From: a virus
Taxonomy: Duplodnaviria > Caudoviricetes
IMG/VR virus record: IMGVR_UViG_3300036792_000058
Location: 1-55,069 of that record
Length of the DNA stretch: 55,069 nucleotides
Strand: one strand, 5' to 3'
The position numbers and the translations under genes were made by a program. Below, piece after piece: positions 1 through 55,069 of the stretch; the first letter of the stretch is position 1, and the number at the start of each line of letters is the position of its first letter. The notes beneath the pieces were generated by a model that worked only from the letters and a program-made list of their open reading frames with translations, made no database searches and was not told the origin of the DNA.

Positions 1-527
1 ACGGCGGTACGGCCAGCCAGGTGAACTACGGCGGCAGCGGGGGCAACGTGACCTCCCTGGACGCTACCAGCGGCGGCAACGGGACGGTCGTCTCCCTCGA
101 CACCACCAGCGGCGGAACAGAGACAACCGCTGCACTGGGCGGTACCGTTACATATGGAAACACCCTTGGCGGAACTGCGACGGGATGGACAATGCAGCAG
201 GTCAGTATCCAGCTCGCGGAGAACAACGACGAGACCGTTGACTTCGCCCTGACCAGCAACAGCTCGGCGCTGAACCTGACCGGGGCGACCGTGAACATGT
301 ACCTCAAGACGGCGGCCGGAACTCCTGACGGATCGGCCCTGTTGCTGTCTTCCGCTGGCGGTTCCCCCGCGATCACGATCACCAGCACCTCGGCGGGCAC
401 GATTGCCGTGGCTATCCCGCACAGTGACCTGACGGCTGAGACCTACCTGTTCTACAGGATCGACGTGGTATTCAGCGGCCTCCAGAACACCTGCGTCTAC
501 GGGCCGATTACGTGGGTGACGCTCTGA
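1..527 (+). CDS. Virion structural protein, 5'-truncated; C-terminal BppU-N-like/Ig-like domain
   Basis: Frame open from the window start; Gly/Thr-rich; C-terminal 'LNLTGATVNMYLKT...YRIDV' pattern; TGATG overlap with the next gene. Confidence 0.6.
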   Translation, partial: GGTASQVNYGGSGGNVTSLDATSGGNGTVVSLDTTSGGTETTAALGGTVTYGNTLGGTATGWTMQQVSIQLAENNDETVDFALTSNSSALNLTGATVNMYLKTAAGTPDGSALLLSSAGGSPAITITSTSAGTIAVAIPHSDLTAETYLFYRIDVVFSGLQNTCVYGPITWVTL

Positions 528-1561
528 TGGGCGCGGAACTTGTCTATGACAGCCCGACTGAGGCCGTAGCAGTAACCAGTGTTACCTTCACGAACTTCAC
601 GGGTACCGTCGCTGACCCCAGTTCCATCACTGCGGTAATCATCGACCCGACCGGCACGATCACGAACTACACCTACTCGGCCGGCTCCGGGCTCAACAAC
701 ATCGTCAAGGTCTCTGCCGGGAACTACAGCCTGACGATCGACGGCATTACCGTTCCCGGCCTGTACATGTACACCTGGGTCGGCTCCGGCAACAATGTCC
801 AGCAGGTCACTCCCGGCACGTTCCGGCTGATCCCGCTGACCGATGTCGGCTACGGCATGCAGTACTGGTACACGGGCATGGAAGAGCTGAAGTCGCACCT
901 GGCCCTGCCTGTCGGTGACAAGAACTACCACACGTTCGACTACGAGATGCAGATCGCTATTCACGCCGTCTCGAACTGGATCAACCGCTACTGCGGCAGG
1001 CATTTCTACCAGCTTCAGGAGACCCGGACGTACGTGCCGTACAGCATCTGGGAACTGGCCATCGACGACCTCGCCCCGTCCCAGGCAGCGAACACGCTGG
1101 TCAACCTGGACTACGACGGCGACGGCATTTACGAGACCGCATGGGGACACCCTGTAGCGCCCGTGGGCACCGGGGCGAATTACGCCCTGAAGCTGGGCAA
1201 CTCCTCGAACTACGAGGACAACTACAACCCGAACGCGGCAGGCGGCGTAGGCCGTCCGTACATGCAGCTCCAGGCAATCATGAACGCCCCTGGTACAGGA
1301 GCCGGCGAGTGGCTGCCTTTCGTGTGGCCATATTCTCACTTGAACCGGGTTGAGATTATCGGCACATGGGGCTGGGACTACGTACCGCCGGAAGTTACCC
1401 AGGCTTCCCTGATGCTGTGCACGGACATTTACAAGTCGAAGGACACGCCCTGGGGAATGGCAGGCACTGCCGCAACCGGCCTGGTCAGGGTACAGTCGAA
1501 CCCGATGGTTGTAGAGCTTCTGCGGCCTTACATCAACTTCAGGCGAAAGGTCGGTGTGTGA
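527..1561 (+). CDS. Head-to-tail adaptor (gp6/gp15-like) with an extra N-terminal Ig-like domain
   Basis: 'YTGMEELKSHL...AVSNWINRYCGRHF' and 'GTWGWDYVPPEVTQASLML...VELLRPY' adaptor motifs; ATG at 527 overlaps the upstream stop. Confidence 0.8.
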   Translation: MGAELVYDSPTEAVAVTSVTFTNFTGTVADPSSITAVIIDPTGTITNYTYSAGSGLNNIVKVSAGNYSLTIDGITVPGLYMYTWVGSGNNVQQVTPGTFRLIPLTDVGYGMQYWYTGMEELKSHLALPVGDKNYHTFDYEMQIAIHAVSNWINRYCGRHFYQLQETRTYVPYSIWELAIDDLAPSQAANTLVNLDYDGDGIYETAWGHPVAPVGTGANYALKLGNSSNYEDNYNPNAAGGVGRPYMQLQAIMNAPGTGAGEWLPFVWPYSHLNRVEIIGTWGWDYVPPEVTQASLMLCTDIYKSKDTPWGMAGTAATGLVRVQSNPMVVELLRPYINFRRKVGV

Positions 1562-1767
1562 TGGCAGAGGGACCGATGAATGTTGACCCGCTGTTCGAGG
1601 TGGACGGCGCGGACGCGGAGAAGGCGACTGTGGAGGAAGTTCACGGCACCGTGGACCCGCAGGCGGAAATCGTACCGCCCGGTACCACCGTGCACTTTCC
1701 CCAGCACCAGCCGCGCCTTACCACGGGCGGGCAGAAGGTGTTCAACGCGCTCCGTACCCAGAAGTAG
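1561..1767 (+). CDS. Small acidic hypothetical protein
   Basis: ATG overlapping the previous stop (TGATG); fills the gap in the operon. Confidence 0.55.
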   Translation: MAEGPMNVDPLFEVDGADAEKATVEEVHGTVDPQAEIVPPGTTVHFPQHQPRLTTGGQKVFNALRTQK

Positions 1768-1769
1768 CC

Positions 1770-2174
1770 GTGTGGTGGATCTACACCTACTGGTGGCTGG
1801 AGAACAATAACTTCTGGAAGGCGCAGGTGGCCTTCTGGGTGACGATTCTCCTGAGTGCAGCCCTGGCGGCGTGCCTTCGCCCCTGGCAGGCGTGGAAGCG
1901 CCATCGCGAGACGCAGGAGAAGATCGCTGACCGGCTGGACACCAAGACTCCCGGCGGCCTGGCTGACCTGGTTAAGGCGCTACAGGAGATAACGGGCGAC
2001 TTGCAAGGCGGCGACGCGCCGGACGACAATGGCACCGACGTGCCAGACGAAGACAAAGACGAGCCGCGCAGGCAGCACGACGGCTTGCACCTTGAGCACG
2101 TAGAGCACGACAAGGGTAATGTCATCCAGGAGATTATCCACGGGCACGGAGGCAGTAGTGCGGGTCATCGTTGA
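1770..2174 (+). CDS. Membrane protein (one N-terminal TM helix)
   Basis: Hydrophobic 'VAFWVTILLSAALAACL'; tight operon spacing. Confidence 0.6.
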   Translation: MWWIYTYWWLENNNFWKAQVAFWVTILLSAALAACLRPWQAWKRHRETQEKIADRLDTKTPGGLADLVKALQEITGDLQGGDAPDDNGTDVPDEDKDEPRRQHDGLHLEHVEHDKGNVIQEIIHGHGGSSAGHR

Positions 2175-2373
2175 AGTTTTCGGCCGGGCGTACGTCCTCC
2201 AGTTCCTTCAGGGCACAGTGGCAACTGACGACGGCGAGCAGGAAGAGTTCGAGCGCGCCCCCGTTGACCCGCACAGTGTCGGCGGCGGCCAGGTAGAGCG
2301 CGGGCCCGGCGCGGATGCCTTCGTAAGTGACGTGGTAGCGGGCAGGAAGTTCGGCTTCGGCCATGGCCGCTAA
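2158..2373 (+). CDS. Small hypothetical protein
   Basis: GGAGG RBS at 2148-2152 before GTG 2158. Confidence 0.45.
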   Translation: MRVIVEVFGRAYVLQFLQGTVATDDGEQEEFERAPVDPHSVGGGQVERGPGADAFVSDVVAGRKFGFGHGR

Positions 2374-3439
2374 GGCAAGGACCCCGCGAGCCCGCCCAAG
2401 GGCAACTGCTGCCAATGCCCCGCGCCGGGGGCTACAGCAGCAGGCCAGGGCCGTCGCTACCTCGTCTAAGCTCCTGAGCGTACAGGCGACGCAGGCAGCT
2501 CGCCGGCTGGCCAGCACGAACGCGGCCCGGACCCAGCGGCGGCGGTTCCTGGTGACCGCCCCGGCCATCTTGTCCCGCGCGGCGCGAACGTCAGTTCAGG
2601 CTGCCGCCGTAGCTACCCAGGCCGCTCGCGCTACCTACGCCCAGTCACGGCTGGCGCACCAGAATTCCGCCCTCCAGTCGCGCATCGAGAACAACATGTA
2701 CAACCACCTGCGCGTCTCCCAGACCCAGCAGTACACTCAGGCCGTCGCCCACACGTCCTACGCTGCCGTCGCCATCCTGAGCCGGGTTAAGCTCGCGGCC
2801 ACCAGGGCGGCCAAGTCGGTACTGCCCCCGGCCAAGAACTCCCAGTACGCCCCGTCAGTCAGCGCTCCCGCCCGGCCCGTCCGTCCTCGTGCGACCAGGG
2901 CCCGCAAGCCGCGCACCGCGCCGCTGTTCCCTGACGGCAGCCCTAACTACGCTGCGGCGGCATCAGCTTGCGCGGCGGGGTACGCGGCGGCCATGTACGC
3001 AGCTCACACCCGGACGGTAGCGCCGATCAAGCAGACCGCAGCGCAGTCCAAGTGGGTGGGGGACGAGTTCACGCCGAACTGCGTGGTGGTGGCCATCGCC
3101 AACAGCCTGCTGCGGGACAAGGGCGTGCGGCCTACTGAGCACCACATGCGGGAACTGACTGAGGCGTGCCTGGAGAAGCCGACCATCGAGGAAGTGCTGT
3201 GGACCACCTGGCTGATCGGCTGGCCTGGCGGCGGCGTGCACCTGCGGATGTACCGGCCTGTTACGGGCCCGGCAATGGAGGACGAGCTGCTGGTGATCGG
3301 CTACGAGGCCAAGACGGACGCGGGGATGCAGCCTCATGCCGCTCTTTCCCTGGGCGAGGGCAAGGCCGTATCGTGGGGGTCAGTCACGGAAATCGACACG
3401 CCCGTTGAGGAAGCCTGGGAACTGGAATGGCAATCCTGA
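2363..3439 (+). CDS. Basic Ala/Arg-rich protein with a possible C-terminal papain-like Cys/His peptidase domain
   Basis: N-terminal ~220 aa highly basic and low-complexity; C-terminal 'NCVVVAIANSL' and 'QPHAAL' motifs. Confidence 0.55.
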   Translation: MAAKARTPRARPRATAANAPRRGLQQQARAVATSSKLLSVQATQAARRLASTNAARTQRRRFLVTAPAILSRAARTSVQAAAVATQAARATYAQSRLAHQNSALQSRIENNMYNHLRVSQTQQYTQAVAHTSYAAVAILSRVKLAATRAAKSVLPPAKNSQYAPSVSAPARPVRPRATRARKPRTAPLFPDGSPNYAAAASACAAGYAAAMYAAHTRTVAPIKQTAAQSKWVGDEFTPNCVVVAIANSLLRDKGVRPTEHHMRELTEACLEKPTIEEVLWTTWLIGWPGGGVHLRMYRPVTGPAMEDELLVIGYEAKTDAGMQPHAALSLGEGKAVSWGSVTEIDTPVEEAWELEWQS

Positions 3440-3984
3440 AGAGGCTCTGGCCGTACCTGCTCGCTGTCATTGTGGTCTTCATAACTGTCACGGCTGTGTA
3501 CTGGTATCACACCTGGCAGCCGTGGGCAGCCATCCACAGCGGCAGCGCCAGCGGCCACGAGTCAGAGGGCTTCTACGCGTACTGGTCAGGATTCGGGTCT
3601 GTCTTCCCCTGGGAACTGGGCATCATCTCCGGCGTCCTCGGGCTCGTGTACCAGCACGGCAGGAAAGCGAACTGCCACGCTCACGGCTGCTGGAGGATAG
3701 GATCGTACCCGGCAGGAGACTACAGGGTATGCAAGAAGCACCACTACGAAGTTCACGGTACACACCCGACGATCGAGCACCTGAAGGCGCACGTGGAAGA
3801 GGTTCGCAATGGCCGACTTGGTAGCGATCAGGGCGTCGATAGCAGCTCAGGTGTCAGCGAATGCGCTGCCGTCATTGTCAACGTCGGCGGAGTACCTGGA
3901 CACGATCAACCCGCCGATGCTGCTGGTGATCCCGAGGGCCCCGGTAGCGAAGGTGGGAGTGTGCATGGGGGAGGGCCTGCTTGA
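3427..3984 (+). CDS. Membrane protein with a Cys/His (putative Zn-binding) cytoplasmic motif
   Basis: Two hydrophobic segments; 'CHAHGCWRIG...CKKHH'; 3' end overlaps the next gene by ~175 nt. Confidence 0.6.
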   Translation: MAILKRLWPYLLAVIVVFITVTAVYWYHTWQPWAAIHSGSASGHESEGFYAYWSGFGSVFPWELGIISGVLGLVYQHGRKANCHAHGCWRIGSYPAGDYRVCKKHHYEVHGTHPTIEHLKAHVEEVRNGRLGSDQGVDSSSGVSECAAVIVNVGGVPGHDQPADAAGDPEGPGSEGGSVHGGGPA

Positions 3985-4276
3985 CACCCACGGTAAGCCG
4001 GTAAGCCCCACTGAGTTCACCCTTGCGGGTTACCTGGTAGTTGCGCGCGCGGACACGATGGCGAACGTCCAGGACAACCTCGATGCGTGGCTGGGCTTCG
4101 AGAACATTCCCGGCACCGGCCCGGTATCAGTGGCAATGGCCATCGCGATGGACCCCACGCTCGGCGGCACCGTCGAATGGTGTGAGACAACCACCGTGGA
4201 CGGGTACGGCCCGATAGAATGGGCTGGCTCCCTGTACTTCGGGGCACGGATCAACTGGAATGTGAGCGCACGGTGA
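3809..4276 (+). CDS. Tail terminator / tail completion protein
   Basis: 'LVAIRASIAA...QDNLDAWL...AIAMDPTLGG' pattern and position in the neck region. Confidence 0.75.
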   Translation: MADLVAIRASIAAQVSANALPSLSTSAEYLDTINPPMLLVIPRAPVAKVGVCMGEGLLDTHGKPVSPTEFTLAGYLVVARADTMANVQDNLDAWLGFENIPGTGPVSVAMAIAMDPTLGGTVEWCETTTVDGYGPIEWAGSLYFGARINWNVSAR

Positions 4277-4422
4277 GCGTAGTCAGTGGCCATAAGGGAA
4301 AGCTGTACATTCACGATCCCGTCCTGCACGACTGGATACTGATCGGGGAAGTAGAAGACTGGGACATCAGCTACGTGCCCGGCTCATTCAGGATCATCCC
4401 GGCGGGAGAAGACCGTGGCTAA
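4273..4422 (+). CDS. 49-aa protein resembling a tail-tube N-terminus
   Basis: GTGA overlap; 'VSGHKGKLYI...IGEVEDWDISY' resembles 'IHGRNGMVYL...LAFVADWTINF' of the major tail protein. Confidence 0.45.
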   Translation: MSVVSGHKGKLYIHDPVLHDWILIGEVEDWDISYVPGSFRIIPAGEDRG

Positions 4423-5488
4423 GATCCTGCTCGTTCACCCAGGCCCGGACTTCAGTGTTCACGACGTGTTCCGGGGCTGGAAGAAGGCACTCATAAAGCA
4501 GGGCCACGAGGTCTTCGTCTACAACACCAATGACCGGCTGACCTTCTACGGGCAGGCAGTTTTCGAGGACGTGAACGAGGCCGCCTGCGAAACCTGCGGG
4601 CAGCACCCGGTGCGCAAGGCCGTTCCCGAACCGTCGATGATTGCCCGGCTATCGACGGCCGGGCTACTGGAAGACTGCATGCGTCATAAGCCGGACATCG
4701 TGTTCTTCGTCTCGGCGTTCTTCTTCCGCGCAGACGTTTTCAGGATCATCCGTGAGGCCGGCAGCAAGATCGTCATCCTGCACACCGAGAGCCCGTACCA
4801 GGATGGCGAGCAGATGAAGCGCGGGCAGTTCGCCAACCTCAACCTGCTCAACGACCCGACCAACCTCCAGTTGTGGTCACAGCTCGGGCCCGTCGCGTAC
4901 GTCCCCCACTCCTATGACCCGGAGATTCACTACCCGGCTGACCCGAGGAACTACGAGCTGGACTTCGCGTTCGTCGGTACCGCGTTCCTGTCCCGCCTGA
5001 AGTTCTTTGACGCGATGAACTTCGACGGCATGGACGTGGCGTTCGGTGGTAACTCCTGGAACAGCGCCCCGGAAGAGTACCAGCACCTGTGGAAGTACCT
5101 CGGGCACTCCCCCGACCACTGCGTGGACAACGAGGAAACCGCCCGTGTCTACCGCATCGCCAAGACCGGCCTGAACTTCTACCGGCGCGAGGCCGAGGAA
5201 GAGCAAAAAGGCAGGGGCTGGGCCATGGGACCGCGCGAAGTGGAGATGGCGGCCTGCGGCCTGTTTTTCATCCGCGACTCGCGCCCGGAATCTGACGAGA
5301 TGTTCCCGATGCTGCCTACCTTCAGCACGCCAGCCGAGGCCGAGGAGCTGATTCGCTACTACGTAGCGCACGACGAGGAACGAGAAGACCTCACGGCGCA
5401 GGCGCTGTACGCCGTTCAGGACCGTACGTTCGACAACCAGGCCGATTCCGTCTGCCGTCTCATGAAGAACCTGGAGATCCTGAAGTGA
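4415..5488 (+). CDS. GT-B glycosyltransferase (CgeB / Glyco_trans_1_2-like)
   Basis: 'KILLVHPG', 'DFAFVGTAFLSR', 'VYRIAKTGLNF', 'GPREVEMAACG' and 'RTFDNQA' motifs. Confidence 0.85.
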   Translation: MAKILLVHPGPDFSVHDVFRGWKKALIKQGHEVFVYNTNDRLTFYGQAVFEDVNEAACETCGQHPVRKAVPEPSMIARLSTAGLLEDCMRHKPDIVFFVSAFFFRADVFRIIREAGSKIVILHTESPYQDGEQMKRGQFANLNLLNDPTNLQLWSQLGPVAYVPHSYDPEIHYPADPRNYELDFAFVGTAFLSRLKFFDAMNFDGMDVAFGGNSWNSAPEEYQHLWKYLGHSPDHCVDNEETARVYRIAKTGLNFYRREAEEEQKGRGWAMGPREVEMAACGLFFIRDSRPESDEMFPMLPTFSTPAEAEELIRYYVAHDEEREDLTAQALYAVQDRTFDNQADSVCRLMKNLEILK

Positions 5489-5631
5489 TCTGCCCGCCGT
5501 GCCGCGCTGCCGGAAAGTACCTGGCCGCTGGTAATACTCACGCCGCCGAGATGCATCACGAGGCATGCAAGGGCGGTTCCTGGTGCGACTGCGCCCACAA
5601 GACCGAGCCACTGGTGAGGAAGAATGCCTAA
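5485..5631 (+). CDS. Small Cys-rich (Zn-binding) protein
   Basis: 48 aa, translated by hand: CPPC...H..C...CDCAH; GTGA overlap. Confidence 0.55.
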   Translation: MICPPCRAAGKYLAAGNTHAAEMHHEACKGGSWCDCAHKTEPLVRKNA

Positions 5632-5887
5632 CCCTAACGCCCGTCCGCAGGTTCCCGGCAAGGTGAGTATCGACGTAACACCTGGCGCGGGCTCTGTCAT
5701 TATTGACGACTACGACATCGGCCAGCACGTTAGCGCCATGCAGCTCCGGTTCGACGCCGCGAAGCGCAAGCCCGTGCTAATGCTCGACCTGCTGCCGTCC
5801 GCTATTAACGTAACCGGCGAGGGCGTGGAGATGACCGGGCCTTTTCGCGATTTTCTTATCGCACACGGGTGGCGTCCGCCCGAGTAG
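5624..5887 (+). CDS. Hypothetical protein
   Basis: ORF with AGGAAG RBS, in operon. Confidence 0.55.
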   Translation: MPNPNARPQVPGKVSIDVTPGAGSVIIDDYDIGQHVSAMQLRFDAAKRKPVLMLDLLPSAINVTGEGVEMTGPFRDFLIAHGWRPPE

Positions 5888-5893
5888 CAGGTG

Positions 5894-5922
5894 TTGAACA
5901 TCTTCACATAGCCGCCTACTCT
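5894..5922 (+). promoter_or_regulatory. Sigma70-type promoter for the major tail gene
   Basis: TTGAAC (5894-5899), 17 nt spacer, TACTCT (5917-5922) in an intergenic gap. Confidence 0.55.
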
Positions 5923-6004
5923 TAGGATTGAGCAACCGAGGTCTGGCGCACCCGCGCCGGGAGCCGGCACGACCACACTCACCGTAATGAGAGGGTGACT
6001 GTAC

Positions 6005-6454
6005 GTGTCGCGTATCCACGGTCGCAACGGCATGGTGTACCTGGGCCAGGTTGGTCCCGGTGGGCCCACTGGCAACTATGCCTCCCCGCTGGCGTTCGTC
6101 GCTGACTGGACCATCAACTTCACAGTCGCCAAGGTGGACGTTACCTGCCTGGGTGACAACAACCTAGTCTGGGTCTCCGGCCTGCCGGACGCCTCGGGTG
6201 ACTTCTCGGGCTTCTACGACACCGCGACGGGCCAGACCTACGCGGCTTCGGTTGACGGACTGTCCCGGAACTTCTACCTGTACCCGTCGCTCCTGGGCCT
6301 TGAGGGCGCGAACCCCGGCCAGTACTTCTTCGGTACGATCCTGCCCGACTTCAGCTCCGCTGGTGGTGTGGCTGCGGCTGTCACCTTCAAGTCGGCCTGG
6401 AACGCCGCGTCGCAGGTTCAGCGCTACCCGGCCGGCGGTATCGCCGGCACCTGA
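6005..6454 (+). CDS. Major tail (tube) protein
   Basis: 'DWTINFTVAKVDVTCLGD...VSGLPDASGDFSGFYD' tube motif; upstream of the chaperones and tape measure. Confidence 0.85.
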   Translation: MSRIHGRNGMVYLGQVGPGGPTGNYASPLAFVADWTINFTVAKVDVTCLGDNNLVWVSGLPDASGDFSGFYDTATGQTYAASVDGLSRNFYLYPSLLGLEGANPGQYFFGTILPDFSSAGGVAAAVTFKSAWNAASQVQRYPAGGIAGT

Positions 6455-6465
6455 TCGGTGCAACA

Positions 6466-6499
6466 GCAAAGGCCCTGGCCGCCAAACCAGGGCCTTTGC
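6466..6499 (+). terminator. Hairpin after the major tail gene
   Basis: Perfect 13-bp inverted repeat GCAAAGGCCCTGG / CCAGGGCCTTTGC. Confidence 0.7.
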
Positions 6500-6562
6500 C
6501 CGATCTCTGTAGAAAGGTGCCTCAATCGCGCCTAATCTATCACAGAGATCGGAAGACACAAG

Positions 6563-6973
6563 ATGCCACCTGTCCGCAGGACCACAGGGGACACCCGCGC
6601 TGCGCGCTCGCAGATGAAGACGGCTGACCAGAGCGCCCGCGTGAGCAAGGAAACCCGCTCCGACGAGGGCAAGGGCGGCATCCTTACCGCTCCGCTTCGC
6701 GACCGCGAGTTCCGCCTTGCCGACGACGTTGGAATCATGCCGCTCATGGAGTGGGCGGCTGCCTCTGACCAGGACGTTGCGAGCGCGGCCGGCCTGCGGG
6801 CTGTCTTCTACGTTCTCCAGGACGCCGTGCACGCGGACGACTGGCACGAGTTCAAGCGGTACTCCCGCGAGGAAAAGCTGGACGCCACCGAGCTTCTGGA
6901 GTTCGCCAACGCTGCCCTGGAGGCCCTGGCGGGACGCCCTACCGAGGCTGCCACTGGCTCCTCAACTGGCTGA
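6563..6973 (+). CDS. Tail assembly chaperone (gpG-like)
   Basis: Between tail tube and tape measure; ends '...LAGRPT...'. Confidence 0.75.
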   Translation: MPPVRRTTGDTRAARSQMKTADQSARVSKETRSDEGKGGILTAPLRDREFRLADDVGIMPLMEWAAASDQDVASAAGLRAVFYVLQDAVHADDWHEFKRYSREEKLDATELLEFANAALEALAGRPTEAATGSSTG

Positions 6974-7473
6974 TCTCCAACCAGGGTTACCTAGACGGCG
7001 GCTCGCTAGCCGAGGGCAGCGGCAGGCAAGTGCACCAGATGACGGTGCGCGAGGCGCTGAACTTCGCGTACTTCCACGTCATCAAGGACATGCGCGAGGA
7101 AGACCGGGCTGCACGCATGGCCGGGCACAGGTTCGACGAGTCACTGGACGACCGGATCTGCTACTTCGAGGAGAAGATCGGGCTGCGCGCCGCGCACGAA
7201 GACCTTGCGCTGTGGATGCACAAGCACGTCATGCTTCCTGCCCAGGGCTATACCGAAGAGCAGATTGCTGAGATGTTTGAAGAGGAATCCATGAGCGCCC
7301 TGCCACGGGGGGTCAGCGAAGAGGACCGCTGGCGGTTCGAGGACAAGGAATGGGACGGCCTGGCGGACTTCAAGGGCAATCCCTGGGAGCTTGAGGGAAT
7401 GGACAAGATCCGGAAGCTGGAAGCGAACAAGGCGCGGGAACAGCGCGCTGAGGAAGCTCGCGATACTTTGTGA
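6937..7473 (+). CDS. Tail assembly chaperone extension (gpGT-like), -1 frame
   Basis: -1 frame is open from CCC TAC (6937) through 7473, giving PYRGCHWLLNWLISNQGYLDG... Confidence 0.65.
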   Translation, partial: PYRGCHWLLNWLISNQGYLDGGSLAEGSGRQVHQMTVREALNFAYFHVIKDMREEDRAARMAGHRFDESLDDRICYFEEKIGLRAAHEDLALWMHKHVMLPAQGYTEEQIAEMFEEESMSALPRGVSEEDRWRFEDKEWDGLADFKGNPWELEGMDKIRKLEANKAREQRAEEARDTL

Positions 7474-7485
7474 GGCGGTGAAACA

Positions 7486-7857
7486 GTGGCTGGTGTCGAG
7501 TGGGACGACGCGGCGCTGTATGACCTGCTGCACAGCATCGACGGGCCTGTCGGCCGGTGGCTGTCGGAGAAGGTTGGGGAGATGACGGCCATTGCGGAGG
7601 CCACCGCGCCCATTCAGAAGCAGAAGAACTGGTCCTGGGGCAAGGACTCCACGTCCTACCTGCCGCGCTCGCTCGGCTACCTGAAGGGCAGCGTCCGGCC
7701 GCACATCGGTTACACCGTGCACGGTGACCTGTTCGGTGGTACTGACGCGGCCTACGGCCCCACCCTGTTCCTGGAGGAAGGCGGCGGCAGGTACGGCCAC
7801 GCGCAGCGCATTCCCTTCCTGAGCGAGGCCCTGTACGCTGCAATAGCAGACCTGTGA
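7486..7857 (+). CDS. HK97 gp10-like neck/tail-completion protein
   Basis: 'AEATAP...GYLKGSV...YGPTLFLEEG...IPFLSEAL' pattern. Confidence 0.65.
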   Translation: MAGVEWDDAALYDLLHSIDGPVGRWLSEKVGEMTAIAEATAPIQKQKNWSWGKDSTSYLPRSLGYLKGSVRPHIGYTVHGDLFGGTDAAYGPTLFLEEGGGRYGHAQRIPFLSEALYAAIADL

Positions 7858-7870
7858 GGGGAGTAAACAG

Positions 7871-10800
7871 ATGTCGCGCCTTATCGGCGAAGCCTACATC
7901 TCCCTGCTCCCAGACGCGTCGCTATTCCGGACAATGGCCACGTCCGAGGTTAACAAGGCGACAGCAGGCATCCGGGGCGACATCAAGCTGACGGCTGATG
8001 CCTCCGACGTTGACAAGAAGGTCGCTGCCATCGCCGCCGCCCTGAAGGGGCTGAAGGGCAACGCGGACCTGAAGTTCAACGCGCGCAGCGCGATCACCAC
8101 CCTGTCGCAACTGGACGCGGCCCTCACGGCGCTGCGCGAGCGGGCGGACAACATCCCGCTCGACATGAACGACACCAAGGGCCTCGCCAAGCTGTACACG
8201 CTCCTCGCGGGCATTGATGACCTGGAGAAGCGCGCGGGGAACGTAGACGCGGACTTCAACATCAACCGCGCCATCGGCAAGCTCTACAGCATGGAGACCG
8301 GCGTCAAGGCGCTGGAGGACGCGGCAAAGAGCATGCGCGCGGACTTCAACACCGCTGAGGCCCAGGCGGCACTGGCTGAACTCGGCGCGGGAGTTGGCAA
8401 GGTCTCCGAGGCCCTGGACAAGATGCGGGCTGACGTTAACGACTCGGCATACCTGGCCAAGATCGTCGCCATGCAGGCCCAGGCCCTGAAGCTCGCGCAC
8501 CAGCTCAAGGACATGCCGGTTACGGCTGACACGCTGCCTTTCCAGGCGTCCCTGTTCAAGCTGGCGGCCGAAGTCGAAGCCTTCCAGAAGAAGCTGGAAA
8601 GCCTCACCGTCAACGCCAGGGTCACGCTTCCGGTAACGCCTGGTGCGTACCAGACGCTTAACACAGGCGGCCTGAATAACTCCGAAGCCCTGCTGATGGA
8701 CCAACTGGCGGCCAAGACCCTTGACGCCATGACCGCGTTCCGGTCCTTCAACAAGGAAATGGACAATACCGTCACGCTGACGCCTATTGTCGCGGCCGGG
8801 CTCGGCAGGATTCTTGCCACTAACCGCATGATCATCGGGGACATGAACCCGTTCTCGGCGGGCTGGTCCTCGCTGACTGCCAAGATGCGGCTGTTCGGCG
8901 GCGCGCTGGACTCTATCCTCCCGCACTGGGCGGCTTCGGTATCCCTGTGGCACCTGGGCGCGGACGCGATCCTGGAATTCGCGGCAGCCTGGGGCCCGGC
9001 TCTTATCGCTGTCGGTGCTTTCGCCGCGTACGCCTATCCCGTGGCCGAGAAGATCTACGGCCAGTGGAAGAACATCAACACCATCCTCGACGGCGTTGGC
9101 GGGAAGCTCCCTGACCTGGGAAGGGGCTTCGACACCATCCAGCGCGCCATTGAGCCTTCCATCATGGAAGCGTTCGGCGAGTACATGCTGATCATCGGCC
9201 GCAATGCCGCGCCGCTCGGCGCTGCGCTGGCTAAGGTCGGAGCGGTTGTTGACGTATGGGGTGCGAAACTGGTCGGCTGGGCTGGCAGTGCCCAGAAGAG
9301 CTTCGACAACATCGTGTCTGTCGGCGCTAAGGACTTCGCCGAGATCGGGTACGGGTTCGAGCAGGTATTCCGGATCATCGGCTCCCTGATTAAGGACCTT
9401 CCCGGCTACGTGCACATCCTGCTGCTAGTCGGTGACGCCATCCTGACAATGACCGCTGACGTGGTGCAGGCTGCCGCGCCGTTCCTCAAGGTCGGCCTGG
9501 CAATTCACGGGTTCCTCATCTACGTCGGCCTTGCGGTTACCGCCGTGCTGGCACTCGGCCGCGCGATGGCCGTGGGAGCTGTCACCAAGTACGCCGACGC
9601 CATGGGAATTGCCCTGGTCGGTATCGGCGGCGACGCTGAGGCGTCCACCAACAAGTTCACCAGGTTCGGTACCGCCATCGGCGGCTTCGTGGGGGTCCTG
9701 GCGGCAGGCGCGGTTAAGACAGGCAGCTACGCGACCAGCATCGGCAAGATAGCGGGCAGCGCCGGCCCTGCTGCGGCCGGGTCCAAGCTACTCGGGGACG
9801 CTGTTGGCCTCATCCCGTTCGGCGCGGAGGGCGCGGCGGCTATCGGCTTCGCTGCGGTACTCGGCGGCGCGGTCTACCTCGGCCTGAAGCTGGTCACGGA
9901 CAACACGGTCAAGTTCAACCAGGCGATGCAGAAGCTGATCTCTACTTCTAACTCAGCGAACATCGGGCAGAACCTGACCGTTGCCCTGGAGAAGACCACG
10001 CGCCAGCTCAACGTGAGCCTCCAGGGCAACGTCAACGCGCAGGAGCAGTACAACAAGGCCGCTGCGAACATTCCGGTGAACGTGTCCGACGCGCAGGCTC
10101 AGTCGGTTAAGAACATCCTGAAGAACCAGCAGCAGCTTACCGACGCACAGAACACCGGCAACAAGCAGTTCCAGACGGCGGCGGCCAACACCACCAGCGT
10201 GTACCACCAGCTCTCTGCTGCGCAGCTACAGGTCATCAGCGAGGGCACCACGTACGGCTCCCGCCTGTCACAGCTCGCCGGGATCTTCGGCAGCGTGGGC
10301 GCGGCGCAGAGCGCCATGAACCTGGTGGGCATCTCCGCTGGCCAGATCGCCACTGAGAACAACGGGACGTTCAAGACGCAGTATGTCGAGCTGGAGGCGC
10401 TGGCCAAGGGCTACGGCTACATGGGCTCGCAGTCTGGCGCGGCCGGCGCGCAACTCGCTGCCCTGAACATCTCCACGGGCACCACGACCAAGAACATCCA
10501 GGCCCTGACGCAGGCAGAGTCCGCATGGGTCAACATGGTCACCAGCGGCGAGTCCGGCTTCGTCGCGTTCGAGCAGGGCTTCCAGGGGCTTTCGGCAGCC
10601 ATGGGCAAGACCGCTGCGGCTGCGCCCCAGGTTACCGTGACGGTGGGCAAGCTGACCGAGCGGTTTAGCGCCCTCGGCGGCACGATGAGCGGCACCTCCA
10701 ATGCGTCCCTCGCCGTGCGCCAGGCGTTCGACTCCCAGCTCACTGCGGGCACCACTCTGTTCGGGAACCTTCAGACCCTGGCCGCAGCGTCCGGTAATAC

Positions 10801-13414
10801 CAGCAAGGCGCAAAACGAGCTGGCTAAGTCCGGCAAGGACATCATCGCCCAGCTTCTCCCGTTCGCGGCGGGCAGCAAGCAGGCGACGGCTGAGGTCAGC
10901 TCCCTCGCGCAGCTCATGGGCGGCCCGGCCACCGACAGCTTCCAGACCCTTGCCAAGTGGGTAGGCAACACCAAGGGCGCTGAGGCTGACCTGAACACCG
11001 AGCAGGGCAAGCTGACCATTTCCGCCGCCAACCTGACCACGGCGGAGAAGAACCTCGGCAACGCGATCCTGACCTCGATCACCAACGCCGAGTCCGCCGC
11101 GATCATCAAGACCGCGAACTTCGGCAACGCGCTTAACGGGCTGGCGCAGGCGGCGTCCAACTCCAAGGGACAGGTCACCCAGGCTGCCCTGGCTTACTCT
11201 GGTGAGTTCTACCAGGCGATGCTGAAGACCGGGGAAGGCACCTCGGCTGCCAAGCAGCAGCTCAACGCCTACCTGAAGCAGCTCGGGTACGGCCCTGCCG
11301 CCATTGCCTCTATTGACTCCCAGCTCGGCGCTTCTACTGCCGCACTGAACAAGTACGTCGCGGTTCAGGCTCAGAGCGCTACGGCGGCTAAGAACTTCCA
11401 GAAGGCCACGTCGGCTAACGCCTCTGCCGTCCAGCAGCTCACGTCGGTAATGCCCGGCACCATTAACGAGCAGAACCTCATGTGGAATGCGCTGGTCAAG
11501 CAGGATGCAGCGATGGTCACCTCGGGCAGGGACGCGACCGGGGCCAAGGGGCAGTTCGTGAGCTTCGCGGTCCAGGGCCTTCAGCTCACCACGCAGCAGG
11601 CGCAAGCACTGTGGTCGAAGTTCGGCAACCAGAACCTCGATCAGATAGCAGGCAAGGCCGGCGCTACCAAGGCCGCGTTCCTGAACATGGCCGAGAACGG
11701 CCTGCACATCTCCACGCACGAGGCGCAGACCCTGTGGGGCGAGTTCGCCTTGCAGAACCTGGACATGATCGTTACCAAGGGTAACAGCGCCAAGTCCATG
11801 TTCGTCAACCTGGCGCGCAACGGCCTGGACCTGACTACCTCGCAGGCGAATGCCCTGTGGGCGGCGATGGAGAAGCAGTACCTCGACACCCTCGCGCACA
11901 AGGCGGGCGAGACCGAGGCGCAGTTCATCAAGACCGCTGCGCAGTTCGGGGAAACGGCTGCCCAGGCCAAGATCCTGTGGGAGCAGCTTCACCAGGTGGC
12001 GGGCAACTACGCCGCGAACATCGCCTTCAAGGTGTCCGGCGGCGGCAGCGTCACGGTCAACGGCACCGTGTCTGTCTCGGCTGGCACCCTCGCGCCCGGC
12101 GCTTCGGTGGCTAACCCGCCGCCCAACGCCGCGCAGAAGGCGCAGGCAACGGCGTCCGCCCTGACGCACAAGTACATGGGCGGCCCGATCCCGGAGCTGG
12201 CCGGCGGCGGCAAGGTGCCCGGCTGGCACAACGGCGGCGACGACACGCTGGCTGTCTCACCGAAGGGCCCTGTCGCGCTCCAGGGCGGCGAGGCCATCGT
12301 TCCCAAGAACCTGGCTACCCACCCGTCGTTCACCAGCTTCGCCAAGGGCCGCATTCCCGGCTACGCCAGCGGCGGCATCCTCGACTCCACCGTGGCCGGC
12401 TTGCCCATCGACCCGTCTGCGGGCTCCAAGCTGATGGACAAGTACCAGGAACCGGGCTTCGCTGACAAGACTGCCTCGCAACTTACCACCCAGCTTTCCA
12501 AGGCCCTCGGGCCGGCCCTGAACAGCGCCATCAACAACGCGAAGCAGGCCGCGCTGCTCGCAGGCAGCAACTACACGGGCGGCATCGCGGGCGGCGGCTT
12601 CGAGTCCATCGGCAACCTGCTGAACTTCGCCCGTTACTTCATGCAGAACGGCCTGAACCGTGCGGCGGCAGCGGGCATGGCCGCTACCATCTCTGGCGAG
12701 GAGAACTCCCTCGGCCCTGAGTCGGTGGGTTCCGGAGGCTTCGGCCTCATCGGCTGGACCGGCAACACCATCGGCCTCCCGCCCGGCTACCACGGCCCGA
12801 CCGGCAACGTGGCCTACGACCTTGCCGCCCAGCTCAAGGGCGTCATCGGCTACATGAACTCCCGTGGCGGCGCTGGCCCGCTGAACGCGGCTGGCAACCC
12901 GGTCCTGGCCGGCGACGTGTGGTCGCGCTACGAGGCTCCGCTGGTGCCGCTGTCCGACACGCGGCCCGCCATTGCCCAGGAGCTGTACGCCCTGCTCGGC
13001 GGCCCGGCTACCTCCGGTGCGCAGGTTGTCAACGGCGCGGTGAACGGCGGTGTGACCTCCGGTAACGGCGGCGGGGTTATCGCCAACGGCTACAGCTACG
13101 CAAAGGGCGGCCGGATCAAGGCGTACAGCACGGGCGGTGCCATCAACGAGCCTGTCTACGGCCAGGGAGCCTACACCGGGATGCCGTACAGCTTCGCGGA
13201 GAACGGCCAGCCGGAGTACGTGAGCAACGCCGGGCAGGCAGCGGCCGGGTCGAACATGATGCAGCCGATAACCACCTACCAGGGCCAGGACATCGTGTCC
13301 GCGCTGAACTACATGATCACGCTGTGGAAGCAGTTCCCGCAGGCTATCGGGTCGGCTATCGGAACCGGGACCGGCAACGGGGTCAAGCACGGTTACTACA
13401 CAGGCCAGAACTAA
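7871..13414 (+). CDS. Tape measure protein with a C-terminal phage-tail-lysozyme-like domain
   Basis: 1847 aa, Ala-rich and helical; 'IGEAYISLLPD' start; C-terminal 'AAAAGMAATISGEE...GFGLIGWT...LAAQL' and YAxGG motifs. Confidence 0.92.
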   Translation: MSRLIGEAYISLLPDASLFRTMATSEVNKATAGIRGDIKLTADASDVDKKVAAIAAALKGLKGNADLKFNARSAITTLSQLDAALTALRERADNIPLDMNDTKGLAKLYTLLAGIDDLEKRAGNVDADFNINRAIGKLYSMETGVKALEDAAKSMRADFNTAEAQAALAELGAGVGKVSEALDKMRADVNDSAYLAKIVAMQAQALKLAHQLKDMPVTADTLPFQASLFKLAAEVEAFQKKLESLTVNARVTLPVTPGAYQTLNTGGLNNSEALLMDQLAAKTLDAMTAFRSFNKEMDNTVTLTPIVAAGLGRILATNRMIIGDMNPFSAGWSSLTAKMRLFGGALDSILPHWAASVSLWHLGADAILEFAAAWGPALIAVGAFAAYAYPVAEKIYGQWKNINTILDGVGGKLPDLGRGFDTIQRAIEPSIMEAFGEYMLIIGRNAAPLGAALAKVGAVVDVWGAKLVGWAGSAQKSFDNIVSVGAKDFAEIGYGFEQVFRIIGSLIKDLPGYVHILLLVGDAILTMTADVVQAAAPFLKVGLAIHGFLIYVGLAVTAVLALGRAMAVGAVTKYADAMGIALVGIGGDAEASTNKFTRFGTAIGGFVGVLAAGAVKTGSYATSIGKIAGSAGPAAAGSKLLGDAVGLIPFGAEGAAAIGFAAVLGGAVYLGLKLVTDNTVKFNQAMQKLISTSNSANIGQNLTVALEKTTRQLNVSLQGNVNAQEQYNKAAANIPVNVSDAQAQSVKNILKNQQQLTDAQNTGNKQFQTAAANTTSVYHQLSAAQLQVISEGTTYGSRLSQLAGIFGSVGAAQSAMNLVGISAGQIATENNGTFKTQYVELEALAKGYGYMGSQSGAAGAQLAALNISTGTTTKNIQALTQAESAWVNMVTSGESGFVAFEQGFQGLSAAMGKTAAAAPQVTVTVGKLTERFSALGGTMSGTSNASLAVRQAFDSQLTAGTTLFGNLQTLAAASGNTSKAQNELAKSGKDIIAQLLPFAAGSKQATAEVSSLAQLMGGPATDSFQTLAKWVGNTKGAEADLNTEQGKLTISAANLTTAEKNLGNAILTSITNAESAAIIKTANFGNALNGLAQAASNSKGQVTQAALAYSGEFYQAMLKTGEGTSAAKQQLNAYLKQLGYGPAAIASIDSQLGASTAALNKYVAVQAQSATAAKNFQKATSANASAVQQLTSVMPGTINEQNLMWNALVKQDAAMVTSGRDATGAKGQFVSFAVQGLQLTTQQAQALWSKFGNQNLDQIAGKAGATKAAFLNMAENGLHISTHEAQTLWGEFALQNLDMIVTKGNSAKSMFVNLARNGLDLTTSQANALWAAMEKQYLDTLAHKAGETEAQFIKTAAQFGETAAQAKILWEQLHQVAGNYAANIAFKVSGGGSVTVNGTVSVSAGTLAPGASVANPPPNAAQKAQATASALTHKYMGGPIPELAGGGKVPGWHNGGDDTLAVSPKGPVALQGGEAIVPKNLATHPSFTSFAKGRIPGYASGGILDSTVAGLPIDPSAGSKLMDKYQEPGFADKTASQLTTQLSKALGPALNSAINNAKQAALLAGSNYTGGIAGGGFESIGNLLNFARYFMQNGLNRAAAAGMAATISGEENSLGPESVGSGGFGLIGWTGNTIGLPPGYHGPTGNVAYDLAAQLKGVIGYMNSRGGAGPLNAAGNPVLAGDVWSRYEAPLVPLSDTRPAIAQELYALLGGPATSGAQVVNGAVNGGVTSGNGGGVIANGYSYAKGGRIKAYSTGGAINEPVYGQGAYTGMPYSFAENGQPEYVSNAGQAAAGSNMMQPITTYQGQDIVSALNYMITLWKQFPQAIGSAIGTGTGNGVKHGYYTGQN

Positions 13415-13476
13415 TGCTTCCCTGTGAAGTCCCTTCACTGTAGGCTGACCCCGAAAGCGAACTACCAGGAGGATTT

Positions 13477-14103
13477 GTGATCAGGAACCTCGGCTCTACT
13501 GTCAGGCGCATTCCCCGGCGCATGCTGTTCATCGGCGTAGGTGTCCTGGTCCTCATAGGCATAGCCGTCCCGTCTGCCCTCGCGTCCATCCCGGATTCCG
13601 GCGGCGTCATCCACGGTTGTTACCACCCTCAGGCCAACGGAGCTAGCACTCCGCTCGGTGTCATCGACACGGCTCTTCCCAGCGGGCACTGCCCCGGCGG
13701 CTGGACAGAAATTGACTGGGGCCAGACCGGACCCGCAGGCGCTACTGGACCCGCAGGTCCGGCTGGGCCCTCTGGTCCGCAGGGTGATACAGGGATGGAA
13801 GGCCCGGCCGGAAATTACACCTTCTACACTGCACAAACCAACGACTACGTACCGCCTGCAACGTCAACCTACGATGTCCTCGCGCAATGCAATAGCGGCG
13901 GGGATATTGCAACAGGCGGAGGATTTGATATAAACGCGGGGGGCGGGTTCCCCGGCGTCACGGTGGCCAGTAGTGTGCCGTTGACACCCAGTAACGGGCA
14001 ACCTCCGTATGGCTGGGAAGCCATATTCAACAATACTAACAGCTCAGGGGAAGTAGAAGTTCACGTGTACGCCGTATGCGAACACGCGAACTCGCAGCCT
14101 TAG
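13477..14103 (+). CDS. Secreted collagen-repeat protein (moron-like)
   Basis: Signal-peptide-like N-terminus, 'IPDSGGVIHGCY', (GXY)n run; visibly more AT-rich codons. Confidence 0.7.
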   Translation: MIRNLGSTVRRIPRRMLFIGVGVLVLIGIAVPSALASIPDSGGVIHGCYHPQANGASTPLGVIDTALPSGHCPGGWTEIDWGQTGPAGATGPAGPAGPSGPQGDTGMEGPAGNYTFYTAQTNDYVPPATSTYDVLAQCNSGGDIATGGGFDINAGGGFPGVTVASSVPLTPSNGQPPYGWEAIFNNTNSSGEVEVHVYAVCEHANSQP

Positions 14104-14115
14104 TGTGGAGATGTA

Positions 14116-17100
14116 GTGTCAGCGTATAGCGGCCCAGGGAATTTCCCGTACTGGATGACGATCGCCAACACAGCAGGCGGCAGCGGCACGCTTACTGAGT
14201 CGGAGAACATTCCGGTTAATGGTAACGGCACCTCCCAGTACCAATTCCAGATCGTCTGCTCGTACGCGACAACATGGGCTTCCGGCGCGGCCATTTACGT
14301 CTCCTGGTATAACGCCACCGGGACGCTGATCAGCTCTAGCTCTGTGATCACGCAGACGAACATGACCGGCGGGGTCCTCTACACGATTAACACCGGCCTG
14401 ATTACCGCTCCTGCCCTGTCGGTTTACGCCGTTGCGCAGATAGAGCTGGTCGGCAACCCGTCCTCGGTCAACCCGCTTTCGGTCTACCAGGCCGAAATGG
14501 ATAACATCCCCACTTCCCTGCCGGTCAACATAAACTACGCATTCACGTACACGACCTGGCCTTGGTCGTCGGCAAGCGCAGGCGTGGTGCTCGGCTGGAA
14601 CTCCAGTCCTTTCCTGGCCGGTGACACTGACTCCCTGGTACTCGACGGGCAGATCGAGCTGATGGGCGGCGGCCAGGGCATCCCGAGCACGATCCCCGAG
14701 CTGCTTGACTCCAACGGCCAGGGGCCGACGTTCCGCATCCTCGCGCCGCCCTCGCTGAACTCCGCAGCTTACGGCTACGAGTCGTCGTATGACCTGAATG
14801 CGCCCCAGCCGACGCAGGACGTGGTGGCTTCCATGCTGCTGGACGGGGAACGTCCCTTCGGCTACCGCGCGAGCAACCGCACCATCAGCCTGCCAGTCAT
14901 GATCTTCGGTACCCAGGCGGGCGGCATGGCCCAGGTGCTGAAGGCGCGCGAGATGCTGATGGCTCTCATCGACCAGCAGTACTGGCAGATCAAGTGGACC
15001 TCCGCCGACACTGGCCTGCCCATGCTCCTCGACGCGTTCCGCGCCCTGGCCTCGGCCCCGGTGTACGGCTTCAACTACTCCGCTGGCGGCAGCGCGACAG
15101 GCGCGACCATCGGCAGGGCGAACTACCCCATCGCCCTGGTCACGCTGGAGATCCAGGCCCTGCCGTACGGCCGGAGCGACGTTGACGGCGTGCAGAACCT
15201 GACCATGGCCAACCCGATCATCGGGGGCGTCCAGTCAAGCGGCTCGTCAACTATCGACGGCTTCGCCACGGTGTTCAGCCCGCCGCCGATCATCAACGCT
15301 CCCACCTGGACCTCGCTGAACGTCAGCAACCCGACCACCACCAGCTCGTTCACCATCGCCTACGGCGTCACCATGACATCCGGTAGCCACACCGTTGTCG
15401 TGCAGTTCCAGACTTCCGCCAACAACATCACGGGCGTCACCGACACGCAGGGCAACCCGTTCACCCTCGCCTCTGTCCAGCGGAACGGCTCGGCCAGCCA
15501 GTACAACTTCGTGTACACCGCGCCAATCGTTAACGGCGTCGGGGCTACCGACCACGTGACAATTACCTCGTCCACGACGCAGAACTTCCAAGCCGACCTG
15601 CTCGCCGTATCCGGCGCGTGGACTCCGCTGGCTGCCTCGGTATCTGAAACAGGCACCGCAACCAGCTACGGCGCTAACATCACCGGCCTTTCCGACTACG
15701 ACCAGATGTTCAGCGTCTCGTTCGGCGCGGGGAGTTCCGGCGCACTGCCAACGGGATTCAACTCAATTGCCACGCCATCGGGTAACGGCTGGAACGCCAC
15801 CATTTCCTGGTTCGCGCAGCCCATTAACCAGACTGCGCTGACGTACAACATCGCCAGCGGCTTGCCTAACCCCTCGGGCGTCGTGGTCATCCCGATGCAG
15901 CCCACCAACAGGTACTGGAACTGGGACACTACCACGCCGCCGCCGGGTTACGTGGGCCACAGTGCGCACTACGCGGCTCCCCGGCCTATCAAGACGCCGT
16001 ACCCGGCCGCGAACTTCCAGCAGACTCTTGCGGTACCCGCGAGTATTGTCGGCTGCCCTGTGCTGTCTGTGTGGTTCGGGCAGAGCTATGACACCCAGTG
16101 GCCGGCAAACCCGTCGTTCATCTCCAACGTCAACCTGCAATGGACGCTGATCGATAACATCGGGCGCTCCATCTCGTTTTCCACATCGTCCAAGAAGGTT
16201 ACCTGGGGAGCAAATCCCACCGCTCCCAAGTGGACGAAGATCAACGCGGCAATCCCGCAGGGCAAAGCGTTCAGTTACAACGCAATTACGGGTTACAACG
16301 TCACGATTACCAACTGGTCGGCCTCCGGCCACACCGGCTACGTACGCATGCACTGCTGGCTGAATGACATCGTGGCAACCCCGAACACCGTGCAGAACCA
16401 GGTCTCGGCGCGCGGCTCGCTGTACAACCTGTTCGCCCTGCCGGGCTCGGCGCGCTCTCCGATCAGCGTTCAGTGCCAGATGCCAGCCTCGGCAAACATC
16501 GTCAAGGAAATCACCACGCCGGCCACCGGCACCTGGGTTGTCCCGCCGGGTGTGTACTCAGTTCAGGCTGAAGCGTGGGGCGCTGGCGGCGCGGGGTCCT
16601 CGACCAACCTGTCCCGCACCATTGCGGCGGCCGGCGGAGGCGGCGGTGAGTTCGCGGAGGAGCTTGCCCTGAACGTGCTGCCCGGTACCAACGTGCCGTG
16701 GTCCATCGGCGCGGCGGGTCTTCCCGGCCAGCTCACTAACACCGTCGTGCAGTTCACCACAGCCGGGCTCGCGCACTGGACCTGCCCGGTCGGCGTTACC
16801 ACCGTACTCATGGAAGCGTGGGGCGGCGGAGGCGCGGGAGCAGCCGGAGGCGGCGGTGGCGGTGGCGGAGGCTACGGGTCTAAGCAGCAGGCAGTCACAG
16901 CGGGCGTCACCTATTACATCTGGGTGGGCAAGGGCGGCAAGGCCGACACCGGAACCTCCAGCGCCCAGAACGACGCCCGTATCGGCGGTGCTTCCTACAT
17001 GGCCAGCGGCCCTGGCCTCACCTACACCGCCTCACTGTGCTCGGCGTCCGGTGGTAACACCGCCCTGACAGGCGGCAGCTCCGGCGGCCACGGCGCGACC

Positions 17101-20016
17101 AATACCTCAGCTCCCGGTACCACTCACTACCCCGGCGGTCGCGGTGGCAACGCCCCTGGCCCCTCTGGTGGCGGTGGCGGAGGCGCTGGCGGCGCGTCTG
17201 GCCCCGGTGGCGTGGGCGGTGACTCCCTGCCGTATGTTTCCAGCGTCGGTCACTGGCAGCAGGGCGGCATCGCGGGCACCGGCACGGGACAGGGAGGTAA
17301 CGGCGGGCCTGGCGCGAACACCCCAGGCTTCCCCGGCGCGGGAATCCAGCCAGGCGGTGGCGGTGGCGGAGGCTACCAGGCTTCCCCGCTGTACAACGCG
17401 TCCAACCCGTCGAACACCAAGCCCGGTACCCAGCAGACCAACTACCTGGGCGGCAACGGCGGCAACGGGATGGTGCAGTTCACCTACGCCATCGGCAGCG
17501 GCTCCCCCGTTAACGGCGGTAACACCACCTTCGGGTCCACGGCCACCACAGGCACCATCGTGTCGGCGCACGGCGGTCAGTCAGCGGCGAACAACAGCGC
17601 CCTGGGCGTGATCGGCGGCACCGGCAGCAGCAACGCGATCCACAGCCCCGGCGGCGCGGGCGGCCTGCTGACCAGCACTTCCATGGCCTCGTACATGGCT
17701 GCCCCGTCCGTCACCACCATGTTCTCTTACCTGAACTCTGCCGCCTACAGCAGCACCACGCACACCACAGGTGTGTCCGGAGCCTCTGTTGCGCAGGGAA
17801 CTGCCGTTGCCGTAATTGAGTCCACGGCTGAGGTAGCCGACCTGCTGGTCACGGACTCGGCGGGCAATATCTACCAGCTTTCCGGGCAAAGCCAGGCCGG
17901 CTCCGGTGGCAACGGCGTCACCCTGTACGCCTACGTGGCCAACATCGAGTTCTCGATCACCACCTCCACCACCCTGACGGTTACCTCCGCTACCAGCCAG
18001 GAATACGGCGTGCTGTGGATGGCGTCGCCGTGGCTCTCGGGAGGTGTTACTTCAGGTAACAGCGGATCGGGCAACGGCACCGGCACGGCATTCAGCGGAA
18101 CGTTCGGCATCGCTGACAACCAGTCCGTCGAGCTTGAGCTGGGCATCCTGCTGAGCGACGGCAGCACCACGGTCTCCAGCTACGGCGGCTCGACCAAGAC
18201 CTGGTTCCCGGCAGCGTCCACTTCCACCCTGGCCGCAGGCAGCATGAGCATGTCCGCGTACGTCATGGAAAACCAGGGCGGTGGCAACGGCGTCACGGGT
18301 GACGTGTTCTCCGGGGTCATCTCCGGCTCTGCTAACTGGGCAACCCTGTGCGTGCCGCTGACGATGATCAACCAGCAGGCCGCCCTGATCCCGATCGACT
18401 GGCGCTCTGGAACCACGCCCGGCGCGCAGACCACATGGGCCACGGAAGCGGCCATCTCCGCCAACGGCATGATCATGGTGATCGGCCAGTGCGGCTCCGG
18501 TTCAACTATCACCTCCGGGCCGAGCGCCATGGCTGATGCCTCAGGTAACACCTACACGTTCAAGAAGACGCAGGTGATCTCCGCTTCCGGCGGCGCGCTG
18601 TGGGTGGCTACCGCCCCGGTCACGCACGCCCTGGCAGCGGGCACCACGGGAACTTACAACTGGGGAACGGCCTCGGCAGCGCCGGAGTACACGACTGCTA
18701 CCTACTGGATTCCCAACGCCGCCTCAGTCGGCCTGGACACCAACGGCGTGACCGCCGTAACCGGCAGCAGCACCACTGTCGCAGGATCGTACACTCCCGC
18801 TGACCCCAACGACATGGTGATCGCGGCGGCCGGCGCGGTGAATACCTCCGCGCTGACGTTCGGCGCTCCTGCGGCCCCGTGGAATGCCATCGACAACACG
18901 ACGCAGAGCTACGTCCAGAACATGGTCTACGCCGCGCAGGCAACTGACCTGACAGCCGTGTCTATCTCTGAGTCCCTGTCGTCTACATCTCCGTGGGCCC
19001 TGCTGCTCATCGGCGTGCAGATGACACTCGCCGGAACGGGCGGCGGCGCGGCCGGAGGCCAGGGGTGCGTGGGTTACCCCGGTGTCTGGCAGTTCGGCGG
19101 TCCCGGCTTCGCGGGAGGTAACTCCGGCAAGGGAGGCGCGGGCGGCTTTGCCCCGGCAGGACCAGGCGGCGGCGCGAGCCTGCCCGGCGGAGGCGGCGGC
19201 GGAGCGTTCGGCACCTCTGCGGGCACGCAGGAAGGCGGCCAGGGAGCCCAGGGCATGGTGAGGCTGACGTGGACACCCCCGCTCCAGCCGTTCAACACGC
19301 TGATCGTGCACAGCCTCGGCATCGGGTCCAACCCCAACGTCAACCCGTGCTGCACCATCCCGCTCACAGATTCACCGAACAACACTGAGTACCCCATCCC
19401 GTCTGTGAACGGCATCCAGCCCGCTGCGTTCAGCTCGACGTACACCGTGATCCTGGCAGCGTGGGCGTGGAACTCCTCGACCGCCTCCAAGGCGCGGCAG
19501 ATTACCGTCACTGTCAACCAGTACGAGTACCCCGGCGGCCCGCGCTACGCGGTCCAGGCGTCCCGCGCGGTCACGCCCTCCACCGACATCATCAACGGCC
19601 TGGTGAACATGGGCGAGGTCACGCTGCCCGTGAAGGACTACACGCGCTATAACGACCAGTCCTACTTTACAGTTTCGATCAACGATACTGACCTGTCTGA
19701 CGTGTTCATGGACGTGCTGTTCCTGGACACCCTCGGCCAGACGGTGCTGATCAACGTGGCTCCTGGTAACCCCGGCTACGGGAACTACGTCAACTACTTC
19801 ATTGACGAGGCGACGCCCGACAGGGACCTCGGCTTCGTGGGCGCGAGCTTCCAGGACCGGCAGCACTCAGTGTCCGTGCTCGACTCCGCGCAGATCGGCG
19901 GCGGCCCGCTTTACATCGGCCCTGGCGACAACCTGTTCTTCGTCTACTCGACGCAGGGTGCGCCGAACCTCGCGGTGAATTACAACCCGCGCTGGTACCT
20001 GGACAGGACGGTCTGA
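14116..20016 (+). CDS. Large Gly/Ser/Thr-rich minor tail protein (distal tail/baseplate-fibre)
   Basis: 1966 aa just after the tape measure; repeated 'EAWGAGG.G...GGGGG' glycine-rich domains. Confidence 0.8.
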   Translation: MSAYSGPGNFPYWMTIANTAGGSGTLTESENIPVNGNGTSQYQFQIVCSYATTWASGAAIYVSWYNATGTLISSSSVITQTNMTGGVLYTINTGLITAPALSVYAVAQIELVGNPSSVNPLSVYQAEMDNIPTSLPVNINYAFTYTTWPWSSASAGVVLGWNSSPFLAGDTDSLVLDGQIELMGGGQGIPSTIPELLDSNGQGPTFRILAPPSLNSAAYGYESSYDLNAPQPTQDVVASMLLDGERPFGYRASNRTISLPVMIFGTQAGGMAQVLKAREMLMALIDQQYWQIKWTSADTGLPMLLDAFRALASAPVYGFNYSAGGSATGATIGRANYPIALVTLEIQALPYGRSDVDGVQNLTMANPIIGGVQSSGSSTIDGFATVFSPPPIINAPTWTSLNVSNPTTTSSFTIAYGVTMTSGSHTVVVQFQTSANNITGVTDTQGNPFTLASVQRNGSASQYNFVYTAPIVNGVGATDHVTITSSTTQNFQADLLAVSGAWTPLAASVSETGTATSYGANITGLSDYDQMFSVSFGAGSSGALPTGFNSIATPSGNGWNATISWFAQPINQTALTYNIASGLPNPSGVVVIPMQPTNRYWNWDTTTPPPGYVGHSAHYAAPRPIKTPYPAANFQQTLAVPASIVGCPVLSVWFGQSYDTQWPANPSFISNVNLQWTLIDNIGRSISFSTSSKKVTWGANPTAPKWTKINAAIPQGKAFSYNAITGYNVTITNWSASGHTGYVRMHCWLNDIVATPNTVQNQVSARGSLYNLFALPGSARSPISVQCQMPASANIVKEITTPATGTWVVPPGVYSVQAEAWGAGGAGSSTNLSRTIAAAGGGGGEFAEELALNVLPGTNVPWSIGAAGLPGQLTNTVVQFTTAGLAHWTCPVGVTTVLMEAWGGGGAGAAGGGGGGGGGYGSKQQAVTAGVTYYIWVGKGGKADTGTSSAQNDARIGGASYMASGPGLTYTASLCSASGGNTALTGGSSGGHGATNTSAPGTTHYPGGRGGNAPGPSGGGGGGAGGASGPGGVGGDSLPYVSSVGHWQQGGIAGTGTGQGGNGGPGANTPGFPGAGIQPGGGGGGGYQASPLYNASNPSNTKPGTQQTNYLGGNGGNGMVQFTYAIGSGSPVNGGNTTFGSTATTGTIVSAHGGQSAANNSALGVIGGTGSSNAIHSPGGAGGLLTSTSMASYMAAPSVTTMFSYLNSAAYSSTTHTTGVSGASVAQGTAVAVIESTAEVADLLVTDSAGNIYQLSGQSQAGSGGNGVTLYAYVANIEFSITTSTTLTVTSATSQEYGVLWMASPWLSGGVTSGNSGSGNGTGTAFSGTFGIADNQSVELELGILLSDGSTTVSSYGGSTKTWFPAASTSTLAAGSMSMSAYVMENQGGGNGVTGDVFSGVISGSANWATLCVPLTMINQQAALIPIDWRSGTTPGAQTTWATEAAISANGMIMVIGQCGSGSTITSGPSAMADASGNTYTFKKTQVISASGGALWVATAPVTHALAAGTTGTYNWGTASAAPEYTTATYWIPNAASVGLDTNGVTAVTGSSTTVAGSYTPADPNDMVIAAAGAVNTSALTFGAPAAPWNAIDNTTQSYVQNMVYAAQATDLTAVSISESLSSTSPWALLLIGVQMTLAGTGGGAAGGQGCVGYPGVWQFGGPGFAGGNSGKGGAGGFAPAGPGGGASLPGGGGGGAFGTSAGTQEGGQGAQGMVRLTWTPPLQPFNTLIVHSLGIGSNPNVNPCCTIPLTDSPNNTEYPIPSVNGIQPAAFSSTYTVILAAWAWNSSTASKARQITVTVNQYEYPGGPRYAVQASRAVTPSTDIINGLVNMGEVTLPVKDYTRYNDQSYFTVSINDTDLSDVFMDVLFLDTLGQTVLINVAPGNPGYGNYVNYFIDEATPDRDLGFVGASFQDRQHSVSVLDSAQIGGGPLYIGPGDNLFFVYSTQGAPNLAVNYNPRWYLDRTV

Positions 20017-23000
20017 TGGCTAGCGTCCCCCCGAATCCGAATCTCGGTAAGTCCCAGGCGCTCAACATCGCGCAGACTACCGTCCAGCGCCTGGCCACGA
20101 TCGTCCCCTCACTCACCACGGCGCTGTCTCCGGTCACGGTTTACCAGCCAGGGCCGGGTACAGGCGTCGGCAACGAACTGACTGCATACCCTGGCGCTCC
20201 GGTAACGGTCAGCGCATCTTACGGTATCTGGATTGCCCCTGACCTGAACGGCGACGGCTCCGCGTACTACGTGCAGGTGGAGTGCTTCGGTGCTGGCGGA
20301 GGTGCCGGAGGCGGTAGCGCGGCTGCGGGCGGCGGTGGCGGAGGCGGCGGCGAGTATGCCTGTGAAACTCAGTACCTGGTCAAGCCCGGTGTCTCCTACG
20401 GATACGTCGTCGGCCTTCCCGGCACGGGCGGCGCGAACAACAGCACCGAGGTCAACCCAGGCTCGGCCGGCACTGACGGCGGCAACACCATCTTCGACAT
20501 CGCGGGCCTCGCGCGGGCCGGCGGCGTGCTGGCCAACGGCGGTGAGGGCGGTGACCAGACCGCAGTAGGCATCGGCGGGCCCGGCGGCACGGGCAGCGAC
20601 AACTCGATTCACTTCGACGGCGGCAACGGCGGCACCAACAGCTCGCACAACGGCTCGGACAACCCGCTAACCCTGGCTGTGGTCAGCGGCATGTTCGCAG
20701 GTAACACCCTGAACAAGAACATCATCCCCGCCTGGTACATCTTCAACGAGACCGGCCCAACGGGCGGGAAGTTCAACGACAGCTCCCTGCACGGCAACAG
20801 CGGCACGGTCACGAACTACACAGGCGGCTACGGCCTGGACTCTACCGTCACGCCGACACAGGTTCCCGCGTTCGCTGAAGCGGCTAACCCTCCCCTGCTG
20901 CCCGTCGCGCAGGCCAAGGCCATCTGCGGTGAGATCAAGATCGGCGCGCTTACCTCGCCGGCCGCCAAGATCACCGCACCCACGTTCTCCTACAGCGGCA
21001 CCCGGCTAACCATGTCCATGTGGGTGCAGTGCGACCCGTCCGGAGTCTGGGGAAACTCCGCCGCCGGCTCTATCGCGGTCCTGTCCGCCAACACCCAGAA
21101 CTACACCGGCAACACTATGAGCGGGTACGCGCTCTTCCTGGAGAACCAGGGGACCGCCCCGAGTCCCAACTGGGTACTGAACGCCGCAGTGGGCAACGGC
21201 AGCAGGCAGACCCTGGTCACCTCCTCAGCGCTGACGCCGACGCCTAGCACCTGGTACTACGTCGTGATGACGTACAACTCAGGCACGCTCACGCTGTACG
21301 TCAACGGCACCTCCGCTGGCACTGCAACTTCTTCCGGCTACACTTCTGTTCCCTCGGGCGCGTTCGCCCCCACCCTAGCGATGGACCCCGGCTCCTCCAC
21401 CAACTGGTTCTTCGGGTCGATCACGAACGCCTGGTGGGCGACCGACGCCGCTACTTCCTCCCTCGTCGCACAGGCGTACGGCCTTACCCCGCCCACGGGT
21501 GGTGCCGGCGGCGGTGCCTCAGGCGGCCCGAGCGCTAACGGCGGCGCAGGTATCTCTGCCTCGGGCGGCACGGGCGGCGCGGCCGGAACCCCGGCTACCC
21601 AGCCTGCCAGCCTCGCGTCCACTACCACGCCCGCCATGAGCGGTTACCCCGGCGCGAACGCGGGAGTTGCCGGCCGTGCTCCCAGGCGGCTGGGCGTCAG
21701 CACCACAACGGTAACGCAGACCGTCGCCGGGACGTACACGCAGGAACTTCCGCAGGGCGTGACCCAGATCACCGCCGCTGCCTGCTGGGGCGCGGGCTCG
21801 GGCGGTTCCGGTGGCACCACGTCAGTGGGTGGCCAGGGTGGCGCTGGCGGTGAGTACGCCGCAGAGGCAACCTACACGCCCAGTACTAACCCGTTCACTT
21901 ACGTTGTCGGTTCCGGCGGTAACAACTCCTCCACCGGGAACGGCAACGGCGGCGACGGCAACGACTCGTTCATCGACGGCACCGGGGTCTACGCCAACGG
22001 CGGCAGTTCCAGCGGCGGCGGCACCGGCTCGACAAACACCACCCACCACAACGGCGGTAACGGCGGCGCGGTGAGCGCATTCGGCGGCGGTGCCTCCGGT
22101 GGTAACTCAGGAGCCCCGGCTGCGGCGGGCAACGCCGGCCTGTCCTCTGCCAGCAACACGCACGCCAGCGCACCCGCTGCGCAGACCGGAGGCGGCCAAG
22201 GCGGAGCCGGCGGGGACTCGGCCTCTGTTAACACTAACGACGCGTCCACAGGCGCTTCCCCCGGCGCAGGCGGTGGCGGAGCCGGAAACGGACTGGCCGG
22301 CTCTGGTGGCACTACCACCTTGACCAAGACCTACGAGGCTGTCTACACGGCGTCGTATTACGGCCCGGACGCGACTGGCGGCAACGGCAACCGGCTCCGG
22401 TCAACGTCAACCATGTACCAGGGCGGCGAGACTGCCAGCGGCGGCTCGTACAACGGCAACCAGCGCTCCGTCATGACGTTCAACATCGACCAGATCGGTT
22501 CGGACTTCGCCGGCTACACGCCGACCGGCCTGTCCCTCAAGCTCACCAACCAGCACTCCTGGTACAACTCCGGGATGACGGTTGAAATAGACGTGGGCTC
22601 GACCAAGTACCCGCCTAGCGCACCGGGAACCTGGCTGGGAAACCAGAACTATCTGGCAACGGGAACCATCGGCGAAGGCAGTACGCACACCTATGACCTG
22701 GGCGCTACTGTTGCCGGGTACTTCATCAACGGCCAGACGAACTTCCTCGGGCTGGGCGCGTTCGTCGCCGCCGACCACCCGTACAACCTGAACTACTACG
22801 GGTACTTCACCGGCGGTCACGGGACCGCGCTTGAGATCACCATCACCGGGCAGATAACCACCAGCGGTACTGCCGTCAACAAGAACTCCGGGTACGGCAG
22901 CGACGGCCAGGTACAGTTCACCTACGAGACCTCGGCTCCGTACGTTCCCCCGGCCGGAACTACCGGCGGTCCCTACGGCGGCGGTGGCGGCGGCTCCGGC

Positions 23001-24347
23001 AACATGGCCTCCAGCCCTGCCCTGACGGTGCTCACAGTTCCGTTCAGCTCAGCCGCTACCTACTGCGGCACAGACGCCACCAGTAACGCCACCGCCGCGT
23101 ACAGCCTCAACCTCCAGAACAACCCGGCCAGCGGCGTCAACTCCGTGCTGTTCGCCGGCGGCCAGGCTGTCGATGCCGCCTCCGGTACCAAGAACTCCGT
23201 GCTCCTGCTCCCCGCCAACCTCCAGTCCCTGCTGGGCAACGGCGCGTATACGGTCGAGCAGGTGTTTCTTACCTTCACGAACGCCAACCCGAGCAGCGAC
23301 CAGCAGTCTGTCCTCGAAGTCGGCTACTCGGGTGACACCACGCTGCCGCAGCTCTACTACGGCACGACGCTGGCCGGGTACATCGGTGCCATTCCCGTTC
23401 CCTCGGGCGCGACCACAATCACCTACGACTTGTCGCAGAGCGACATCGGGGCCCTCATCCAGAACGGCACGGCTACTGCCCTGATCCTGGGCCCCGGTGC
23501 CAATCCGACGTTCGACGCGTACAACACCCCGAGCGGGCCTGACTTCTACTGCGCGCTGTACGGCCCTGGTGCCTACGACGCATTCGGCAACGCGCAGTAC
23601 CCGTACCTGACGATCGTGCTCCAGAAGACCCTGACCGTTCAGCAGGCAGGCAGCGGCTCGGGCGGCGCGATCCTGATCACCGCGATCGACAACGAGGACA
23701 CCTTCGTCAGCTCGGTCCAGCCGTACACCACCACAGACGACAGCGGCAACCTGATGGCCGCCGGGTTCACAGGCCCGGTCTCGGCCATTAACCAGAGCAC
23801 GGGCGCAGTTGTCGGCACTATCCAGCCTGTTGACGGTACTGCCGCTGACGGGAGCACGGTGGCTGCCGGGTACACGGGGCCGGTCACGGTCTTCGACCCC
23901 GGCACCCCGGTCGGAACGATCCAGCCCGTCGCGGGCACCGATTCGCTCGGGAACCACTTCGCCGCCGGCTACACCGGCCCGGTCAGCGTCTACCACCCTG
24001 GCAGCAGCCCCCTGACGGTGGAGTCCTGGACCAACCTGTCGCTTCTTAACGGCTGGACGGCTAACAGCGTCGCCCGGTACAAGCTAGTCGGCTACAACAT
24101 GCTGCTGGTCCAGATAGACCTCCTGGATAGCAGTGCCACGTCGGGCACGATGTTCAGCGTGCCGACCATTTACGGCAGCGCGATTACCGGACATTTTATC
24201 TCCGGCGTGTCTTTTTACAACGCCACCCTGACACCGACTCCGGTCCTCCTCCAGGTTGGTGCCGGGTCCGGCGCGAATGTCACAGTTGTTTTGTGGGCTA
24301 AGCAAAGCAAGCGGTTTCTCGGCAGCTTCTACGTAACCCTCGACTAG
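20016..24347 (+). CDS. Gly-rich tail fibre/receptor-binding protein with a LamG/ConA-like domain
   Basis: 1443 aa; 'TWYYVVMTYNSGTLTLYVNG' LamG motif; glycine-rich repeats; C-terminal 'WTNLSLLNGW' fibre tip. Confidence 0.8.
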   Translation: MASVPPNPNLGKSQALNIAQTTVQRLATIVPSLTTALSPVTVYQPGPGTGVGNELTAYPGAPVTVSASYGIWIAPDLNGDGSAYYVQVECFGAGGGAGGGSAAAGGGGGGGGEYACETQYLVKPGVSYGYVVGLPGTGGANNSTEVNPGSAGTDGGNTIFDIAGLARAGGVLANGGEGGDQTAVGIGGPGGTGSDNSIHFDGGNGGTNSSHNGSDNPLTLAVVSGMFAGNTLNKNIIPAWYIFNETGPTGGKFNDSSLHGNSGTVTNYTGGYGLDSTVTPTQVPAFAEAANPPLLPVAQAKAICGEIKIGALTSPAAKITAPTFSYSGTRLTMSMWVQCDPSGVWGNSAAGSIAVLSANTQNYTGNTMSGYALFLENQGTAPSPNWVLNAAVGNGSRQTLVTSSALTPTPSTWYYVVMTYNSGTLTLYVNGTSAGTATSSGYTSVPSGAFAPTLAMDPGSSTNWFFGSITNAWWATDAATSSLVAQAYGLTPPTGGAGGGASGGPSANGGAGISASGGTGGAAGTPATQPASLASTTTPAMSGYPGANAGVAGRAPRRLGVSTTTVTQTVAGTYTQELPQGVTQITAAACWGAGSGGSGGTTSVGGQGGAGGEYAAEATYTPSTNPFTYVVGSGGNNSSTGNGNGGDGNDSFIDGTGVYANGGSSSGGGTGSTNTTHHNGGNGGAVSAFGGGASGGNSGAPAAAGNAGLSSASNTHASAPAAQTGGGQGGAGGDSASVNTNDASTGASPGAGGGGAGNGLAGSGGTTTLTKTYEAVYTASYYGPDATGGNGNRLRSTSTMYQGGETASGGSYNGNQRSVMTFNIDQIGSDFAGYTPTGLSLKLTNQHSWYNSGMTVEIDVGSTKYPPSAPGTWLGNQNYLATGTIGEGSTHTYDLGATVAGYFINGQTNFLGLGAFVAADHPYNLNYYGYFTGGHGTALEITITGQITTSGTAVNKNSGYGSDGQVQFTYETSAPYVPPAGTTGGPYGGGGGGSGNMASSPALTVLTVPFSSAATYCGTDATSNATAAYSLNLQNNPASGVNSVLFAGGQAVDAASGTKNSVLLLPANLQSLLGNGAYTVEQVFLTFTNANPSSDQQSVLEVGYSGDTTLPQLYYGTTLAGYIGAIPVPSGATTITYDLSQSDIGALIQNGTATALILGPGANPTFDAYNTPSGPDFYCALYGPGAYDAFGNAQYPYLTIVLQKTLTVQQAGSGSGGAILITAIDNEDTFVSSVQPYTTTDDSGNLMAAGFTGPVSAINQSTGAVVGTIQPVDGTAADGSTVAAGYTGPVTVFDPGTPVGTIQPVAGTDSLGNHFAAGYTGPVSVYHPGSSPLTVESWTNLSLLNGWTANSVARYKLVGYNMLLVQIDLLDSSATSGTMFSVPTIYGSAITGHFISGVSFYNATLTPTPVLLQVGAGSGANVTVVLWAKQSKRFLGSFYVTLD

Positions 24348-24359
24348 AAAGGCAGCTCG

Positions 24360-24647
24360 ATGGCAGCCAACGTCCCTAACCCAGGCAATTATCAGCAGCA
24401 GCTCGGACAGCACTGCGTTGACGCGCGGAAGGCGATGCAGCAGCTACTGACCGATTGCGTCTACGTCAATGCGATGGGCGGTGCCGCGTTCCTCACCGGC
24501 GACATCTCCGCCGGGGGCATGGGCATTTCCGCTCCGGACGCAGCCATAATCATGGCGACGATCGGCTCGCTCACTCCGGACAGCGCCGACGTGCAGCAGA
24601 TTCAGGCGCTGATCGCGGGCACCGCGACGCTGTGGGGCGGGCAGTAA
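24360..24647 (+). CDS. Small hypothetical tail-associated protein
   Basis: ORF with AAAGG RBS in the tail operon. Confidence 0.6.
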   Translation: MAANVPNPGNYQQQLGQHCVDARKAMQQLLTDCVYVNAMGGAAFLTGDISAGGMGISAPDAAIIMATIGSLTPDSADVQQIQALIAGTATLWGGQ

Positions 24648-24679
24648 ACCTGTAAGCTGCGGTGTGAAGGGAGGTAACG

Positions 24680-26485
24680 ATGGCTCTAGAGAAGATCCAA
24701 GGCACCCAGGTCGTATCCTGGGCACCGCCGTTGCCTCAGCGTGCCTTCAAGATCACCGCCGCAGGTGTTTCATCAGATAACGGCAACATCGGCGGGCTCG
24801 CCACTGACGGCCAGCGCTACGGGTACTACGTCCTGGACACCTCCCAGTGGCAGGTAATCCAGGGGCTGCACACGCCGCCGGTATCGGTGGGCGAGTCGTT
24901 CCAGCTCTGGACCTCAACGTCCGGGGGATCGTTCTGGTACCCGCCGCCCTTCCAGAACGGCAACGCCGGCCCGCAGACAGCAGGAGCAGCGCCGACCGCG
25001 CCCCCGGCAGCCACCTGGGCCAGCGACTCCTACCACACCACCTACGCCGCCCCCGACCTGTTCAACGTGTATGCCCTGACGCAGACCCGCGAGATGGGGA
25101 ACAACGGCGGCAAGGCCATCTACACGATCAAGAACTCCCAGGTCTGCGTTGTCGTAGCGGTGCAGCAGTCCGCGTCGAACCAGTGGTATGTGTACTTCTC
25201 CCCGCCGCTGGACAACACCGTGATCAACACCACCACGGACGGCATCATTACCGTCCCGAGGCCGTACAATCCCCGCTACCTCGGTCAGATCGGGCACGTC
25301 TCCGGCATCAACTACACCTACACGATCCCCGGTGGCCCCAACCAGCTCACGTGCGTGCTCCAGATCGAGCCGAACTACCGCACCGACGCCATCAACCCCG
25401 GCCGCGTCATCACCGCGCACCGTGGCGGCTCGTGCATCTGGGAAGGCCAGCTCACGGAACCCGTGCCCGCCGCGAACGGCTGGACCCTGACGGCTAACGG
25501 CTGCGGCACGTACGGCACGAACTTCGGTGCCTGGTACCAGCCCAACCTCGGGCCGACCAAGAACTCCAACGGCTGGACGCCGGACGTTCCCGTGGACCTG
25601 GCCATCGCGCGCGGGCTGCGCTGGAGTAACCGTGGCATCGGGAGTCCCGTCGGCATCTACACCGGCCCGCTTCAGAACCCAGGCTCGCTGACGATCACGG
25701 ACTTCATGAACCTGCTGGTGACCGGCGGCTCCCTGCTGTGGGAACTCACCCAGCCTACGAGCGCGTCCACCTGGCCGCCCGGCCCGTGGGAAGTGACGCT
25801 CTACCAGATCCCCACAGACGAGAGCGGCAACCCGCTGGTGAACGGGCCTACCACCCAGACCCAGACGCAGCTCCTGGTCGGCGGGAAGTGGAAGCGCACG
25901 GACATGCTCACCAGCTCGGGCAGGCGTCCCCCGGACCTGATGCTGGTTAACACCTCGCCCGTGGCGCGCACCATCGTCGCGGATTACAACACGATCATCT
26001 TGTACTACCAGATCACGGCTGACACCACAGCCACGTCCACGGTGAAGGCCACCTCCGCCACGTACGGCACGACGTTCGTTGACTCGCCGGGGTCAGTGGC
26101 CGCGCACGGGCGAATGGAGTACTACCTGGACATCTCCAACGCCGGGGCCATGACTACCGCTGCGGCGCAGGCGATCGGCGTCAACGTCCTGACCAAGTAC
26201 ATCCGCGCGAACTTCTCGAACGCGTTCTCAGTCATGCCCGGCCAGCTTCTCAACCCCGGCGGCGTGCCCGTGGACCTCGGCCTGAACTGGAACGGCGCGG
26301 TGGTTACCGTACAGGGTGTGAACGCGGCACAGGGCGGCGAGGTAGGACTGTCCCCGGTGACGTTCATCATCGGCCAGTACGAGTTCGACGACGACACCCA
26401 GACCGCCACCATCACGCCCTACCAGAACGCGCTGAACGACATGGGATCGGTTATCGCCTCGCTCTATCCAGGGAAGTTCGCATGA
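24680..26485 (+). CDS. Minor tail protein (baseplate hub/Tal-like)
   Basis: GGAGG RBS; 'PGGPNQLTCVL...CIWEGQL' and 'SVAAHGRME' hub-like motifs. Confidence 0.65.
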   Translation: MALEKIQGTQVVSWAPPLPQRAFKITAAGVSSDNGNIGGLATDGQRYGYYVLDTSQWQVIQGLHTPPVSVGESFQLWTSTSGGSFWYPPPFQNGNAGPQTAGAAPTAPPAATWASDSYHTTYAAPDLFNVYALTQTREMGNNGGKAIYTIKNSQVCVVVAVQQSASNQWYVYFSPPLDNTVINTTTDGIITVPRPYNPRYLGQIGHVSGINYTYTIPGGPNQLTCVLQIEPNYRTDAINPGRVITAHRGGSCIWEGQLTEPVPAANGWTLTANGCGTYGTNFGAWYQPNLGPTKNSNGWTPDVPVDLAIARGLRWSNRGIGSPVGIYTGPLQNPGSLTITDFMNLLVTGGSLLWELTQPTSASTWPPGPWEVTLYQIPTDESGNPLVNGPTTQTQTQLLVGGKWKRTDMLTSSGRRPPDLMLVNTSPVARTIVADYNTIILYYQITADTTATSTVKATSATYGTTFVDSPGSVAAHGRMEYYLDISNAGAMTTAAAQAIGVNVLTKYIRANFSNAFSVMPGQLLNPGGVPVDLGLNWNGAVVTVQGVNAAQGGEVGLSPVTFIIGQYEFDDDTQTATITPYQNALNDMGSVIASLYPGKFA

Positions 26486-26643
26486 TCTCGCGCAAGATCC
26501 AGATACTCGGGGCGATCATCGGGTCAGGTAACGCTGCGTCCATACTCCAGAAGCAGTACGGCATTCCCTTCTCAGTGATCCAGGCTGCCAATCACGGCGG
26601 CGTCTGGAACGTCACGAGTCTGCTGCCTTACATCACGTTCTAG
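26482..26643 (+). CDS. 53-aa protein, weakly LysM-like
   Basis: ATGA overlap; 'SILQKQYGIPFSVIQAAN'. Confidence 0.4.
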   Translation: MISRKIQILGAIIGSGNAASILQKQYGIPFSVIQAANHGGVWNVTSLLPYITF

Positions 26644-26646
26644 CGG

Positions 26647-27042
26647 TCACTTCTTCTTGCAGGAGTCCGCAGTCTCCCAGTAGATCAGGGCCTCGTAGAA
26701 CTGGTACGTCGCTTCCCGCGACGGGTTCTTCGCAGCGGTAGCACCCGGATTGGGAATCGGGGTAGCGGTCAGTAGTTCCAGGGCGTTGCACGCGTGCTGC
26801 TCCTCAGCGGTCGCGAATGTCTTGGCAGTAGTTGCGTTGCGCTGCACCTGGCCGACGAGGTTGTTCAGCCGCTGGGTGTTGAAGGCACCGATGACGATCA
26901 CCACGACAAGCGCGACGATGGCGACGCTCTGGGCAATGAGCCACCACTTGCGCCGCTGGTTAGCCTTGACCAGGGGCTCGACAACCTTCTGGGCGAGGAC
27001 GAGCAACTTGTCTTCGGCGGGCAGACCGGACTCTGGGATCAC
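26647..27042 (-). CDS. Membrane protein (possible lysis accessory)
   Basis: Single strong TM 'VAIVALVVVIVIGAF' followed by a coiled region with two Cys. Confidence 0.6.
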   Translation of the reverse strand: MIPESGLPAEDKLLVLAQKVVEPLVKANQRRKWWLIAQSVAIVALVVVIVIGAFNTQRLNNLVGQVQRNATTAKTFATAEEQHACNALELLTATPIPNPGATAAKNPSREATYQFYEALIYWETADSCKKK

Positions 27043-27626
27043 TTTTGCTCCTGCTGCTTACGGCGGATTCGCGTAAGGTCCATTGTAGCGAGCACGATGG
27101 CAGCGGAAGTAGGGTCTCCAGGGTCTACGTGGAAGCCCACGTCCTGCCCTGGTATCCAGTCCTTGATGATCCTCAGGTAGTGGCGGAGGCGCATCTCCTG
27201 GTCAGCGCCGAACGGGCCGCGACCGTCAACGTACGCGTAGTACGCGTCGTACAGGGCGTCCAGCTCGGCGTTTTCAGGGTGCGGCTTGTGAAGTACCTGA
27301 ATGTTGGAGACGGCCAGCGCCTCGATCGCTTTCCACAAGGGCTCGACCTTAGTGTTCAGGGTGCTGAGCTGGTCCTTTACCGGCTCCAGCGCTTCAGCTA
27401 TCGCGATCTTCGTGGAGGCGTCCTGGTGAGAGCTTTCCGCGTCCAGTTTCGCGTGAATGCTCTGGAGGTCTGCCTTGATAGGCGCGAGGGCGGTGGCCAG
27501 GCGGGCGTCCATAGCCGACTTGCGCTCGGTCCTGCGCCTTCCGAAGCGCGTTTCCAGGTAAAGGAAGAGGGTGCCGAGACCGCCGATGACTGTGCCTACG
27601 ATAAGCGCAATCGTCCCTGCGTCCAC
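27039..27626 (-). CDS. Holin-like membrane protein (N-terminal TM + coiled coil)
   Basis: 'IALIVGTVIGGLGTLFLY' then a basic/coiled segment; AGGAG RBS. Confidence 0.55.
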   Translation of the reverse strand: MDAGTIALIVGTVIGGLGTLFLYLETRFGRRRTERKSAMDARLATALAPIKADLQSIHAKLDAESSHQDASTKIAIAEALEPVKDQLSTLNTKVEPLWKAIEALAVSNIQVLHKPHPENAELDALYDAYYAYVDGRGPFGADQEMRLRHYLRIIKDWIPGQDVGFHVDPGDPTSAAIVLATMDLTRIRRKQQEQK

Positions 27627-27688
27627 GGGCCAGCTCCTGAATCCTGGGTGAAAACGACTACCTCACTCAAGAATAGGGGAGCTGGCCC
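27627..27688 (-). promoter_or_regulatory. Long hairpin that sequesters the RBS of 27039-27626
   Basis: GGGCCAGCTCC / GGAGCTGGCCC inverted repeat plus an inner TGGGTGA/TCACTCA stem. Confidence 0.55.
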
Positions 27689-27701
27689 GGCGAACCTAGA
27701 G

Positions 27702-28571
27702 CTATGCGCGCACTAGCCTGACAGGGTTCTGGCCTGGCACGACCGCAACGACCCATCCGTCCTGAACAGTGAGGTACCGGCCGTCTGAAAGATTGACGCG
27801 GAGCCCGAACTCAGGCAGGCTGTTACCTGACATCACACCCTTGAGCGGCGCGGCATTCGGGCCTCCGGCGATCGAGCTGAAGTGCCCGTACTCCTCAACC
27901 TCTTCCAGCCCGAGGTCTTCCGCGAGCGCTCCCGTGCCCTTGCCCCGGATGATGTGCTGGGTGGTCTGGTCCTGAAGGTGCCGGCCGAAGGCGGTAACGT
28001 GATCAGCGCCGCCCTCAGCTTCTGCCCATGCGGCTTGCGCTTCCGCCTGGTACGCGCTGTTCGCGAACTGGCCCTGGGCTTTTTCCTCGTCCCGCGCGAT
28101 CTCTTCCTCACGGCGGGCGCGGTGACGCTGGATGGCTTCCCACTCCTCGCGGGTGCGGCGGTGCACGGGGCGCTTCGGCTGGTTCTTGCGTGCCTCGGCC
28201 TCGGCCCGCGTCTGCACGTCGGCCCGGACTCGCTTGTTGGCCTCGGCCACCATCTCACGGCCAAGCCGCTGGAACGCACGGCCCTGTGACATCAGCTCAC
28301 CAGTCAGCGGGTCGTACACGTCACCCTGCTCGCGCTTGGCGGCCTCGCTGACCTCGAACTTGTACTCCGGCTCCCAGCCGAGCTTGTTCCAGTCGTTCTT
28401 GATGACGGTGACCTTGGCGACCGACGCGTTCTTGGCCTGGAGCGCCTGGACGATGACCTGGGGCGCGGCTGGCGGGTACTGCTGCGGCTGCGGTGTCACG
28501 GGCACGGGATAGGGGGCATAGGGGACGGGCTGCGGGTACTGGCTAACTGCACGACGGCGGCCTTTGGGCAT
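27702..28571 (-). CDS. Hypothetical protein with an Rv2632c/DUF1876-like segment and Pro/Gln-rich N-terminus
   Basis: 'EAAKREQGDVYDPLTGELMSQGRAFQRLG' pattern. Confidence 0.55.
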   Translation of the reverse strand: MPKGRRRAVSQYPQPVPYAPYPVPVTPQPQQYPPAAPQVIVQALQAKNASVAKVTVIKNDWNKLGWEPEYKFEVSEAAKREQGDVYDPLTGELMSQGRAFQRLGREMVAEANKRVRADVQTRAEAEARKNQPKRPVHRRTREEWEAIQRHRARREEEIARDEEKAQGQFANSAYQAEAQAAWAEAEGGADHVTAFGRHLQDQTTQHIIRGKGTGALAEDLGLEEVEEYGHFSSIAGGPNAAPLKGVMSGNSLPEFGLRVNLSDGRYLTVQDGWVVAVVPGQNPVRLVRA

Positions 28572-28573
28572 GG

Positions 28574-28801
28574 TTACATCTTCTCCTGGATCTTGAGGTG
28601 CTTGTCGTAGGTGAGGAAATGCTCGTACGGCAGCCTGCCCAGCCTCTTCAGGGCACCGTTCTTGGCTGCGCCGCGCAGAGCAAGTGCATGACCGTAAGCG
28701 CGGTTGAAGTCATGCCTCAGTCGCCGCCAGCGAGCGGGGGTGGGCGACGCTTCCCAGCGTTGCACCCGCTCTTCGAGCGTCAGGGGCTTAGTTTGGCTCA
28801 T
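28574..28801 (-). CDS. Small basic hypothetical protein
   Basis: ORF from ATG 28801 (MSQTKPLTLEER...). Confidence 0.55.
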   Translation of the reverse strand: MSQTKPLTLEERVQRWEASPTPARWRRLRHDFNRAYGHALALRGAAKNGALKRLGRLPYEHFLTYDKHLKIQEKM

Positions 28802-28856
28802 GCATCCCTTAACACGTCTAGGTGACGGATGATTCCCGGCGGGTAGAATGTCCGTT

Positions 28857-29411
28857 ATGTCCATGAAGAATTTCCCCGATCTCGCCAAGTTCGCGGCGCG
28901 GCCGGTGCCTGTCGGCTACCCGGTTGAAGAGCATATAACGCTCTACGCGCCCGATGACAACCTCCACGGCGCGCTCGGGGCCTTCATCGACTCCGTTGAG
29001 CACTCGCTTTCCCTTGCGATGTACGGCTTTGACGACGACACGCTGGCCACCGCAGTGCTGCGCAAGCTCCAGGACCCGAAGGTCTTCGTCCAGCTCTGCC
29101 TTGACTCCACCCAGGCGGCCGGCGTGCACGAGAAGGCCCTGCTGGCGACGGTGAACTACCCGAGCAACGTCGTGGCCTTCGGGCACAGCGAGGGCGGCGC
29201 GATCATGCACCTGAAGACGGGAGTCATGGACGGGCTCGACTGCTTCTCCGGCTCTACCAACTGGAGCGAGTCCGGCGAGAGCAAGCAGGACAACGAGCTG
29301 AGCTTCACCCGCCACCCGATGATCGCCTTCCGGCTGCGCCACAAGATCGACCTGATCCACGCGAGCATGCTCACCCAGATGGACGCCAAGCGGGTGGCCG
29401 GTGGCCAGTAG
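28857..29411 (+). CDS. Phospholipase D-family (single HKD, Nuc-like) nuclease
   Basis: 'MHLKTGVMDG...SGSTNWS...DNEL' HxKxxxxD/GSxN motif; TAGAAT -10 box just upstream. Confidence 0.85.
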   Translation: MSMKNFPDLAKFAARPVPVGYPVEEHITLYAPDDNLHGALGAFIDSVEHSLSLAMYGFDDDTLATAVLRKLQDPKVFVQLCLDSTQAAGVHEKALLATVNYPSNVVAFGHSEGGAIMHLKTGVMDGLDCFSGSTNWSESGESKQDNELSFTRHPMIAFRLRHKIDLIHASMLTQMDAKRVAGGQ

Positions 29412-29682
29412 CAAGGGCCGCAACAAGCGTCACACGCACAGGTTCAAGAGGCCCGCCAACGACGGCTTCGTACCGTACATGGCGAGTAAGCTGTGCGAGG
29501 TATGCGGGAAGCAGTGCTACCCCACCCGCGAGGACGCCAAGCACTCTGCTAGGGTGAATCATCCCGGTAAGGTGATGCACGTCTACTACTGCACCGAGCC
29601 CTCGGGGATTGTATGGTGGCACCTGTCGTCCATCCCCGCCGACAAGCTCACGCAACTGAGGGACAGGAATCATGATCAGTAA
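29401..29682 (+). CDS. Small Zn-binding phage protein
   Basis: 'CEVCGKQCYPTREDAK...VYYC...WWHLSS' pattern. Confidence 0.65.
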   Translation: MASSKGRNKRHTHRFKRPANDGFVPYMASKLCEVCGKQCYPTREDAKHSARVNHPGKVMHVYYCTEPSGIVWWHLSSIPADKLTQLRDRNHDQ

Positions 29683-29899
29683 ACTACTCAACTGGCTCAT
29701 GGGCTGGTACACCACCCGCCACATCAAGAAGCACAGCCCGGAGCTGTACAAGTTCCTGAAGGGCTACGAGTACCGGGACGAGGACTTCGTAGAAGTCGAG
29801 CGCCCTGAAGGCGGGACCAAGCTCCGCATCCACAAGGACGCGATGGAGAACCTGCGCAAGCTCGGCATCGACGAGAACAACATCCTCGACGACGAGTGA
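29672..29899 (+). CDS. Hypothetical protein
   Basis: Overlapping operon ORF. Confidence 0.55.
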   Translation: MISKLLNWLMGWYTTRHIKKHSPELYKFLKGYEYRDEDFVEVERPEGGTKLRIHKDAMENLRKLGIDENNILDDE

Positions 29900-30060
29900 T
29901 CTTCTGGAGCTGCCAGCGGTGCGGGCTGAAGATGTGGCCCGAGGAACTGCTGGAGCACGTCCGGCTGCTGCATCCTGACTTCGACAAGGACATTGAGCGC
30001 TGGGCGGACGGCGAGCTAGCCGTCTACGACGAAACCATCGACGAGGAGTTCAGGACGTAG
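29896..30060 (+). CDS. Small C2H2-like Zn-finger protein
   Basis: Translated by hand: WSCQRCG...LEHVRLLHP; GTGA overlap. Confidence 0.55.
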   Translation: MIFWSCQRCGLKMWPEELLEHVRLLHPDFDKDIERWADGELAVYDETIDEEFRT

Positions 30061-30064
30061 CGCC

Positions 30065-30847
30065 ATGCCCAAGACCAGGGCCCCTGAGACCAGGGGCAGG
30101 CACCGCATCGACCGTGCACCGGGGCCGGTTACCTCGGCCTACAAGATCATGTCCTTCAAGCCGAAGCACAAGCTCTCTGACCTGATGCTCCGGCTCTGGC
30201 CGCTCCTGCCGCTCATACCCCTGGCCTACGCCGCCGCTCACGGCAAGCTGATGGCCTATGCCGATGACACCCTCGGCTACGACGCGGTACTGGCACTGGT
30301 TGCCTGCCTCGCGGTCACCCCTGTCATCACCGCCGTCAAGATGCCCATCGCCAAGCTCCGGTGGTGGTACGGGAACTGGGTGTTCTTCCTCGGCGCTACC
30401 GGCCTGGTCCTGCACCTGGCCTACCCTCCGGGAACCCTCGCGGCCCGCGCCGCCGGGAACTCAGTGGACTGGACGGGCACCCTGATCATCGCCCTGCTGC
30501 TGCCCATGACCGCAACCTCGTCCGTCATCGCCCAGAAGCTGCTGGGACCGGAGTGGAAGCGCTGGCAGCGCGGGCTGGTGTGGGTGGTGTGGGCCGTCAT
30601 CGCGCTGCACCTGTACCTCATGCACGCCCCGGTCACCCTCGCGGCCTACTTCGCCGCCACCCTGCCCGCCATCGTCATCAGGCAGTCCTCGATTCGCAAG
30701 AGCGTCAAGGACTGGCGGGCTGACCACTACGAGAACGGCCACTGGTGGGTAGTGATGGGAACACTCGCTACCCTCGCCATCGCCGGCGTCACGGTCCTGA
30801 TGTCAGAGGAGATTCGCGTTGCCATCCACGCCGTCCTCCTCACGTAA
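30065..30847 (+). CDS. MsrQ/YedZ-like ferric-reductase-type membrane protein
   Basis: Multiple TM helices; 'LAVTP', 'LRWWYG', 'LPMTATSS...LGPEWKRWQR...LH' pattern. Confidence 0.7.
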   Translation: MPKTRAPETRGRHRIDRAPGPVTSAYKIMSFKPKHKLSDLMLRLWPLLPLIPLAYAAAHGKLMAYADDTLGYDAVLALVACLAVTPVITAVKMPIAKLRWWYGNWVFFLGATGLVLHLAYPPGTLAARAAGNSVDWTGTLIIALLLPMTATSSVIAQKLLGPEWKRWQRGLVWVVWAVIALHLYLMHAPVTLAAYFAATLPAIVIRQSSIRKSVKDWRADHYENGHWWVVMGTLATLAIAGVTVLMSEEIRVAIHAVLLT

Positions 30848-31004
30848 GCCAGCTATATCCAGACGGGGAATACAGCTAGCAACCGCAACGGTTCTAGGTG
30901 TTGTAACCATCTCCCTGATCCTCGGCATCCTTGCCCTCGGTGCCTGGGAAATTCACCTCAGCGGATTCACGCTGTGGCTACACGCAATGACAGGAAGGTA
31001 AGGT

Positions 31005-32252
31005 ATGTCATCTCACAGGCGCACGAGCAGGAAGAAGGCGTGGGCTGTAGCAGCCTGCATCGCCACTGCCGTCGGAACAGGGGCAGGCATCGCATACGCC
31101 TCGCCCGGAGACCACCCGCAAGGCGAGCACTCGTTCTCCGACCCGTTCCGGTACGTCAGCCACCAAGGACTGCACAATCTGACCAGCGCACCCGACTGCA
31201 CGCTGAAGGTGCCCTCTGACCCGCTGTCCGCTCGCGGACTGGCAACCCCCTACGTGCTGCACAGCGCCGGGGCCATGTGCAACGAAGACGAGACGACCGG
31301 CGCGTTTGTCCAGGCCACCATCCTCGACCCGGCTACCGGCGTGGTCAGCGTCTACGACCCCGAGGTAGTCACACCAGGCGAGAGCGCGCCCACACCTCCC
31401 GTGGTGAAGCTGCCACGCGATGCTGTGGTGTCCATCTGGACCGGCTTCAACGGCAACAAGCTGAAGCTGACCGGGGAAGGCGCTGGCGAGTTCGTGAACT
31501 TCGCCCAGCAGTCCTACGACAACAGCCCGCAGATGTTCACCGCACTCAACCGTGCAGTGCGCGCAGGGAAGCTGACGGTTCCTCCTGTCGGCATGGGCAT
31601 GGACAACCTGGCCTGCCCGACCACCCGCGACGCATCGGTCACCGACCAGGACCCGAACGACAACGTGCCGGTCACCTACCCGTACGCGTCTAACGCCTCC
31701 AACGGCTCTGACGAACAGCTCGTCAACCTGATTCAGGGAGCGCTCGGGTGCAAGGAATGGACGGTGCCGCTGCTCGACCCAGGCGTTGCCATGGGCTCTG
31801 GGATGGGAACTTCCACCTCCGGCGTGCTCCAGGAACTCCAGGCGGCGACCGACCAGCAGGTTCCGGTCCAGCTCGTGCCTGGTAACGACGAGTTCACCAC
31901 CACCAACGGTGACTTCGTTCCGCCCACGGGAACAGGCAAGTACGACATGTTCCGCAACAACCTGTACCGCGAGCAGGTTGATCAGCCCCCGGCGTTCTCC
32001 AACCAGACGGCGCAGTTCTGCACCAACCTGAAGGAAGGCGCAGCCCGCCTCGGGCAGGACCAGTCACTGGACGCGATGCAGCCGGCTCCGGCGTTCGCGA
32101 ACATCGGCACCAACCTCGCCAACGTCCTGGCCGGGCGGTTCGTGGCTACCTGGCAGTTGCTTGACTGCACAGGTATCTCACCGATCACAGTGACTACGCA
32201 GAACCCTGACGGCACGGGCCTCGTGGTCAGCGCGACTTACCCGTCACCGTGA
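31005..32252 (+). CDS. Secreted uncharacterised protein
   Basis: Signal peptide ending AYA; 'VPSDPLSARGLATPY', 'AFVQATILDPATG' and 'CPTTRD' motifs. Confidence 0.7.
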   Translation: MSSHRRTSRKKAWAVAACIATAVGTGAGIAYASPGDHPQGEHSFSDPFRYVSHQGLHNLTSAPDCTLKVPSDPLSARGLATPYVLHSAGAMCNEDETTGAFVQATILDPATGVVSVYDPEVVTPGESAPTPPVVKLPRDAVVSIWTGFNGNKLKLTGEGAGEFVNFAQQSYDNSPQMFTALNRAVRAGKLTVPPVGMGMDNLACPTTRDASVTDQDPNDNVPVTYPYASNASNGSDEQLVNLIQGALGCKEWTVPLLDPGVAMGSGMGTSTSGVLQELQAATDQQVPVQLVPGNDEFTTTNGDFVPPTGTGKYDMFRNNLYREQVDQPPAFSNQTAQFCTNLKEGAARLGQDQSLDAMQPAPAFANIGTNLANVLAGRFVATWQLLDCTGISPITVTTQNPDGTGLVVSATYPSP

Positions 32253-32283
32253 GGAACCATCACAGTCAGCTACATTAGGGTGT

Positions 32284-32619
32284 GTGGCCCGTACTCACCA
32301 TGCAACCCGAACGTGGCGTCTTAGCTGCGGCTGCCTGCGTGACTACCCCGGAATGCCGCTCGGGAAAGTGCACCAGGTTCTGTGCGTGGCATGCCGCACC
32401 GCCGTGACCACCTTGTACGCGTACGAGGAGCGGCGGTGCGGCTACACCACAACGGCCGGGCGGCCGGAAGACGGCAAGCTGATCCACGTGAGCTGTACCA
32501 ACACCGAGGGAAGCAAGGACTGTGGCAAGGGCCTCCACTTCGACAGGTACGTGCAGCTCAGGTTCACGCAGCGCGGCAAGCTGAAGGCAACCCGGACTGG
32601 CTCGACAGGTCGCCCCTAG
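32284..32619 (+). CDS. Cys-rich hypothetical protein
   Basis: Several Cys pairs (LSCGC, CVAC). Confidence 0.5.
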   Translation: MARTHHATRTWRLSCGCLRDYPGMPLGKVHQVLCVACRTAVTTLYAYEERRCGYTTTAGRPEDGKLIHVSCTNTEGSKDCGKGLHFDRYVQLRFTQRGKLKATRTGSTGRP

Positions 32620-32632
32620 CGTGTGATACAGT
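32602..32632 (+). promoter_or_regulatory. Putative promoter of the Y RNA array-Ro60 operon
   Basis: Extended -10 TGaTACAGT (32624-32632) ending 7 nt before unit 1; TCGACA at 32602-32607 (19-nt spacer). Confidence 0.55.
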
Positions 32633-32639
32633 CGGAACC

Positions 32640-32760
32640 TGGAGCCGGAAGGTACCTGGTTATCCTTCTGAACAAAGGCCCGTAGGTGGTGGAACTCCAC
32701 TGAACCCGCAAGGGTGTGCTCACTAAGCAGGGTAAACGGTCAGGTCCGTACTACGCCCCA
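32640..32760 (+). ncRNA. Y RNA-like unit 1 (degenerate tRNA-like cargo)
   Basis: GAGCCGGA 32642, GGTTATC 32658, ACCTG/CAGGT stem, CTACGCCC 32751; internal GTGG/CCAC and ACCC-GCAA-GGGT hairpins. Confidence 0.75.
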
Positions 32761-32775
32761 ACAACTACATACTTC

Positions 32776-32875
32776 GAGCGAGCCGGACAAGTGCCGGTTA
32801 TCTGCGGGAGATCGGAGGCGGCCCAGATACTTGCTGGGTGCGCACGTAAAACCCGGAACTTCCTTACGCCCGCTC
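32776..32875 (+). ncRNA. Y RNA-like unit 2
   Basis: GAGCG/CGCTC terminal stem, GAGCCGGA 32780, GGTTATC 32796, AAGTGCCGG/CCGGAACTT stem, CTTACGCCC 32863. Confidence 0.8.
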
Positions 32876-32878
32876 ACA

Positions 32879-32951
32879 TGCCAGGTAGCCCAAGTAGAGG
32901 CAGCCTCCAATAAGAGGAACTAAGTGGCGGTGTCGAATCCGCCCCTGGCAC
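32879..32951 (+). tRNA. Non-canonical tRNA-like element (pseudo-tRNA)
   Basis: 7-bp acceptor TGCCAGG/CCTGGCA, TA, D arm GCC/GGC, T stem GGCGG/CCGCC; but 6-nt anticodon loop (CAATAA), 8-nt T loop and no CCA. Confidence 0.6.
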
Positions 32952-32970
32952 TAGACAACTAAACAGCGTG

Positions 32971-33101
32971 ACAGTGAGCCGGATGTTGCCCGGTTATCAA
33001 TGGTTCGATTCCACTACCAGGCTCCGCTTCGGCGTACGCCTGGTGCGCAAGGCGCGCATCCCTCGCAAGAGGGAGACCCGGACACGCCTTATGCCCACTG
33101 T
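32971..33101 (+). ncRNA. Y RNA-like unit 3 (YrlA-type permuted tRNA mimic)
   Basis: ACAGTG/CACTGT terminal stem; T arm TGG-TTCGATT-CCA, closed acceptor ACCAGGC/GCCTGGT, D-like GCGC/GCGC, GCAA tetraloop hairpin; CTTATGCCC 33088. Confidence 0.85.
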
Positions 33102-33109
33102 GCCTCTTC

Positions 33110-33176
33110 GGTGCGAGCCGAATGCGAGCGTTATCCTTCTAAGATAAAATGCTCAAAGTAGTCTTACGCCCGCACC
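33110..33176 (+). ncRNA. Y RNA-like unit 4 (minimal, 67 nt)
   Basis: GGTGCG/CGCACC terminal stem, GAGCCGAA, GTTATC, TTATC-CTTCTAA-GATAA hairpin, CTTACGCCC 33163. Confidence 0.8.
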
Positions 33177-33188
33177 TACAACTTCAGA

Positions 33189-33267
33189 GCAGAGCCGGAA
33201 CAATGGGGTTACCCTTACCAAGGTCGAAAGATCAAGGATATTTCCCCGCCGTGACCTTACGCCCTGC
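33189..33267 (+). ncRNA. Y RNA-like unit 5
   Basis: GCAG/CTGC terminal stem, GAGCCGGA 33192, GGTTACC, GGTC-GAAA-GATC hairpin, CTTACGCCC 33256. Confidence 0.75.
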
Positions 33268-33286
33268 CCACTAACTCAATAGCGTT

Positions 33287-33437
33287 GCGGAGAGCCGGAG
33301 TTGTCCGGTTATCACTTGTTAAACTGGGTGTTGCGGGTTCAAATCCCGTCCGGGAGCCTCAGAACTTCCGGTAGCTCAAGCTGGCAGAGCACTAGTCTGA
33401 GTCCCGAAAGGGAGCCGGCGGCATCTACGCCCTCCGC
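33287..33437 (+). ncRNA. yrlA: Y RNA-like unit 6 (YrlA-type; full circularly permuted tRNA-Asn(GTT))
   Basis: GCGGAG/CTCCGC terminal stem; order is anticodon 3' half, T arm GCGGG-TTCAAAT-CCCGT, acceptor CCGGGAG/CTTCCGG, D arm GCTC-AAGCTGGCA-GAGC, anticodon 5' half. Confidence 0.9.
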
Positions 33438-33449
33438 GCCCACAGCAGC

Positions 33450-33563
33450 GAGACGAGCCGGATGTACCTGGTTATCCTTGCGAAGAATGTGGTTCGAATC
33501 CACCGGGCCTTCGGGCTTAGGGAGTGTGGCTTCTCCAGTTCCAGGTATGCTTACGCCCGTCTC
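33450..33563 (+). ncRNA. Y RNA-like unit 7 (compact permuted tRNA mimic)
   Basis: GAGACG/CGTCTC terminal stem, TACCTGG/CCAGGTA stem, T arm GTGG-TTCGAAT-CCAC, UUCG-capped stem, GGAG/CTCC arm, CTTACGCCC 33550. Confidence 0.85.
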
Positions 33564-33589
33564 AACTAACACACAGGAAGGAACACCCG

Positions 33590-35197
33590 ATGGCCGACGC
33601 ACTCCGCTCGTTCAGGCACGGCGTTACCCCGCAGACCGAGCAGGCCCGTCCCGACGAAGTGAAGAACAACGCCGGCGGCTACGTGTTCGAGGTTGACGAC
33701 CGCACCCGGCTCAACCGCTTCCTGACCCTCGGCACCGAGGGCGGCACGTACTACGTGGACGAGCAGAAGCTCACCCGTGACAACGCCAAGCTCGTCGTCA
33801 AGATGAGCGAGGGCAGCGACCGCAAGCTGATCATGGACACCGTGATGGTGTCGCACGACGGGCGTGCCCCGCGTAACCAGCCTGCCCTGTTCGCCATGGC
33901 GGCTGCGGCCGGACTCGGCGACACTGCCTACCGGCACGAGGCGCTGGACTTCCTGCCCCAGGTCGCGCGCACCGGCTACCACTTCCTGGTCTGGGCCGAG
34001 TACATCGAGATGTTCCGTGGCTGGGGCCCGCAACTCGTCAAGGGCGTCGCGAACTGGTACAAGATCCAGTCGCCGGAAGACCTCGCCTACCAGGTGCTGA
34101 AGTACAAGCAGCGCGAGGGCTGGTCGCAGCGCGACCTCATGCGGCTGGCCAATGGTGCCGGCGGCCTCAAGCACGGGGCCACCTCAGCGCAGGCGGCTGT
34201 GTTCGATTACGTCATGAAGGGCCACTTCGACCCTGACGCGCTGCCGCCGGTCATCGAGGCCGCCCACAAGGCGCACGAGACCCGCGACGTTCGTGAGTGG
34301 GTACGGCTGATCGAGCGCAACCGCTCGCTGTCGTGGGAGATGCTGCCCTCCGAGGCGCTGGCCAAGGCTGAGGTGTGGGTCGCGCTGATCGACAACGGGA
34401 ACCTCCCGCTCGGCGCGCTGCTGCGCAACCTGTCGCGGCTGACCCGGCTGGGTGTCATCGCCCCGATGTCCACGTACAACGCGTGGATCGCGGCCCTGCT
34501 CACTGACAAGACGGCGATCCTCAAGGCGCGCATCCACCCGATCCAGGTGCTGCTGGCGCTCAAGACCTACGCCCTGGGGCACTCAATCCAGGGCACCTCA
34601 CGGTGGCTGCCGGTCCCGCAGGTCACTGACGCGCTGAACGAGATGTTCTACCTCGCGTTCGGCAACGTGGTGCCCTCGGGCAAGCGCACGCTGATCTGCC
34701 TGGACGTGTCCAGCTCGATGAACAACACCGTCTCCGGCTACGCGTTCAAGGCGCGGGAGATCTCGGCTGCCATGGCCCTGATCACGATGAAGACCGAGCC
34801 GCAGTACGCGGCGATGGCCTTCTCCCACCAGTTCGTGCCGCTAGGCATCTCCCCCGCGCAGCGCCTGGACGACGTGGTGAACTCGATCTCCAACCTGCCG
34901 TTCGGCCGGACTGACTGCGCGCTGCCCATGGCGTGGGCCCAGTACAACAACCTGGCGGTGGACACCTTCCAGGTCTGGACGGACAACGAGACCTGGTACG
35001 GGCCCAACGGCCACCCGCACGAGGCGCTGAAGAGCTACCGCCGGGCCACCGGCATCAACGCCCGGCTCCAGGTGGCTGCGGTCACCCCGACGCAGTTCTC
35101 GATCGCGGACCCGCTGGACCCCGGTCAGCTCGACGTGTCCGGGTTCGACGCGGCGGTGCCGAAGCTGATGGCCGACCACGCTCGCGGAGACATCTGA
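33590..35197 (+). CDS. rsr: Ro60/Rsr TROVE-domain RNA-binding protein with a C-terminal vWA domain
   Basis: 'NNAGGYVF...RLNRFLTLGTEGGTYY', 'KYKQREGWSQRDLMRL', 'ALLRNL', MIDAS 'DVSSSM', 'TDCALPM', 'TDNETW', 'GFD'; AGGAAGG RBS before ATG 33590. Confidence 0.95.
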   Translation: MADALRSFRHGVTPQTEQARPDEVKNNAGGYVFEVDDRTRLNRFLTLGTEGGTYYVDEQKLTRDNAKLVVKMSEGSDRKLIMDTVMVSHDGRAPRNQPALFAMAAAAGLGDTAYRHEALDFLPQVARTGYHFLVWAEYIEMFRGWGPQLVKGVANWYKIQSPEDLAYQVLKYKQREGWSQRDLMRLANGAGGLKHGATSAQAAVFDYVMKGHFDPDALPPVIEAAHKAHETRDVREWVRLIERNRSLSWEMLPSEALAKAEVWVALIDNGNLPLGALLRNLSRLTRLGVIAPMSTYNAWIAALLTDKTAILKARIHPIQVLLALKTYALGHSIQGTSRWLPVPQVTDALNEMFYLAFGNVVPSGKRTLICLDVSSSMNNTVSGYAFKAREISAAMALITMKTEPQYAAMAFSHQFVPLGISPAQRLDDVVNSISNLPFGRTDCALPMAWAQYNNLAVDTFQVWTDNETWYGPNGHPHEALKSYRRATGINARLQVAAVTPTQFSIADPLDPGQLDVSGFDAAVPKLMADHARGDI

Positions 35198-35349
35198 TGA
35201 CCACCGTCATCTGGCGCAATTCCGAAACGCGCGAGGAATCGGTTCAGCGCCCCGGCGACCCGGTGTTCGTGGAGAGCCAGTCGGTCACCCAGGCAGGCAG
35301 CGGCAGCACGGTCATCATCTCGTACCGGCCATTCGAGTTCGCCTTTTAG
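35197..35349 (+). CDS. 50-aa hypothetical protein coupled to Ro60
   Basis: TGATG overlap with the rsr stop. Confidence 0.45.
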   Translation: MTTVIWRNSETREESVQRPGDPVFVESQSVTQAGSGSTVIISYRPFEFAF

Positions 35350-35351
35350 GA

Positions 35352-36173
35352 GTGACCGTGCAGCTACGGGTGCTAGTCGCCTGTGAGTGCAGCGGCCGGG
35401 TGCGCGAGGCGTTTGCGAAGCGCGGGTGGCAGGCGTGGTCGGCAGACCTGCTGCCCAGTGAACTGCCCCCGCGCCTGCTCGCCACCCGTGACATCGCCAG
35501 GGTCCTGGTTAACAAGAGCGCCCCCATGAACGCGGGCGGCCACTACCAGGGCGACGTGCTCGACCTGTTCAACTGGAACCACCCGGTCAACGACGGGCGC
35601 AGCAACCTGAACCGTCACTGGCCGGTATGGGATGCTACCCCGTCGCCGCCCCTGTGGGACCTGATCATCGCCCACCCGCCGTGCACTGACCTGAGCTACG
35701 CCGGGGCCCGGTGGTTCAAGCTCAAGGACGCCCGGCGCGGCGGTGACGGCCGGATGCAGGCGGCTGCCGCGTTCTTCATGGAGATGCTGACCGCGCCCAG
35801 CCCGCTGATAGCTGTGGAGAATCCTCACAGCATCATCCAGGAGGAGGGCTGGGCCGGCAGGTCCGATCAGGTTGTCCAGCCGTGGTGGTTCGGTGACCCG
35901 TACGTCAAGGACACGCACCTGTGGCTCAAGGCACTGCCCGAGCTGAACCCGGACAAGCCTGTCACCCCCGAGTGGCGGGTGACGACCGGCGGTGGTAGCT
36001 GGCGAACTGACAAGGCCGCCCAGCGCAAGGCGATGTCCTCCTACGAGGACTCCGAGGGCAGGATCAACCGCGCTAAGGTGAGGTCACGGACGTTCCCCGG
36101 CTTCGCCCGCGCGATGGCGGACCAGTGGGGCTCGTTCGCGGAGAAGTACTACGCCGATCTCGGACGACACTAG
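35352..36173 (+). CDS. Phage-type DNA cytosine methyltransferase-like protein
   Basis: 'VLVACECSGRVREAF', catalytic 'HPPCT', 'ENP', 'QPWWFG...K.T.LW' and 'RSRTFPGFARAMADQW'. Confidence 0.85.
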   Translation: MTVQLRVLVACECSGRVREAFAKRGWQAWSADLLPSELPPRLLATRDIARVLVNKSAPMNAGGHYQGDVLDLFNWNHPVNDGRSNLNRHWPVWDATPSPPLWDLIIAHPPCTDLSYAGARWFKLKDARRGGDGRMQAAAAFFMEMLTAPSPLIAVENPHSIIQEEGWAGRSDQVVQPWWFGDPYVKDTHLWLKALPELNPDKPVTPEWRVTTGGGSWRTDKAAQRKAMSSYEDSEGRINRAKVRSRTFPGFARAMADQWGSFAEKYYADLGRH

Positions 36174-36182
36174 GCTGGAGCC

Positions 36183-36785
36183 ATGGCCGACAGCAACGAC
36201 GTTCTCCAGCAGTACTACCCGTGGCTGCGGAAGACGGCAGGTAACCTGATCGGCTTTGACGACCCGTGGCTGGACGACCTGATCCAGGAGGGGTACATCG
36301 CCATGTGGCGGGCCTACCAGGACTACGACCCGGACAGGGGCCCGCTGGTGCCGCGCCTGCTGTACTGCGCCCGCAAGCGCATGGTGAACGTCGCCTACGG
36401 GGCGCACAGGTACACGGGCCACGAGCCGGCACGCGGCCATGCGGAGGCGAAGTCTCCCCTGCACTATGACGAACTCCCAGACCGCGAGTACGTGATGCCC
36501 GTGACCAGGGACGACCCGTACGTTGAGCCGTCGCTGACCGATGCCCTGGCAGCCCTGCCGCCGAAGCAGCGCGCGTACGTGTTCCTGCGGTTCTGGATAG
36601 CCAACGGCGCGTTCGGCCGCACTCCCTCGGTCATGAGGCTGCGCGAGCAGTACCCGCTGCTGGGTAACGACAAGCTCTGGCTCAGGGCCCGCGACGCACT
36701 CCGTAAAGACCCACGGGTGCGGGTGCTAGCGGGACTTCCGCCAGTAGAAATAGATGAAGACACTGCGGCGTTAGGAATAACATGA
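36183..36785 (+). CDS. ECF-like RNA polymerase sigma factor
   Basis: Region 2 'DDLIQEGYIAMWRAYQDYDPDRG'; region 4 'ALAALPPKQRAYVFLRF'. Confidence 0.8.
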   Translation: MADSNDVLQQYYPWLRKTAGNLIGFDDPWLDDLIQEGYIAMWRAYQDYDPDRGPLVPRLLYCARKRMVNVAYGAHRYTGHEPARGHAEAKSPLHYDELPDREYVMPVTRDDPYVEPSLTDALAALPPKQRAYVFLRFWIANGAFGRTPSVMRLREQYPLLGNDKLWLRARDALRKDPRVRVLAGLPPVEIDEDTAALGIT

Positions 36786-37057
36786 CTGATTACATCGAGG
36801 GGCCCGCCAAGGGCAAGGTCCAGTTCATCAAGAACGCGGGCGGCATCCAGCTTGAGATGGTGCCCAGTCGCACGGCACCCACCGGCACGTACGTCTGCGT
36901 GGTGGACAACGGGCACTTCGAGGCCGCCGCCATAGCCAAGACCGCAGACGACCTGCAAGCGTTCAACGTTCCCACGGACGACCGCCCCAAGTGGTGGCTG
37001 CACGTGGACGACGAAACCCTCAAGAAGCTCCTGTACGAGGGAGGCAGTGCCCCGTGA
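36782..37057 (+). CDS. Hypothetical phage protein
   Basis: 'VCVVDNGHFEAAAIA' ORF in operon. Confidence 0.6.
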   Translation: MTDYIEGPAKGKVQFIKNAGGIQLEMVPSRTAPTGTYVCVVDNGHFEAAAIAKTADDLQAFNVPTDDRPKWWLHVDDETLKKLLYEGGSAP

Positions 37058-37145
37058 AGCACATCACCGAGCTGATCGCGTTCATCGCGGTCCTGACATT
37101 CGTCTTCCTGCTGGTCTTCCTGGCCCACAATCACTGGCACTTCTG

Positions 37146-38006
37146 ATGAAGGAACACTACCGCCCGAAGCAGGAGAAGCGGTCGCTGGACAAGCACGCTA
37201 CCCCGTGGCACAAAGAGGTAGCCGAGCGGGGGACGATCCTGCTCACCGAGGTGGGCTCGGGCCTGCACGGCACGTCTGTCTCTGACCAGGACGACCGCGA
37301 CGAGATGGGCGTGTGCATCGAGCCGCCGGATGCCGTGATCGGCTTCAAGAGCTTCGAGCAGTACGAGTGGAAGACCGCCTGGGAGCGCGAGGGGATGCGC
37401 GCCAACCGCTCCGGTCCCGGTGACGTGGACCTGGTGGTCTACAGCCTCCGCAAGTGGATGCGGCTGGCGATGAACGGCAACCCCACCGTGCTGCTGATGC
37501 TGTTCGCCCCCAGTAACAAGATCGTCCGGCAGTCGGTCGAGGGCATCGAGCTGCGCCGGATGATGCCGCAGTACATCCTGAGCCAGCTCGCGGGCCAGCG
37601 CTTCATCGGCTACCTGCACAAGCAGCGTGAGAACCTGCTGTCTCACAATGGCAAGGGCCGGGACTGCACGCGGCCGGAGCTGATCGAGAAGTACGGCTTC
37701 GACACCAAGTTCGCCGGGCACATGATCCGGCTGGGCATCCAGGGGCTGGAACTTCTGAACACGGGCAAGATCACGCTGCCGATGACCTCGGCCGACGCCT
37801 ACCTGATCAAGGCGATCCGCACCGGGAACTACAAGATGGACGAGTGCCTGGCCATGGCAGAGATCCTGGAGGAAGACCTGGTTACCCTGATGGCCTCCGG
37901 CAAGTCCCCGCTGCGGCCGGAACCTGCCTACGAGGAGATCGACAAGTGGCTGGCGGCCATCTACCAGTGGCGCTGGACAACGGACGCAATCAACCAGGAG
38001 GAATGA
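37146..38006 (+). CDS. Pol-beta superfamily nucleotidyltransferase (RlaP/YcgL-type)
   Basis: 'VGSGLHG...DDRDEMG' GS/DxD motif, 'YSLRKW..LA..GNP.VL..LF', 'GFDTKFAGHMIRL'. Confidence 0.85.
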   Translation: MKEHYRPKQEKRSLDKHATPWHKEVAERGTILLTEVGSGLHGTSVSDQDDRDEMGVCIEPPDAVIGFKSFEQYEWKTAWEREGMRANRSGPGDVDLVVYSLRKWMRLAMNGNPTVLLMLFAPSNKIVRQSVEGIELRRMMPQYILSQLAGQRFIGYLHKQRENLLSHNGKGRDCTRPELIEKYGFDTKFAGHMIRLGIQGLELLNTGKITLPMTSADAYLIKAIRTGNYKMDECLAMAEILEEDLVTLMASGKSPLRPEPAYEEIDKWLAAIYQWRWTTDAINQEE

Positions 38007-38380
38007 TGGTCTACGTCGCGTCCCTCTGTCACCACATAGAAGAGGGCACTACCGTCCGGATCGAGGAAGTCAGCCTCTGGCACCTGTACAAGGAACACCT
38101 GGGCGACTGGGTGTTCGGTGCGATGTCGCGTATCCAGTACGACTGGATGTACGAGGTGCGCTGGGGACGCAAGGACCCCGACTGGGGGCTAGCCGACCAC
38201 AGCCTGGGGCACCTGCTGTTCGCCTTTTCCCAGTGGTGCGGCAACGGCTTCGGGCACTGGCACGACCGGAAGCTGATTGCTTCCTTCCCGGTGACGCCTG
38301 AATGGGTGCGCGAGCACATGCCTGAGCTAGGATGGCCTTGGGACGGCAGCGAACTTGACTGTGAGGAGGGTTCACAGTGA
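38003..38380 (+). CDS. Hypothetical protein
   Basis: ATGA overlap, GGAGG RBS. Confidence 0.55.
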   Translation: MMVYVASLCHHIEEGTTVRIEEVSLWHLYKEHLGDWVFGAMSRIQYDWMYEVRWGRKDPDWGLADHSLGHLLFAFSQWCGNGFGHWHDRKLIASFPVTPEWVREHMPELGWPWDGSELDCEEGSQ

Positions 38381-38832
38381 CGGCCCTGACTGAGCACCTG
38401 ATGCCGTGGTACCCGTTCGAGGACGCGAGCATCATCATCCCGTCGCGCGTCTACTGGAGATCTGAGCACCCGCTGGAGATCGTCATCGTCTTCGGCACCA
38501 CCGTTGACGAGGCAGACAACCCGGACTACAACGACCCGGACGCCAGCCACATCAGGTGGGTGTTCAGCCGGGAGCTGCTGACCGAGGCGCGGATGAAGGG
38601 CAAGGCGGGCATCGGGGACGTGCACGTGGAGATCACCCGCGACACGATGTTCCTCACCCTCACCAGCCCGTTCGGCGAGGTCAAGCTTCGAACGGTGTCC
38701 CGGCTCATGGAGGAGTTCATCAGGCGCACGTACGAGGTGACGAACTCCGAAGCCGAGGAAGGGGCCATGCCGCTGACGGACATCGAGCTTCAGTTGATCG
38801 TGCGCGAGTGGGAGGGCAAGAGCTTTGATTGA
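38377..38832 (+). CDS. SsgA-family (SALP) sporulation/cell-division regulator
   Basis: 'HPLEIVIVF...WVFSRELL...AGIGDVHV...LTSPFGE...FIRRTYEV' SALP signature. Confidence 0.85.
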   Translation: MTALTEHLMPWYPFEDASIIIPSRVYWRSEHPLEIVIVFGTTVDEADNPDYNDPDASHIRWVFSRELLTEARMKGKAGIGDVHVEITRDTMFLTLTSPFGEVKLRTVSRLMEEFIRRTYEVTNSEAEEGAMPLTDIELQLIVREWEGKSFD

Positions 38833-39316
38833 CGGGCTGGTTGACAGCGTAATCGGCGTTGACCCCGGCCCGAGCACCGGCATCTCGTTCATCGACTACA
38901 TCGGTGACCGCATCGAGGGGTCCGCGCACATCCAGGTGGACGGCAAGTCCGCGTACGTTGTCCTGGAGGCGATGCTAGCCCGCTACTACAGCGACGCCAC
39001 GGTCTTCCGCGTCCGCGCCGCCCAGGTCGAGGCGTTCGTCCACGCGCAAAGCGCCGGGTCCAAGGGCGAGGACGCTGAAGTTACCCGGCAACTGGCGTTC
39101 AAGCTCGCTGAACTCCTCCAGCTCTGGGGCTACAACGTAGAGATGCGCAAGAAAGCAGACATCTACAAGAAGGACGGCACCGGCTGGGCCAACGACAAGC
39201 GCCTGGAGCGAGCCGGCCTGCTCCGGCCACCTGAGAACCGCCACGCCAACGACGGCACCCGCCACGCCCTGTACCGCGCCGTCCACGACCTGCACAAGCC
39301 CGACCCCCTGAGGTGA
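38825..39316 (+). CDS. RuvC-like Holliday junction resolvase
   Basis: 'VIGVDPGPSTGI', conserved E, 'HANDGTRHAL'. Confidence 0.75.
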   Translation: MIDGLVDSVIGVDPGPSTGISFIDYIGDRIEGSAHIQVDGKSAYVVLEAMLARYYSDATVFRVRAAQVEAFVHAQSAGSKGEDAEVTRQLAFKLAELLQLWGYNVEMRKKADIYKKDGTGWANDKRLERAGLLRPPENRHANDGTRHALYRAVHDLHKPDPLR

Positions 39317-39319
39317 GAG

Positions 39320-39556
39320 ATGCCGCAACCAGTCGTGTACATCTACGAGGTCAAGATCACGGGCCAGCCTTCGGCCTATTTCACCTGGCCTAACCCCGCG
39401 AAGAAGTTCATCCGGGACGTGTACACCACCTTTGACGGCGCGCTCGCCCTGCCTCCCAGGGACAGGCTGAAGGTCACCCGCCACAAGGTCAATCCCCGTG
39501 CGAGCCACGCCATGATCGAGGATGTTATCGACGTGGAGGAGTGGCTTGCTGCCTGA
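39320..39556 (+). CDS. Hypothetical protein
   Basis: ORF with GAGG RBS. Confidence 0.5.
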   Translation: MPQPVVYIYEVKITGQPSAYFTWPNPAKKFIRDVYTTFDGALALPPRDRLKVTRHKVNPRASHAMIEDVIDVEEWLAA

Positions 39557-39723
39557 GGGCGCGTTCTGGGTGCACAGGACCAAGGTCTACAAGGACGGGC
39601 CCGCGTGGGCGTGGAAATGCACGTCCTGCGAGGCCCCGCGAACTCTTCCCTTTGTAGGGGATCACACGCAGCTTCAGGCGTACGTGCGTGCCTGGAACCA
39701 CACGTCACTAGGAGGTTACAGCT

Positions 39724-40182
39724 ATGCCGGACCTGACTGACTACACAGACAACGAGATCGCGGCGGAGAACGGCCGGCGCTACAAGATCCAGCGCGCACG
39801 GGTAGAGCGAGAGAACGAGGCACGACGGCTGGCGTACGAGGAGAAGATCACCCAGAGGCTGCGCGGGGACATAGCTATCGCGCTCGGCCTGCCCGGCATC
39901 ACCGATGCCCAGCTTGACGGCATCCTGGCGGCGGTGCGGGAATATAACGAGAGCACCTGGGACTTATACCAGGCGACAGCAAACTTCTGGAGGAAGCATG
40001 CGACAGCCAGTGCTCGTGGTCCTGGACGTGGACCCGGACACCGACATGGACCAGCTAGGCCGTGGGATCGAGATGGAACTCCGCGACGCGGGCCGCAAGG
40101 TGCAGTGGGCAGTCCCCGTGCAGCGCACGGACGGCGTTCCCGCCGGAATGGTGGTGGCTCCCCGTGGGTAGGCCCGCCATGA
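39724..40182 (+). CDS. Hypothetical protein (3' part overlaps ORF 39998-40171)
   Basis: GGAGG RBS; coiled-coil N-terminal half. Confidence 0.45.
   Translation: MPDLTDYTDNEIAAENGRRYKIQRARVERENEARRLAYEEKITQRLRGDIAIALGLPGITDAQLDGILAAVREYNESTWDLYQATANFWRKHATASARGPGRGPGHRHGPARPWDRDGTPRRGPQGAVGSPRAAHGRRSRRNGGGSPWVGPP
39998..40171 (+). CDS. Small hypothetical protein
   Basis: GGAGG RBS before ATG 39998. Confidence 0.45.
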   Translation: MRQPVLVVLDVDPDTDMDQLGRGIEMELRDAGRKVQWAVPVQRTDGVPAGMVVAPRG

Positions 40183-40364
40183 CGCGCATCGCCCAGATCA
40201 CCGGCACCCGGCACAACGAGCACGCCCTGGGGATTATGACCAAGATCAGGGAGAACGCGCCGGAGAAGGAACTGGGCAAGGGCGTCTTCATCCGCGTCTC
40301 CAAGCGTGACCTGCCCGGCCTGCGCGCCCTGGTGACGTACCTGGAAGCCCTGGACGACTGCTGA
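40179..40364 (+). CDS. Small hypothetical protein
   Basis: Fills the operon gap; TGATG overlap with the next gene. Confidence 0.45.
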   Translation: MTRIAQITGTRHNEHALGIMTKIRENAPEKELGKGVFIRVSKRDLPGLRALVTYLEALDDC

Positions 40365-40840
40365 TGGAATCCTGGTGGGCACTCGTCCTGTGGTCGCTGG
40401 CCGGCTACCTGCTGGTGGGGTCATTCATCTCCCGGTTCGTCTACCAGCAGGTGGAGTTCGAGGGCTTCAAGCGCATTCCAGCCAGCGGCAACCGCTACTA
40501 CGACTACGACAGCGGCTACAAGTACACATCGACCAAAGAGCGGAACGCCGGCAAGGCATGGTGGCTCTCCCAGACATGGGGCCTGTGGGTAACACTCGGC
40601 CCGCCTGCTGCGGTGCTGGCCGGCGTCGGCGCTGCGTTCTTCTTCACCGGCGTGGGTGTCGGCAAGGCGGTCGAGTGGTGGATCAAGTCTGACTCCATCA
40701 GCGTCAAGCCGCTGGTGCCGCACCGCCCTTCCCTGGCCTCGGCTGAGGAGAAGCTGGACAGCGTGACGAAAGAACTCGCCGGGCTGCAAAAGGACAACGC
40801 GGTACGGTACGAGTGGGACAAGGGGACGGGCGATGAATGA
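40364..40840 (+). CDS. Membrane protein
   Basis: Two hydrophobic segments. Confidence 0.6.
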   Translation: MESWWALVLWSLAGYLLVGSFISRFVYQQVEFEGFKRIPASGNRYYDYDSGYKYTSTKERNAGKAWWLSQTWGLWVTLGPPAAVLAGVGAAFFFTGVGVGKAVEWWIKSDSISVKPLVPHRPSLASAEEKLDSVTKELAGLQKDNAVRYEWDKGTGDE

Positions 40841-41420
40841 CGCCATGCTCAGGTGGATAGCCGCCAAGAGCGACGACGAGCGCGAGTCCCTTACCCCCTA
40901 CCTCAGCGCGCATGACATGCTGAGGATCGTCGAGATGCAGACGCCAAAATGGGAACGAGAGAAGCAGGAGAAGCAGATGACAGACCTGGGAATCACCAGC
41001 GGGGCAAGAGCCGGGGACGCTGACCGGAACAAGTACGTGGATCACCTGTCCAAGTCGGTATCGACCGGGCACCTGACCTCCGAGGAGTTCGACGTGCGAT
41101 CCTCGCGGGCCCTGACGGCGAAGACGATCAAGGACCTGGACGCCCTGATCCCTGACCTGCCCTCGATGAAATCGGTGGCTAAGCAACCCTCGCGCTTCGC
41201 GGGGATGACCGAGGAATGGAACTGGCCTGCCGTTGGCTGGCTGGGCGGTATCGTGGGGTCCTTGTGCCTGGCGGTCTGCACGCCCATAGGCATCATCAGC
41301 GGGGAAAACGGGACGAACCACCTCGGGCCCATCCTGCCTGCGGTCATAGCCCTGGCGATCATCATCGGCGTCGTCGGCTTCATCGTCAGCCTTATCAGCT
41401 TCGTCGTCGAAATAGACTGA
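40833..41420 (+). CDS. DUF1707 (SHOCT-like) domain membrane protein
   Basis: 'RAGDADR...L...GHLTSEEFDVRSSRALTAKTIKDLDALIPDLP' plus two TM helices; alternative start at 40977. Confidence 0.75.
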   Translation: MNDAMLRWIAAKSDDERESLTPYLSAHDMLRIVEMQTPKWEREKQEKQMTDLGITSGARAGDADRNKYVDHLSKSVSTGHLTSEEFDVRSSRALTAKTIKDLDALIPDLPSMKSVAKQPSRFAGMTEEWNWPAVGWLGGIVGSLCLAVCTPIGIISGENGTNHLGPILPAVIALAIIIGVVGFIVSLISFVVEID

Positions 41421-41668
41421 TGTACCAGTGCTTCATCCGCATGAGCGAGTCCCGCTACGGCGCGATGACCGGGCCGCTGTCGTTCGTCTCCGCGCAGGAG
41501 AGACTGAAGTTCGTCACGACCGACGTGCGGGTGTACTGGTATCATTTCGCGGAAGAGGACGACTGGTTCGACTGGCGGCGCGGCGGCGCGTGGGCGGCTA
41601 CTGCGGAGCCCGGCAGGGCAGATGTGGTGCCCGAGCCGCCGGAAATCACCGAGGAAGACCGGCTGTGA
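41420..41668 (+). CDS. Hypothetical protein
   Basis: TGATG overlap. Confidence 0.45.
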   Translation: MYQCFIRMSESRYGAMTGPLSFVSAQERLKFVTTDVRVYWYHFAEEDDWFDWRRGGAWAATAEPGRADVVPEPPEITEEDRL

Positions 41669-41952
41669 GTACCGCGACCGAACTGTTTACTGACATCACA
41701 GAGCTGCCTGACTTCGAGGCGTCGCCGCCTTGCGGCACCATGTTCGTGAACAGGGTCACCAAGCACGAGTTCCCCTGCGGCAAGCCGGCTGTGATCCGGA
41801 TGCACATGAGGTGCCCGAGCTGCGCGCGTGCCCGGACGGTGTTCCTCTGCCAGTTGTGCTACGACGACCTTCACAGGCAGAAACTCACCTGCTGGTACTG
41901 TTACACGCAAGGGGTGAGCAAGCCCGTAGTCGGTACCGTCAGGGAGATGTGA
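41665..41952 (+). CDS. Cys-rich Zn-finger protein
   Basis: CPSC, CQLC, CWYC; GTGA overlap. Confidence 0.55.
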   Translation: MSTATELFTDITELPDFEASPPCGTMFVNRVTKHEFPCGKPAVIRMHMRCPSCARARTVFLCQLCYDDLHRQKLTCWYCYTQGVSKPVVGTVREM

Positions 41953-42224
41953 TGAAGGGTCGCGAGCTTTACATGCGCTGCGTCAAGGCACGCATCGTGT
42001 CCTGGCTGAACTCCAGTCAGGTGGGCGCGATCCTCCCGGCGGGTGACAGCTTCGTAGTCCTTGCCGTGTACGACAACGGGCGGTACGTCGAGCCCGAGAC
42101 AATACGAATCCCGAATAGCCCCGCTGACCTGTGGGGACCAGACGGCCCCGTGAACATGGGTCCTGTTCCCCCGGCCGGCTCTGAAGACAACCCGGAGGAA
42201 CCACCTGATGGCCCTGAAGAGTAA
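41952..42224 (+). CDS. Hypothetical protein
   Basis: TGATG overlap. Confidence 0.5.
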   Translation: MKGRELYMRCVKARIVSWLNSSQVGAILPAGDSFVVLAVYDNGRYVEPETIRIPNSPADLWGPDGPVNMGPVPPAGSEDNPEEPPDGPEE

Positions 42225-42447
42225 GCAAGTACGCAGACTGTCGTTCTGGATAACCATGCAGTTCCTGTTCACGCTCTTCTTGCTTGTAGACCTGCGTGCA
42301 GGGGACTACCTGTGGGTAGGACTCAACACGCTGCTCGTCCTGTGGGTCTCCTGGGAAGTCTTCGGGCTGCTGAACGACTGGGACCAGCCCGGCCGTACCC
42401 GCGAGCAGCTACTGGCGTGGGTAACCAAGAAGAAAGACGTGAACTGA
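42208..42447 (+). CDS. Small two-TM membrane protein
   Basis: Two hydrophobic helices. Confidence 0.55.
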   Translation: MALKSKQVRRLSFWITMQFLFTLFLLVDLRAGDYLWVGLNTLLVLWVSWEVFGLLNDWDQPGRTREQLLAWVTKKKDVN

Positions 42448-42659
42448 TGTCACACAGGTCAGATGCCGCGCGAATGCGAGACAAGCTGCGCCAGGAAGGA
42501 TTCTCGGTCGAGCTGACTAACGGCGGCCACTGGGAAGTCCGTGGGGAGAACGGCCGGAGGGTTACCACCTTTCCGCAAACTCCCAGCGACAGGCGATGGA
42601 AGCTGAATGCGGAAAGCGAAGTCAAGCGCTGGAAACGTGAGCAGGGAATAGCTGTATAG
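42447..42659 (+). CDS. HicA-like (dsRBD-fold) small protein
   Basis: 'LRQEGFSVELTNGGHWEV...TFPQTPSDRR' pattern. Confidence 0.65.
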   Translation: MSHRSDAARMRDKLRQEGFSVELTNGGHWEVRGENGRRVTTFPQTPSDRRWKLNAESEVKRWKREQGIAV

Positions 42660-42768
42660 TCAATTGTGTTACCCATTGCGCAAGCACGAGAGGAACTGGC
42701 CCTGACCCCGCCGCCTCAACCCCATGGCGTTGAGTCACTAGGACGCGCCGGAAGCCGAGAGGCCAATC

Positions 42769-43260
42769 ATGCTCGCAATCACCATCAAGCCTGGCGACAC
42801 CATGTCCGGGATCGCGGCGGCACACAACATCAGCCTGAGTGCTCTTGAAGCTGCCAATCCACAGGTCACCGACCCGGACCTGATCTACGCCGGCACGAGG
42901 CTCAACGTCCCAGGCGGCAGCTACAGCTCGTGGACGCCCTCCAGGCCGGAGGCACAAGCTCCAGCGCCCGTGAAGGCGGCAGCGGCCAGCTCCGGCCCGA
43001 GCAGCATCGTCCCCGCGTGGGCGACCTGCATCACGTTCAGGGAGTCCAGCAACAACCCCCGTGCGGTCAACTCGATCCCCGGCTACATCGGCAACGGCGG
43101 CGGCCTGTTCGGTGACCTGACCTCCACGTGGGGCGGGTACGACGGGTACGCTCAGCCGTTCGACGCCCCTGTCGCGGTGCAGATCGCGTTCAACGACGCG
43201 CTGTCTCACAACGGGGCCGACCTCCAGCCGTGGGCAGCCGATGGATGCCCCGGCACCTGA
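42769..43260 (+). CDS. LysM + Rpf-like lytic transglycosylase
   Basis: LysM 'IKPGDTMSGIAAAH...NPQVTDPDLIYAG'; Rpf-like 'CITFRESSNN...GGLF...STW...APVAVQ...QPW...C'. Confidence 0.8.
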   Translation: MLAITIKPGDTMSGIAAAHNISLSALEAANPQVTDPDLIYAGTRLNVPGGSYSSWTPSRPEAQAPAPVKAAAASSGPSSIVPAWATCITFRESSNNPRAVNSIPGYIGNGGGLFGDLTSTWGGYDGYAQPFDAPVAVQIAFNDALSHNGADLQPWAADGCPGT

Positions 43261-43360
43261 GTTCAGCGACCCGGACCCGATCTTCGGTCCCCGGCTGATC
43301 AACACCATGCCGGAGCCGTGGGTGCTCGTCTTGTACGCTGATGTCTTCGAGTAGTTAAGC

Positions 43361-43399
43361 GGGGCCCTGATCGTCCTCTTGCGAGGTGTTCAGGGCCTC
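43361..43399. terminator. Hairpin between converging gene blocks
   Basis: GGGGCCCTGA / TCAGGGCCTC inverted repeat. Confidence 0.6.
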
Positions 43400-43482
43400 G
43401 ACCACTTCTATCACGAGGCATTCCTTCTCGTCGCTCATTGCTCCCAGGTCAAGCACCCAGTACCCGTTAGCATCCAGCTTCA

Positions 43483-43680
43483 TCATGAGATCATCCTAAC
43501 CTCGAACGGGTATTCCTGGCTGGTGTCGGGGCTGCACTCGTCGGGAGCGAAGTCCAGCGACAGGAGCGCGTTAAGCGCCTCCAGGGCACGCAGCCACTCC
43601 TGCATGGTGACACCAAGCTCGGTCAGGCACGTGCCTACGTCCTTCAGGCTCTCACTTGACATGTATGGGCTGTCCACCAA
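43483..43680 (-). CDS. Small hypothetical protein
   Basis: ORF downstream of the helicase. Confidence 0.4.
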   Translation of the reverse strand: MVDSPYMSSESLKDVGTCLTELGVTMQEWLRALEALNALLSLDFAPDECSPDTSQEYPFEVRMIS

Positions 43681-45514
43681 GAAGCTCCTCTACGATCCTC
43701 GGGTCGCGCACCAGCTCCGCGAGCTGGCCGGCCTTCTTCTTCAGGGCCTCGCGCATGCGGCTCTCTACGCTGTTGCGGGCAACGATGTCGATCGCGTACA
43801 CCTGCTTGGCGTTCACGATGTCGTCGGCCCTGGACTCGCTCTGCTGGCGCTGCCAGAACGCCCACGTCGGCTCGATGAACACGATCGTGCTGCCCCGGTT
43901 GAGTGTAAGGCCCACCCCGCCGGCTGTCACGTTGCAGCACAGCAGGTCCAGCTCGCCAGCCTGGTACGCGTGACGGTAGGCGTCTTTCCTCTTCGCGGTC
44001 TGCTGGCCGGTGATGTACCCGACCCGGTAGCCGGCGGCGGCGGCGCGAGCGCCCGCGATGTTCAGGAGCTGGGTGTGCGGGGTGAACACCAGCAGCGGGT
44101 CGTCCTCGGTGTTGTGCTCGTCCATGATCGCCATCAGCTCGTCCACTTTCCAGGACGGCTCGCGCATGGTGACGTGGTACCTGGGGATCATCTCGCCGAA
44201 CAGCGGGTTCTTCTCCCGCGTCTCCAGTACCATCTCGATCTCAACGTCGCACGCGGAGCTGGCGAGCTGGGACAGGCGCTGGAGCTGGGCGAGGGTGCTC
44301 ATGACCTCCAGCGGCTCGTCGGTGTCAGGTATGTGCGCGATCATGTCGGCGGCCATCTCGTCGTAGGCCGCCCGGAAGGCCGGAGGGATATCCACGGCGC
44401 GCGTGGAGTAGCTGACCGGCGGCAAGTCGGGGTTCACGTCCCGCTTGGCTGTGCGGCGGTGTGAGCCCTGGAGGAGGGTGTAGAACTCCTCGCGGGTCTC
44501 CGGCTTCAGCCCGTCGATCTCGTCGCGGTACTCACCGTGGAAGCGGTCGGTGTACATGTCCTTGTAGCGGTCCTCGTCAGGGAAGGACCGCACGTCGAGC
44601 ACGCCCATTGCCCGCCAGAAGCCGCCCACGTCACGGGTGATGGGGGTGCCAGACATGGGGAAGACGTAATCGGTGACCCGCGCTACCTTGCCCGCCGCGA
44701 CCGACTGCGCCGTGGTGGTGTTGCACAGGGCGTGGGCCTCGTCCATGACGATCGTCTTCGGGACCATGAACTTCAAGAGCGCGGGCAGCTCGTCGTGCGC
44801 GTGCTTCATGTCCGTGCGGAAGGTGTTCCAGCTCGCGACGTAGACCTTGTACCTGGACGAGAGGTTCTTGCGCTTAGTACCACGGTAAGCCGCAGCCGGC
44901 CAGTCTGGAAATGCAGCTTCCAGCTCCTCCAGCCAGGAGCCGACAACGGAAGCCGGGCACACCACCAGTGCGGGAAACGGGTTCTCACCTCGGGCCTCCA
45001 GCTCGGCCAGGGTCAGCAGGGCGGTGCGGGTCTTGCCGGTCCTCATGTCGTCGCAGAAGAAGAACCGCTTGTTGAGCGCGCCGACGAACATCCCCGAGAG
45101 CTGGTGGGGCATGGGCGTCCAGTCGAGCTGGCTCACGTCGAACTTCAGGTCAGAGACCGACCCGTAGGCCGCGAACCGCCGCTCTACCTCGTCCGCGATC
45201 CACCTGTTGAGGGGCGGGTCCGGCCGCCAGCCGTAGTCCTTGTCCGCCATCAGCCGGGAGACCTGCGTGACGATCGCCCACGTCAGCGGTACCTTCACGT
45301 CGCCCGTGCCGTCCTTGGTCTTGGCAGGCAGGGCGGTCAGTCTACGGAGCTGGGCCATGACCTCGGACGCCTGCCACTCGTAGCCGTCCACGTGCAGGCG
45401 CATGTAGCGCGGGTGATCGCAGTTGCCGGTGGGGTGGTAGGCCGCGCACTCGATCTTGGCGTCCAGCACCGCCCGGGCGTAGCGCCCGTCAGACAGGTCT
45501 ACCACTGCCACCAC
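43652..45514 (-). CDS. SNF2-family DEAH helicase
   Basis: 'DDMRTGKT', 'VVCPAS', 'DEAH', 'SGTP', 'GVGLTL', 'QSESR' motifs. Confidence 0.92.
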   Translation of the reverse strand: MVAVVDLSDGRYARAVLDAKIECAAYHPTGNCDHPRYMRLHVDGYEWQASEVMAQLRRLTALPAKTKDGTGDVKVPLTWAIVTQVSRLMADKDYGWRPDPPLNRWIADEVERRFAAYGSVSDLKFDVSQLDWTPMPHQLSGMFVGALNKRFFFCDDMRTGKTRTALLTLAELEARGENPFPALVVCPASVVGSWLEELEAAFPDWPAAAYRGTKRKNLSSRYKVYVASWNTFRTDMKHAHDELPALLKFMVPKTIVMDEAHALCNTTTAQSVAAGKVARVTDYVFPMSGTPITRDVGGFWRAMGVLDVRSFPDEDRYKDMYTDRFHGEYRDEIDGLKPETREEFYTLLQGSHRRTAKRDVNPDLPPVSYSTRAVDIPPAFRAAYDEMAADMIAHIPDTDEPLEVMSTLAQLQRLSQLASSACDVEIEMVLETREKNPLFGEMIPRYHVTMREPSWKVDELMAIMDEHNTEDDPLLVFTPHTQLLNIAGARAAAAGYRVGYITGQQTAKRKDAYRHAYQAGELDLLCCNVTAGGVGLTLNRGSTIVFIEPTWAFWQRQQSESRADDIVNAKQVYAIDIVARNSVESRMREALKKKAGQLAELVRDPRIVEELLGGQPIHVK

Positions 45515-45661
45515 CTCCGGGGCAGGTAAAGCAGGCCCTTAACGGCAGACCTGTAGACGCGGGCACCGGGACTCCGGTTCCACCACTTCGGCCGCGCCGC
45601 GCACGGTCCCTCGTGCCCCGGAGTCCGGCTGCACCACCAGCCGCGCGGCGGCATCTTGCAC

Positions 45662-46030
45662 TCAGGCATCTTCCACCGCCCACTTGCCGTCCACCTTGAC
45701 CTCGACCTTCAGGTTGTCCGGGATCATGTCCTTGGCGGCACGCTCCTCGGGCGAGGGAATGCCGCGACGCCTGTGCATCTCGCGCGTCAGCCAGATGCCG
45801 AACTTCACGTGCTCCGTCATGCGCCTGAACGCCAGCTTCTTGTTCTGGAGCTGTGACCTGTGCTCACGGCTCTCGCCTGTCGCACCTGACTCACGGTGGA
45901 TGATGCGCACGCCGCTCTCGGTCTTGTTCTGGTGCTGCCCGCCGGGCCCTCCCGACCGGAACGTCTGCACCGTGCAGTCCGCCAGGGTGACCGAGAACCA
46001 CGGCGTCTCCGAGTCCCGGCGGCCCATCAC
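45662..46030 (-). CDS. Stand-alone GGQ (RF-1 domain) peptidyl-tRNA hydrolase / ribosome-rescue factor
   Basis: 'TFRSGGPGGQHQNKTESGVRIIH...RSQLQNK..A'. Confidence 0.9.
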   Translation of the reverse strand: MMGRRDSETPWFSVTLADCTVQTFRSGGPGGQHQNKTESGVRIIHRESGATGESREHRSQLQNKKLAFRRMTEHVKFGIWLTREMHRRRGIPSPEERAAKDMIPDNLKVEVKVDGKWAVEDA

Positions 46031-46251
46031 ATGCCCCCGACGTGCCAGCTCTGGTCGATGTCGGCCGCGAACCGCCCCTGTGCGCTCACGTACTCGACAA
46101 GCCAGAAGCGGTCAGGCTCCTCGCTGTTCTTCAGGGTGAGCTTGTCGCCTACCTTGACGTGCTTGTCCACCCAGCAGTGCCGCCGGGTCGGGCCGTCCGT
46201 CAGCATGACGAACCACCGCAGGCTGTCAGCCATGGTGTTACCTCGTTTCAC
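46027..46251 (-). CDS. Small hypothetical protein
   Basis: ORF coupled to the GGQ gene; probable start at ATG 46233. Confidence 0.5.
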   Translation of the reverse strand: MKRGNTMADSLRWFVMLTDGPTRRHCWVDKHVKVGDKLTLKNSEEPDRFWLVEYVSAQGRFAADIDQSWHVGGM

Positions 46252-46327
46252 AGTAGGGGCCGCCGTCCCAGGTTCAACCCCCTGGGGAGTGTCAGTTCTC
46301 GCGGTACGGCGGCGTCCTACAGCTTAC

Positions 46328-46621
46328 CTACAGGCCGTACCTGTGGTTACCGGGGTCGAAGCGGTGCCTGGCGGTCATCGCGCCCAGCTCGCGGGCGTAC
46401 CCTTCCAGGAACGCCAGCCAGCACTTGTCACCCTTCAGGCCGGTAGCTGCCTCGAACTCGTCGTGCGAAGGGCACGCGGTCTTCGGCTTCGGCGGCTGGA
46501 GGGATTCAATTGCCTGCCGCAGCTTCATGTCGAGCGTTGACCCGATCAGCCCCTGCCGCAGCGCCTTCAGCTCCTCCGCCGATAGCTGCATGAGCACCTG
46601 GCCGAAGGACGCGTCGGTCAC
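46328..46621 (-). CDS. Hypothetical protein
   Basis: GTGA overlap with the upstream gene. Confidence 0.5.
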   Translation of the reverse strand: MTDASFGQVLMQLSAEELKALRQGLIGSTLDMKLRQAIESLQPPKPKTACPSHDEFEAATGLKGDKCWLAFLEGYARELGAMTARHRFDPGNHRYGL

Positions 46622-47670
46622 TGCTGCTGGCCCTGGAGCCGCTGGAGCAGCGCCGACATCTCCGGGGTCATGGTCGTCGCGCCCTGTGGTGCCGGGGGAG
46701 CCGGTGGCTGCTGACCGTAACCGGGGACGGGCGGCGGAACGGGTCCAGCACCAGGCTGCGGCTGCGCATACCCCTGGGGTGGTGCAGGAGGGGCAGGCTG
46801 CTGCTGCGCCGCGACCCACGCCTGGTACTGCGGGTCATAGGCAGGCGGCGTCGTTGGCGGCGCAGAAGGCGCAGGGGGCGGGCTCGCCGCAGGGGCAGGC
46901 GGAGGGGTAAAGACGGCGGCAGGCGCAGGTGGCGGGGCAACTGCCGGGGCACCGCCCTGGGTAGGGTCCGCAGAGGTAGCGGTCGGTGCGTGGACAGGCT
47001 CCACGGGCACCGCGTTGTTCTCCCGGCCGTTCGGCGTGTACCTGAAGTCGAACAGGTTGGTCGGGTTGCCGTTGCCGTACTGCTTCTGGCCGGCCGAGAT
47101 CATGTAGAACTCAGCGCCGCCGAGCTGGCCGGACGCGAACGCCTTCGCGGGGTCCGCGATGCCCGCCGCCGCCATGGCCGCCTTGAACGCGTCGAACGGC
47201 ACGCCCTTGAGGTAGACGGTCACGTTGCCGTCCGAGAACGACTGCTGGGTGGCCGCCGGGTCGCTGCTGTTCACGAGCTGGCACGGCACCAGCGTCTGGA
47301 ACTTGGGCTTGCCCGTGGACTTGAACGTCAGCGGGGTGTTGAACTTGTCCGTCTGCTGGCGCACGTCCGTGGCGTTGATGTCGCGGGCGACGCGCAGGTG
47401 CAGCCACGATCCCTGGGGGCGCTGCGGGGTGAAGAACTTGGAGGTAGCAGCCCCGCCCCCGCCCGACGGCTGGTCTACGAAGTCCTCCAGTGACCCTCGT
47501 GCGAGGGCCGGCTGAGGCGGTGCCTGCTGGGCGTACTGCTGGGGCGGGGACTGCGGTGGGTAGCCCGGCTGAGGCTGGTAGTAAGTCTGAGGCGGGTAGT
47601 AAGTCGGCGCAGGAGTCTGAGGCGGGTAGCCGGGCTGAGGAGGATACGGAGGCTGGGCTGGGTAAGTCAC
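46618..47670 (-). CDS. Putative ssDNA-binding/replication protein with Pro/Gln-rich termini
   Basis: Core 'RQQTDKF...FKSTGKPKFQ' resembles actinophage SSB-like proteins; AAGGG RBS before GTG 47670; near the helicase. Confidence 0.55.
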   Translation of the reverse strand: MTYPAQPPYPPQPGYPPQTPAPTYYPPQTYYQPQPGYPPQSPPQQYAQQAPPQPALARGSLEDFVDQPSGGGGAATSKFFTPQRPQGSWLHLRVARDINATDVRQQTDKFNTPLTFKSTGKPKFQTLVPCQLVNSSDPAATQQSFSDGNVTVYLKGVPFDAFKAAMAAAGIADPAKAFASGQLGGAEFYMISAGQKQYGNGNPTNLFDFRYTPNGRENNAVPVEPVHAPTATSADPTQGGAPAVAPPPAPAAVFTPPPAPAASPPPAPSAPPTTPPAYDPQYQAWVAAQQQPAPPAPPQGYAQPQPGAGPVPPPVPGYGQQPPAPPAPQGATTMTPEMSALLQRLQGQQQ

Positions 47671-48123
47671 GGTGCTAGTTCCCTTCGCGGGAGGCGCGAT
47701 TCGAGTGGCAAGTCCGTTGGGGAGCGTCATCCTCGCACGCTCCGGGGTGGTCTCCCCGCCACCACTTCCCAGCGGGGCAAACCCCACTATACACACCAAC
47801 CCGGACATTTCAGCCGGAACGAGCTGTTACCTCAATCCACATGCGCGGGCGCGGAATAACCCCCGCCCAGGGGTGTTGTACAAGATGGCGCGGGGCCGGG
47901 CCTAGCCGAGACCTCCAACTCGGTGAAGGACTCCCTCGGCAAGGGCCCATAGGACATACATGACGATCCCTGAAGGGAGTCCGGCTGGCCCCGCTCCCCA
48001 CAGACGCGGTAGCCGGGCCTAGCCTGATTAACCCCGGTTGAAGGGTGACCTGCCACGCGGGCAGACGACGCACGAGTCCGAAAGGTCACCCGGCTGGCTA
48101 CCGCCCCCTAAACAGGAGGACAC

Positions 48124-48354
48124 ATGGCGAACTGCGAGCTGGGCAAGCACAGCAGCGACCACCGCAAGACGGAGCTGTACTGGGTGTGCCCGGCGTGCGT
48201 GAGCGCGTTCCACGGAGAGACGGCTAAGCTCACTGAGCTTGAGCTGCTGAAGGCTGAGCAGGCACTTGACACGCGCCGCCCGTGGTTCACGTTCGTCCCG
48301 TACGCGGCTATCGCAACCCTGGCCCTGGTGATAGTGCTCCTGGTGGCCCTGTGA
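48124..48354 (+). CDS. Small Zn-binding membrane protein
   Basis: AGGAGG RBS; C..H, CPAC, C-terminal TM. Confidence 0.6.
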   Translation: MANCELGKHSSDHRKTELYWVCPACVSAFHGETAKLTELELLKAEQALDTRRPWFTFVPYAAIATLALVIVLLVAL

Positions 48355-48647
48355 ACTACGACGAGCTGATGCGGATGGTATCCAGCTTCCCGAGGCCGAA
48401 GCGGTACGAGCTGCACTGCCACCCGAGCGTGATCGCGGCGATGAAAGACGCCTTCAAGTACACGGACGGCGTGCACCTCTTCCTGCGCAGCAACATGGTG
48501 TCCAGCATCGACGTGTTCAAGCACGATGACATGATGCCGGGCTGGTACGAGATCCGGTGCGACGGCGTAACCGTCAACGGCGGCTGCCTTACCCTGCCCG
48601 TCGAAGACTCGTCCCCGGACAGCCCTGATTCGTCCCCTCGCCCATAG
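48351..48647 (+). CDS. Hypothetical protein
   Basis: GTGA overlap. Confidence 0.45.
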   Translation: MNYDELMRMVSSFPRPKRYELHCHPSVIAAMKDAFKYTDGVHLFLRSNMVSSIDVFKHDDMMPGWYEIRCDGVTVNGGCLTLPVEDSSPDSPDSSPRP

Positions 48648-49434
48648 CAGCGGGGTTGTAGAAGGGACAATATTGACAATCATCTTCTGACGGGATGGCC
48701 GGCACGTCCCAGAACGACATCGACCCGTCGATGATGAACTTCGCAAGCTGCTCGCGGATCACGGTCTTGGCCAGCACCTGCTCGACCTCACGCAGGTCCG
48801 ATATGGTGAGAGGCTTCTCCCACACGTACATGTCGTTGAGCGTGGACTGGGTGCGCGGCCAGGAGATCAGCACGATGCGCTGCACGTCGAAGCCCTTGTG
48901 CATGTACCCGAGGGCGTACAGCAGCATCTGGACATAGTAGTGGTAGGGCGGCCCGTGGCGTCGCAGCCTGGTCCTGATGGCCTCGGACTGCATCTTGTGG
49001 TCCCCGAGCGTCGCCGTCATGGTGTCGAACAGGTCAGCCGTGCCGGGGTGCGGAGAGACAGCCCCTGGGTCCGGGCAGACACGCTGCTCAGAGATCCACC
49101 GGCCCTGGCTCTTCCACTGACTGTGCCACTTAAACGCGTCGTCCATGAACGAGTGAAGCGCAGTACCAACGATTGAGGGCCAGGAGTCGTGCAGGCGGTT
49201 GCCACCGTGGCCGAACGTGACTCCAGCCATCTTCCCGACGAGCTGGCGGTCACAATGATGACCGAGTTCCGAGGGTCCGAGGTGGCGCTGGGTGTTGCGG
49301 GGCAGCCGGTCTGCGTACTCAAGGACGGCCTCTCTCAGCTCCTGGGCGTACCGCTGGGCCCACGGGGTGTTACCGTTCTGCACATACACGGGCGAGACGG
49401 TAGGCTGCGCCGCGAACTCTTCCAGCTTGTTCAC
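48589..49434 (-). CDS. Cas4-like / PD-(D/E)XK exonuclease
   Basis: 'GPSELGHHCDRQL', 'GTALH', 'GTADL...DHK', 'QMLLY', C-terminal 'CQYCPF...C'. Confidence 0.85.
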   Translation of the reverse strand: MNKLEEFAAQPTVSPVYVQNGNTPWAQRYAQELREAVLEYADRLPRNTQRHLGPSELGHHCDRQLVGKMAGVTFGHGGNRLHDSWPSIVGTALHSFMDDAFKWHSQWKSQGRWISEQRVCPDPGAVSPHPGTADLFDTMTATLGDHKMQSEAIRTRLRRHGPPYHYYVQMLLYALGYMHKGFDVQRIVLISWPRTQSTLNDMYVWEKPLTISDLREVEQVLAKTVIREQLAKFIIDGSMSFWDVPAIPSEDDCQYCPFYNPAAMGEGTNQGCPGTSLRRAG

Positions 49435-49448
49435 ACCGTGAGTCTAGC

Positions 49449-49718
49449 TCACAGCGGCGTAACTTCCCTGACCCGGAGCGGATGGTGCCCGAGCAGGCAC
49501 TCGATCCTGTCCACGTGGTCGTGCACGAAGTCAGTGCAGCCGTCGCACAGCAGCCAGTTGACACTGCGGCACTCGCACGCGACCACCACCCGGTGCGTGG
49601 CGTACTTCTTGCACCAGCCCCTTGACGTGTCACTCCACCACTCGTAGAACCGGCAGGGGATCGTCTCGTCAAAGTCATCGAGCAGGTCAAAGTCCAGGTC
49701 AGGTTCCGTCGCGTTCAA
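49449..49718 (-). CDS. Cys-rich hypothetical protein
   Basis: GGAGG RBS; multiple Cys. Confidence 0.55.
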   Translation of the reverse strand: MNATEPDLDFDLLDDFDETIPCRFYEWWSDTSRGWCKKYATHRVVVACECRSVNWLLCDGCTDFVHDHVDRIECLLGHHPLRVREVTPL

Positions 49719-49875
49719 CTAGGTCGCCTCCCTCGATCCTTCCCTCACCCCAGTAGAGGCCGGCCCCGAGGACGGTGATGCCCACCAGGTGCGGCTTCGC
49801 CGGCTCCCCGTACCACGCCCACCACCTGTGGAAGAGGCACGACGGCGGGCAGTGCCTGGGCAAGAACTGCATGAG

Positions 49876-50217
49876 TCACCTCACCTTAGCGCCGGCACCA
49901 GGCCGGGGCACGTCGTCAACGGCAACGCAGATACCGAACACGCGGTCGTGACTGGTCCAGCCGTTGACGTGGCCGTGATTGTTGCTGATCTGCACCCGCT
50001 TCCTGGCCTGGTCCACAGCCGACACCAGGTGCAGGCGGACTGTGCCGGCGACGCGCGCGAGAACGATGTCGCCTACCTCGACCTTCGCCGGGTCTACCGG
50101 GGCGAGAAGGACGCGCTGCTTACTGCGGATCAGCGGGACCATCGACGAGCCCGTGGGCTTCAGCTCAACGGTCGTGCCCGCGAGCACACGGCTGGCCGCC
50201 GCGTCAAGCATTCCCAT
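49876..50217 (-). CDS. S24/S26-family peptidase-like protein
   Basis: 'GSSMVPLI...GDIVL...LHLV' Ser/His pattern. Confidence 0.75.
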   Translation of the reverse strand: MGMLDAAASRVLAGTTVELKPTGSSMVPLIRSKQRVLLAPVDPAKVEVGDIVLARVAGTVRLHLVSAVDQARKRVQISNNHGHVNGWTSHDRVFGICVAVDDVPRPGAGAKVR

Positions 50218-50220
50218 ATC

Positions 50221-51042
50221 TCAGCTCACGTAGTAGTAGGCGGTCGGCACGTAGCCGGTGCCGTAGTCGTGGAACCCTACCAGCGTGCCGGTCTGCTGCG
50301 CCCCGAAGAACACGCCGGGGCTGACGTACAGCTCCACGTGCTCGCTGCCGAAGAACGCCAGGTCGCCTGGCTCGGGGGTGTCCGTCTGCACCAGCAGGCC
50401 GCCGGCCGCCGCGAGCATGCTGTAGGTGTCCCGTGGCATGTTCTGAACTCCCAGAGCCATGGCCGCCCAGTAGATCAGGCCGGAGCAGTCGAACCCTCCC
50501 GGCGCGGCACCGCCCCACACGTACGGCGTTCCGGCTTGCGTCTCCGCCTTGGCAAGCAGCATCTGACTGAACGACTGGCCCGAGGAGTTAACGGATGTCG
50601 CGGCGGGAGTCTGGGTCGCGGTGGTAGTTACCGGCGCAGCGGGTGTGACAGGGGCAGGAGCGGACGCAGGGGTGTACGACGGCTTCGCTGTGGTGACGGC
50701 TGGCATGACCGCCGTCTCGGCCTCCAGGCGGGCTGTGTGCTCCGTGTGGGCCTGGTGCTCGGCTGCCGCGACCTGGCTGCTGAAGTGGTGGTAGTGCACG
50801 GCTTGCCTGGCCTCGTTACGCGCCACGTCATCCGACAGTGCGAGAGACGGGATCGTGACGGGCCCGGTGGGGTGCTCAGACAGCTTGGGCAGCGAGCCCG
50901 TGGTGGCGTCGGCCAGGGATGACGTGCTATTAGCCGGGGCCAGCGTCGCGGCGATGGCGATAGCAGTGGGCACGGCGGTCACTGCGGCCAGCCTGGGTCT
51001 GCTGTCGTACCACCGCCGCTTGCGGTGCCTTCCCTTGCTCAC
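50221..51042 (-). CDS. Secreted NlpC/P60 cell-wall peptidase
   Basis: 'GRHRK' N-terminus + signal peptide; 'GTPYVWGG...FDCSGL...PGDLAFF...HV'. Confidence 0.9.
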   Translation of the reverse strand: MSKGRHRKRRWYDSRPRLAAVTAVPTAIAIAATLAPANSTSSLADATTGSLPKLSEHPTGPVTIPSLALSDDVARNEARQAVHYHHFSSQVAAAEHQAHTEHTARLEAETAVMPAVTTAKPSYTPASAPAPVTPAAPVTTTATQTPAATSVNSSGQSFSQMLLAKAETQAGTPYVWGGAAPGGFDCSGLIYWAAMALGVQNMPRDTYSMLAAAGGLLVQTDTPEPGDLAFFGSEHVELYVSPGVFFGAQQTGTLVGFHDYGTGYVPTAYYYVS

Positions 51043-51059
51043 TGTTACCTCACTTCACA

Positions 51060-51305
51060 CTAGAACAGGCACGAGCAGAACAGCGGGTGCCAGCGGGGGT
51101 CTGTGCAGTGCACGAGCTTCCAGTGCCGTCGCACCTTGGCCTGCCTGCGGTTCCGGTACACGCAGTCCTGCACGCCCTCGGTCTGGTGACGGCAGTACCA
51201 GAACGTGCCGCCCTGATTGATGCGGGACTTGCGCAGGAAGGCCGCCAGCGACCGGCCCGAGGGAGTGGGTACCCACCTGACGTGCTGCATTACGGCTTCC
51301 CCCAC
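51060..51305 (-). CDS. Hypothetical protein
   Basis: ORF in the minus-strand operon. Confidence 0.4.
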   Translation of the reverse strand: MGEAVMQHVRWVPTPSGRSLAAFLRKSRINQGGTFWYCRHQTEGVQDCVYRNRRQAKVRRHWKLVHCTDPRWHPLFCSCLF

Positions 51306-51619
51306 GCTTCGGCGGTCTCGATGAACGGGAAGTCCTCGATGCTGAACAGCACCTCGTCAGCGTTCCCGCCCGTGACGCAGTAGATAAGCTGGCCGAGCCG
51401 GAGCTTGGGGTTGCGCTTCCAGGCGTCCAGCAGGCGGTCCATGACCTGCTTCTTCTGCTCGTCGGTCTGCGCCCTGCCCTCGACGGGCTGTGATGATCGC
51501 ATAGGGTGCTCGTCCATCCATCGGTCTATCTGCGAGGTGTCCAGCATCGGGATTTCTTCCCACTTGATGTGGTGCCTGGCTGTGAAGTCGTCGAACTCCT
51601 CCGGCGTCATGGATGTCAC
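51290..51619 (-). CDS. Hypothetical phage protein
   Basis: 'AWKRNPKLRLGQLI...FSIED' motif. Confidence 0.6.
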   Translation of the reverse strand: MTSMTPEEFDDFTARHHIKWEEIPMLDTSQIDRWMDEHPMRSSQPVEGRAQTDEQKKQVMDRLLDAWKRNPKLRLGQLIYCVTGGNADEVLFSIEDFPFIETAEAWGKP

Positions 51620-52014
51620 CGTCGCCTCCCCTGCTGGCTCTCCCGCAGCTCCCACGTCGGGGTGATCTCCACCTCGTAGCGCTGGTACAGCGCCTCGCCC
51701 GCGTCTTTCAGGAACAGCTTCTGGTCGAATCGCTTGCCGCTCTTGAGCGTCATGCTGTAGCCAGGGTACCGGCCGTGCGGGTCAGCGGCGATGTCGAAGC
51801 CGTCAGGCAGCCCCTGGCCGTCCGGGAACAGTCCCAGGAGGAACGCCTTGATGGCCCGCTTGAACTCGCCCTCACGCTCGTTGGCCTGCTCGGCGTCGTC
51901 GTGGGCCTTCTTGTTCTCGATCAGGTACTGCTCAAGCTGGCCGCCCGGCTCGGGCTCGACCTTGACTCGCCTCTTGGCGGGCTTGGCGGGACGCTCGTGC
52001 ACCTGGTCAGTCAT
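51616..52014 (-). CDS. Hypothetical protein
   Basis: Coiled N-terminus, 'RFDQKLF'; TAGGAT -10 box 6 nt upstream of ATG. Confidence 0.6.
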   Translation of the reverse strand: MTDQVHERPAKPAKRRVKVEPEPGGQLEQYLIENKKAHDDAEQANEREGEFKRAIKAFLLGLFPDGQGLPDGFDIAADPHGRYPGYSMTLKSGKRFDQKLFLKDAGEALYQRYEVEITPTWELRESQQGRRR

Positions 52015-52036
52015 GCAGTAATCCTATCAAGACAGC

Positions 52037-52073
52037 GAAGCCGGAGACCGTCATGACAACGGGCTCCGGCTTC
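52037..52073 (-). terminator. Hairpin terminator
   Basis: GAAGCCGGAG / CTCCGGCTTC inverted repeat just after the stop at 52089. Confidence 0.7.
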
Positions 52074-52088
52074 ACTAGGTGGGCTCCC

Positions 52089-53024
52089 CTAGCTCACGAA
52101 GTAGATGGTACCTGACTTGGCACCAGCCACAGGCGAGCCGTTCTTGGCGGTGTAGGGGGTGATGGTGACCCCGTAGCCGTGCTTGAAGTGCAGGCCGGTG
52201 TAGGCCCCGAGGTTACCGCTGCCCGCGTGGCCGTCAACCCACCCGACCTGACCGGCGAAGCCCGGCCCGTTGATGACCAGCTTGTCCCAGGACGCGAGGC
52301 TCTGGGTCCAGGTCACGTTCTCGCGGTTGTTGGTCACGAAGACCGCCTTGCCGCCAGACAGGACCGGAACCGCCGCAGGGGGCGGGCACATGTTCACCCC
52401 GGTGATGTCGCCGCTGGTGGCCTTGGTGCCGTTGAGCGCGTCCACCCAGGTCTGGCAGTTGGCGGTGTCATCGTAGGTCCACGACCAGTTGGTGAGCACA
52501 GGACCCGAGCCGAACGTGGTGCCGGACGGGAAGAACTGCTCGACCCAGTTGGTGGTGGACTGCATGGCGTCGCCCGAGCCCGTCAGCGAGGTTGGCACCA
52601 GCGTGGCGTCGGGTGAGCTGGAGCTGGCGTGGAACGTGACGGTGGCGTTGCCCTTGACCGCAGCCGATGGCGTCCCCTTGATGGGAACCGCCTGGCTGCC
52701 AGGGGAGGTCGCCCCTGTGATGGCGTAGGCGGTGCCCGCGTCAGAGATGGTCGCGGAGTAGTTGTAGCAGGATGCCGCCGCCGCGCCGCAGTCCGTGAGG
52801 GTGAAGTCAGCCCCGTTGAGGGTGACGACAGCCTGCCGGGACAGCGAGTCGTTCGCCCAGGTATTGCCTCCGTAGCCGGAGTCCGGGCGGGCGTGCAGCG
52901 CCGTGGTAGCGCTGACGGTGGTGGTCGCGGCGTGAGCCGAGCCCGAGGCGAGAAGCCCCGCCGCCCCGGTTCCGATGGCGATCGGTACGGCTGCCATGGC
53001 GGCTAGCCGCTTGAGCTTGTTCAT
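52089..53024 (-). CDS. Secreted protein (beta-rich, possible C-terminal FN3-like domain)
   Basis: Clear signal peptide ending AHA; Thr/Ser/Gly-rich. Confidence 0.7.
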   Translation of the reverse strand: MNKLKRLAAMAAVPIAIGTGAAGLLASGSAHAATTTVSATTALHARPDSGYGGNTWANDSLSRQAVVTLNGADFTLTDCGAAAASCYNYSATISDAGTAYAITGATSPGSQAVPIKGTPSAAVKGNATVTFHASSSSPDATLVPTSLTGSGDAMQSTTNWVEQFFPSGTTFGSGPVLTNWSWTYDDTANCQTWVDALNGTKATSGDITGVNMCPPPAAVPVLSGGKAVFVTNNRENVTWTQSLASWDKLVINGPGFAGQVGWVDGHAGSGNLGAYTGLHFKHGYGVTITPYTAKNGSPVAGAKSGTIYFVS

Positions 53025-53032
53025 GAGAATCC

Positions 53033-53491
53033 TTACGTGGTATCGGGTCTTGGGTGTGGTCGTGCCCGGTGAGCGCTTTCCCGCGCCCGCTGGACCGTCC
53101 TGAACTCGGCAGGCGTTACCTGCTGCCCGTCCAGGTCCACGGTGCCCATTTGCTGTACCTCGAAATGCTCAAGCACATCGGCTATGCGCTCCAGTGCGTT
53201 AGCTATACGGGTTGAGGATACCTCAGCCATTTTCTGAACTCCTAAGTCTTCATCCTTGTAGCAGCTCTGGCAGCACACACCGGACTGCTTGCCGGGTCCG
53301 TACCACTCGGTCCACTTGTGCCGCCCGACCCGGCAGAGGGTCAGTTCGTGCAGCTTGTCCTTCCACTGGAACTGCCAGCGGTACTCCAGGTGCGTGCGCC
53401 GTCCGCCCGGATAGTCCCGGCATTCCCAGAGGCTGTGGTCGAGCGGGTGGAACTCCGAGAAGTCAAGCTTCTTGATCTCCGGCGGCTCCAT
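53033..53491 (-). CDS. Hypothetical protein
   Basis: 'LCRVGRHKW...CQSC' Zn-ribbon-like motif. Confidence 0.55.
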   Translation of the reverse strand: MEPPEIKKLDFSEFHPLDHSLWECRDYPGGRRTHLEYRWQFQWKDKLHELTLCRVGRHKWTEWYGPGKQSGVCCQSCYKDEDLGVQKMAEVSSTRIANALERIADVLEHFEVQQMGTVDLDGQQVTPAEFRTVQRARESAHRARPHPRPDTT

Positions 53492-53734
53492 CTACAGGTC
53501 TCCGTCGTAGGCTCTGTTGAAGACGTGCCATCCCTCGGGCAGGTCGCTCGTGTGCAGTCCCTTGTTCTCCGGGTCGAGCTTCTTCACCTGCACCAGCGCC
53601 CGCCGCGAGCACGCACGCGCATCGTCCGGGTCAGGGTGCTCTTCCGAGCAGACGTACCAGGGGTAGCTGTCGTTGCGGATCACGCCCCGGAAGCGCGGCC
53701 GGCTGGCGTCGTACATTCCTGCTCGCAGCGTCAT
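53492..53734 (-). CDS. Hypothetical protein
   Basis: GGAGG RBS; 'CSEEH...ARACS'. Confidence 0.5.
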   Translation of the reverse strand: MTLRAGMYDASRPRFRGVIRNDSYPWYVCSEEHPDPDDARACSRRALVQVKKLDPENKGLHTSDLPEGWHVFNRAYDGDL

Positions 53735-53919
53735 GTGTCCTCCGGGTCGATCTTCTTGACGAGGATCATGTACGAGCCGTCGCCGGTGATCACCTGGAAC
53801 CACTTGTTCCCCTTGCCGGTGGTCACCACCCTGGACACGTACGAGCAGTTGTCAACCCGCGCGTCCATGTGCTGGCGCAGGTCCACAGCGATGCTGATCA
53901 GTTCTGAGTCGTTTGGCAT
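53731..53919 (-). CDS. Small hypothetical protein
   Basis: ORF in operon. Confidence 0.5.
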   Translation of the reverse strand: MPNDSELISIAVDLRQHMDARVDNCSYVSRVVTTGKGNKWFQVITGDGSYMILVKKIDPEDT

Positions 53920-53985
53920 GTGTTACCTGTCTTCACACTGGGTAGCGGGCCTACTGCCTCCCGGCGATGGCCCTTGCCCAGTTGG

Positions 53986-54909
53986 TTATTCCGGGGTCTT
54001 GACCTCGCCGCCGATGATCTTCGGGAAGTCCTTGATCCGGGCCAGGTGGTCGTGAGCGTAGACCTTGACCTGAGTCCTGTCCTCGCCCAGCCGGTAGGCG
54101 TTCCACGCCGTGATCAGCATGTGCGCCACCTGGAGGCCGGTCAGGTGCTCGTGGTCGGACTTGGCCTGGATCAGCCGCTCGCGCAGTGACTTGACCGGAG
54201 ACCCGTGGCGAAGCTCCTCGCCGGTACGGAGCTGGGTGAAGAACTCCTGGGCCGAGGCCACCGGAACTCCCGCGTCGAGCATGTGCAGGTAGACCAGGCC
54301 GAACATGACCGTGGTCCGGAACACGTACGGGTTGGGCGCGATGCCCCGGTGGTAGAAGGACGCCGCCTCGCGCAGGAGCTGGGCCCGCTCGGGGTGACTG
54401 TCCAGGTAGGCCGCGATGGCAGACTTGGAAACAGCCCACTGCCCCGCGTTCCGCACCCCGTAGCCGGCCGAGGAGTTCTTGAAGATCAGCTCGGAGCTGG
54501 CGAGTGCGGTGTAGGTGGTGGCGTTCGCCTCGCCGTTCATGCCGGCGTCGTCAGCGGCAGTTCGCTTGCCGCCCTGGTCCATGTCGCGTATGACAGCCGG
54601 GTCCGCTCCCGAGATGACGAAGGTAGTGAACGTGGTGCCGTACTTGACCGAGGCACGGAAACGGTGCTGCCCGTTGAGCAGGTCGCCGTTGCTGTCGAAG
54701 ACGACAGTCTCGCCCGTCAGGGTCCAGAGACCGAACTGCATGTCCTGGGCGTACCGGCGGACGAGGTTTTCCTTGAGCTTCCGCTGCTTGCCGTTGTTGT
54801 GGTAGTCCAGCATGGTCCGCGAGCGATCCGGGTCGAAGGTCTCGACCGAGATGGTGTACACGCGGCCATCGTGCTTCAGCTCCGTGAACGGAGCGCTGTG
54901 AATGGTCAT
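53986..54909 (-). CDS. ParB/Srx-fold domain protein
   Basis: 'QRKL...VRRYAQDM..G.W..TGE...LLNGQHRFRA...MDQGGKRT'. Confidence 0.75.
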   Translation of the reverse strand: MTIHSAPFTELKHDGRVYTISVETFDPDRSRTMLDYHNNGKQRKLKENLVRRYAQDMQFGLWTLTGETVVFDSNGDLLNGQHRFRASVKYGTTFTTFVISGADPAVIRDMDQGGKRTAADDAGMNGEANATTYTALASSELIFKNSSAGYGVRNAGQWAVSKSAIAAYLDSHPERAQLLREAASFYHRGIAPNPYVFRTTVMFGLVYLHMLDAGVPVASAQEFFTQLRTGEELRHGSPVKSLRERLIQAKSDHEHLTGLQVAHMLITAWNAYRLGEDRTQVKVYAHDHLARIKDFPKIIGGEVKTPE

Positions 54910-55069
54910 GCTGTGTGTAACCCAGGAGGCGCGAGAAGTATTCCCAGCCACTGAACGAGGGTGCACGCGGTCTCGTCTATGCAGACGGTTCCCTCGTCGT
55001 CAGCGATCTTCAGGTCCGTCAGCTCGCCGCCGCAGCGCACGCACAGCAGCACTCCCTCTAGCTTCATGC

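What the first reader, a model, noticed from the sequence alone, without database searches (positions are those of the whole stretch)
32658..33484. Five units display a variable anticodon-like triplet in a fixed CTT-NNN-AA slot
Seen: immediately after GTTAYC, unit 1 has CTT-CTG-AA, unit 5 CTT-ACC-AA, unit 6 (A)CTT-GTT-AA, unit 7 CTT-GCG-AA and unit 4 CT-TCT-AA. In unit 4 this is the 7-nt loop of a perfect 5-bp TTATC/GATAA stem. In unit 6 the GTT-AA runs straight into an anticodon-stem 3' strand and T arm, so the slot there is an anticodon position. YU-NNN-AA is the canonical anticodon-loop consensus. Read as anticodons the triplets are Gln(CUG), Gly(ACC), Asn(GUU), Arg(GCG) and Arg(UCU; CUA/amber in the shifted register). 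Inference: the array could be a panel of anticodon decoys, sensors or guides against host anticodon nucleases (PrrC/RloC-, VapC- or PARIS-type defences), or could address specific codons on stalled ribosomes.
Basis: partly seen in the sequence, partly recalled or inferred. Interest (0 to 1): 0.85.

Follow-up and report, generated by a model that had tools for sequence, protein, structure and literature searches.

The report
Seven Y RNAs beside phage Ro60
The repeated units are seven small Y RNA genes in front of a phage Ro60 gene; the "variable triplet" lies at the start of each RNA's variable domain, and in two units, as in many related phage and bacterial Y RNAs, it sits in a close imitation of a tRNA anticodon loop.

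Summary
Window 32642-33558 (+) holds seven tandem Y-RNA-like genes directly upstream of a phage Ro60/Rsr gene (33590-35197). Each unit has a 5' GAGCCGRA Ro60-contact motif, 7-10 bases, GUUAYC, a variable module, then a 3' CUUACGCCC-like strand. GTTAYC is the known UUAUC/YUAY junction motif of Y RNAs.

The quoted strings are all there. The exact CTT-NNN-AA register holds in 3 of 7 units, 2 need a one-base shift and 2 lack it. In homologous units it is not conserved: CTT follows GTTAYC in 1 of 112, CTTNNNAA in 0 of 112.

The underlying idea survives in another frame. In tRNA-like (YrlA-type) units of other phages and bacteria, counting back from the T arm gives a 7-base loop reading Y-U-NNN-R-A. 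The triplet is hypervariable, and covariation supports a composite 5-bp stem that completes a tRNA cloverleaf. In the window, unit 4 (closed loop) and unit 6 (open loop) fit this. Unit 1 fits only in another register, and units 5 and 7 do not fit.

The decoy or sensor function is untested. An RlaP RNA-repair nucleotidyltransferase gene lies about 2 kb downstream. This is a known kind of system (Ro60 with Y RNAs) with a possibly undescribed anticodon-arm mimic.

The parts
32642..32758 (+). Y RNA unit 1. Alternative hairpin CCUU/AAGG 32664-32678 with 7-base loop CUGAACA. 3' strand ACUACGCCC ends at 32758. No T arm.
32780..32871 (+). Y RNA unit 2. GAGCCGGA 32780-32787, GGUUAUC 32796-32802, 3' CUUACGCCC 32863-32871. 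No CTT slot.
32879..32950 (+). tRNA-like cloverleaf between units 2 and 3: 7-bp acceptor stem, 6-base 'anticodon' loop, 8-base T loop. Not called by ARAGORN or Rfam.
   Evidence: z -3.18; 0 of 200 shuffles fold as well
32976..33096 (+). Y RNA unit 3. GGUUAUC 32992-32998 is followed at once by a T-arm-like AAUGG-UUCGAUU-CCACU 32999-33015. 3' CUUAUGCCC 33088-33096. The same type occurs in L178, L142 and L179.
33115..33171 (+). Y RNA unit 4, a short, YrlB-like long hairpin. GAGCCGAA 33115-33122 matches GNCGAAN0-1G exactly. Stem UUAUC 33131-33135 / GAUAA 33143-33147 closes the 7-base loop CUUCUAA 33136-33142. 3' CUUACGCCC 33163-33171.
33192..33264 (+). Y RNA unit 5 (short). GGUUACC 33207-33213, slot 33214-33221 inside the CCUU/AAGG inverted repeat, GAAA-capped hairpin 33222-33233, 3' CUUACGCCC 33256-33264.
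33292..33432 (+). Y RNA unit 6 (YrlA type). GGUUAUC 33307-33313. Open anticodon-like run UUGUUAA 33316-33322. ACUGG 33323-33327 pairs with CUAGU 33392-33396. Variable loop 33328-33332. T arm 33333-33349. Closed 7-bp acceptor hairpin 33350-33371. D arm 33374-33390. Extra GAAA hairpin 33402-33413. 3' strand runs to 33432.
33455..33558 (+). Y RNA unit 7 (reduced tRNA-like). GGUUAUC 33470-33476, 11-base linker holding the slot 33477-33487, T arm 33488-33504, hairpin 33505-33518, D-like arm 33521-33536, 3' strand CCAGGUA..CUUACGCCC 33541-33558. Relative in L126.
33590..35197 (+). Ro60/Rsr orthologue (TROVE plus vWA domains), the likely protein partner of the seven RNAs.
   Evidence: (PF25045 4.9e-57, PF05731 2e-37)
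37146..38006 (+). RlaP-family nucleotidyltransferase (RNA-repair context). It is a neighbour, not shown to act with the array.
   Evidence: (PF10127 1.9e-28)

Best explanation
The five 'units' are five of seven tandem Y RNA genes (one clear YrlA type, two reduced tRNA-like types, four hairpin or other types) encoded on the same strand just upstream of a phage Ro60 gene. No promoter or terminator separates them, so they are most likely cut out of one precursor. This is inferred by analogy with M. smegmatis. Each RNA closes its 5' GAGCCGRA strand and its 3' CUUACGCCC strand into the bulged stem that Ro60 binds. GGUUAYC caps that stem, and everything beyond it is the variable effector domain. A fixed CTT-NNN-AA register is not a property of the family. 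In this array it comes from shared ancestry of the 5' modules and from small CCUU/AAGG inverted repeats. The tRNA-like class of these RNAs, however, does carry an anticodon-arm mimic. The YC(N) of UUAYC plus two bases that follow the D arm together pair with one continuous 5-base strand. This gives a composite 5-bp stem under a 7-base Y-U-NNN-R-A loop. The RNA is then a whole tRNA cloverleaf with a closed acceptor stem, and the Ro60-binding stem branches out between positions 28 and 29. Window unit 4 shows the arm alone on top of the Ro60 stem. Unit 6 shows it opened at 31/32. Inferred function: the RNAs tether Ro60 to tRNA-binding or RNA-processing partners, and the variable triplet sets which partner or tRNA species is imitated.
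For: Ro60 identity: (358 phage records hold a relative; all 40 listed are annotated Ro-like or RNA-binding apart from two GMA2 records). Seven units with one architecture. U6 hits Rfam YrlA at 35.2 bits, E 4e-5. The same GRGCCGRA-N-GGUUAYC module lies upstream of Ro60 in 53 of 84 other loci (130 units, 112 distinct). The terminal stem covaries: 5 of 6 RNAalifold pairs have compensatory changes, 18, 12 and 14 sequences of 42 for the outer three. All 42 short units fold as long hairpins. UUAUC at the 5' end of the loop domain is a published Y RNA/sbRNA motif (passages; Rfam sbRNA consensus). YUAY is noted in YrlA (section read). Anticodon-arm mimic: 32 of 38 T-arm units have 3 or more contiguous pairs closing a 7-base loop, against a shuffle mean of 4.8 and a maximum of 12. 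Loop composition is C32 25/32, U33 31/32, R37 30/32, A38 29/32, with 0.07-0.37 bit at 34-36 and 22 distinct triplets. Pairs 31:39 and 30:40 show 5 and 4 pair types, and 0 of 2000 shuffles reach the observed pairing. Trans pairs: 27:43 in 27/32 and 28:42 in 29/32 (UA 13, CG 10, GC 4), 0 of 2000 shuffles. Replication in separately drawn bacterial and viral samples. G37 goes with G36 in 9/11 against 1/19 (p 3.5e-5), and again at p 1.2e-5 and 1.1e-6. Phage Ro60 binds upstream Yrl RNAs and host PNPase in Thermus phage phiLo (passages).
Against: There is no expression or processing evidence for this contig: no RNA run is listed. Six of seven units match no Rfam family, and U6 is below the YrlA gathering score (35.2 against 69 bits). 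Unconstrained MFE folds often prefer other structures. The own-partner duplex is best in only 3 of 7 window units. The tRNA frame was chosen per unit (variable loop of 4 or 5 bases) to maximise pairs. Shuffles control for this only roughly, and the units are related by descent. D arms were found by a heuristic in 32 of 38, 34 of 45 and 40 of 46 units. In the window only U4 and U6 carry the mimic. U6 has 0 pairs for the closed stem. U7 has only an 11-base linker and U3 none. Function is inferred, not shown.
Confidence: 0.8

Rival explanations
1. One reading: the array is a panel of anticodon decoys, sensors or guides. Each Y RNA would display one anticodon-like triplet to soak up or report host anticodon nucleases, or to address codons on ribosomes.
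For: The loops obey tRNA rules beyond simple shape. A at position 34 is rare (1 of 30; 5% in 409 real tRNAs). G37 is coupled to G36. The best-matching real tRNA shares the triplet in 15 of 91 units against 6.7 by label shuffle. The triplet is hypervariable between close relatives with identical stems. An RlaP RNA-repair nucleotidyltransferase lies about 2 kb downstream. RlaP acts on damaged tRNAs (abstract). TROVE proteins are described as an RNA-repair platform with a tRNA-like partner (passage).
Against: No functional data exist. In the window only 2 of 7 units show a proper loop. 31 of 84 Ro60 loci have no detected unit, and many units lack any tRNA-like part. RlaP lies within the flanks of only 6 of 84 Ro60 loci. 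No RtcB or RNA ligase is in the window. The closed acceptor stem rules out aminoacylation without prior cleavage.
Confidence: 0.15
2. Evolutionary relic: the anticodon-like loop is left over from the tRNA or tRNA dimer from which YrlA RNAs arose. It drifts freely and has no function of its own.
For: The dimeric-tRNA origin model places an anticodon arm of the first tRNA just upstream of the T arm (passage). Positions 34-36 carry almost no information. Salmonella YrlA works without an anticodon loop (passage). Several window units (U3, U7) have lost the arm.
Against: U33, R37 and A38 and the 3-bp plus 2-bp stem are kept, with compensatory changes, across Actinomycetota, other bacterial phyla and phages. 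The G36-G37 coupling is hard to keep by drift. T arms stay nearly constant while the loops differ, so repeated fresh capture of whole tRNA halves is unlikely.
Confidence: 0.25
3. The units are degenerate tRNA genes or pseudogenes (a decayed phage tRNA cluster) and have nothing to do with Ro60.
For: T-arm-like sequences occur in U3, U6 and U7, and a cloverleaf lies at 32879-32950. Sparky has four tRNA genes just upstream of its Y RNAs. ARAGORN miscalls some relatives as tRNA.
Against: ARAGORN finds 0 tRNAs in the window and Rfam finds no tRNA hit. The T arm precedes the D arm. All seven units share the Ro60-contact motif and a covarying terminal stem. The module is tied to Ro60 genes in 53 of 84 loci.
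Confidence: 0.03

Closest known systems
YrlA / YrlB Y RNAs of bacteria and mycobacteriophages (Chen et al. 2014, PMC4201824, sections 5 and 6 and passages read; Wang et al. 2018 preprint 10.1101/312249, passages read; Rfam RF02553)
   Same: They are encoded upstream of and on the same strand as Ro60. They have a 5' G-N-C-G-A/G-A contact motif, a YUAY motif before the tRNA-like part, then a T arm, a closed acceptor stem and a D arm (U6). A second class forms long hairpins with a small loop (U4, U5). Several RNAs occur per locus and are processed from one precursor in M. smegmatis.
   Different: There are seven units here; the largest upstream array in 84 comparison loci had 6. Both strands of the Ro60 stem are conserved (CUUACGCCC), whereas the paper says only the 5' strand is recognisable in Salmonella and M. 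smegmatis. The stem-loop that the papers call V (variable arm or loop) reads here as an anticodon arm with a 7-base Y-U-NNN-R-A loop, whereas the structure paper states that YrlA lacks the anticodon loop. All hits are below Rfam's gathering score.
Thermus phage phiLo Ro60 with Yrl1 and Yrl2 (PMC12135203, passages read)
   Same: A phage Ro60 gene is preceded by Y-RNA-like genes found through a CGAA-type motif. The RNAs bind the phage Ro60 and host PNPase in vitro.
   Different: There are two RNAs, not seven, and no tRNA-like domain is mentioned in the passages seen. The host lineage is different.
Metazoan Y RNAs and nematode stem-bulge RNAs (PMC4726728 and PMC4450293, passages read; Rfam RF01656)
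   Same: The contact strand is GGUCCGGAG-like and is followed about 9 bases later by GGUUAUC at the 5' end of the variable loop domain. The 3' strand is CUUG/CUUAC-like. The Cashline relative scores 31.8 bits on RF01656.
   Different: The window itself gives no RF01656 hit at E up to 10. The review calls bacterial Y RNAs not homologous with the vertebrate clades. No DNA-replication role is implied here.
Circularly permuted and split tRNA genes, and viral tRNA-like structures (recalled; only touched on in the passage)
   Same: All four cloverleaf arms are present but in a rearranged 5'-to-3' order.
   Different: Here the acceptor end is closed by a loop, and the break, at 28/29 or 31/32, carries a protein-binding stem. 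No mature linear tRNA is expected.

Membership tests
Ro60-associated Y RNA (bacterial/phage YrlA-YrlB sense) | Encoded within 4 kb of a Ro60 orthologue, on the same strand | tested here: met
   All seven units lie at 32642-33558 (+). Ro60 is at 33590-35197 (+).
Ro60-associated Y RNA (bacterial/phage YrlA-YrlB sense) | 5' motif GNCGAAN0-1G (Ro60 contact strand) | tested here: inconclusive
   The motif is exact in 1 of 7 units (U4, GCCGAAUG). The other 6 have the one-base variant GCCGGA. Both forms alternate among homologous units next to Ro60.
Ro60-associated Y RNA (bacterial/phage YrlA-YrlB sense) | 5' and 3' ends pair into a stem | tested here: met
   RNAalifold on 42 short units including U4 and U5 gives 6 terminal pairs, 5 with compensatory changes. 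Constrained folds of all 7 units give a long stem.
Ro60-associated Y RNA (bacterial/phage YrlA-YrlB sense) | Bound and stabilised by Ro60 | not testable with these tools
   This needs RIP or EMSA. No RNA run is listed for this DNA.
Rfam YrlA (RF02553) | Score at or above the gathering threshold (69 bits) | tested here: not met
   U6 scores 35.2 bits (E 4e-5) over model positions 23-85. The other six units give no hit at E up to 10. Named phage relatives also score only 33-42 bits.
Rfam YrlA (RF02553) | T arm, closed acceptor-like stem-loop and D arm, in that order | tested here: met
   Met for U6. U7 has a weaker version by eye. U3 has a T arm only. U1, U2, U4 and U5 have none.
tRNA gene | Recognised by a tRNA finder or the Rfam tRNA model, with the order acceptor-D-anticodon-T | tested here: not met
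   ARAGORN finds 0 genes in the window. Rfam gives no tRNA hit. The T arm precedes the D arm.
Anticodon stem-loop (structural motif) | 7-base loop closed by a stem, with U at loop position 2 and a purine at position 6 | tested here: inconclusive
   Met by U4 (CUUCUAA on 5 bp). U6 has the 7 bases (UUGUUAA), but the loop is open: 0 closing pairs, and the stem is formed in trans. U1 fits only in another register and has C at position 6. U5 and U7 do not fit.
Metazoan Y RNA / sbRNA (RF01656) | UUAUC at the 5' end of the loop domain, plus a family score | tested here: inconclusive
   UUAUC is present in 6 of 7 units (UUACC in U5). There is no RF01656 hit in the window at E up to 10. The Cashline relative scores 31.8 bits against a threshold of 38.

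The most novel reading that the evidence does not exclude
Actinobacterial and phage YrlA-type Y RNAs are complete, rearranged tRNAs that keep a working anticodon stem-loop. Its triplet is diversified under selection. Multi-unit arrays such as this one load Ro60 with a panel of anticodon-loop mimics, which decoy, sense or help repair damage from host anticodon-targeting nucleases, here together with RlaP.
Probability: 0.15. Interest if true: 0.85.

Novelty: new variant of a known kind. Interest (0 to 1): 0.55.

Why it matters
What the tRNA-like domain of bacterial Y RNAs does is an open question, and its binding partner is unknown. Many of these RNAs, including one from a laboratory phage of M. 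smegmatis (Sparky), may carry an anticodon arm whose triplet changes from unit to unit while U33, R37 and A38 and the G36-G37 coupling are kept. If so, the partner probably reads the anticodon loop. That narrows the search to modification enzymes, synthetases, anticodon nucleases and repair enzymes, and it makes the question testable with triplet swaps. It would also revise the published statement that YrlA lacks an anticodon loop, and the labelling of this hairpin as a variable arm. For this window alone the result is more ordinary: an unusually long Y RNA array beside a phage Ro60 gene.

Tried and rejected
1. blastn of the array against 50,697 phage records gave no match.
2. The first IMG/VR pattern scan (GAGCCGGA-N8-10-GGTTATC) gave 117 stretches. 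Only 3 of the loci held next to nothing else lay beside a Ro60 gene, so most were chance matches.
3. I re-permuted T-arm units in silico and ran ARAGORN. Real units were called in 36 of 38 cases and units with a shuffled anticodon arm in 35 of 38. The test does not discriminate and was dropped.
4. MAFFT alignments A2 and A4 put gaps inside the loop and broke the register. Pair counts were therefore made in scripts anchored on the T stem.
5. Automatic search for each unit's 3' end was noisy, with false ends in T arms. Only hand-checked short units went into A3: 42 of 50 candidates. Eight were dropped as T-arm units or uncertain: L007_376, L145_643, L178_171, L179_277, L184_550, L178_1565, L005_63, L133_133.
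6. The 7x7 duplex-energy matrix of window units had the own partner best in only 3 of 7, because CCGG cores are shared.
7. Promoter and terminator scan of 32200-35400 found none.
8. No RNA holder is listed among the sequencing runs. Laying contigs of 4 DNA runs gave a truncated table that did not reach the slots.
9. There is no RtcB or RNA ligase in the window.
11. The two Wolin-lab reviews (PMC10870794, PMC6047535) are not held, and supplements are closed. They and the supplementary tables and figures of Chen 2014 could already describe phage arrays or the loop. My statement that the anticodon-like loop is not in print rests only on searches and the passages read.
Full report
**What is at the coordinates.** They belong to a larger regular array. 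The pattern GAGCCGRA, 7-10 bases, GTTAYC occurs seven times, all on the + strand between 32642 and 33476, with none expected in 100 shuffles. Each occurrence is followed 40-120 bases later by CUUACGCCC or a one- or two-base variant. U4 and U6 need a one-base shift, and U2 and U3 lack the register. ARAGORN finds no tRNA in the window, and TRF finds no tandem repeat.

**What the array is.** The ORF that starts 32 bases after U7 (33590-35197) is a Ro60/Rsr orthologue: Ro60 vWA domain 4.9e-57 and TROVE 2e-37. 358 phage records encode a relative, mostly mycobacteriophages and Streptomyces phages, where it is annotated as a Ro-like RNA-binding protein. Bacterial and phage Ro60 genes are known to be preceded, on the same strand, by Y RNA genes. 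Published features are:
- a 5' motif GNCGAAN0-1G;
- a conserved YUAY;
- in YrlA, a T arm, a closed acceptor-like stem and a D arm;
- a second class of long hairpins with a small loop;
- processing of two such RNAs from one precursor in M. smegmatis (PMC4201824, sections 5 and 6 and passages).

U4 carries the published motif exactly (GCCGAAUG). The other six units carry GCCGGA.

Rfam places U6 on YrlA at 35.2 bits (E 4e-5), below the gathering score of 69. It finds nothing for the other six units, even at E up to 10.

No sigma-70-type promoter or intrinsic terminator lies in 32200-35400. This fits co-transcription with Ro60, though that is an inference.

**Relatives.** Named phages (FuzzBuster, BearBQ, Sparky, Cashline) have 1-2 units with the same GRGCCGRA-N-GGUUAYC module in the unannotated gap before Ro60. 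With an alignment of ten Ro60 proteins I fetched 80 IMG/VR Ro60 loci. Together with the four named phages, 53 of 84 loci hold the module within 2 kb upstream: 130 units, 112 of them distinct. The number of units per locus is 0 in 31 loci, 1 in 15, 2 in 12, 3 in 18, 4 in 5, 5 in 1 and 6 in 2. The window's seven is therefore the longest array seen in this sample.

An alignment of 42 short units, including U4 and U5, gives an RNAalifold terminal helix that starts three bases outside GRGCC. Five of its six pairs show compensatory changes, in 18, 12 and 14 sequences for the outer three. All 42 units fold as long hairpins.

The Cashline units also score 31.8 bits on the nematode stem-bulge RNA family. 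That family's consensus reads GGUCCGGAG, about nine bases, then GGGUUAUC. UUAUC at the 5' end of the loop domain is described as highly conserved in sbRNAs and vertebrate Y RNAs (passages). GTTAYC is thus not the frame of an anticodon slot. It is the known junction motif at the top of the Ro60-binding stem.

Measured from GTTAYC, they do not. No position in the next 14 bases exceeds 0.34 bit, CTT follows in 1 of 112 units, and CTTNNNAA in 0 of 112. In the window the shared CTT reflects paralogy. U1 and U7 share 21 of 24 bases there, and U1 and U4 share GTTATCCTTCT. In U5 and U7, CUU and AA(G) are the complementary halves of CCUU/AAGG and CUU/AAG.

**What survives, in another frame.** Of 119 units (112 plus the window's 7), 51 have a T-loop motif within 60 bases. 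The spacing from GTTAYC to the T stem peaks at 17, 18 and 19 bases (9, 11 and 12 units). For the 38 units with spacing 15-21, I counted back from the T stem as in a tRNA: a 4- or 5-base variable loop, usually AGGUC or AGAC, then five bases, then seven, then five.
- 32 of the 38 units have at least three contiguous pairs closing the seven-base loop. Shuffled segments give a mean of 4.8 and a maximum of 12 in 1000 trials.
- The loop reads C32 in 25 of 32, U33 in 31, a purine at 37 in 30, and A38 in 29. Positions 34-36 carry 0.37, 0.07 and 0.11 bit, and there are 22 different triplets.
- Groups of units with identical stems and variable loops differ only in the loop.

**The stem is composite.** Pairs 31:39, 30:40 and 29:41 form in 37, 33 and 32 of 38 units, with 5, 4 and 4 pair types. 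Shuffling the partners reaches these numbers in 0, 0 and 8 of 2000 trials. The next two positions on the same 5' strand do not pair (17 and 18 of 38). Instead, the two bases that follow base 26 after the D arm pair with 42-43. 27:43 forms in 27 of 32 units and 28:42 in 29 of 32 (UA 13, CG 10, GC 4, AU 1, UG 1), with 0 of 2000 shuffles reaching either (a D arm was found in 32 of 38 units).

The picture is a 5-bp anticodon stem built from two segments, with the Ro60-binding stem branching out between positions 28 and 29. The U-U of UUAYC pairs at the top of that stem, the A is unpaired at the junction, and the YC forms positions 29-30.

**Replication.** Of 137 and 134 matches, 49 and 48 have the Ro60 motif upstream, giving 45 and 46 distinct units. 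Of these, 37 and 39 have the closed 7-base loop.

| Measure | Bacterial genomes | IMG/VR |
|---|---|---|
| U33 | 34/37 | 36/39 |
| R37 | 36/37 | 38/39 |
| Distinct triplets | 24 | 22 |
| Trans pair 27:43 | 27/34 | 38/40 |
| Trans pair 28:42 | 27/34 | 38/40 |

Loop figures are and trans pairs. The matches without the Ro60 motif are mostly chance hits in coding DNA or units with a variant motif. The viral set partly overlaps the earlier contigs. The bacterial set does not.

**Do the loops behave like real anticodon loops?** G at position 37 goes with G at 36 in 9 of 11 units, against 1 of 19 otherwise (p 3.5e-5). The coupling recurs at p 1.2e-5 and 1.1e-6 in the replication sets. The 409 real tRNAs found in the same loci show the same tendency (47 of 91 against 31 of 318), with C32 in 67%, U33 in 89%, A34 in 5%, R37 in 99% and A38 in 65%. 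With the triplet masked, the best-matching real tRNA carries the same anticodon in 15 of 91 distinct arms, against 6.7 by label shuffle. That G36-G37 is the recognition signal of the m1G37 methyltransferase is my recollection, not a result of any call.

The published probe for the 5' half of M. smegmatis YrlA is the reverse complement of a stretch that holds UUACC and, one base later, the same seven-base loop as window unit 4. A Ro60-bound, experimentally validated YrlA therefore has the hairpin too.

The papers call this element V and equate it with the tRNA variable arm or loop (section 6; passage). The structure paper says that YrlA lacks the anticodon loop. That is true of the Salmonella RNA, whose Rfam consensus has only about seven bases between YUAY and the T stem. 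I found no paper describing the loop signature. Two reviews are not held and the supplements are closed, so I cannot rule out prior description.

**Back to the five units.**
- U4 is the arm alone on a Ro60 stem: UUAUC/GAUAA closes CUUCUAA. Its relative in L185 has identical flanks and differs only at loop positions 3 and 6.
- U6 is a full YrlA with a 7-bp acceptor hairpin. Its seven bases UUGUUAA run straight into ACUGG, which pairs entirely in trans with CUAGU after the D arm. The loop is therefore open and the branch point is 31/32 rather than 28/29.
- U1 can form CCUU/AAGG around CUGAACA. That would make the triplet GAA, not CUG, and puts C at position 37.
- U5's ACC lies in a 3-base gap of an inverted repeat, or in an internal loop of the predicted fold.
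- U7 has only 11 bases between UUAUC and its T arm, too few for an arm. Its relative in L126 has CTTGTGAAC where U7 has CTTGCGAAG.
- U3 has the T arm directly after UUAUC, as do units in L142, L178 and L179.

**Mechanism.**
- Shown: the anatomy, the link to Ro60 genes, the covariation and the loop statistics.
- Inferred from the family: the RNAs are cut from a precursor, bind Ro60 by the bulged stem, and use the variable domain to recruit other factors. Examples are PNPase in Deinococcus and Salmonella and in Thermus phage phiLo.
- Speculative: the partner reads the anticodon loop.

Context gives some colour. An RlaP-family nucleotidyltransferase (PF10127, 1.9e-28) lies at 37146-38006. RlaP adds one or two nucleotides to damaged RNA 3' ends and is needed to restore heavily damaged tRNAs (abstract). 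However, RlaP is within the flanks of only 6 of 84 Ro60 loci, and the window has no RtcB or RNA ligase (the contig is estimated to be 47% complete).

**Verdict.** The object is a new, unusually long member of a known system. Its relatives reveal what appears to be an undescribed anticodon-arm mimic in YrlA-type Y RNAs.

Noticed in passing
window 32879-32950 (+): A 72-base cloverleaf lies between units 2 and 3: 7-bp acceptor stem, 3-bp D stem, 4-bp stem with the 6-base loop CAAUAA, and a 5-bp T stem with an 8-base loop. MFE is -29.4 kcal/mol, z -3.18. ARAGORN and Rfam do not call it. It could be a processing signal or a decayed tRNA.
   Followed up: partly
window 37146-38006 (+), 36183-36785 (+), 35352-36173 (+), 28848-29411 (+): Downstream of Ro60 lie a DNA methyltransferase (phrog_757, 3.8e-51), a sigma-factor-like protein (Sigma70_r2, 7.9e-9) and an RlaP RNA-repair nucleotidyltransferase (PF10127, 1.9e-28). 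Upstream lies a PLD-like domain protein (4.1e-9).
   Followed up: partly
window spacers 32759-32779, 32951-32975, 33172-33191, 33265-33291, 33559-33589: The spacers after units share a CAACUA / CACUAAC-like motif (for example CAACAACTACA, GACAACTAAACA, CTACAACTTCA, CCACTAACTCA, TCAACTAACACA). These may be processing sites.
   Followed up: no
L221, L225, L239, L269, L278 (Nostoc/Anabaena); L232, L276 (Arachnia, Propionibacteriaceae): Bacterial genomes hold 2-3 matches to the GGTTAYC-N17-19-T-arm pattern within a few hundred bases, so multi-unit YrlA arrays also occur in cyanobacteria and actinobacteria. The Nostoc units use a GGCCGACGAA-type contact motif that my regular expression missed.
   Followed up: no
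L410, L411, L419 (IMG/VR): ARAGORN calls a YrlA-type unit with the loop CUUGUAA as tRNA-Thr(tgt), using the Ro60-stem 5' strand as acceptor and D arms. Such units may be mis-annotated as tRNAs in phage genomes.
   Followed up: no
window 32611-33649, as laid in run X3: A soil-metagenome relative covers the whole array with 122 plus 18 differences and many small indels. In the rows shown, no difference falls in unit 1, while unit 2 is heavily changed. The table was cut (108 rows not shown), so this is only a hint.
   Followed up: no
L007 (Sparky) 1497-2055: Four annotated tRNA genes (Ser, Pro, Trp, Tyr) lie directly upstream of Sparky's two Y RNA units and its Ro60 gene. L002 has more than ten tRNAs downstream of its Ro60 gene.
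   Followed up: no
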